This document shows, one piece after another, positions 1-12,090 of a stretch of DNA of 12,090 bases (positions are counted from its first letter, which is position 1; every line of letters starts with the position of its first letter). The notes beneath the pieces were generated by a model. The model did no database searches, was not told the DNA's origin, and saw only the letters and a list, made by a program, of their open reading frames with translations. A program made the translations under genes and the position numbers. Source of the DNA: a virus (taxonomy: Duplodnaviria > Heunggongvirae > Uroviricota > Caudoviricetes); IMG/VR virus record IMGVR_UViG_2740892233_000019. One strand, 5' to 3'.

Positions 1-1485
1 TTGTTAACTGAACTTGCTGATAGATTTTTTGGTTCACGTTCTGATGACCGTAAAGAGCTTTTAGAACAAGTTAAGCGTGAAAAAGAGTTAAGAAAATCTG
101 CTCAACAACAAGCTCGAAAATCAACACAAAAAAGTTTTTCAGAAGCTTTGAAGAATCAGACACCAGTTCTTGATGCTTCCTTGGAGGCTGTTAAAAGGCT
201 GAAAACTAAGCTTGATAAAACTGATGGTTCGTTAGATTTAAACTATCTTAAAATTATAGACAGTGATCTTACAAACTTAGATGCGTTGCGCAGTGAAATT
301 AAAACGCCTATCAAACCTCCAAAACTTGGAATGTATGAAGAGAAATATAGAGACTACAGAGATAAATTTAATGAGTTCTCTGCGTATATTCTACAAATGA
401 AGTTAGCAATTAATAAACTTGATTCTGAATTAAATAAACTTGAGCCTTCATTGTCAGCGAAAAATCACCTTGAAAAAAATCAAGGTATTATTAATTCTAA
501 ACTAACTAAGTTTAATAACACGATAGAGGAGAAGATACATTCTCTTTTAAAAAAATGGGCCGATGAAATAAAGGTTGATCGAAGTGATTATTATGCTAAA
601 ACTATATCAGTTGTTGATTCAATAGATAATGATTCACAAATTGAAAATGTGTTTAATTTGCTCGATAGTTTATATGTTGAGTCAGTTGATACCCTAACTT
701 TCAAATATCAATCAATAATAAAAGGTCTCGATAGATTATTTGAAGGTATAAACTTAGATTCAGCATTCTCATTATCTGAAGAAGAACGCTCATATTTTGA
801 AGAAAAAGCTAAAAGTTTAAACGCGCTTGCACAGTTAGGTATTAGTGTTGAGATAATATCTCATGAACTTGAAGAAATGGATTCTATGGTAACCAGAGGA
901 CTAAACTCTCTTCCTACTTCTGTAAAAGAACACCCTGGTTTTTCATTGGCGTTAAATGCTCACAGATCGCTTACTCAACAAATACGTTTCTTATCACCTT
1001 TGAAAATATCAGGTTATCAATCCAGGCAGAGAATAACTGGAAAAAATATCATGGATTATGTCCTGAAGTTCTTTGGGGAGCGTTTCGAACGGCAACGAAT
1101 AACTATTGAATTTAGTGAAGAGTTTAAGCAAATCGCAATAACAGATATACCATTAAGGATCTATCCTGTTTTTACTAATATTATCAACAATGCAATGTAT
1201 TGGGTCAGTCTGTCAAATAATAGGCTCATAAAGATTGGTTTTGTGAATTCTTTGGTTATCATAGCAAATTCTGGTCCGGCAATTGATACCGATGATATCC
1301 CGCGACTATTTGAACTATTTTATAGCAAAAGAGCAAATGGACATGGGGTAGGTCTGTATCTATGTCGAGAAAACCTTGCTGTTGCACATCATAAAATATG
1401 GTATTCAGAACCTGATGAAGGCGATAACTATTTAATAAAAGATGGCGCTAATTTTGTGATCCAGTTCAATGGAGTGGAGTTCTAA
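1..1485 (+). CDS. Sensor histidine kinase, 5'-truncated at window edge (coiled-coil-rich N-terminal part, HisKA-like H-box, HATPase_c catalytic domain)
   Basis: Open frame from base 1 with no in-window start. H-box-like ISHELEE (His codon 862-864). N-box NIINNAMYW (about 1177-1203). G1-like NSGPAI, F-box FELFY, G2 box GHGVGL (1339-1356). Stop TAA at 1483-1485. Lys/Glu-rich, heptad-like upstream part. Confidence 0.75.
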   Translation: MLTELADRFFGSRSDDRKELLEQVKREKELRKSAQQQARKSTQKSFSEALKNQTPVLDASLEAVKRLKTKLDKTDGSLDLNYLKIIDSDLTNLDALRSEIKTPIKPPKLGMYEEKYRDYRDKFNEFSAYILQMKLAINKLDSELNKLEPSLSAKNHLEKNQGIINSKLTKFNNTIEEKIHSLLKKWADEIKVDRSDYYAKTISVVDSIDNDSQIENVFNLLDSLYVESVDTLTFKYQSIIKGLDRLFEGINLDSAFSLSEEERSYFEEKAKSLNALAQLGISVEIISHELEEMDSMVTRGLNSLPTSVKEHPGFSLALNAHRSLTQQIRFLSPLKISGYQSRQRITGKNIMDYVLKFFGERFERQRITIEFSEEFKQIAITDIPLRIYPVFTNIINNAMYWVSLSNNRLIKIGFVNSLVIIANSGPAIDTDDIPRLFELFYSKRANGHGVGLYLCRENLAVAHHKIWYSEPDEGDNYLIKDGANFVIQFNGVEF

Positions 1486-1486
1486 T

Positions 1487-3235
1487 ATGACAGTGGCAAA
1501 TTATAATTCTCTTGTCCAGAAAACTTTCTGCGAAAATGCAATTCGTTCCGTTGTCATGATTGATGACGATTTTCTGACGTATTCTGAATCAATCAGGGCG
1601 TTGAATAACGAAGTTGATTTAGACTACAACAAAATTGACTCATCTAAACGAGCCGCTACTCTTGAGAGCTTTTTTCAATCTAAAAATATGATTTGTGATG
1701 TTGACAATGGTTCTGTTAATTTCGATGTGGATCGGATTAGAAAATCAGATCTTATTATTGTAGATTATCATCTTGATAATAATGCACCTGATAAAACACT
1801 TAAACTATTACAAGATTTGAAAGACTCCGATCATTTAAATATGATTGTAATATATACTAGAGAGAATTTAGAAACGGTTTGGATGCAGATATCATCGACT
1901 CTCAAAGGTGCTCTGGATATCAACAGCTTGATCATTGACTACGATAATGAAGATGTCCAAAGTTATTGGGAAGACGTTGTATTACCGAACTTAAATGATA
2001 ATGGTAATAAAGCTCTCACAAGAGATGAAATAATAGCCTATATTAAAGACAGTAAGCCTTGTAGAAGAATTAAAAGATTAATAAATGATGATGCTGTGTT
2101 GGAGGATCAAAAGGATAAAAACTTCATTGCAAAAATGATTGCAGAATATGCTGTGTCTAGAAATGCAATTATTTCTAGCAACACATCTGGCAATGTCATT
2201 CGGGGTGATGAAAGCGGAGTAAAATGGATTCAATGTGGTAATATCTTTGTCTCCCTATTTCATAAGGTTCAAGATGATCATGAAAACGATGGAGATAGGA
2301 TTTGGCAAACTCTCAATGATTCTCTCATTGAATGGAAACCATCTTATTATCAGTTAATAAAATCTGAAATTCAGAATGCAATCGAAGCTGAGGCTTTATC
2401 TTTTGTAAATCATTTGGCTAACGATCATTACGGTCAAGCTGCGTGGTTAAATGAGATATTAAAATCAGACTCGCCTGATATTAGATGTAGAAATATTGAC
2501 TTTGTATTTGGTAATTTATCAGAAGAGCTTTATCAAAGACTTAAAAATAATAATACGCTGGATGAATTTATCAAAAGTGTTTTTGATAGCTATTCAAATG
2601 AATACGCTAACAGCGGAGTTGCTGCATTGCTCCAATATTGCTCTTCAAAAATGGATCTGCCATCAAATAATGATACTTATCACGAAATGTATCATGCTTT
2701 AAATATGAATTTGTCTTCAAAGAATTTTGAAGATGGTCATATTTCTACTGGCACTATTTTCTTTGATACAGAGTCGAACAAATGGTATTTATGTGTATCT
2801 GCGGCATGTGATTTGGTTCCTACTCAGGGTAACGACCCTCACCATGTAAGATTAAGTCCGCACAGGCTCATTAAAGTTCTGGAGCTTTTTAACGCCAGTC
2901 AGAGTAAAGCATTGCCATTTGCTGAACATTCGAAATATATATATGTAATGCATAAAAATCAAAGAAAATATCTCTCTATTTTCGAAGGGGATAAAACGCT
3001 TCCTGTTGTTGATTATATGGTGGTGTTGAATCATGGAACAACAGTTGATGGCGAAGAAAAAAATATTATTTCTGCCGTGTTTTTAAGTAATATGGATGGC
3101 AACGTGCAAAATGTTCCTGTCCGACTCAAACTTAAATCTCAACTGAGAACTGGTTATGCAGAAAGATATCAGGCTATAGCGTCTCAGTATAGCTCAAGGA
3201 TTGGTGTGGATTATGTATCAATGATGCTACCATAA
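1487..3235 (+). CDS. Receiver (REC) domain protein fused to a large uncharacterized C-terminal domain (about 430 aa); candidate effector/output partner of the upstream kinase
   Basis: ATG at 1487 preceded by GGAG (1476-1479) and placed 1 nt after the upstream stop (TAATATGA), supporting coupling; the ORF track's ATG at 1469 has no Shine-Dalgarno. REC hallmarks aligned by eye to CheY: VVMIDDDF acidic pair (DDD codons 1562-1570), LIIVDYHLDNNAPDK candidate phosphoacceptor Asp (1763-1765), MIVIYT conserved Thr. Remainder shows no motif I recognise. Confidence 0.65.
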   Translation: MTVANYNSLVQKTFCENAIRSVVMIDDDFLTYSESIRALNNEVDLDYNKIDSSKRAATLESFFQSKNMICDVDNGSVNFDVDRIRKSDLIIVDYHLDNNAPDKTLKLLQDLKDSDHLNMIVIYTRENLETVWMQISSTLKGALDINSLIIDYDNEDVQSYWEDVVLPNLNDNGNKALTRDEIIAYIKDSKPCRRIKRLINDDAVLEDQKDKNFIAKMIAEYAVSRNAIISSNTSGNVIRGDESGVKWIQCGNIFVSLFHKVQDDHENDGDRIWQTLNDSLIEWKPSYYQLIKSEIQNAIEAEALSFVNHLANDHYGQAAWLNEILKSDSPDIRCRNIDFVFGNLSEELYQRLKNNNTLDEFIKSVFDSYSNEYANSGVAALLQYCSSKMDLPSNNDTYHEMYHALNMNLSSKNFEDGHISTGTIFFDTESNKWYLCVSAACDLVPTQGNDPHHVRLSPHRLIKVLELFNASQSKALPFAEHSKYIYVMHKNQRKYLSIFEGDKTLPVVDYMVVLNHGTTVDGEEKNIISAVFLSNMDGNVQNVPVRLKLKSQLRTGYAERYQAIASQYSSRIGVDYVSMMLP

Positions 3236-3248
3236 TTATTATATTTTA

Positions 3249-3288
3249 GGCGTGGTGATTTTTTTTCGCCATGCCTATTTTATATTTA
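3249..3288 (+). terminator. Candidate intrinsic terminator for the kinase/REC operon
   Basis: Imperfect inverted repeat GGCGTGGTGA / TCGCCATGCC (10 bp with two G-U pairs) around a T-run loop, followed by U-rich tail TATTTTATATTT. Lies 14 nt after the 1487..3235 stop, between convergent genes. Confidence 0.4.
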
Positions 3289-3306
3289 TCATCACAATGA
3301 TGTTGT

Positions 3307-3723
3307 TTATTTTTGTTTAAGTCTTCTAAGCTTCATGCATTCTAATGAGAATAATAATAGAGTTGTGCTGTATATAAAGCCAGAGTTAGTTAATAACTTT
3401 AAATTTAATGCTTCAGGATTTTCACTGAGAAAGTGAAAGGCATAAACTAAGTATACAGCTAAAGTAGCCGTTCCAATTGTTGGTCCAATATCGCCTTGAT
3501 CATGAGGTTCAAGGTTTACATTGAACTTGAAGATTAGCCATTCAAATCCCCAAGTAAAAAAAACAACTAATATCATGGCTGCGAATAATTTCGCGATGTT
3601 ATCTGCTGATGGATTCATCAGAACAGATTGTTTCTGAAAAAATTCACAAAGTGAGAGTCCGAAAAAAATAAAAAAAAGTGGTCTGGAACTAAATTTTTCA
3701 AAAACTTTGAATAGGGTTTCCAT
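3307..3723 (-). CDS. Small integral membrane protein (about 4 predicted TM helices), unknown function
   Basis: 138-aa ORF with hydrophobic stretches LFFIFFGLSLCEFF, FAAMILVVFFTWGFEWLIF, TLAVYLVYAFHF, FIYSTTLLLFSL. GAAGG-like RBS upstream of ATG at 3723. Sits between integrase and the kinase/REC cassette. Confidence 0.5.
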   Translation of the reverse strand: METLFKVFEKFSSRPLFFIFFGLSLCEFFQKQSVLMNPSADNIAKLFAAMILVVFFTWGFEWLIFKFNVNLEPHDQGDIGPTIGTATLAVYLVYAFHFLSENPEALNLKLLTNSGFIYSTTLLLFSLECMKLRRLKQK

Positions 3724-3761
3724 TTTCTTTACCTTCAGGATTATATTAGCTATTCTGATAC

Positions 3762-4991
3762 TTAGGCTACCAGAGCATTTGATCTTTGAGCTTGAACGTA
3801 ATCACTCCACCATTGCATCAAACTCTGTCGCTCTATCAGATATTCTGCACGATTGTATGCTGCGATAATTTCATCTTTTTTCGAGTGGGCAAGCGCTGCC
3901 TCAAGAACTTCAGCTCTGAATTTACCAGACTCCTCTGCCGCTGTTCGTGCAATAGAACGCATACCGTGAGCTACAAGCTCGCCTCCGAACCCCATTCGGA
4001 TGATAGCTGCGTTGGCTGTTTGTTCATGCATATGATTAAGAGGCGCTTTTATGCTGGGGAAAACCCATTCTCTATGCCCACTTATTGATTTCATTAATTC
4101 AAGGATGCGCAAAGCTTCTTTACTCAAAGGAACTTTGTGAAGCTTTTTCATTTTCATGAAATCAGCAGGAATGTTCCAAATGCTGTTGGTTGTATCAATA
4201 TCAGACCACCTTGCGCGAACGGCTTCACCCGGACGAACCCATGTCAACAATTGCCATTCAATTAGCATACGTGTTTCCAACCGGATTGACGCATTCGTCA
4301 AAGATTCCATAAACCTTGGCAATTCGCTTGGGGGAAGGGCAGGCATATTTTGCTTTTTTGGTTTACTGAATCTTTGACCAAGGTTGTCAGCCGGGTTGAA
4401 CTCAATAAGTTCTTCAGTAGCTGCCCACCGGAAGATTTCATTCAGACGTGAAATGATACGGCGTAGAGTTTCCAATACGCCTCGTTGCTCAATAGGATCA
4501 AGGTGTTGTTTTAAGAGCTTAGGTCGGATCTCATTGATAGGGACATTACCCAGACCGGGAAAGACATTTCTCTCTAAGCTGCGCCAGATGTCTGCTGCAT
4601 GGTCTTGTGAGATACCTGATGTCTTTACCTTCTCATCTAACCATTTCCGCGCTACGGCTTGGAGAGTGTGCTCAGTAGCACTCTTTAATGCCTTCGCCTT
4701 ATCGTTGTTATGGATTTGGGGATCAACACCATTTGCCAGAAAGGAGAGATATTCATCACGTAAGGCTCTGGCTCTTGCAAGGGTAAGGTGAGGATATGTC
4801 CCAAGGCTCATTTTGGTTCTTTTCTTGCTCACGGGTACTGCATACCTGAAATACCAATTTTTCTTGCCTCCTTTCGCCAAAGGAGCGATTCGTAGAATCA
4901 GACCATCACCGTCAAACAAGTTGATTTCTTTATCGGCTGGCTTGGTGCTTTTGATTTCAGTGTCAGTGAGCTTCTTAGCGATTTTTGCCAT
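3762..4991 (-). CDS. int: Tyrosine recombinase / integrase, P4-type (IntA-like, the family associated with ssrA-integrated islands)
   Basis: N-terminus MAKIAKKLTDTEIKSTKP...DGDGLILRIAP...WYFRY matches the P4/IntA-type N-terminal signature as I recall it. Catalytic boxes: RPGEAVRARW (Arg), HGMRSIARTA (His-x-x-Arg), AYNRAEY (Tyr). Start at 4991 preferred over 5033 (better RBS GAGGG, matches family N-terminus). Confidence 0.9.
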   Translation of the reverse strand: MAKIAKKLTDTEIKSTKPADKEINLFDGDGLILRIAPLAKGGKKNWYFRYAVPVSKKRTKMSLGTYPHLTLARARALRDEYLSFLANGVDPQIHNNDKAKALKSATEHTLQAVARKWLDEKVKTSGISQDHAADIWRSLERNVFPGLGNVPINEIRPKLLKQHLDPIEQRGVLETLRRIISRLNEIFRWAATEELIEFNPADNLGQRFSKPKKQNMPALPPSELPRFMESLTNASIRLETRMLIEWQLLTWVRPGEAVRARWSDIDTTNSIWNIPADFMKMKKLHKVPLSKEALRILELMKSISGHREWVFPSIKAPLNHMHEQTANAAIIRMGFGGELVAHGMRSIARTAAEESGKFRAEVLEAALAHSKKDEIIAAYNRAEYLIERQSLMQWWSDYVQAQRSNALVA

Positions 4992-5155
4992 TTTGGGACC
5001 CTCGGTTTTTGGACCCTTCTTAGTGGGTCCCATTCAGGGTGCCATAACTCGTAGTTCTCAGCAATTCTCACTGGACGACAATAGACGTAAAAAAGCCCGC
5101 AGAGCTTGTGCTGTGTGGGCTTAGTAGACTTCATTGAACTTCAAACAACTAAAAA

Positions 5156-5180
5156 GTGGAGCTGGCGGGAGTTGAACCCG
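5156..5180 (-). other. Attachment-site core: 25-nt copy of the tmRNA (ssrA) 3' end (T-arm plus acceptor 3' strand), without the tmRNA body
   Basis: Minus-strand sequence CGGGTTCAACTCCCGCCAGCTCCAC matches the E. coli ssrA 3' terminus as I recall it. Sequence beyond 5180 diverges and no complementary acceptor 5' strand (GGGGCTG / GGAGCTG) is present, so this is neither a full tmRNA nor a tRNA. About 165 bp upstream of the integrase start. Confidence 0.7.
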
Positions 5181-5289
5181 TGCCCGAGCAATGCTTAACC
5201 CATTGAATAACAATGCATTCTCTGTTTAAAAATGCCTCAAGTGCATTTTGAGTGCATTTTCTGGTCCTCTCTTGGTCCATACAACGAGA

Positions 5290-6198
5290 TTAAGTGGCCA
5301 CTTGAAGTTCCGGCCCTGCGTCGCTATCTATTAACGGCTGACCTTGAACCATTTTTTCAACCATATCGTTTGAAGGATATGGAACCCCGAGCTCAACCGT
5401 ATTAGGGTTGGAACGGTGGGTTTCAACAAACGATGTTCCGTTCCATTTTTTTGAAAGGTAGATTATTCCTTCAAAGGCTGCAGGGTCCTGTTTCTGAGAC
5501 TCTAAGATCATGTGGAAGCCACGACGTTCTATCCCGCGTAAGAAGCTGGAGAAGCACTCCCTCAGTAATTCGTCATCCAAATCCTTGAACTTGATACCCT
5601 GCGCAAGAAACTCGAAATAATTAAGAATATATAAAAGGCCATTGATGGCATCCCTGTACTCATCGGGGACCTTCATATTCTTGTATTCTTCTTTGTCTGG
5701 GTTGCAGCGCCACTCTGATAGTTCTTGTGGTACATAACGCATGCCCCGATAGAATTTGGTGCTGTTCCGAAGCTGTTTTTGGTACTCCGGGCTTGTTCGG
5801 GTGTTAATGATCATGTTCAGCGTGTGGGACCTGCGCGTGTTAGCAGCGGACGTTATGCATTGTATCCACCATCCCATTCCAACGAGCATTCCTGTAACCA
5901 TGATCGAAAGCGATGTTTGATAGGCCGGTGTGTACCTTAAAATTGCATATCCAATAAGGATAATCACATAACAAACAGTGCTGAACATAGGAAGAAATTC
6001 TGCAGTGTCTGGATAGCGTTTTTTGATGAAGCAGAAGATAGAAGATATTGCTGCACCAGAACCAGCAATGACGATCAGCCAATCAATGATGGCGATGCTA
6101 AATGGTAGTTTTCCAGGGTAGATATAAGTAAAAAGTGCTCTGACAATCATCATTAGAGCAAAAATTGTAGCGCTGACGTTGACTAATGTTCTCGCCAT
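5290..6198 (-). CDS. Membrane-anchored protein (N-terminal multi-TM region, about 170-aa soluble C-terminal domain), unknown function
   Basis: ORF track gives 5290..6231; start at 6198 (MARTLVNV, AGGA about 10 nt upstream) preferred because 6231 sits inside a GC-rich stem-loop. Hydrophobic helices ATIFALMMIVRALF, IAIIDWLIVIAGSGAAISSIFCFI, VCYVIILIGYAIL, MVTGMLVGMGWWI, then a charged C-terminal half. Confidence 0.5.
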   Translation of the reverse strand: MARTLVNVSATIFALMMIVRALFTYIYPGKLPFSIAIIDWLIVIAGSGAAISSIFCFIKKRYPDTAEFLPMFSTVCYVIILIGYAILRYTPAYQTSLSIMVTGMLVGMGWWIQCITSAANTRRSHTLNMIINTRTSPEYQKQLRNSTKFYRGMRYVPQELSEWRCNPDKEEYKNMKVPDEYRDAINGLLYILNYFEFLAQGIKFKDLDDELLRECFSSFLRGIERRGFHMILESQKQDPAAFEGIIYLSKKWNGTSFVETHRSNPNTVELGVPYPSNDMVEKMVQGQPLIDSDAGPELQVAT

Positions 6199-6210
6199 CT
6201 TATTGATTCC

Positions 6211-6239
6211 TATAACAAAAGACCTCCGCATGGGAGGCC
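6211..6239 (-). promoter_or_regulatory. GC-rich stem-loop followed by T-tract on the minus strand (terminator- or attenuator-like) immediately upstream of the 5290..6198 start
   Basis: Minus-strand GCCTCC-CATGC-GGAGGT hairpin followed by CTTTTGTT. Lies about 440 nt downstream of the lambdoid integrase stop and just upstream of the next ORF. Confidence 0.3.
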
Positions 6240-6680
6240 TTATTGTGCTAATGGAGGTTTGTTTTAAAATTTTAGGTTGTAGTTAACCTTCACCGAAACC
6301 TACGGTCAGTGTCTTTTTCATAGTGTTCACTCCAGTTGTGGTGCTTCGCCGATACCTACGTTAAGCTCTTGAAAAGTAAAAAAACATAAAAGTTTTAGAA
6401 TTTGTGGAGCACAGGATAACAGTTTGTACTGGGACTCATCAAGTACTATCAGTGTCCTTGCACTGTCCTAGTGAAAATTTATTGCAATAAAGTAACTTAC
6501 GTGAAGTCAAGAAATATATTTGCACTCCATTTCTTGCTATGATGTAAGTTATTGATTTTAATTAAATTTACAATTACCTAAATGAACTATGGAAACTATC
6601 AATAACATAGATGATAGCTCATTTCACAAAAAGCAATGGTAGACTCATTCTTAATTTTCATCAGCCTTAAGCCTATGTAC

Positions 6681-7856
6681 TCAGCTTGACACAACATTTA
6701 TAGACGTTTTACCATCGTATTCAGCCAGGTATTTACCGTAATTGCGGAACAGCATTTCCGGCCCCTTATGCCCCATCTGCCCGGCAAGCCAGAAAAGGTT
6801 TACACCCTGGCTAATGTGTCTGGTGGCGAATGTGTGGCGCGTCTGGTACGGGTTACGGTAGCGCACACCAGCTTTTTTCAGGGTCGGCACCCATGCTTTT
6901 TTACGGATAGCGTCGGCGTTCGTCCAGGGTTCTCCCGTTTTCGGATCGCTGAATATGAACTCACTTTTCATAAAGGTGTATTGCTTCTGCGCCTGCAGGG
7001 CTGCCAGCGCCTCACTGTTCAGCTCCACCTTACGGGTACCGGCTTTTGTCTTGGTGCCTTTAAGTACCCCTACGACACTGGCCGCCTGAACGTGGGCTGT
7101 GTTCGCGATGGTGTCGAGATCAGCCCAGCGCAGCGCGCACAGTTCTGAGCTCCGCAGACCTGTATTGAAAGCAAAGCGGAACAGGTTTTCCCATTCCCTG
7201 TACCTGCAGCTCTGGTAAATGGCAAGGGTCTCCGCTGGCGTGAACGGGTCAACCTCGTAATCGTCGGCGCTCGGGCTACTGTCGATCACGTGGTACCGGC
7301 TGGCGCTGACGAGGGTTACCGGGTTAATGGTCAGCAGGCCATCCGTAACAGCTTCATCAATGGCGCTGCGCAGAAATGACAGGTTATTCCTGATTGTTTT
7401 CAGCTTAGTTTTTCGGCTGGCTATCCAATTTTTTAGTATCGCAGGCGTCAATTCTGTTACATGTAGTTTATGTAGTTCTGATAGTGCTGATAGACATTTT
7501 TCGTAACCGCCAATGGTTGACGGCGACAGATTACGGTTTATGCAAATTTTCAGGTATTCATCAAGATAGGACTTAATATTTTTGGTTTTCTTTACTACAC
7601 CGAATAACTCCAGTTTTTTGGAATTGGGGAAATATTTCGCATATTCAAACGTTCCGCTGGCGATCTGATTTTGTATCTCCCCTAGCAGGCGCTCAGCATA
7701 TTTTATACCACGTGTATTTGCCTCAAGCCGAGATAGGGGCTCCCTGCAAAGAACCCCTTTATATGTGAAAGTGATAACTAGTGTTGAAGCAGTTTTATGC
7801 TTACGAATAGTTACTCCTCTTGGCAGAGATAATAATCCTTGTTCTTTCTTGCCCAT
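6681..7856 (-). CDS. int: Phage integrase (tyrosine recombinase) of the lambdoid prophage
   Basis: C-terminal catalytic boxes: GLRSSELCALRWADLD (Arg), TRHTFATRH (box II, LRHxFAT-like), LFRNYGKYL (Tyr). Start at MGKKEQ (7856) preferred over 7883. The excisionase ORF overlaps its 5' end, as is typical for int-xis pairs. Confidence 0.85.
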   Translation of the reverse strand: MGKKEQGLLSLPRGVTIRKHKTASTLVITFTYKGVLCREPLSRLEANTRGIKYAERLLGEIQNQIASGTFEYAKYFPNSKKLELFGVVKKTKNIKSYLDEYLKICINRNLSPSTIGGYEKCLSALSELHKLHVTELTPAILKNWIASRKTKLKTIRNNLSFLRSAIDEAVTDGLLTINPVTLVSASRYHVIDSSPSADDYEVDPFTPAETLAIYQSCRYREWENLFRFAFNTGLRSSELCALRWADLDTIANTAHVQAASVVGVLKGTKTKAGTRKVELNSEALAALQAQKQYTFMKSEFIFSDPKTGEPWTNADAIRKKAWVPTLKKAGVRYRNPYQTRHTFATRHISQGVNLFWLAGQMGHKGPEMLFRNYGKYLAEYDGKTSINVVSS

Positions 7857-8020
7857 TTTGAAACCTCTATTAAGTCGACCCAACGCTCTTTAACCCCGTC
7901 GACTTTTAATACATGTACCCCTTCTTTCCATATTCCTCTTTGTATCCGTTTGTTAACGGCATCAACCGTTTCTCCCGCGTTGCGGCAGTAGGTTGATATA
8001 GGTACGCAATCCAGCCCCAC
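7811..8020 (-). CDS. xis: Excisionase-like small DNA-binding protein (Xis)
   Basis: 69-aa basic ORF immediately upstream of and overlapping int. GTG start at 8020 with GAGGTGA Shine-Dalgarno 5 nt upstream. Sequence pattern resembles the excisionase-like family by eye; no strong motif check is possible. Confidence 0.55.
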   Translation of the reverse strand: MGLDCVPISTYCRNAGETVDAVNKRIQRGIWKEGVHVLKVDGVKERWVDLIEVSKWARKNKDYYLCQEE

Positions 8021-8178
8021 AGTTCACCTCACACAACATTCAGCCCACGACAGTGACACCACACTTCAAACATTCGTTTCACAATTTCACGACAGTAGAA
8101 ACCGTCAACATCTCGCGTCAGGTCATAGCGATTGCCGAATGTCTTGCGAACCCATAACTCAAAAACCGTATGCATGTA

Positions 8179-8421
8179 TCACCTCCGTTGCATTGCGCGC
8201 AATTTTTTCAGGTGCTTTTCCTGCTCAGTGTCCGCCAGGATTTTGCAATACTGCTGGTGGTCAATATGTTCGAACAGGCAGTTGAACTCACCAATGCATA
8301 CCCGCCCGGAGTGTCCGTCCATACGTCGAAAGAACACAGAGCGGTCCGTACAGCGAGTAATCACCACAGGGTATCCGGCCCTGTCCGTGTATATTTGCCC
8401 GCGTTGAATAAGTGCGAACAT
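8179..8421 (-). CDS. Phage early-region hypothetical protein (80 aa)
   Basis: ORF in the minus-strand operon; GGGGA RBS before ATG at 8421; only 4 nt from the stop of the upstream 27-aa ORF. The opposite-strand ORFs at 8132..8407 and 8170..8454 are judged spurious. Confidence 0.5.
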   Translation of the reverse strand: MFALIQRGQIYTDRAGYPVVITRCTDRSVFFRRMDGHSGRVCIGEFNCLFEHIDHQQYCKILADTEQEKHLKKLRAMQRR

Positions 8422-8425
8422 GAGA

Positions 8426-8509
8426 TTATCCCCAGCGGCAAATCGAAAAAATAATCAGCGCAATCGATATTGCAACACCTACAATTGCAAATGCTTCAGG
8501 CCAACTCAT
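8426..8509 (-). CDS. Small hydrophobic peptide (27 aa, single predicted TM helix), absent from the ORF track
   Basis: Hand translation of the minus strand gives MSWPEAFAIVGVAISIALIIFSICRWG, stop TAA. Its ATG (8509..8507) overlaps the TGA stop of the DUF551 gene as ATGA, indicating translational coupling. Confidence 0.35.
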   Translation of the reverse strand: MSWPEAFAIVGVAISIALIIFSICRWG

Positions 8510-9369
8510 TGACTCACCTCCTGCGGCGGTTCTGGTAGAGGCATCCAGTGGGTTACATCGCATTCAGGGATGCTGATATCATCACCAAGCCACCCTTGAC
8601 CTTCAGACCAGCATTGCACGTAATACCCGTATTCTGTGTTCACTACGCACCACTGTGCGTCGTTCGGCATTAGCTCACTACAGCTTATCCAACCATCCGG
8701 AGTTACCGGAACTTGCGGAATGGCTGTCTGCTCTCGAACGTCATTAGGCGCTATAGGTTCTGCTGCCAACTGACTGGCATATTTGTTAATGGTAACGATA
8801 AGCTCTTGCTCAGCCTCATCCAGATAATCACCGATACCTCGCCTGTCACCGTCAAAATCATCGAAATCGGCACGAATCTTGGCAACCTTCTGGATTGCGG
8901 ACAACACCTCACTAGGAATTACCGGATAGTTGGTTGACGTTTCCGCGATTTCCCGAAAATTATTGGTTGACGAATTCTTATTTTCCCGAAAGTTTCTGGC
9001 CTGAAGCATGGCGGCGCGGCAGGCATTCCAGCCAGTAGCGTAATATTTCGCATCCTGCCAGCTCGTTTGTACATTTGAGTACGCTTTTTCCTCTGTCATG
9101 GCCTCTGGTATTGATGCCGGTGCAATTCGTGGCAGGCCGATATATAGTGGTACATCTCCCGGCTCCATCGAATTGACGGGCCAAATATACGCATCACTAC
9201 CATGGTTAATGAGCGCAATCCCCGAAGTATCGATGATGCCAAATGGCTCCGCTGTCAATGCAGTCAATGCAATTTCATAAGCCCGACGCTCAATATTGTC
9301 TCGCACGTCCAGGCTGCTTATGCGCTCTTTGATTTCTTTAATCAGTTTCTTATCGGTGAAAGTGGTCAT
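8506..9369 (-). CDS. Phage protein with C-terminal DUF551-like domain (Ea22-like early-left region protein)
   Basis: 287-aa ORF ending in the Cys/Trp-rich motif CSELMPNDAQWCVV...HWMPLPEPP, which I recognise as the DUF551 signature of lambdoid prophage early proteins. One nt separates it from the upstream gene. Confidence 0.65.
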   Translation of the reverse strand: MTTFTDKKLIKEIKERISSLDVRDNIERRAYEIALTALTAEPFGIIDTSGIALINHGSDAYIWPVNSMEPGDVPLYIGLPRIAPASIPEAMTEEKAYSNVQTSWQDAKYYATGWNACRAAMLQARNFRENKNSSTNNFREIAETSTNYPVIPSEVLSAIQKVAKIRADFDDFDGDRRGIGDYLDEAEQELIVTINKYASQLAAEPIAPNDVREQTAIPQVPVTPDGWISCSELMPNDAQWCVVNTEYGYYVQCWSEGQGWLGDDISIPECDVTHWMPLPEPPQEVSQ

Positions 9370-9370
9370 C

Positions 9371-9700
9371 TCACTCTCCTTTGATGCGAATGCCAGCGAC
9401 GCGTAGTGCGTGTTCTAAGTCAATCAGGCAAAGCCAGCTGCCATTTTCTTTAGGTATCATGACATGTCGCTTATCAGCATTTATTGGGTGCCCATATCGA
9501 AGGTCGTAGCGAGTCGGTAATTGAACTTCCCTCGCTTCCAGTTCTGTAATGCGTTTGTTTTTAGCTTCTAGTTCATCCAGCAGCACCAGCACAACCTGCG
9601 GTGTGACTTTCATACGAAACGCAAGCAATTTTTGCGGCGTTGCCACGACTTTTATTGCTTCTGCCGCCTCACGCAGTGCCTGATAGTCAATCTTGCTCAC
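9371..9700 (-). CDS. Ead/Ea22-like family small phage protein
   Basis: N-terminus MSKIDYQALREAAEAIK resembles the QALREAAE-type start of Ead/Ea22-like prophage proteins as I recall them. ATGA overlap with the upstream gene. Confidence 0.55.
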   Translation of the reverse strand: MSKIDYQALREAAEAIKVVATPQKLLAFRMKVTPQVVLVLLDELEAKNKRITELEAREVQLPTRYDLRYGHPINADKRHVMIPKENGSWLCLIDLEHALRVAGIRIKGE

Positions 9701-9936
9701 TGGTTGCCTCCTTTACGGATCTGCGCTGCGATGCGCGAAAAAAAAGCCTCCCGCGTATGGCTGTTAAGAGCTGGCGCGAACGCCGCGTTAAGAACGGCAG
9801 CATCACAGCCGTCATCGATATAGAGCGCAATTTTTTTCTCCAGGCGCGCTTTGGCTTCCTGCAACTGCATACCCCGGCACGCACGCGGGATATAATCAGC
9901 AATTTGAGCGATAGCTTTTTCGTTCTGTTTAAACAT
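9697..9936 (-). CDS. Phage early-region hypothetical protein (79 aa)
   Basis: Protein-like composition; overlaps neighbours by 4 and 8 nt in operon fashion. Preferred over the overlapping Arg-rich 9687..10049 frame. Confidence 0.5.
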   Translation of the reverse strand: MFKQNEKAIAQIADYIPRACRGMQLQEAKARLEKKIALYIDDGCDAAVLNAAFAPALNSHTREAFFSRIAAQIRKGGNQ

Positions 9937-10132
9937 GCTTCACCTCGATAGGCTTGATGGTGTCTAACAGCAGTCGGCGGCGCGTATTTTCTGCAAAATG
10001 GCGGCGTCCAGTTTCTTTGTGGTAAAACTCGTTTTTGCCAACGACCCACATCCGCTCTGTTTGGTGCAATTTTTTTACCTGCGGGCCATCTTTGGTGATC
10101 ACGGTACCGGTATGGGTTTTTACGATTGTCAT
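9929..10132 (-). CDS. Phage early-region hypothetical protein (67 aa)
   Basis: Small basic ORF coupled by a 4-nt overlap to the PAPS-reductase-like gene upstream and an 8-nt overlap downstream. Confidence 0.5.
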   Translation of the reverse strand: MTIVKTHTGTVITKDGPQVKKLHQTERMWVVGKNEFYHKETGRRHFAENTRRRLLLDTIKPIEVKHV

Positions 10133-11007
10133 GCCACGACCTCTTCGAATTTCAACTCCAATTGGTCACCCCAGATTTCACATGATTCGGAACACGAACC
10201 AGTATCAAACCGCTTGGCCAGCACCATCGCCTGATACAAACTTCTGTAGTCGCTGTCGGCATACATTCTGGCAATCCCGTCAAGCGTCAGGTGACCACGG
10301 TACATAACGTCTTTACCTGTTCTGCGATGACCATCCCTGACGTGTTTGCCTGTAACCAGTTCATTAAAAACCCGCATCAGACCAGGTTCGTCTTTACATG
10401 CAAGCCCCAGCTTTTGCGTTGACTTTTTGATGCAAAAAACACAGTTCCCGAGGTGCTCCGGGATTTGCAAATCAAAAGGTTGTTTTTGCCACCACCGGAT
10501 AACATCCGACTTATCAAAATCTGACAGCTCGGCAAGATACCGGACGCCAGGTTTCGGTTTCAGCCTACGGGGTTCGTCCGCACGAATACCGAGCCATGTG
10601 ATGTAATTCCCTCGCCCAAAATGGTCATCGCAATATTTCGTGAAAGGGGTGAGTTTTAGCCTGTCAGTACAGAATGCGCCGCCGATGTATGGCGTACCGT
10701 ACTTTTTAACCATGTCCATAAACGGTTTAAGCACCGGCATTCGCGTCTGAATATCCTTTGGTTCCCATTCCGTATAACCATTTGGCTGCCCAAGCTCTGG
10801 ATTTATATCGACCTGCAACACAGTTAGCGGTATGCCCCAGAACTTCAAAACCTCCCGAATAAAGCGGTATGTCAGCGGATGTTCGCAACCGGTATCCATA
10901 AAGATGTAGCAGACGTTATTGCCAGCCTTTCTTTGTTCTTCCATCAGGTGAACAAGATATGCAGATGTTCTCCCGCCAGAAAAACTAACTACATGAGTTA
11001 TGCACAT
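10129..11007 (-). CDS. Phosphoadenosine-phosphosulfate (PAPS) reductase-like PP-loop protein, phage type
   Basis: N-terminal PP-loop motif SFSGGRTS (SGGxDS-type). C-terminal cysteine pairs CVFC and CSESC. This family is commonly found in lambdoid prophage early-left regions. Confidence 0.8.
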   Translation of the reverse strand: MCITHVVSFSGGRTSAYLVHLMEEQRKAGNNVCYIFMDTGCEHPLTYRFIREVLKFWGIPLTVLQVDINPELGQPNGYTEWEPKDIQTRMPVLKPFMDMVKKYGTPYIGGAFCTDRLKLTPFTKYCDDHFGRGNYITWLGIRADEPRRLKPKPGVRYLAELSDFDKSDVIRWWQKQPFDLQIPEHLGNCVFCIKKSTQKLGLACKDEPGLMRVFNELVTGKHVRDGHRRTGKDVMYRGHLTLDGIARMYADSDYRSLYQAMVLAKRFDTGSCSESCEIWGDQLELKFEEVVA

Positions 11008-11303
11008 TTGCGTAATTCCGATAACTCGTTGAAGCGTTCCATAAACATCCCGTAGGCATGGCCCGGTGCCAGTGGAATCACTTTGAACATCTCTGTTGCC
11101 GGGATACCTTCCAATACAGGCCAGAAAGAGCCATCATCAAGTCCGAGATCGCGGCGTTCGGTTGCCAGCATGATGAGATCGGCATATTTCACTGGCGTGC
11201 TCATAACAGGAGGTAACCCGTATTTCTCACGGATTACGGCGTCTATTTTTTCTTCCATCCGTTTATAGTCAGGAAGAAGTCGTTTCAGTGGCGCGGGGAT
11301 GTC
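10998..11303 (-). CDS. Phage hypothetical protein, 5'-truncated by the N-gap
   Basis: Open frame runs into the N-run; the clean part encodes DIPAPLKRLLPDYKRMEEKIDAVIREKYG...ELRKCA. Overlaps the start of the PAPS-reductase-like gene by 10 nt. Confidence 0.45.
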   Translation of the reverse strand, partial: DIPAPLKRLLPDYKRMEEKIDAVIREKYGLPPVMSTPVKYADLIMLATERRDLGLDDGSFWPVLEGIPATEMFKVIPLAPGHAYGMFMERFNELSELRKCA

Positions 11304-11304
11304 C

Positions 11305-11314
11305 NNNNNNNNNN
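11305..11314. other. Run of 10 N: assembly or scaffold gap
   Basis: Ten consecutive n characters. Reading frames on both sides are interrupted and flanking composition and gene content differ. Confidence 0.95.
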
Positions 11315-11316
11315 AC

Positions 11317-12090
11317 TTTACTGATGGAACAACAAACCAGTTGAACATCAGCAACTCCCTGATTCATGGTTCAATCACTTCAATGCTGCCTATGGGTGAA
11401 AGCAGTGATGGTCATTATGTCTATCAGTTCTCTGAATACGGTACTGATCGTGTAATTGATGATAATTGGCATGATGGTGATGTATTCACTTTAAATATTG
11501 CTAATTCTACAATTGATGACGATTATGAAGGTTTATACTTCACTGATTCATATCTGGACGGTGACGTTACCAAATATACTAACGAAACCTTCCATACCCC
11601 AGCTGGTGAAGGTGAAGAATACGCCGGTTTGTTTGCAAACGGTGGTGTTGGCCTTGGGCTGGCAGTGAATCTTGATGTCGAAAGTAACATCAATATTTCT
11701 AACAACTCCCGCGTTGCTGGTATCAGCCTGACTCAGGGTAATACCGTAAACAATACTTACACTACTGAATCTCATACTTGGGATAACAATATCTCAGTTA
11801 CCGATTCCACAGTGACTTCAGGTTCTGTAACTACTCTGGAAGACAGTGGTTTCTATGGTAACTCTGCGGAACCTAGTGATTACTCTGGTAACGGCGAAGC
11901 TAATGATGTAGCTCTGTATTTCAGTGATAGTGCGGCTTCAAATTACTCCATGAAAAACAATGTTTATTTCAGCAATTCTACTCTGCTGGGTGATGTTGTT
12001 TTCGCAAGTACTTTCAACGCAAACTTCTATCCTCAAGGTCATGACAGTAATGCCGATGGCGTACTTGGACACCAATGGTGGCTGGGCTGA
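11317..12090 (+). CDS. Asn/Ser/Thr/Gly/Asp-rich repeat protein fragment, 5'-partial (adhesin or autotransporter passenger-like)
   Basis: Frame open from the gap to TGA at 12088-12090. Composition and short repeats (NISNSLIHGS, NIANSTIDDD, NINISNNSRVAGISL, NNISVTDSTVTSGSV) are typical of beta-helical adhesin passenger domains. The ATG at 11299 is chance, lying before the gap. Confidence 0.4.
   Translation, partial: FTDGTTNQLNISNSLIHGSITSMLPMGESSDGHYVYQFSEYGTDRVIDDNWHDGDVFTLNIANSTIDDDYEGLYFTDSYLDGDVTKYTNETFHTPAGEGEEYAGLFANGGVGLGLAVNLDVESNINISNNSRVAGISLTQGNTVNNTYTTESHTWDNNISVTDSTVTSGSVTTLEDSGFYGNSAEPSDYSGNGEANDVALYFSDSAASNYSMKNNVYFSNSTLLGDVVFASTFNANFYPQGHDSNADGVLGHQWWLG

Follow-up and report, generated by a model that had tools for sequence, protein, structure and literature searches.

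A kinase-receiver pair in an Escherichia coli ssrA island is the probable relic of a restriction-modification-linked phosphotransfer system

The window, by which we mean the whole 12,090-nt stretch of DNA analyzed here, opens with two genes on the same strand: the 3′ part of a histidine kinase gene and an intact gene for a receiver protein (Table 1). GC content is 0.29-0.37 across nt 1-3750 and 0.43-0.56 further right. Pfam identifies a HEF_HK DHp domain (kinase aa 278-336; 27.3 bits against a cut-off of 24.1) and a HATPase_c catalytic domain (aa 384-475, E = 2.9e-11). The H-box histidine, His288 (nt 862-864), lies within an SHELEE motif, and the N, G1 and G2 boxes of the catalytic domain can all be read from the sequence. 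A 1-nt gap separates the two genes, and their stop/start junction, TAATATGA, couples their translation. Twelve nucleotides past the receiver stop, a terminator-like hairpin with a 12-bp stem and a T run marks the end of the operon.

Table 1. Features of the kinase-receiver operon and the adjoining island segment
Feature	Position (nt)	Strand	Basis or remarks
Histidine kinase gene, 3′ part, 5′-truncated	1-1485	+	Pfam; comparison with intact kinase
Kinase domains: coiled-coil region; HEF_HK DHp; HATPase_c catalytic domain	DHp 832-1008; HATPase_c 1150-1425	+	Pfam
Stop/start junction TAATATGA, GGAG just 5′ of it	1483-1490	+	Read from sequence
Receiver-effector gene (putative effector), intact, 582 aa	1487-3235	+	Pfam Response_reg_2; structure model
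Receiver domain (aa 1-285)			Acidic pair D26/D27, phosphoacceptor D93 (nt 1763-1765), T124, K260
Conserved putative effector region (aa 286-582)	2342-3232	+	Helical bundle, then beta domain
Terminator-like hairpin	3247-3277	+	Consensus scan
Predicted membrane protein, 138 aa, convergent with operon	3307-3723	-	Island cargo
P4/IntA-type tyrosine integrase	3762-5033	-	Pfam and NCBIfam; RefSeq start codon at nt 4991
att core, 25-nt match to ssrA 3′ end	5154-5178	-	Pattern search; ~125 nt upstream of integrase start

In the 582-aa receiver protein, Response_reg_2 is the only domain found (Pfam, aa 19-175, E = 3.5e-31), and scans with Pfam, NCBIfam and PADLOC returned zero domains beyond it. In a structure model the receiver fold runs on to residue ~285; it contains a helical insert (residues ~145-226) and a conserved lysine at position 260. 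Asp93 is invariant across 37 homologs, and D26, D27, T124 and K260 are likewise invariant; the protein shows the full residue set of a Response_reg_2 receiver. Because the receiver fold reaches this far, the truly unassigned part comprises about 300 aa.

Eight diverse C-terminal fragments gave no Pfam match even at E values up to 5, and neither they nor the full protein matched a helix-turn-helix, winged-helix or other DNA-binding family in Pfam, so the output of a classical response regulator was not detected. Among the top 150 matches in a search of 1.84 billion representatives, none carried the domain on another N-terminus; a sequence-profile search of the PDB matched nothing, and Foldseek returned zero significant matches against the PDB. 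Identity to the MazF/CcdB/Kid toxin fold is 5-11%, aligning the C-terminal profile to MazF and CcdB of E. coli with hhalign gave a probability below 1%, and no antitoxin-like partner is present beside the receiver gene; we treat the likeness to this fold as a lead only. Measured against the intact island L002, a relative described below, dN/dS is 0.05 for the C-terminal domain and 0.14 for the receiver domain, which points to tighter constraint on the former.

Beyond the operon, the 138-aa predicted membrane protein has no match in Pfam, PADLOC or NCBIfam. In Citrobacter, Erwinia and Serratia (loci L005-L007) a homolog lies at the matching position, and L002 has none; the gene does not belong to the conserved system. 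The integrase has the Arm-DNA-bind_3/Phage_int_M/Phage_integrase architecture of the P4 type (Pfam) and matches NF007246 with an E value of 4.8e-132 (NCBIfam). Its DNA is 81% identical to that of the L002 integrase, and in strains without extra insertions it directly adjoins ssrA and smpB. Within the att core, a 23-nt stretch (GGTTCAACTCCCGCCAGCTCCAC, nt 5156-5178, minus strand) agrees in every base with the 3′ end of E. coli ssrA; the pattern has one match in the window and none in 200 shuffles, with none expected by chance. Rfam and ARAGORN found no tmRNA gene or other RNA gene in the window. The initial annotation had described much of this locus accurately: an AT-rich, translationally coupled operon, a kinase with a complete catalytic core, a receiver with its phosphoacceptor Asp at nt 1763-1765 and no DNA-binding output, and a position as island cargo beside a P4/IntA-type integrase at an ssrA att core. 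Its receiver fusion is also real, but the unrecognizable portion, put at about 430 aa, shrinks to about 300 aa with the structure model.

The kinase gene lies immediately 5′ of the receiver gene and encodes a HEF_HK DHp domain with a His-Glu motif followed by HATPase_c, features that place the pair in the HEF_HK (PF19191)/Response_reg_2 (PF19192) family. These pairs were described in 2021, from sequence analysis, as a restriction-modification-linked "two-component-like" system, in a dataset that already includes E. coli members (Bellieny-Rabelo et al., PMC8011034). The window copy shares with them the two domains, the gene order, a soluble kinase and the conserved His and Asp sites, but differs in having neither a HATPase_c_3 head nor a linked methylase. 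In the published set, an N-terminal, paraMORC-like HATPase_c_3 head predominates (174/222 kinases; a share of 83% of family kinases is also given), and 34 of the 222 lack a GHKL head (PMC8011034).

We surveyed 78 related loci and found a conserved unit: a C5 DNA methylase, a kinase of ~990 aa with a MORC-like GHKL head, DHp and catalytic domain, and a receiver protein of ~580 aa, often followed by Vsr. In 74 loci the kinase gene immediately precedes the receiver gene, the median gap being 11 nt. Of the 78, 67 contain a C5 methylase and 35 contain Vsr, in agreement with the linkage reported earlier (PMC8011034), and the family is tied to such genes rather than to housekeeping regulons. Just over half of the loci (40/78) contain nothing beyond the methylase, kinase and receiver, save in some cases Vsr; no nuclease gene other than Vsr is conserved across the set, and HNH_2 nuclease genes occur in only 3 loci. 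In L002 and L003 the order is DNA_methylase, a 990-991-aa HATPase_c_3/HEF_HK/HATPase_c kinase and then the receiver protein, and in L002 the trio also has a P4-type integrase and smpB as neighbors. Relatives carry a methylase of the C5 type (MTase_II match, 8.5e-82), and the intact kinase head matches the PADLOC REase_II model through its GHKL domain (residues 13-136, E = 1.6e-9).

The family comprises 649 clusters at 50% identity, and the plasmid collection yielded two distant homologs and no more. Scans with PADLOC, NCBIfam and PHROGs supplied no functional name for either protein; the PHROGs matches are "unknown function" families built from the same E. coli proteins. PHROGs lists the proteins of this relic as phage families. 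We found no experiments on the HEF_HK/Response_reg_2 family in the literature searched; the DefensePredictor paper cites a HATPase/REC candidate system with no tie to it.

In every E. coli copy, the methylase and kinase codons 1-379 are missing, and all genome matches begin at the same point. The E. coli remnant kinase has 612 aa and begins 354 nt upstream of the window, whose ORF represents its last 494 residues. It matches the intact 991-aa L002 kinase from residue 380 to residue 991 at 88% identity; the HATPase_c_3 head is absent. Homology to the full kinase begins at residue 380, exactly at the end of an IS3 element, a junction shared by 484 genomes. IS3 may or may not have caused the deletion: the breakpoint recurs, free of IS3, in GenBank record AJ304858.2, and we saw no target duplication. 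No methylase lies within 15 kb in locus L001 or in any E. coli match, and neither a C5 methylase nor other restriction-modification genes are linked to the window pair. Head and methylase are missing here through a genomic deletion rather than as a natural variant architecture. The initial annotation had noted that the kinase is cut by the window edge, which is correct, but the gene is also 5′-truncated in the genome itself; the sensor and further genes it expected upstream do occur in relatives outside E. coli, as the GHKL head and the methylase, but have been deleted in E. coli.

Further damage has accumulated in individual strains. The best-matching genome, NZ_CP074958.1, which shares receiver variant H200N with the window, has a TAG at kinase codon 486, 33 nt upstream of the window. 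RefSeq treats the kinase as a pseudogene with an internal stop in this genome, and in O26 11368 and others it annotates an open reading frame of 572 aa; a strain comparison restricts the internal stop to 03_3013-like genomes. Across six E. coli genomes we counted 7 changes that are nonsynonymous or disruptive, a frameshift and an IS1 insertion among them, and 1 that is synonymous, which suggests relaxed selection inside E. coli, on small numbers because the copies differ by 0-2 substitutions. Measured against L002, the kinase tail has a dN/dS of 0.05 and the receiver gene one of 0.085, indicating earlier constraint on both. AJ304858.2 already labels the same stretch a "remnant integrative element" with a "histidin kinase-like protein".

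Could the truncated pair still act in E. coli? It might form a two-gene defense or toxin module, in which a headless kinase expressed from an IS3-derived or internal promoter phosphorylates the receiver-effector without a methylase. The locus is kept in 574 of 5,426 complete E. coli genomes (~10%), both reading frames (572 aa of kinase tail, 582 aa of receiver) stay open in most E. coli strains, among them O26 11368, AZ155, A8 and KSC1031, no damage is visible in the DHp or catalytic motifs or at the coupling junction, and the ssrA slot holds defense cargo elsewhere, such as DarT/NADAR in KSC1031. Since some family kinases naturally lack the GHKL head, the headless kinase might keep some function. 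However, its ORF begins at a deletion/IS breakpoint without a native promoter or start context, and nonsense, frameshift and IS1 disruptions have arisen in separate strains. The near-identity of the E. coli copies also traces their presence to recent common descent rather than to demonstrated selection. We consider continued activity of the pair improbable.

We favor, with a probability of roughly 70%, the view that the window is the decayed right-hand end of an ssrA island that once carried a three-gene restriction-modification-linked phosphotransfer system, and that the remains are most likely inert. Three known systems bear on what the intact version may have done.

The first is Detocs, to which the initial annotation had compared the cassette, describing it as a kinase, an Hpt and a REC-effector. 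Detocs consists of three genes, DtcA, the standalone receiver DtcB, and DtcC with a PNP or other known killing domain, and phosphotransfer from kinase to receiver activates the fused effector (bioRxiv 10.1101/2023.01.24.525353); DtcB is a receiver, not an Hpt. The cassette shares with Detocs a soluble kinase, a receiver fused to a non-DNA-binding C-terminal domain and a mobile island, and the working principle is probably alike, with kinase autophosphorylation, transfer to the receiver and unleashing of the fused effector. As a claim of membership, the comparison fails on several counts. Neither the window nor the conserved neighborhood of the 78 loci contains a second receiver gene, or a three-gene operon built around a buffer receiver like DtcB; the receiver is fused to no PNP ATP-nucleosidase or other known killing domain; and we detected no PADLOC model match or sequence relationship. 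Conversely, the GHKL/MORC-like head and the tie to a methylase are features not described for Detocs, which itself has neither. We find it very hard to credit that this pair belongs to the Detocs family, even as a variant.

The closest validated relative is Ambrosia, with which the family appears to share the kinase type alone. Ambrosia (AbrR/A/B/C/D) is an anti-phage operon of Pseudomonas aeruginosa with a DNA methylase, a GHKL-headed kinase and a receiver, in which the phosphoacceptor Asp and the GHKL Asn are essential by experiment and the kinase-head mutation N40A abolishes defense (bioRxiv 10.1101/2025.09.30.679545). Compared over the first 399 aa of AbrB, its head is homologous to the head of the intact kinase (27% identity at E = 2e-10, and E = 1e-5 in a second comparison), a region absent from the window. 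AbrB N40 aligns with N36 of the intact kinase, inside the part deleted in E. coli, and the loss of defense in N40A is a further argument against an active headless pair. In other respects the two systems diverge: Ambrosia has the N6-adenine methylase AbrA, the 209-aa receiver AbrC, the separate HNH nuclease AbrD and the XRE regulator AbrR, whereas in the family studied here the methylase is of the C5 type, receiver and putative effector are fused in one 580-aa protein, and a separate nuclease is usually absent. The combination of an AbrC-type receiver, N6 methylase, HNH nuclease and XRE regulator does not recur here, and HNH and methylase genes are absent from the window.

Ambrosia also raises the question of whether the receiver protein has any effector at all. 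Its kinase and receiver appear to induce restriction-modification-like genes upon infection, and by analogy with the proposal for AbrB/AbrC, the C-terminal region here could bind DNA or a regulator and control neighboring methylase or restriction genes. The homology of the kinase heads to AbrB (E = 2e-10) fits such a role, and the separate HNH_2 nuclease gene in some relatives could then be the true effector. Yet AbrC shows no similarity to the receiver protein (best E = 6.9), and the Pfam searches above revealed no DNA-binding family. The 40 loci reduced to the three core genes and an optional Vsr offer nothing else to regulate, and the C-terminal domain is more constrained than the receiver domain. 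A purely regulatory two-component system is, in our judgment, unlikely.

The third comparison is with the MORC and paraMORC GHKL ATPases of restriction-modification systems (Iyer, Abhiman and Aravind 2008, PMC2292703). The intact kinase head is a HATPase_c_3 GHKL module encoded near cytosine methylase and Vsr genes, as in those systems, but it is fused to a DHp and catalytic core rather than to a nuclease or helicase partner, and in the window it is deleted. A type II restriction-modification system would pair its methylase with a recognizable restriction endonuclease, and Pfam and PADLOC found neither in the window.

For the intact system, the most plausible logic is a phosphorylation-gated effector, with Detocs as a precedent. 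Its components would be a C5 cytosine methylase, a soluble kinase of ~990 aa (MORC-like GHKL ATPase head, coiled coil, HEF_HK DHp and HATPase_c) and a receiver-effector of ~580 aa. The methylase would mark the cell's own DNA. The GHKL/MORC-like head would sense DNA status or infection, and we speculate that unmethylated DNA is the signal; autophosphorylation of the DHp histidine would follow. The phosphoryl group would then be handed to receiver Asp93, switching on the conserved 300-aa C-terminal domain as a putative effector, possibly a toxin or nuclease. In E. coli, one deletion appears to have taken both the methylase gene and kinase codons 1-379, and a nonsense codon was added in the best-matching strain. 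These losses leave a kinase tail and a receiver gene without a sensor or self-marking, most likely inert, and a phenotype from this incomplete copy is unlikely.

A stronger version of this scheme is possible, and we offer it tentatively. The intact family may provide methylation-guided phosphorelay immunity, in which a MORC-like DNA-sensing kinase passes phosphate from His to Asp to activate a receiver-fused effector of new fold, perhaps a CcdB/MazF-like barrel acting as a toxin or nuclease. E. coli would have lost methylase and head together, leaving a latent effector; had the sensor head of the kinase not gone in that one deletion, the lineages would not have outlived the loss of their methylase. 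If this is true, about 10% of E. coli genomes carry a latent intact effector gene.

The kinase-receiver pair itself is already known, as Pfam families for its two domains were published in 2021 and AJ304858.2 is annotated as a remnant. The initial annotation's proposal of a phosphorelay defense module draws support from the family's tie to restriction-modification, but the window copy is an ordinary degenerate relic of a described system, incomplete and not a new working defense module, and it should not be counted as a defense system in E. coli inventories. The family is of more interest than this copy: it is widespread, tightly linked to a methylase, and has a strongly conserved 300-aa C-terminal domain without a confident structural match. 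Intact enterobacterial versions from Pantoea, Citrobacter and Serratia are ready material for testing. Once shown, a role for the C-terminal domain and a MORC-like head driving a histidine kinase would link restriction-modification, MORC ATPases and two-component signaling.

The histidine kinase and receiver genes at the left end of the window are, by their domains and gene order, members of the HEF_HK (PF19191) and Response_reg_2 (PF19192) families defined in Bellieny-Rabelo et al. 2021 (PMC8011034). In that study, whose dataset included E. coli strains, the two genes were linked in 91.6% across 644 regions, the HEF_HK kinase was soluble with HATPase_c_3 + HEF_HK + HATPase_c as its commonest architecture (174/222), and the neighbourhoods were enriched for type II restriction-modification genes, C5 methylases and Vsr (PMC8011034). 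We found no experimental work on the family in the literature searched. GenBank AJ304858.2, which covers prophage CP-1639 and its integration site, labels the stretch a 'remnant integrative element' with a 'histidin kinase-like protein'. The window pair lacks the family's usual head domain and methylase because of a deletion. We conclude that it is a degenerate copy of an already known kind.

The initial annotation described an AT-rich pair of ORFs with an overlapping junction, beside a P4-type integrase and an ssrA att core, and all of these features were recovered (see table). GC content is 0.29-0.37 across the left 3.7 kb, which is AT-rich compared with the remainder. The His and Asp codons had also been placed correctly (H-box His at nt 862-864), and the N, G1 and G2 boxes of the kinase are intact. 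The Pfam search that had been proposed matched HEF_HK, HATPase_c and Response_reg_2; besides Response_reg_2, the receiver ORF had no match in Pfam, NCBIfam or PADLOC. No tmRNA gene was found in the window.

Features of the window and domains of the intact kinase in the related island L002
Feature	Position	Strand	Remarks
Kinase ORF	1-1485	+	Pfam HEF_HK aa 278-336; HATPase_c aa 384-475
Kinase stop/receiver start overlap	1483-1490	+	TAATATGA; GGAG just 5'
Receiver ORF, 582 aa	1487-3235	+	Response_reg_2, E 3.5e-31
Strong terminator-like hairpin	3247-3277		3' of receiver ORF
Predicted membrane ORF, 138 aa	3307-3723	-	between receiver gene and integrase
P4-type integrase	downstream of operon	opposite to operon	Pfam, NCBIfam
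ssrA 3'-end copy, 23 nt	5156-5178	opposite to operon	none expected by chance
L002 kinase, HATPase_c_3	residues 28-139
L002 kinase, HEF_HK	residues 775-833
L002 kinase, HATPase_c	residues 881-984

Nucleotides 1-3,300 are identical to E. coli NZ_CP074958.1, with one mismatch to O26, O103 and other strains, and the stretch occurs in 574 of 5,426 complete E. coli genomes, always on the chromosome. Where a strain has no further insertions, the genes run glaH, ygaQ remnant, IS3, kinase tail, receiver gene, 138-aa ORF, integrase, ssrA and smpB; the locus is therefore an island at ssrA. The 138-aa ORF sits in a segment of ~505 bp that is absent from L002, has homologs at the same position in Citrobacter amalonaticus, Erwinia and Serratia, and matches only one family, a PHROG of 'unknown function'. 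Between the att copy and ssrA, the window's lineage carries two tandem insertions: a DUF4760 gene, and a lambdoid prophage that has an integrase of its own. The DUF4760 protein (5290-6231, minus strand; 313 aa by mechanical ORF call) has predicted N-terminal membrane segments. Its slot, flanked by the att copy and the prophage integrase, holds DarT and a NADAR antitoxin in KSC1031 and another integrase in A8, and looks like a cargo hot spot. The prophage forms a tandem with the island at ssrA; its early region (6681-11300, minus strand) is headed by a lambda-type integrase (Arm-DNA-bind_2) and includes DUF4222, Eaa/Ea22-like genes, a PAPS-reductase-family gene (10129-11007) and a yfdR-like 5'-deoxynucleotidase. 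Positions 11305-11314 are 10 consecutive Ns. The 776 nt after them (11315-12090) come from an autotransporter gene, which in complete O26/O103 genomes is ~3.3 Mb away from the remaining window sequence; the window thus joins two unrelated contigs in one scaffold.

The same island proteins (window 1-3723) gave rise to PHROGs families phrog_8137, phrog_7659 and phrog_6556, the first a 572-position profile equal to the truncated kinase. Evidently prophage predictions swallowed the island remnant, and these families could mislead phage annotation. In a 5.6-kb contig of a 'Bacteroidales bacterium' MAG (DAIPZW010000118.1), the E. coli receiver protein has a 99% match (protein-level tblastn) and the integrase ORF is identical; the contig is almost certainly E. 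coli DNA placed in the wrong bin.

The initial annotation took the kinase to be cut by the window edge, with a sensor domain or further genes possibly upstream. The kinase is indeed incomplete, but the E. coli gene itself starts at the equivalent of residue 380 of the L002 kinase; a methylase and a GHKL head do lie upstream in L002 and in Pantoea dispersa, but are missing in E. coli. In L001, the E. coli locus, similarity to the L002 kinase begins at the first base past the IS3 right end, and the methylase is absent. All E. coli matches to the L002 trio start at this identical position, and 484 genomes have the identical IS3-kinase junction. In most genomes it reads …GAGATG-TTATCT-[IS3]-CGCAGGGG… (L001 13380-14650). 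In AJ304858.2, from an O111 strain, IS3 is missing and the same breakpoint abuts the ygaQ remnant (…GAGATG-CG-CGCAGGGG…; L086 2700-2760). Because of this IS3-free breakpoint, and because no target-site duplication is visible when AJ304858.2 and L001 are compared, either order is possible: IS3 caused the deletion or came after it.

Further damage is found downstream. In NZ_CP074958.1, codon 486 (numbered on the full kinase) has changed from CAG to TAG, at a site 33 nt before the window begins, and the gene is annotated as a pseudogene in RefSeq. Since the window shares receiver variant H200N with this genome, its source probably carries the stop as well, at a position outside the window. The 572-aa kinase-tail ORF is open in O26 11368, AZ155, A8 and KSC1031; GZ04-0086 has a frameshift in the kinase tail and IS1 in the receiver gene. 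Across six genomes we counted 7 nonsynonymous or disruptive changes versus 1 synonymous, small numbers that are consistent with relaxed selection on the E. coli copy. Comparison with L002 gave dN/dS values of 0.048 for the kinase tail, 0.055 for the integrase and 0.085 for the receiver gene (receiver domain 0.138, C-terminal domain 0.050). These low values indicate that the genes were strongly constrained for most of their history and that the damage is recent.

The intact relative L002, 86% identical, encodes a C5 DNA methylase, a 991-aa kinase and a 582-aa receiver protein next to a P4-type integrase and smpB, and Pantoea dispersa has the same trio. We surveyed neighbourhoods in 77 loci from species-representative genomes, with ORFs clustered together with those of L002 and the Pantoea locus. 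The receiver protein was found in 78 loci, and the pairing suspected in the initial annotation proved conserved: the kinase (median 991 aa) lies immediately 5' in 74 of them, with 11 nt as the median spacing. Of the 78 loci, 67 have the methylase and 35 the Vsr endonuclease; the arrangements seen most often are methylase-kinase-receiver (25 loci) and that trio plus Vsr (15 loci). No second conserved nuclease gene beyond Vsr was found across the surveyed loci. An HNH_2 endonuclease gene lies 3' of the receiver gene in just three (Serratia L007 12677-13438, minus strand; L013; L018), the Serratia copy matching PADLOC PDLC04132 'HNH' (E 1e-129). A separate nuclease, as in Ambrosia, may thus belong to some versions of the system.

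PADLOC identified the intact methylase as MTase_II (8.5e-82), did not match the receiver protein, and matched the kinase (L002 5034-8009) only in its GHKL head (residues 13-136), to the 'REase_II' model PDLC03419 (E 1.6e-9). This ATPase head is therefore common to some proteins listed as type II restriction enzymes, and 'REase_II' annotations may derive from it rather than from a nuclease.

In Detocs, defence requires phosphotransfer to a receiver-fused PNP effector (bioRxiv 10.1101/2023.01.24.525353). The pair, which the initial annotation had likened to this system, is not Detocs: it has no DtcB, PNP domain or model match, and we reject the assignment. Protection by Ambrosia depends on each of its methylase, GHKL-headed kinase, receiver protein and HNH nuclease, and is abolished by AbrB N40A and AbrC D60A (bioRxiv 10.1101/2025.09.30.679545). 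The AbrB head is homologous to that of the intact kinase (27% identity, E 2e-10), and N40 corresponds in the alignment to N36, a residue of the segment that E. coli has lost. We found no relation between AbrC and the receiver protein, however, and Ambrosia has another methylase class and a separate nuclease, so this assignment was also rejected.

The receiver protein has 111 homolog clusters (22-100% identity) that span most of it, and 96 of these (86%) are 553-630 aa long. D26, D27, D93, T124 and K260 are invariant in the receiver part, as are N406, G422, C436, C441, P445, A479, Q552, R554, Y557, R571, G573 and D575 in the C-terminal part. A C-terminal profile found 649 clusters among 1.84 billion representatives; in the best 150, the domain always occupies ~residues 280-600 of ~560-680-aa proteins, or lies in fragments, with no shuffling onto other partners. 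Foldseek gave no significant match, nor did Pfam match eight diverse C-terminal fragments. Profile comparison with MazF and CcdB found no match, and we treat a toxin-fold resemblance as a lead only.

Vsr repairs 5-methylcytosine deamination, and linkage to the methylase, with Vsr, points to self-marking of DNA. Only the kinase and the receiver protein could act on an invader. [quoted passage not shown] Transcriptional control, which the Ambrosia authors favour for their own kinase-receiver pair, could instead operate here, but we rank it lower because no DNA-binding domain was found in the receiver protein or its family; the initial annotation had likewise seen no such output domain, and we reject a conventional regulator. 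Returning to phosphotransfer, one E. coli deletion removed the methylase and sensor head and left the effector gene intact, which fits an effector that would be harmless unless the kinase activates it. What the conserved C-terminal domain does is a matter for the intact relatives and not for the window copy.

Follow-up and report, generated by a model that had tools for sequence, protein, structure and literature searches.

In Detocs, which comprises the kinase DtcA, the buffer receiver DtcB and the receiver-PNP effector DtcC, a His-Asp phosphorelay gates a receiver-fused defence effector. [quoted passage not shown] The paraMORC GHKL ATPases of restriction-modification systems were described by Iyer, Abhiman and Aravind in 2008 (PMC2292703), with no mention of receiver domains. 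Ambrosia, a validated anti-phage system of Pseudomonas aeruginosa, consists of AbrR, AbrA, AbrB, AbrC and AbrD; its defence requires an HNH nuclease, present as a separate protein, as well as the ATPase and the Asp of the receiver, its expression is reported to be induced by infection, and the authors of the preprint favour a transcriptional role for the AbrC receiver (bioRxiv 10.1101/2025.09.30.679545).

The gene pair studied here lies in a window of 12,090 nucleotides (the whole stretch of DNA analysed) and is itself not new, being the pair already known from the 2021 description. Our literature search found no functional study of the Response_reg_2 RR-like family or of its C-terminal module. 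As reported in 2021, the relatives found here adjoin C5 methylases and sometimes Vsr. We found that gene order was the same in 10/10 relatives' contexts, in which a C5 DNA methylase gene is followed by the gene of a paraMORC-histidine kinase of about 980 aa (a HATPase_c_3/HATPase_c protein of 972-993 aa) and, in last place, by that of the RR-like protein, the ORFs mostly overlapping or abutting. These contexts include an Acinetobacter Tn7-like element, an Acidobacteriaceae metagenome-assembled genome, an 86%-identical enterobacterial island, a Salmonella integrative conjugative element, Klebsiella, Yersinia and three metagenomic contigs. Carriers of the trio comprise Tn7-like elements, integrative conjugative elements and P4-type islands, and range from Acidobacteria to Enterobacteriaceae.

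Like the paraMORC proteins, the kinase of the intact relatives begins with a HATPase_c_3 domain, which was matched by PADLOC Type II REase models, and it occurs together with cytosine methylases and Vsr; however, the families described in 2008 pair with helicases or bear nuclease domains of their own, whereas in the trio family the ATPase is joined to a histidine-kinase core and has a receiver protein as its partner. Ambrosia and the trio both combine, in one operon, a methylase with a receiver protein and with a protein that is GHKL ATPase and histidine kinase in one, and the N-terminal 399 residues of AbrB are homologous to and collinear with the intact kinase (BLASTP; GHKL domain, E-value 2e-10; a middle segment, E-value 1e-5); of the AbrB-matching segments, the kinase remnant in the window retains only the middle one. 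Ambrosia differs in its N6 methylase, its XRE regulator and its separate HNH nuclease, genes for none of which were found in the window, whereas in the trio family the methylase is of the C5 type and a separate nuclease is mostly missing. In addition, AbrC (209 aa) matches the ordinary Response_reg family and lacks the C-terminal module, and its comparison with the RR-like family profile gave a probability of 0.2%, with no detectable sequence similarity. From Detocs, the trio family differs in lacking a buffer receiver, in having another effector domain and in its link to a methylase, and PADLOC gave no match to Detocs components.

The receiver gene and its C-terminal module

The RR-like gene (1469/1487-3235, + strand) is a real ORF, and the features located in it and in the adjoining kinase gene are collected in Table 1. 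The likely start of the protein is M7, as also annotated at NCBI and in the relatives, where the equivalent of M7 lies 1 or 2 bases past the kinase stop codon. The sole sequence-family match in Pfam, NCBIfam and PADLOC was PF19192 (residues 25-181, 109.1 bits with a cut-off of 27), a family matched in Pfam by all 55 aligned relatives as well; a kinase-like neighbour gene with HEF_HK (PF19191), by which membership of PF19192 can be judged, was present in the window and in all ten relatives' contexts.

Table 1. Positions of the genes, domains and conserved residues in the window
Feature	Coordinates	Strand	Remarks
HK-like gene, 3' part	1..1485	+	HEF_HK dimerisation/His-phosphotransfer and HATPase_c catalytic domain; ORF cut by window edge
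Alternative upstream ATG of RR-like gene	1469	+	588-codon ORF 1469-3235
RR-like gene, WP_000214985.1	1487..3235	+	Response_reg_2 family; stop codon 3233-3235
Receiver core, strands 1-4, residues 12-133	1502..1867	+	D32/D33 acidic pair, D99 phospho-acceptor, T130
Phospho-acceptor D99	1763-1765	+	
Helical insertion in receiver, residues 134-232	1868..2164	+	helices in AF2 model
Receiver strand 5 and helix 5, residues 240-290	2186..2338	+	strand 259-265, helix 274-289 in AF2 model
Invariant K266	2264-2266	+	
Helical-bundle domain, residues 293-416	2345..2716	+	SEIQN motif 299-303; predicted in AF2 models
Invariant N412, end of helical bundle	2702-2704	+	126/126 sequences
Beta-barrel domain and C-terminal helix, residues 417-576	2717..3196	+	CcdB/MazF-like topology in model
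G428 of barrel	2750-2752	+	
C447 of barrel	2807-2809	+	
C-terminal tail	3197..3232	+	near-invariant R577-I-G579-V-D581-(F/Y) motif; low-confidence model

The AlphaFold2 (AF2) model of the RR-like protein (pLDDT 85.3, pTM 0.78) contains a canonical (beta-alpha)5 CheY-like receiver fold, and all phosphotransfer residues are conserved among 126 sequences (D32 in 125/126, D33 at 0.87, and D99, T130 and K266 in 126/126 each). The Lys equivalent to K266 had already been noted in PMC8011034. No other part of the protein is as weakly conserved as the helical insertion, whose mean conservation is 0.26. The preliminary description gave the receiver about 150 residues and left some 430, from position 1950 to 3235, without a known signature; in the AF2 model, however, the receiver ends only with its strand 5, K266 and helix 5, and position 1950 (residue 161) falls inside it, within the helical insertion, because the fold is completed only after the insertion. 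The part without an assigned family is therefore residues ~293-588 (2345-3235) and not 1950-3235, a region that encodes the rear portion of an enlarged receiver followed by a family-specific output module of about 300 residues.

For residues ~293-588, the statement that no known signature can be recognised holds good. Pfam at E<=10 gave nothing on residues 290-588 or 417-588 and nothing consistent on the C-terminal part of 55 family members, NCBIfam and PADLOC gave nothing for the C-terminal part, the PADLOC-DB v2 HMMs gave no significant match for the RR-like protein of the window or two relatives, and neither phmmer nor the family profile matched any PDB sequence at E<=10. Structure prediction followed by a Foldseek search of the PDB, which had been suggested as a check, yielded no significant match of the C-terminal model to a characterised output domain or enzyme family (best E-value 0.14), and no specific structural match was found for the helical bundle. 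The earlier caution over two short motifs was likewise well placed. A PD-(D/E)xK nuclease was rejected, since there is no conserved D...(D/E)xK catalytic motif and FDTESNK (residues 432-438) lies in a variable loop and is not conserved; a HEPN domain, in which a conserved R-x4-6-H is expected in an all-alpha domain, was rejected since RLSPH (461-465) sits in a beta-rich domain and only its P464 is conserved (96/126, with R461 in 41/126 and H465 in 35/126).

Conservation of the module is marked in a family in which identity to the window protein drops to some 20%. N412, G428 and C447 are each present in 126/126 sequences, the conserved residues of the barrel being G428, C442, C447, D448, Q558-L559-R560 and R566, and in the tail, residues 577-588 of which have a pLDDT below 50 in the full AF2 model, R577 was found in 124/126, G579 in 123/126 and D581 in 120/126. 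Within the RR-like gene, constraint is strongest on the barrel, which has the lowest dN/dS (0.031) and is under strong purifying selection. Searched on its own in 1.84 billion proteins, the module gave 268 clusters at 50% identity. The same receiver was present on 102/102 full-length representatives of the module (at least 520 aa; 144 examined), so the module does not behave as a freely shuffled effector domain. Other architectures containing it were sought and none was found, the short matches resembling gene fragments. Defence effectors that are shuffled typically do not keep to a single N-terminal partner in this way, and the module could accordingly have a structural role or serve as an adaptor.

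The kinase gene and its truncation at IS3

In Pfam, the ORF upstream of the RR-like gene matched HEF_HK at residues 278-336 (27 bits, cut-off 24.1) and HATPase_c at residues 384-475. The full E. coli kinase ORF of 572 aa aligns with the intact Acinetobacter protein over residues 412-982 of the latter, at 64% identity; its reading frame runs upstream to the end of an IS3 element, and homology to the intact gene begins at that boundary. Judged from these alignments, the E. coli ORF is evidently a 5'-truncated remnant of a paraMORC-histidine kinase of about 980-990 aa, and what is missing at the IS3 boundary is the C5 methylase and kinase residues 1-411. The N-terminal, MORC-like HATPase_c_3 ATPase is not on the kinase of the window, and a C5 methylase gene is missing both from the window and from the O26 chromosome region, in which the upstream place is taken by IS3. 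It is because of this truncation that the window kinase shows the 'group 2' architecture of PMC8011034, which has no HATPase_c_3 domain.

Truncation with the same break-point was found in 561/5426 complete E. coli genomes (about 10%), including O26, O103, O111 and other phylogroup B1-type strains, and the intact trio in 0/5426. Downstream of the pair, a 138-aa ORF (3307-3723, - strand) was considered as a fourth component and rejected; it has no homologue beside any relative, and the intact island with 86% identity lacks it. A convergent ORF that lies downstream in the relatives from Salmonella, Yersinia and Klebsiella carries a CxxCGG...DHxPSK pattern and matched HNH_5 with an E-value of 0.013, which is below threshold; from this pattern, it looks like a divergent HNH nuclease.

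Possible roles of the module

The most likely role of the RR-like protein would be that of a phosphorylation-gated effector. Phosphorylation-gated output is the natural reading because the receiver gene, carried as mobile cargo, directly follows a histidine-kinase-like gene. The proposal had already been made in the preliminary description, and part of it stands, in that the module is conserved and absent from the libraries, the gene is mobile cargo and the HK-like gene lies just upstream; it is weakened in that the pair was known, the module is never shuffled and the copy at hand is truncated by IS3. We regard as evenly balanced the broader reading in which the trio is a restriction-modification-like mobile module whose phosphorelay gates the C-terminal module of the RR-like protein as its executive part. 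In such a system, the GHKL/MORC part of the kinase would engage DNA and report unprotected or foreign DNA, the kinase core would autophosphorylate at the HEF_HK histidine and hand the phosphoryl group to receiver D99, and phosphorylated D99 would release or activate the helical bundle and the CcdB/MazF-like barrel; the module would then be the executive part, toxic or directed at nucleic acid, and may act through N412, G428, C447/D448, R560 and R577-G-x-D581. If the module is an effector, the trios would form a widespread class of methylation-linked immunity in which a MORC-like ATPase signals, by way of a phosphorelay, to a toxic domain that has not been described before, linking bacterial MORC relatives, two-component signalling and restriction-modification and complementing the recently validated Ambrosia. 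The more specific proposal that the module is an enzymatic effector built around the invariant Cys447, serving restriction or abortive infection in a cytosine-methylation-based immunity system, with killing that depends on His-Asp phosphotransfer from a DNA-clamping, MORC-like kinase, is tentative and seems to us rather unlikely; if it is true, a two-component phosphorelay would form the wiring of a restriction-modification system.

The module may instead be a non-catalytic output, either a domain that binds DNA or a partner and targets or regulates the paraMORC-kinase clamp, or one through which transcription of methylase or nuclease genes is switched on after phosphorylation, as proposed for AbrC in the Ambrosia preprint, a reading that we consider possible but doubtful. 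It would account for a module that is always on the same receiver without shuffling, and it draws on Ambrosia, with its separate HNH nuclease, short receiver protein and reported infection-induced expression. The HNH-like ORF adjoining the trio in three enterobacterial relatives also favours it, and at least in those three another protein could be the nuclease. However, a separate nuclease to be regulated is missing from most of the ten contexts, no helix-turn-helix, LytTR or other DNA-binding family was detected by Pfam in 55 members, and the invariant Asn, Gly and Cys together with an R-x-G-x-D tail, maintained down to ~20% identity, are more in keeping with an active site than with a DNA-reading surface. 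Very unlikely, in our view, is a barrel that is a true but highly diverged toxin of the CcdB/MazF superfamily (a sequence-specific endoribonuclease for abortive infection, or a gyrase poison), with the receiver and the bundle serving as a covalent antitoxin under phosphorylation control. In the AF2 models, the strand order and terminal helix agree with what we take to be the arrangement of the CcdB/MazF fold, and the module may resemble these toxins distantly, in predicted fold only. Foldseek, however, matched none of them in the PDB, hhalign comparison of a 120-sequence MazF profile with profiles of the helical domain, of the barrel and of the whole C-terminal part gave a probability of 0.1%, and the PemK and CcdB models of Pfam had no match at E<=10 in 55 members. 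Moreover, N412, G428, C447, R577 and D581 have no counterpart among the known functional residues of MazF, Kid and CcdB, and to our knowledge the conserved residues of the module differ from the Arg/Thr pair of MazF. The barrel is also about 50 residues longer than those toxins and, unlike them, is fused to a receiver and a bundle, and neither the window nor any of the relatives' contexts showed an antitoxin gene next to it.

A further explanation concerns the copy in the window rather than the family and is compatible with the others: the RR-like gene of the E. coli lineage is more likely than not a functionless relic that is too young to have decayed. It is suggested by the deletion at the IS3 boundary, by the common break-point and want of an intact trio among the complete genomes, by copies that are at least 99% identical and so carry no information on selection since the deletion, by further IS1, IS3 or ISVsa5 insertions within the two genes in several strains, and by a truncated 453-aa form that stands for 1605 database sequences. 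Against it, both ORFs are intact in about 560 genomes, and the kinase remnant has kept its His box and catalytic domain, so that an orphan kinase-receiver pair could still signal. Present function in E. coli is doubtful because the system is truncated by IS3 and has neither the methylase nor the N-terminal ATPase domain of the kinase, and the module there is probably inactive or orphaned. Since the truncation without methylase persists in 561 genomes, the kinase core and the RR-like protein are not lethal on unmethylated DNA, and survival of the truncated pair fits an effector of the phosphorylation-gated kind that needs upstream activation. The pair annotated as 'ATP-binding protein' and 'response regulator receiver domain' in ~10% of complete E. 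coli genomes is the stump of such a three-gene system and is not an ordinary regulatory two-component system.

Domain layout, conservation and predicted fold of the Response_reg_2 protein

The gene for the Response_reg_2 (RR-like) protein lies in an ORF of 588 codons, and its start in NCBI and in all relatives is the equivalent of M7 (1487), directly 3' of the upstream gene's stop. Its sole sequence-family match was to Pfam PF19192, Response_reg_2 (residues 25-181, 109 bits). NCBIfam and PADLOC searches added nothing further, residues 290-588 and 417-588 had no Pfam match at E<=10, Pfam searches of 55 relatives found nothing beyond Response_reg_2, and neither the protein nor its family profile matched any PDB sequence. 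At the level of these sequence libraries, the large conserved C-terminal part without a known signature reported in the preliminary description was therefore upheld. The receiver, however, is much longer than the approximately 150 residues first assigned to it, with strand 5 and helix 5 at the far side of a helical insertion, so that nucleotide 1950 (residue 161), from which an unexplained region had been drawn, falls within that insertion, and it is residues ~293-588 (2345-3235) that remain unexplained. In keeping with this layout, Bellieny-Rabelo et al. noted a "loop extension" and a conserved Lys in the receiver (PMC8011034). The C-terminal domain is real, conserved and uncharacterised; it belongs to a gene family that is already described but functionally unexplored, and the copy seen here is decayed.

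Features of the RR-like protein (residues numbered from the ATG at 1469), of the window and of related loci; conservation is counted over 126 members mutually <70% identical
Feature	Location	Conservation
RR-like ORF	1469-3235 (+)	
Receiver strands 1-4	residues 12-133	
Helical insertion within receiver	residues 134-232	
Receiver strand 5	residues 259-265	
Invariant Lys of receiver	K266	
Receiver helix 5	residues 274-289	
Helical bundle	residues 293-416	
Beta-rich domain (barrel) with terminal helix	residues 417-576	
Short C-terminal tail	after residue 576	
Module residue	N412	126/126
Module residue	G428	126/126
Module residue	C442	112/126
Module residue	C447	126/126
Module residue	D448	102/126
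Module residue	R560	105/126
Module residue	R566	111/126
Module residue	R577	124/126
Module residue	G579	123/126
Module residue	D581	120/126
138-aa hydrophobic ORF	3307-3723 (-)	
P4-type tyrosine integrase	3762-5033 (-)	
DUF4760 membrane protein, 313 aa	5290-6231 (-)	
Second integrase, lambdoid prophage early genes	6681-11304	
PAPS-reductase-like protein	10129-11007	
Ten N	11305-11314	
Open-ended ORF	11315-12090	
Convergent ORF, Salmonella	L008:9816-10559 (-)	
Convergent ORF, Yersinia	L015:8855-9550 (-)	
Convergent ORF, Klebsiella	L014:9042-9548 (-)	

In the receiver, D32, D33, D99, T130 and K266 were invariant or nearly so among the 126 non-redundant members. The module, i.e. the C-terminal ~300 residues, had the rough signature ALN ... 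[ST]TG[TS] ... C-x-[ST]-P-A-C-D-x-V-P ... QLR-x2-YA-x-R ... [SG]RIGVD[FY]. Compared with one 86%-identical relative, dN/dS fell from 0.14 in the receiver to 0.073 in the helical bundle and 0.031 in the barrel, making the barrel the most constrained part of the protein. Such conservation suggests an active site rather than a surface that reads DNA. Two near-motifs had been mentioned with caution, rightly so since neither is conserved among relatives: FDTESNK (432-438) is a variable loop, and P464 is the only conserved position of RLSPH (461-465).

Residues 290-588, modelled alone, gave a pLDDT of 87.3. Structure prediction followed by a Foldseek search, as proposed in the preliminary description, found no match in the PDB (best E-value 0.14), and the helical bundle had no specific match. 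The strand order and terminal helix of the model fit the CcdB/MazF fold, but hhalign of the barrel, helical and whole C-terminal family profiles against a 120-sequence MazF profile gave probabilities of only 0.1-0.3%. We therefore describe the predicted barrel as CcdB/MazF-like in topology, claiming no superfamily membership, and consider a true MazF or CcdB homologue unlikely.

Genomic context of relatives and possible role of the module

By phmmer, the module (residues 290-588) matched 268 clusters at E<=0.001 among 1.84 billion representative proteins, and 144 of the best 150 matches were examined, the other six being known from the initial homologue search. Since all 102 of the examined matches of at least 520 aa combine the Response_reg_2 receiver with the module, the shorter ones resembling gene fragments, the module is dedicated to this receiver and not shuffled between proteins. 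The ten contexts examined include a Tn7-like element of Acinetobacter junii, an integrative conjugative element of Salmonella, a metagenome-assembled Acidobacteriaceae genome in which conjugation genes adjoin, and the 86%-identical enterobacterial island, which has a P4-type integrase and smpB next to it; Klebsiella, Yersinia and three metagenomic contigs supply further ones. In all ten, the RR-like gene is the last of a trio, in the order C5 DNA methylase (PF00145), kinase, RR-like gene, with ORFs usually overlapping or abutting; one contig adds Vsr. PADLOC classed the methylase as Type II, and its Type II REase models matched the GHKL domain of the kinase, which, when intact, has 972-993 aa with N-terminal HATPase_c_3, HEF_HK and C-terminal HATPase_c. 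Two relatives (L011:230-2059 and L012:1738-3630) lie directly downstream of glmS and one (L002:1-6836) is inside a Tn7-like element with TnsB, C, D and E; the trio therefore also moves as Tn7-type cargo, besides integrase islands and integrative conjugative elements.

The Response_reg_2/HEF_HK pair was defined by Bellieny-Rabelo et al. in 2021, who showed that C5 methylases, Vsr and R-M genes are linked with it and suggested that it forms a cytoplasmic two-component-like system of paraMORC origin, leaving the C-terminal module unanalysed (PMC8011034); our literature search turned up no functional study of the module. A comparable system, Ambrosia, was validated in Pseudomonas aeruginosa and consists of an XRE regulator, an N6 methylase, the GHKL/kinase AbrB, the 209-aa receiver AbrC and the HNH nuclease AbrD, with every component required, receiver Asp included (2025 preprint, bioRxiv 10.1101/2025.09.30.679545). 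AbrB, taken from the preprint supplement, is collinear with the intact kinase of our family (E 2e-10 and 1e-5), whereas AbrC lacks the module and has no detectable similarity to the RR-like family. Most of the ten contexts contain no separate nuclease. Downstream of the trio in Salmonella, Yersinia and Klebsiella, and convergent to it, are homologous ORFs (36-60% mutual identity) with an N-terminal CxxCGG...DHxPSK pattern and a below-threshold HNH_5 match (E 0.013); they may represent a fourth, nuclease component reminiscent of AbrD, and have no counterpart in the window.

Residues 293-588 are best explained as the phosphorelay output of a defence module tied to methylation, in which they would most likely act as the gated effector. 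This reading is supported by conservation of the phosphotransfer residues, by the usual absence of another candidate executor from the trio, by the enzyme-like invariance and very low dN/dS of the barrel, and by the resemblance of the predicted fold to small toxins. Against a gated effector, which was also suggested in the preliminary description, stand the weak structural match, the absence of shuffling and the HNH-like neighbour in some relatives; a non-catalytic output, binding DNA or a partner, is therefore a serious rival.

Truncation of the E. coli copy by IS3

The protein annotated in E. coli as "ATP-binding protein" (572 aa) can be aligned with residues 412-982 of the intact Acinetobacter kinase (64% identity) and has no HATPase_c_3. 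Its frame runs upstream to the end of an IS3 that is located outside the window, on its upstream side, directly against the kinase 5' end (L001:10453-11766, E. coli O26:H11 11368), and nucleotide homology to the intact gene starts exactly there; the methylase, absent at this locus, and 411 kinase codons are missing at the junction. Exactly the same break-point is common to 561 of 5426 complete E. coli genomes, and none of the 5426 has an intact trio. With no methylase, a kinase starting at the IS3 junction and this shared break-point, the window copy is a relic of one deletion event, its most probable state being non-functional. Copies of the remnant in 562 genomes, among them O26, O103, O111, O91 and E. 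coli W derivatives, share at least 99% identity; additional IS elements have inserted into the kinase and RR-like genes of a few strains, and a 453-residue truncated form of the RR-like protein stands for 1605 database sequences. Along with the methylase, the deletion took no more of the kinase than its ATPase half, and its outcome was viable, which implies that the kinase core and RR-like protein together are not autonomously lethal on unmethylated DNA.

Other genes in the window

Between the RR-like gene and the integrase is a 138-aa ORF, annotated as a hypothetical protein, with no family match; the 86%-identical intact island lacks a counterpart, its integrase lying 118 bp beyond the RR-like gene. 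The integrase flanking the remnant has Arm-DNA-bind_3, Phage_int_M and Phage_integrase domains; since its equivalent in that intact relative (L007) adjoins smpB, the island looks like a classic ssrA-type island. The DUF4760 gene is the only one between two integrase genes, where small defence or cargo genes are typically located, and its sole PADLOC match was a very weak one to DrmMII (E 0.0026). The lambdoid early genes following the second integrase include DUF4222, DUF551, ead/Ea22-like and yfdR, with the PAPS-reductase-like gene among them, and this prophage part has a G+C of ~48%, against ~33% for the island. The ten N interrupt yfdR and probably mark a scaffold join, collinearity of the window with the O26 chromosome ending at 11304 and the remainder coming from elsewhere; the product of the open-ended ORF there, rich in N/S/T/G repeats, resembles the passenger domain of an autotransporter or adhesin.

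What the first reader, a model, noticed from the sequence alone, without database searches (positions are those of the whole stretch)
5156..5180. tmRNA 3'-end copy without a tmRNA gene: att core in a tandem or composite integration hotspot
The 25-nt minus-strand segment matches the ssrA T-arm and acceptor end and lies about 165 bp upstream of the IntA-like integrase, as expected for an attP/attL core. The tmRNA body that should adjoin it is absent; other accessory DNA lies on that side instead. This fits a displaced att fragment between two tandemly integrated elements, or an element captured away from intact ssrA. It marks the right-hand boundary of the island that carries the kinase/REC cassette.
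Basis: partly seen in the sequence, partly recalled or inferred. Interest (0 to 1): 0.6.

Follow-up and report, generated by a model that had tools for sequence, protein, structure and literature searches.

The report
Displaced tmRNA-gene end marking prophage junction
The 25-base copy of the tmRNA gene's end is real: it is the ordinary scar (attR) left when a 54-kb prophage inserted into the tmRNA gene ssrA of E. coli O26:H11, pushing the gene's old 3' end and an older small island away from the gene.

Summary
Window 5156-5180 (minus strand) is 25/25 identical to nt 337-361 of the host ssrA. No match occurred in 200 shuffles. No tmRNA gene adjoins it.

The window is 100% identical to E. coli O26:H11 str. 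11368. There the intact ssrA lies 54.2 kb away in the same orientation, and a lambdoid prophage carrying espK/espN/nleL fills the gap.

All four att sites were recovered:
- attB: strain H19, which has the same island directly after an intact ssrA and no prophage.
- attP: free phage LMessi, where both flanks are contiguous right after an integrase 91% identical to the prophage's.
- attL: ssrA plus the prophage in strain 11368.
- attR: this fragment.

Their common core is exactly these 25 nt. Paired AAAATGCAC repeats in both arms look like arm-type integrase sites.

The fragment is also the only surviving att of the older IntA-like island (integrase, hypothetical gene, receiver-domain gene, kinase). 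That island has no distal repeat and ends in IS3 and a truncated ygaQ.

This is the textbook displaced tDNA fragment that the Islander resource catalogues. It is ordinary and already known in kind.

Side notes:
- Empty-site strains carry an ssrA without an encoded CCA end.
- The window contains a 10-N scaffold join.

The parts
5156..5180 (-). 25-nt common core of the att sites. It is identical to ssrA nt 337-361 (T-arm 3' part, acceptor 3' strand, discriminator A, first C of CCA). It is the attR core of the ssrA prophage and the attL core of the IntA-like island.
   Evidence: It is the only block shared by attB, attP, attL and attR.
5181..5289 (-). Phage-derived P arm of attR. It begins with the A at 5181 that distinguishes phage attP (CACGGG) from host ssrA (CGCGGG). 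Homology to the phage LMessi attP starts about 18 nt after the DUF4760 stop codon.
5241..5260 (-). Two AAAATGCAC repeats 11 bp apart. They are candidate arm-type binding sites for the prophage integrase. A matching pair lies 90-110 bp downstream of the intact ssrA in the other arm.
   Evidence: only 4 copies in about 98 kb, all at the two prophage ends and in the same orientation. The pairs are partly conserved in the LMessi attP. Their role as binding sites is inferred.
5087..5155 (-). Island-derived flank between the core and the integrase gene. It contains an intrinsic-terminator hairpin (about 5122-5093) followed by a T-run. The same flank lies directly after the intact ssrA in about 1000 E. 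coli genomes. It is homologous to the hairpin after ssrA in K-12 CP4-57 and to the 3' end of Salmonella IsrM.
3762..4991 (-). IntA-like (P4-type) tyrosine integrase of the small island. It is 48% identical to K-12 IntA. The protein, WP_001341819.1, is identical in the strains where the island abuts the intact ssrA.
3307..3723 (-). Hypothetical 138-aa island gene (WP_000448925.1).
1..3235 (+). Island cargo. The HEF_HK/HATPase_c kinase gene is cut at the window start and ends at 1485. The gene with the Response_reg_2 receiver domain spans 1487-3235.
   Evidence: There was no confident PADLOC match.
5290..6198 (-). DUF4760 gene. It is prophage cargo inserted between the integrase gene and attP. 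Phage LMessi lacks it there: its attP follows the integrase directly.
6681..7856 (-). Tyrosine integrase of the lambdoid prophage, with an Arm-DNA-bind_2 domain. It is 91% identical to the phage LMessi integrase.
7857..11304 (-). Early-left region of the same lambdoid prophage (DUF4222, DUF551, Ead/Ea22-like, PAPS-reductase-like and yfdR genes). The contig ends at 11304.

Best explanation
The 25-nt segment is the displaced original 3' end of the tmRNA gene ssrA.

An older small island sat directly after ssrA. It carries a P4/IntA-type integrase, a hypothetical gene, a receiver-domain gene and a kinase gene. A lambdoid prophage of about 54.2 kb, carrying the effector genes espK, espN and nleL, then integrated into ssrA. 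Integration was by tyrosine-integrase recombination between its attP and the 3' end of ssrA.

The phage attP carries its own copy of the ssrA 3' end. The gene was therefore regenerated at the far end of the prophage (attL). The host's old 3' end, together with the island behind it, was moved to the integrase-proximal end (attR). That is the fragment in the window.

The fragment makes no RNA product of its own. It is a recombination site. Together with attL it is the substrate for prophage excision. It is also the only att remnant of the older island, which has lost its distal repeat and is probably fixed in place.

Shown here: the sequence identity, the orientation, the four att sites and the empty site.

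Inferred: that strand exchange occurs at the T-loop (CGGG-TTCAACT-CCCG), that the AAAATGCAC pairs are arm-type integrase sites, and that the prophage can still excise.
For: 1. The match is 25/25 to the host ssrA, and shuffles gave 0 matches.
2. The window is 100% identical to O26:H11 str. 11368. The intact ssrA is at 3604541-3604903 and the fragment at 3659116-3659140, on the same strand. A complete lambdoid prophage lies between them, running from the integrase through the regulatory and lysis genes, terminase, capsid and tail genes to the effector cargo.
3. A predicted attP, made by joining the window flank to the flank after ssrA, matches phage LMessi in one piece. The match covers 92% of the query at 88% identity. 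It starts 42 nt after an integrase 91% identical to the prophage's.
4. The four-way alignment shows the classic exchange. The attB left side equals the attL left side. The attP left side closely matches the attR left side. The attP right side nearly equals the attL right side, apart from one C/T difference. The attB right side equals the attR right side. The only block shared by all four is the 25 nt. The A at 5181 is the phage allele.
5. Strain H19 has the intact ssrA followed by the same island, with all four proteins identical and the same IS3 pseudogene, and no prophage. B1_2 and AR_0019 are similar.
6. 78 genomes carry the prophage-island junction. About 1000 carry the island flank beside the intact ssrA.
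7. AAAATGCAC pairs occur only at the two prophage ends.
8. The principle of a regenerated target plus a displaced fragment, and of tandem arrays, is established in PMC4383910.
Against: - No experiment here shows integration or excision.
- LMessi is a relative, not the same phage. Its attP is 88% identical and it lacks the DUF4760 gene between the integrase and attP.
- The fragment and the empty sites in this lineage read CCAC|TTTTT. Most E. coli read CCACCAC|TTTTT. The history of this 3-nt difference is not resolved.
- The IntA-like island has no distal core copy. The arrangement therefore fails the strict definition of a tandem array, in which each element has its own tDNA fragment.
Confidence: 0.95

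Rival explanations
1. The order of events was the reverse. The prophage integrated into ssrA first, and the IntA-like island later integrated into the displaced fragment at the prophage's attR.
For: The final structure is formally compatible, because an integrase needs only the short attB core. Prophage excision afterwards would also yield the H19-type site.
Against: The island flank lies directly after the intact ssrA in about 1000 genomes of varied backgrounds. The prophage junction occurs in only 78. The island looks old and decayed: it has no distal repeat, it abuts IS3, and ygaQ is truncated. H19 carries the island with identical proteins and no prophage.
Confidence: 0.03
2. The fragment is what remains of a second, duplicated tmRNA gene whose body was deleted, not an att site.
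For: Rfam aligns the tmRNA 3' end with weak 5' matches.
Against: The Rfam score is 13.9 bits against a gathering score of 47. The sequence upstream of the core aligns with the P arm of a phage attP, not with ssrA. The breakpoints are exactly those of site-specific recombination.
Confidence: 0.01
3. The element was captured away from ssrA: the IntA-like island, with its att core, was moved to an unrelated locus by rearrangement.
For: No ssrA is visible in the window, and the contig ends inside the prophage at 11304.
Against: In the complete genomes that match the window at 100%, the island sits in the normal ssrA-glaH interval, next to ygaQ', glaH and the gab genes. The intact ssrA, preceded by smpB, lies at the other end of the prophage.
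Confidence: 0.01

Closest known systems
Displaced tDNA fragments and tandem island arrays at tRNA and tmRNA genes (Islander/TIGER; Hudson, Lau and Williams 2015, PMC4383910)
   Same: A tyrosine integrase splits the target gene and the element regenerates it. A directly oriented 3' fragment marks the other end of the element. The tmRNA gene is the most enriched integration target, and arrays occur at a single tDNA.
   Different: Only the prophage has both ends. The second element, the IntA-like island, has an integrase but no tDNA fragment of its own, so it would not count as a full array member under Islander's rule.
E. coli K-12 cryptic prophage CP4-57 (ssrA-intA ... psaA)
   Same: It uses the same target (the ssrA 3' end) and a related integrase (48% identity). 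Its integrase gene lies about 200 bp after ssrA, behind a homologous terminator hairpin. K-12 annotates the displaced ssrA fragment as the pseudogene psaA.
   Different: CP4-57 retains its distal repeat (psaA) and 22 kb of cargo. The island here is 5.4 kb with different cargo (kinase and receiver-domain genes) and no distal repeat.
ssrA-integrating lambdoid phages of E. coli (for example CP-1639, the PhiR12 series, phi467 and LMessi in GenBank; Stx phages at ssrA in O111, PMC2323221)
   Same: They share the same attP core and arms. The integrases are closely related (91% to LMessi). The prophages carry effector or toxin cargo.
   Different: This prophage carries a DUF4760 gene between the integrase and attP, and espK/espN/nleL at the far end. 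LMessi is a smaller phage of 37 kb.
Phage lambda attP architecture (core plus arm-type Int sites)
   Same: The integrase has an arm-binding domain. Its gene is adjacent to attP. Short repeats lie in both arms 60-110 bp from the core.
   Different: The core lies inside an RNA gene, not in an intergenic attB. Integrase binding to the repeats has not been tested.

Membership tests
Displaced tDNA fragment / att site of a tyrosine-integrase element | Sequence identical to the 3' end of an intact tRNA or tmRNA gene in the same replicon | tested here: met
   25/25 identical to ssrA nt 337-361 of NC_013361.1. Shuffles gave 0 matches.
Displaced tDNA fragment / att site of a tyrosine-integrase element | Fragment in the same orientation as the intact gene, at an element-sized distance | tested here: met
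   Both lie on the + strand of the record, 54.2 kb apart.
Displaced tDNA fragment / att site of a tyrosine-integrase element | Integrase gene inside the interval | tested here: met
   Tyrosine integrase at window 6681-7856 (minus) with an Arm-DNA-bind_2 domain.
Displaced tDNA fragment / att site of a tyrosine-integrase element | The two element ends join into an attP that restores the gene's 3' end | tested here: met
   The predicted attP is contiguous in phage LMessi, next to a 91%-identical integrase.
Displaced tDNA fragment / att site of a tyrosine-integrase element | An unoccupied attB exists in a related genome | tested here: met
   Strain H19 has ssrA followed by the same island and IS3 pseudogene, with no prophage. 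B1_2 and AR_0019 are similar.
Displaced tDNA fragment / att site of a tyrosine-integrase element | Integrase-dependent integration and excision at this site | not testable with these tools
   This needs induction and junction PCR, or recombination assays.
Tandem array in the strict sense (each member has its own integrase and its own tDNA fragment) | The second element (IntA-like island) is bounded by its own distal tDNA fragment | tested here: not met
   No further core copy lies between the kinase gene and glaH, even with 3 mismatches allowed in a 15-mer. No direct repeat of the ssrA end was found either. The island ends at IS3 and a truncated ygaQ.
tmRNA gene (Rfam RF00023) | Full-length match at or above the gathering score, or detection by ARAGORN | tested here: not met
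   13.9 bits against 47, with only the 3' end aligned. ARAGORN found 0 genes.
IsrM sRNA (Rfam RF02763) | Match at or above the gathering score covering the RNA body | tested here: not met
   51.5 bits against 376. Only about 19 nt at the 5' end and about 57 nt at the 3' end align, and 253 model positions are absent.

The most novel reading that the evidence does not exclude
In the O26:H11 lineage the host ssrA allele has no encoded CCA end. It reads ...GCTCCAC|TTTTT, as seen in the fragment and in 11 prophage-free genomes. The prophage's attP supplies a 3' end with a full CCACCA. Prophage integration would then repair or improve the tmRNA gene, and its excision would return the cell to a tmRNA that depends on 3' trimming and the CCA-adding enzyme. 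That would be a fitness link between carrying the prophage and trans-translation.
Probability: 0.15. Interest if true: 0.35.

Novelty: already known. Interest (0 to 1): 0.12.

Why it matters
The practical value is for annotation. The fragment fixes the exact boundary between an effector-carrying prophage (espK, espN, nleL) and an older island in an enterohaemorrhagic E. coli lineage. It also gives exact attL and attR sequences for typing strains for presence or absence of the prophage. It adds no new biology, because this is how tDNA-targeting integrative elements are known to behave.

Tried and rejected
- Island distal end. I looked for a distal att repeat of the IntA-like island with direct-repeat search and a 15-mer allowing 3 mismatches, in L004 and L001. 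The one extra 15-mer hit (L001 33193-33207, 3 mismatches) lies inside the prophage, not beyond the island, and matches at that stringency are expected by chance. The remaining short direct repeats look like chance.
- Cargo function. PADLOC scans of the kinase, the receiver protein, the hypothetical protein and DUF4760 gave only marginal hits (E = 0.003-0.007). I rejected these as uninformative.
- A real tmRNA or IsrM gene. Both Rfam hits are far below the gathering scores, so I rejected this.
- Structure of the fragment region. The fold is no more stable than shuffled sequence (z = -0.63). Only the T-arm and terminator hairpins stand out.
- Literature. Williams 2003, 'Traffic at the tmRNA gene', could not be retrieved. 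I cite that title only from my own knowledge. The IsrM papers do not mention ssrA or an integrase.
- History of the 3-nt CCA difference. I could not decide whether it predates prophage integration or arose in the fragment and was returned to ssrA by excision. Both fit a crossover upstream of it.

Full report
**Observation**

On the minus strand, window 5180..5156 reads CGGGTTCAACTCCCGCCAGCTCCAC. It is the only match in the window even with three mismatches allowed. None of 200 dinucleotide-preserving shuffles produced one.

ARAGORN finds no tRNA or tmRNA gene in the window. Rfam's tmRNA model aligns only its last ~30 positions, at 5201..5154, scoring 13.9 bits against a gathering score of 47.

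**Where the window comes from**

Window 1-11304 is 100% identical to the chromosome of E. coli O26:H11 str. 11368 (NC_013361.1 3652992-3664295, reverse strand) and to dozens of related genomes. I used that closed genome to see beyond the window.

Its intact ssrA lies at 3604541-3604903, just after smpB. The fragment corresponds to 3659116-3659140 on the same strand, 54.2 kb downstream. The 25 nt equal ssrA nt 337-361 of 363. These bases are the 3' half of the T-stem, the T-loop, the 3' acceptor strand, the discriminator A and the first C of CCA.

**What lies between ssrA and the fragment**

The interval is one lambdoid prophage. Reading from ssrA it contains:
- a DinI-like pseudogene and the effector genes espK, espN and nleL;
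- tail fibre, J and tape-measure genes;
- capsid, portal and terminase genes;
- lysis genes, an antiterminator and a tRNA cluster;
- replication and regulatory genes, and the early-left genes.

It ends with the integrase (window 6681-7856, minus) and a DUF4760 gene (5290-6198, minus).

**What lies after the fragment**

Next comes a terminator hairpin, about 5122-5093 plus a T-run. Then comes a P4/IntA-type integrase at 4991-3762. It has Arm-DNA-bind_3, Phage_int_M and Phage_integrase domains and is 48% identical to K-12 IntA. After it lie a 138-aa hypothetical gene, a Response_reg_2 receiver protein and a HEF_HK/HATPase_c kinase.

Outside the window follow an IS3 pseudogene, a 5'-truncated ygaQ-like pseudogene and glaH. 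The core ends 165 nt before the annotated integrase start. That start aligns with Met1 of IntA.

**The four att sites**

- **attB.** Strain H19 has smpB-ssrA followed directly by the same island. The integrase, hypothetical protein, receiver protein and kinase have identical protein accessions, and the IS3 pseudogene is the same. There is no prophage. Strains B1_2 and AR_0019 show the same arrangement.
- **attP.** I joined the sequence upstream of the fragment (window minus strand 5300..5156) to the sequence downstream of the intact ssrA. I then searched the phage collection with it. Phage LMessi (PP925823, a 37-kb complete genome) matches in one piece, over 92% of the query at 88% identity. 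The match begins 42 nt after the stop codon of an integrase. That integrase is 91% identical to the prophage's.
- **attL and attR.** In the four-way alignment the left sides of attB and attL are identical, being the ssrA body. The left sides of attP and attR are homologous, being the phage P arm. Both carry the diagnostic A in CACGGG where ssrA has CGCGGG. The right sides of attP and attL are near-identical (the phage P' arm, CACTTTTGATAGG..., with one C/T difference further on). The right sides of attB and attR are identical (the island flank, TTTTTAGTTGTTTGAAG...).

The only block common to all four is the 25 nt of the finding. This is the signature of conservative site-specific recombination. 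It rules out chance, a decayed second tmRNA gene, and capture at a foreign locus.

**Further anatomy**

The 9-mer AAAATGCAC occurs four times in the ~98 kb examined, as two pairs with 11-bp spacing. One pair lies 61-104 bp upstream of the fragment core (window 5241-5260). The other lies 90-110 bp downstream of the intact ssrA. Both have the same orientation relative to ssrA, and both are largely conserved in the LMessi attP.

The prophage integrase has an arm-binding domain. I therefore infer that these repeats are arm-type integrase sites. This is an inference, not a demonstration.

The T-arm provides an inverted repeat, CGGG/CCCG, around the 7-nt TTCAACT. From established knowledge of tDNA-targeting integrases, this is the likely site of core binding and strand exchange. 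That too is inferred.

**Order of events and population view**

The prophage-island junction is present in 78 of 5426 complete E. coli genomes. The island flank lies beside the intact ssrA in roughly a thousand. The island has no distal copy of the core and abuts IS3 and a truncated gene.

The most economical history is that the island came first, is old and is now fixed. The prophage integrated later into ssrA and is polymorphic within the O26 group. The reverse order is formally possible but poorly supported.

**Comparison with what is known**

This is the standard behaviour of elements that target tRNA and tmRNA genes. [quoted passage not shown] That paper resolves tandem arrays at one tDNA and notes that the tmRNA gene is the most enriched target (PMC4383910).

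E. coli K-12 already annotates the equivalent fragment of CP4-57 as the pseudogene psaA. ssrA is a reported integration site for phages in enterohaemorrhagic E. coli (PMC2323221; PMC8112680).

By Islander's strict rule the locus is a prophage next to a degenerate island, not a two-member array. The island lacks its own fragment.

**Verdict**

The feature is ordinary and already known in kind. Interest is low.

**Things seen in passing**

1. **CCA-less ssrA.** The fragment and the O26-lineage empty sites read ...GCTCCAC|TTTTT. Most E. coli with this island read ...GCTCCACCAC|TTTTT. Eleven complete genomes have an otherwise intact ssrA without an encoded CCA. RefSeq still annotates 363 nt, so the annotated gene ends in TT. 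In prophage carriers, the phage arm supplies the full CCA.
2. **IsrM hit.** The Rfam IsrM hit (5163..5089, E = 5.5e-12 but 51.5 bits against 376) covers only the two ends of the model. Salmonella isrM lies immediately upstream of STM2763, in the same orientation (PMC2330248). From my own knowledge, STM2763 is annotated as a putative integrase. If so, the hit reflects homology of the spacer between att and the integrase gene, including its terminator, and not an sRNA gene here.
3. **Scaffold join.** Window 11305-11314 is a run of ten N. The sequence after it is 100% identical to an autotransporter gene located more than 3 Mb away in closed O26 genomes. The window therefore spans a scaffold join in a draft assembly. 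The ORF listed at 11299-12090 is an artefact at its 5' end.
4. **Cargo genes.** The kinase and receiver pair have no confident match in PADLOC.

Noticed in passing
window 5154-5160 (minus); L007 9040-9060; L004 12025-12045: The displaced fragment and the prophage-free ssrA of the O26 lineage read ...GCTCCAC|TTTTT. They lack the encoded CCA end that most E. coli carry (...CCACCAC|TTTTT). Eleven complete genomes, including strain H19, have this CCA-less but otherwise intact ssrA. RefSeq still annotates 363 nt, so the annotated gene ends in TT. The prophage's attP arm supplies a full CCA.
   Followed up: partly
window 5089-5163 (minus): Rfam IsrM (RF02763) matches only at its two ends (E = 5.5e-12, 51.5 bits against a gathering score of 376), and 253 model positions are missing. 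In Salmonella, isrM lies just upstream of STM2763. The hit therefore looks like homology of the spacer and terminator between an ssrA att core and an IntA-type integrase gene. The 5' end of IsrM may itself start in a degenerate ssrA fragment.
   Followed up: partly
window 11305-11314 and 11315-12090: There is a run of ten N. The sequence after it is 100% identical to an autotransporter beta-barrel gene located more than 3 Mb away in closed O26 genomes. The window spans a scaffold join of a draft assembly, and the ORF listed at 11299-12090 crosses the gap.
   Followed up: yes
window 1-3235 (+): The island cargo is an unusual pair: a HEF_HK/HATPase_c kinase and a 582-aa protein with a Response_reg_2 receiver domain (Pfam PF19191 and PF19192). 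It has no confident PADLOC match. It is conserved next to ssrA in about 1000 E. coli genomes. Its function was not examined.
   Followed up: partly
window 5290-6198 (minus): A DUF4760 gene sits between the prophage integrase and attP. Phage LMessi lacks it there, so it looks like a moron (an extra cargo gene) inserted at the int-attP junction.
   Followed up: partly
window 5241-5260 (minus); L002 19994-20013 (+): Paired AAAATGCAC repeats 11 bp apart lie in both prophage arms. They are the only four copies in about 98 kb and are candidate arm-type integrase sites.
   Followed up: partly
window 8506-9369 (minus): The mechanical ORF list shows a single 287-aa DUF551 ORF here. RefSeq for strain 11368 annotates the same stretch as one short DUF551 gene plus two partial pseudogenes.
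   Followed up: no

Follow-up and report, generated by a model that had tools for sequence, protein, structure and literature searches.

A conserved 27-codon gene overlapping its upstream neighbour in an accessory region of enterobacterial prophages

The locus and its annotation

An 84-nt interval separates a DUF551 gene from a DUF4222 gene on the minus strand of the prophage DNA analysed here (12,090 nt, hereafter the window), and it raises two questions: whether the interval is itself a gene and, if so, what its product might do. The first-pass annotation, made from the sequence alone, had proposed an overlooked gene for a 27-aa, single-TM-like peptide. Direct translation reproduced both the ORF and its product, with the clarification that the frame lies on the minus strand, starting at 8509 and ending with a stop codon at 8428-8426 (84 nt in all). 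The features of the locus are as follows.

8506..9369, minus strand: upstream gene, an intact 287-aa mosaic EaA/YfdT-like ORF with C-terminal DUF551 (Pfam DUF551, E=1.5e-12; PHROGs)
8514..8522, minus strand: Shine-Dalgarno (SD) sequence AGGAGGTGA, 9 nt, at -13 to -5 from the ATG, leaving a 4-nt gap to it
8506..8509, minus strand: ATGA start/stop overlap, the site of translational coupling with the upstream gene
8426..8509, minus strand: micro-gene, 27 codons plus TAA, encoding MSWPEAFAIVGVAISIALIIFSICRWG (basis: translation, conservation, periodicity, pN/pS and an exact match in nr)
8179..8421, minus strand: DUF4222 gene, 80 aa, starting 4 nt past the micro-ORF stop
8029..8175, minus strand: 48-aa ORF, operon context
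7811..8020, minus strand: excisionase (phrog_2917)
6681..7883, minus strand: integrase, operon context

The minus-strand junction reads CAGGAGGTGAGTCAATGAGTTGG, in which the ATG (8509-8507) shares bases with the TGA (8508-8506) of the 287-aa DUF551 ORF, as a direct reading of the proposed ATGA overlap confirmed. The SD sequence AGGAGGTGA, which we take to be fully complementary to the 3' end of 16S rRNA, has its GGAGG core at -12 to -8, 7 nt from the ATG, and this core is supplied by the codons for the QEV tail of the DUF551 protein. At the other end, the TAA is followed by TCTC and then by the DUF4222 ATG at 8421, in agreement with the 4-nt distance given previously. The accompanying statement that the next gene has its own ribosome-binding site fared less well, as only a weak SD-like GGGGA (8433-8429), built from the Trp-Gly codons of the micro-ORF, was found. 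Since this motif lies within the last codons of the micro-ORF, termination-reinitiation at DUF4222 is possible.

The micro-gene occupies the tightly packed distal end of an int-proximal 'ea'/exo-xis-type accessory region, a type of region described previously (PMC10834534). Its upstream partner is composed of Ead/Ea22-, EaA- and DUF551-type modules, whilst the neighbouring genes down to the excisionase and integrase are separated by spacers of 8 nt or less or overlap. In such packing, an 84-nt non-coding gap would be an exception. An open frame of this size is nonetheless at chance level when taken alone, as 36 ORFs of at least 20 aa overlap the surrounding 1.8-kb stretch; what exceeds chance is its conservation.

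Positions 8100-8900 (801 nt) match a prophage of E. coli O26:H11 strain 11368, and many other STEC strains, at 100 % identity. The description of the frame as unannotated held for RefSeq/PGAP, where the slot is empty in the O26:H11 prophage and in every other genome and plasmid inspected, but not for GenBank nr, which holds the identical 27-aa sequence as 'bacteriophage protein' (AOM44252.1, EIL16809.1 and others). The minimum gene length of Prodigal is 90 nt, i.e. 6 nt above that of the micro-gene, which is skipped by standard annotation because it is so short. In the genomes inspected, the frame sits exactly in otherwise empty slots of 82-84 nt between tightly packed genes.

Family searches placed the peptide in no established group. 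Pfam-A returned sub-threshold noise only (PTR2 and SCIMP, 14-15 bits against a cut-off of 27), and NCBIfam and PADLOC gave no match to the 27-aa peptide. In PHROGs, the window peptide matched phrog_37784 weakly (E=0.22) and the commonest variant matched phrog_4612 weakly (E=0.019, positions 33-54 of a 57-aa profile); the latter profile may have been built from N-extended miscalls. When the in-window 45-aa extension of the micro-ORF was used to query a collection of 5.8 billion proteins, only nine relatives were retrieved, all from E. coli and labelled 'hypothetical protein' or similar. Five were 43-47-aa forms with a spurious N-terminal extension and one was a 49-aa frameshift variant, whilst P0001 was the 27-aa protein itself and P0008 (74 aa) a natural read-through fusion of the micro-ORF to a peptide like ECs_5710, a 34-aa TM protein of strain Sakai. 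A literature search for the motifs WPEAF and ICRWG found nothing relevant.

Conservation, probable coupling and spread of the micro-gene

According to the first-pass annotation, the gene could be checked by asking whether related prophages conserve the frame, with stops or frameshifts in homologous regions counting against it. We scanned IMG/VR viral contigs with an amino-acid-level pattern (WPEAF, a gap of 42-60 nt, then R-W-x-stop) that could also catch frameshifted copies. True homologues made up 119 of the 120 matches; the gap was exactly 51 nt in 118 of them, whilst the remaining one lacked 6 nt without loss of frame. The 58 unique nucleotide alleles were all free of in-frame stops and kept frame and length. 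Stops and frameshifts are absent from the core of these alleles. A few disrupted copies do exist: in POCJ13 codon 3 carries a nonsense change (TGG to TAG), the L065, L098 and L147 copies share a 1-nt deletion within codon 2, and P0009 is a T-run frameshift of the window allele. The several disrupted copies indicate that the micro-gene is dispensable, and accessory rather than essential.

Column entropy across the 17 core codons outside the search-pattern constraint was 0.50, 0.30 and 0.81 at codon positions 1, 2 and 3 (column permutation p=2.2e-4). The 58 unique alleles gave a pN/pS of 0.47 with a pS of 0.34. Conserved residues were encoded by varied synonymous codons, for example G11 by GGA, GGG, GGC and GGT, and A13 by GCA, GCG and GCT. 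As the pattern used to collect homologues forced WPEAF and R-W, the evidence for conservation of these two motifs comes from the few pattern-free tblastn loci that were read. The alleles show a micro-gene that keeps its frame and length over considerable divergence, with substitutions indicative of constraint at the amino-acid level. The substitution pattern is that of coding sequence and the ATGA is invariant, which supports the idea of a real, overlooked gene for a single-TM-like peptide. The 84-base frame is almost certainly a real and widely conserved gene of temperate enterobacterial phages, and we consider it very likely that it is coding and translated. The pN/pS of 0.47 corresponds to only moderate constraint.

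Fifteen diverse alleles aligned without gaps, with the ATGA invariant throughout. Across contexts, the G at -12 was invariant in this alignment and the GA at -11/-10 was conserved in at least 90 %, and every context class contained GGAGG or GGAGGA. The micro-ORF follows at least four genes that are unrelated to one another, always with a 4-nt ATGA or GTGA overlap and an SD sequence. Their C-termini read ...PEPPQEVNQ in the DUF551 context, ...NGLISVEDVLR in the phrog_660 context and ...NIEQEVNR in the phrog_1621 context; the fourth ends in ...HEEGDK with a GTGA overlap and has no assignable PHROG family. In the VT1-Sakai type, the overlap is retained via an extra Met codon (aATGATGA). The proposed coupling to the DUF551 gene therefore stands as regards the invariant overlap and SD sequence, but it is not specific to DUF551. 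In all context classes the start overlaps the upstream stop, as in a coupled operon.

No other in-frame start was present in 50 of 72 upstream contexts, which indicates a 27-aa product (28 aa where the start reads ATGATGA). An N-extended product of 45 aa was dismissed, as most contexts lack an upstream in-frame start. The downstream neighbours are mutually unrelated, comprising DUF4222, a 34-aa TM gene, a hok/mok locus and a terminator-like sequence. Together with the varied upstream genes, this indicates that the mobile unit consists of the SD sequence plus the ORF. In sum, these comparisons show a conserved and mobile coding module that, to judge by its start site, is translationally coupled.

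The distribution of the module was determined in phage, plasmid and E. coli collections. By tblastn, approximately 100 phage records match the peptide at 55-81 % identity, including 933W, VT1- and VT2-Sakai, Min27, BP-4795 and ArgO145. About 181 plasmid records carry a homologue, 174 of them non-mobilizable and many approximately 90-110 kb in size, from E. coli, Salmonella, E. fergusonii and Klebsiella hosts; plasmid size and a match to Salmonella phage SJ46 suggest that the carriers are P1-like phage-plasmids. A 103-nt query (SD plus ORF) located the micro-gene in 1746 of 5426 complete E. coli genomes (around a third), at 4377 sites, with a median of two and a maximum of nine per genome. CPS-53, the one K-12 prophage checked, had no copy despite sharing yfdP-Q-R-S with the window prophage, and K-12 ribosome-profiling data are consequently of no help.

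For strain Sakai, published RIBOseq data bear on the locus. The Sp6 copy of the micro-gene lies at NC_002695.2 1550843-1550926, between ECs_1518 (DUF551) and ECs_5710 (the 34-aa TM protein). The survey of Hücker et al. 2017 left out ORFs of less than 30 aa (PMC5597208). XECs145, reported there, corresponds to ECs_5710 extended to a rare ATA start, with 99 % coverage, apparently in the LB condition, and values of 79.1 and 346.1 (PMC5597208), which are probably transcriptome and translatome RPKM. Alignment of the protein ends revealed a coordinate offset of 141 nt, which places the XECs145 start inside the micro-ORF; XECs145 overlaps the last 22 coding nt and the stop codon of the Sakai micro-ORF. 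Phasing aside, footprints over this overlap fit ribosomes finishing the micro-ORF and do not amount to proof, as the 3'-end coverage could derive from the signal of the neighbouring gene or from multi-mapping reads. Neither peptide motif was found in the portion of the Hücker 2017 supplement covered (PMC5597208).

ECs_5710/XECs145 itself resembles the micro-peptide in its acidic N-tail, its small-residue-rich helix with Y and C and its R-x-G tail. In Sp6-type contexts it directly follows the micro-ORF, 35 nt further downstream and within the same accessory region; it is absent from the window. It differs in having its own SD sequence and spacer, a RefSeq annotation in Sakai and published RIBOseq support (PMC5597208). 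Paralogy between the two was considered and rejected, as sequence similarity was undetectable.

The predicted membrane peptide and its mode of action

The peptide is predicted to comprise an acidic N-tail (WPE), a hydrophobic helix of approximately 19 residues (A6-C24) and a basic/aromatic C-tail (RWG). The core has a Kyte-Doolittle mean of 2.76 and is flanked by W3 and E5 on the N side and R25 and W26 on the C side, the arrangement of a bilayer-spanning helix. Outside the search pattern, conservation was high at G11 and Y21 (0.97 each), A15 and C24 (0.94 each), A17 and I23 (0.91 each) and A13 and S22 (0.86 each). On a helical wheel, conserved positions form two faces, G11/A15/L18/S22 and A13/A17/Y21/C24, whilst the variable positions 8, 9, 12, 16, 19 and 20 form one stripe. 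Such a two-face pattern would be expected of a helix packed against protein over much of its surface. That the product is a membrane helix is, in our judgement, probable. According to the positive-inside rule, the basic end of a membrane helix is cytoplasmic; given the acidic N-tail (E5) and basic C-tail (R25), the predicted orientation is N-out, C-in.

A lipoprotein or secreted pro-peptide was also considered and rejected. A lipobox follows the rule [LVI][ASTVI][GAS]C after a basic n-region, and a secreted pro-peptide would have a signal-peptidase I site and a mature part. Here, the MSWPE N-tail is acidic and devoid of Lys and Arg, Cys24 is preceded by Ile instead of Gly, Ala or Ser, and just three residues follow the Cys.

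On balance, and with some reserve, we favour a translationally coupled single-pass inner-membrane microprotein that probably packs against a partner membrane protein. Ribosomes ending the upstream 'ea'-region gene, here DUF551, would re-initiate on the micro-ORF or start de novo on its strong SD sequence, so that translation of this part of the operon would always yield the peptide. With its 27 residues, the peptide would insert into the inner membrane as one helix, its N-terminus (WPE) in the periplasm, its C-terminus (RWG) in the cytoplasm and Trp3 and Trp26 at the two membrane interfaces. Packing, via the faces G11-A15-L18-S22 and A13-A17-Y21-C24 with the stripe of positions 8, 9, 12, 16, 19 and 20 turned toward lipid, may be against a larger inner-membrane protein or by self-association, as in bacterial and phage microproteins of similar size. 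The outcome would be an accessory function, for example host modulation or exclusion, of the kind typical of exo-xis/moron regions. The first-pass annotation had pointed to modulation of host membrane proteins, which stays a conjecture.

Small single-pass inner-membrane regulators of this size class are familiar, including AcrZ (49 aa), MgtS (31 aa), MgrB (47 aa), PmrR (29 aa), KdpF (29 aa), CydX (37 aa) and YohP (27 aa). The micro-peptide shares with the AcrZ/MgtS type a similar size, a single hydrophobic helix, short tails and genes often missed by annotation, and packing on a larger membrane protein is the presumed common mode of action, with small-residue faces conserved here. It differs from them in showing no sequence relationship at Pfam/NCBIfam thresholds and in being phage- or plasmid-borne, mobile, coupled to the gene before it and carried at up to nine copies per genome. 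That the peptide acts via a protein partner, and not as a toxin that damages the membrane, is a tentative reading drawn from this analogy, about which we are slightly more doubtful than confident. Going further, it seems possible but rather unlikely that the micro-gene founds a new and very widespread phage microprotein family, expressed from resident prophages and targeting a specific host inner-membrane protein; if so, the micro-peptide would be a new superinfection-exclusion or host-physiology factor. Alternatively, the peptide could provide a portable membrane anchor, produced in a fixed ratio to the mosaic EaA/DUF551-type protein of the preceding gene.

The main rival to a partner-binding microprotein is a small toxin that would target the bilayer directly, depolarising it or forming pores in the manner of TisB, DinQ, Ibs- and Hok-type peptides or a mini-holin, and serve host shut-off, abortive infection or post-segregational killing. 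We consider this improbable. Type I toxin peptides include TisB (29 aa), DinQ (27 aa), IbsC (19 aa), ShoB (26 aa) and Hok (about 50 aa), and like the micro-peptide they are short hydrophobic helical peptides of mobile elements and prophages. The match in size and composition (27 aa, one hydrophobic helix, core hydropathy of 2.76) is accompanied by a home in the accessory regions of prophages and plasmids and, in 933W/Min27-type phages, by a position directly upstream of a hok/mok locus. The gene architecture is, however, the opposite of that of a type I toxin, with a perfect SD sequence and translational coupling within an operon. Consensus scans revealed no promoter-like site on either strand at the ORF, Rfam gave no match, and neither strand showed a stable or conserved RNA structure; neither an antisense RNA antitoxin with its own promoter nor a stand-alone transcription unit was found by consensus scans, Rfam and folding, a non-canonical sRNA lying beyond their reach. 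An mRNA fold that blocks translation or sequesters the SD sequence was likewise not found (z=+0.41). The peptide has no Pfam or Rfam match to Hok/Gef, and hok/mok in Min27 is a separate unit starting downstream of the micro-gene stop. Furthermore, genomes tolerate up to nine copies, the helix shows two conserved small-residue faces and no charged or polar ladder, and the Sakai Sp6 segment is apparently translated in healthy growing lysogens (PMC5597208).

For a coupled membrane microprotein, the closest precedents of gene type and neighbourhood come from two published sets. Entero67K comprises intergenic Enterobacteriaceae ORFs of 15-70 codons under purifying selection, mostly hydrophobic or TM; ~13 % of them start within 10 nt of an upstream stop, about one in three of these with an overlap (PMC11188072). 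The micro-gene falls within this class of intergenic smORFs, and the micro-peptide was not found in the portion of the Enterobacteriaceae microproteome supplement covered, nor does the survey single out its family (PMC11188072). We place this family within a well-described class of hydrophobic, selected enterobacterial smORFs that often abut an upstream stop (PMC11188072). The lambdoid exo-xis/'ea' genes (ea22, ea8.5 and orf60a/61/63/73) match the micro-gene in neighbourhood and mosaic behaviour; they are early genes, not essential, with a tuning role in host physiology and in the choice between lysis and lysogeny (PMC10834534). The main text of that paper makes no mention of any membrane protein (PMC10834534). 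The micro-gene differs in not belonging to the described exo-xis cassette (PMC10834534) and in occurring outside it as well, on plasmids and, in 933W-type phages, at the hok-proximal end. Accessory genes of this region reportedly shift the balance between lysogeny and induction, and with it the release of Shiga toxin. Should the peptide be produced, it would represent an uncatalogued membrane protein in thousands of prophages and plasmids sequenced from E. coli, Shigella and Salmonella, among them the medically important Stx phages, and a concrete case of the blind spot created by the length cut-offs of gene callers.

Readings that dispense with the peptide

A functionless peptide from an ORF translated only to pass ribosomes onward, or to prevent Rho-dependent polarity, is in our view less probable still than a toxin. 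The start/stop overlap is indeed the most conserved feature, and both here and in the VT1-Sakai type DUF4222 starts 4-5 nt past the stop, with the SD-like GGGGA in the last codons of the ORF. Against a pure spacer, the downstream neighbour varies between DUF4222, the 34-aa TM gene at a distance of 35 nt, a hok locus apparently under its own promoter and a terminator-like sequence. A length of exactly 27 codons and hydrophobic-to-hydrophobic replacements would not be expected of such an element, and G11, A15, Y21 and C24 are invariant even though their synonymous codons vary.

It is highly improbable that the conserved object is the other strand or the RNA, i.e. an antisense gene, a small RNA or a recombination linker, with the sense ORF as a by-product. 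The wobble-matched antisense frame has a pN/pS of 0.41 and a core stop in just 1 of 58 alleles. As 0.41 is similar to the sense value of 0.47, dN/dS alone cannot assign the strand; where two frames share their wobble positions, a low antisense dN/dS is to be expected as a mirror effect. Nucleotide conservation is high at the 5' end TGGCCTGAAGCATT, the module marks mosaic boundaries, and the Min27 annotation has a 190-aa ORF on the opposite strand (ORF82). In each frame, however, no more than 8-18 of 68 contexts had a spanning antisense ORF, these ORFs varied widely in length (30-190 aa), and the ORF82 frame was interrupted in 58 of 68 contexts, whereas the sense ORF was intact and of constant length in all. 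The only plus-strand spanning ORF in the window is 30 aa, in a frame that has stops in 11 of 58 alleles and a pN/pS of 0.79. At the RNA level there was no Rfam match, fold z-scores were +0.41 and, for the antisense strand, +2.51 (worse than shuffled sequences), and the consensus structure amounted to -1.5 kcal/mol with zero compensatory pairs.

Least probable is a chance ORF in an intergenic spacer, conserved merely through recent prophage kinship: the 36 ORFs within 1.8 kb and the many near-identical E. coli copies would suit it, yet alleles reach down to ~55-65 % amino-acid identity at a pS of ~0.34 whilst all 58 retain length, frame, start and stop, conservation spans unrelated flanks and replicon types, and 3-nt periodicity is significant, such that allele conservation and periodicity effectively refute it already.

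Separately, we observed that the locus is mishandled in RefSeq and in several phage records: the slot of the micro-gene is empty, the upstream gene is fragmented, and the antisense ORF of Min27 appears to be spurious. The fragmentation is introduced by PGAP, which breaks the 287-aa DUF551 gene into a 54-aa CDS and two 'pseudogene' pieces.

Downstream neighbours and an antisense annotation

The sequence 3' of the micro-ORF carries different small genes in different phages. Sp6-type contexts have a second small transmembrane gene, ECs_5710, 35 nt downstream of the micro-ORF, and a gene of this kind is also present 3' of the micro-ORF in two further loci (L010 and L021).

L250 (Sakai, NC_002695.2) 1550962-1551066: ECs_5710, small transmembrane gene, 34 aa, MSDDISLAMEGALAVIAVVGVYCLVVFLMDRLGN

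ECs_5710 corresponds to the C-terminal portion of XECs145, the candidate of Hücker et al. with RIBOseq support, whose assumed start, a rare ATA codon, falls within the micro-ORF. The related protein P0008 (74 aa) represents a natural read-through fusion of the micro-ORF peptide to an ECs_5710-type peptide. In 933W/Min27-type phages (L003, L013, L019 and L024), the hok/mok (mokW) type I toxin locus was found directly 3' of the micro-ORF stop, with a promoter-like TTGCGG-17-TAGAAT element, read by eye, that is apparently its own; the micro-ORF and this locus look like adjacent yet independent features. Min27 additionally carries an annotated gene, ORF82, antisense to both the micro-ORF and a phrog_1621-type gene.

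L003 (Min27, EU311208.1) 878-1450, strand opposite to the micro-ORF: ORF82, 190 aa

As its frame was interrupted in 58 of the 68 homologous contexts, ORF82 is probably a mis-annotation.

Disrupted alleles and unexpected taxon labels

Several micro-gene alleles were disrupted. That of Shigella phage POCJ13 (L006) has TAG in place of TGG at codon 3, three contigs (L065, L098 and L147) have each lost 1 nt from codon 2 (ATGACCTGG to ATGACTGG), and the window allele is frameshifted within a TTTTTT run in one E. coli genome (P0009). Sequencing errors may underlie some of these alleles. Two contigs with the micro-ORF were assigned to unrelated taxa, namely one of 431 nt labelled Xanthomonas pisi (L234) and one of 1780 nt from a Segatella copri MAG (L147). 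Both place the micro-ORF within typical E. coli Stx-phage sequence, and these assignments most likely reflect contamination or mis-binning.

Other genes of the window

The gene upstream of the micro-ORF encodes a protein with a DUF551 domain, and a further small gene separates the DUF4222 gene from that of the excisionase.

8506..9369 (-): 287-aa ORF, YfdT/EaA-like N-terminus and DUF551 C-terminus
8029..8175 (-): 48-aa ORF

The 287-aa ORF is uninterrupted with its frame intact in the window, and it begins 1 nt past the preceding gene's stop codon; PGAP/RefSeq nevertheless breaks it up into a CDS of 54 aa plus two fragments called 'pseudogene'. Further genes occupy the left-hand side of the window.

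1..1485 (+): HEF_HK histidine kinase
1469..3235 (+): Response_reg_2 protein
3762..5033 (-): second tyrosine integrase
5290..6231 (-): DUF4760 protein

Together, this region (1..6231) looks like a separate integrated element beside the prophage integrase. The 48-aa ORF had no Pfam family and was matched over its full length by phrog_3871 (E=2e-35). It is a further conserved, uncharacterised small gene of the operon that holds the micro-ORF.
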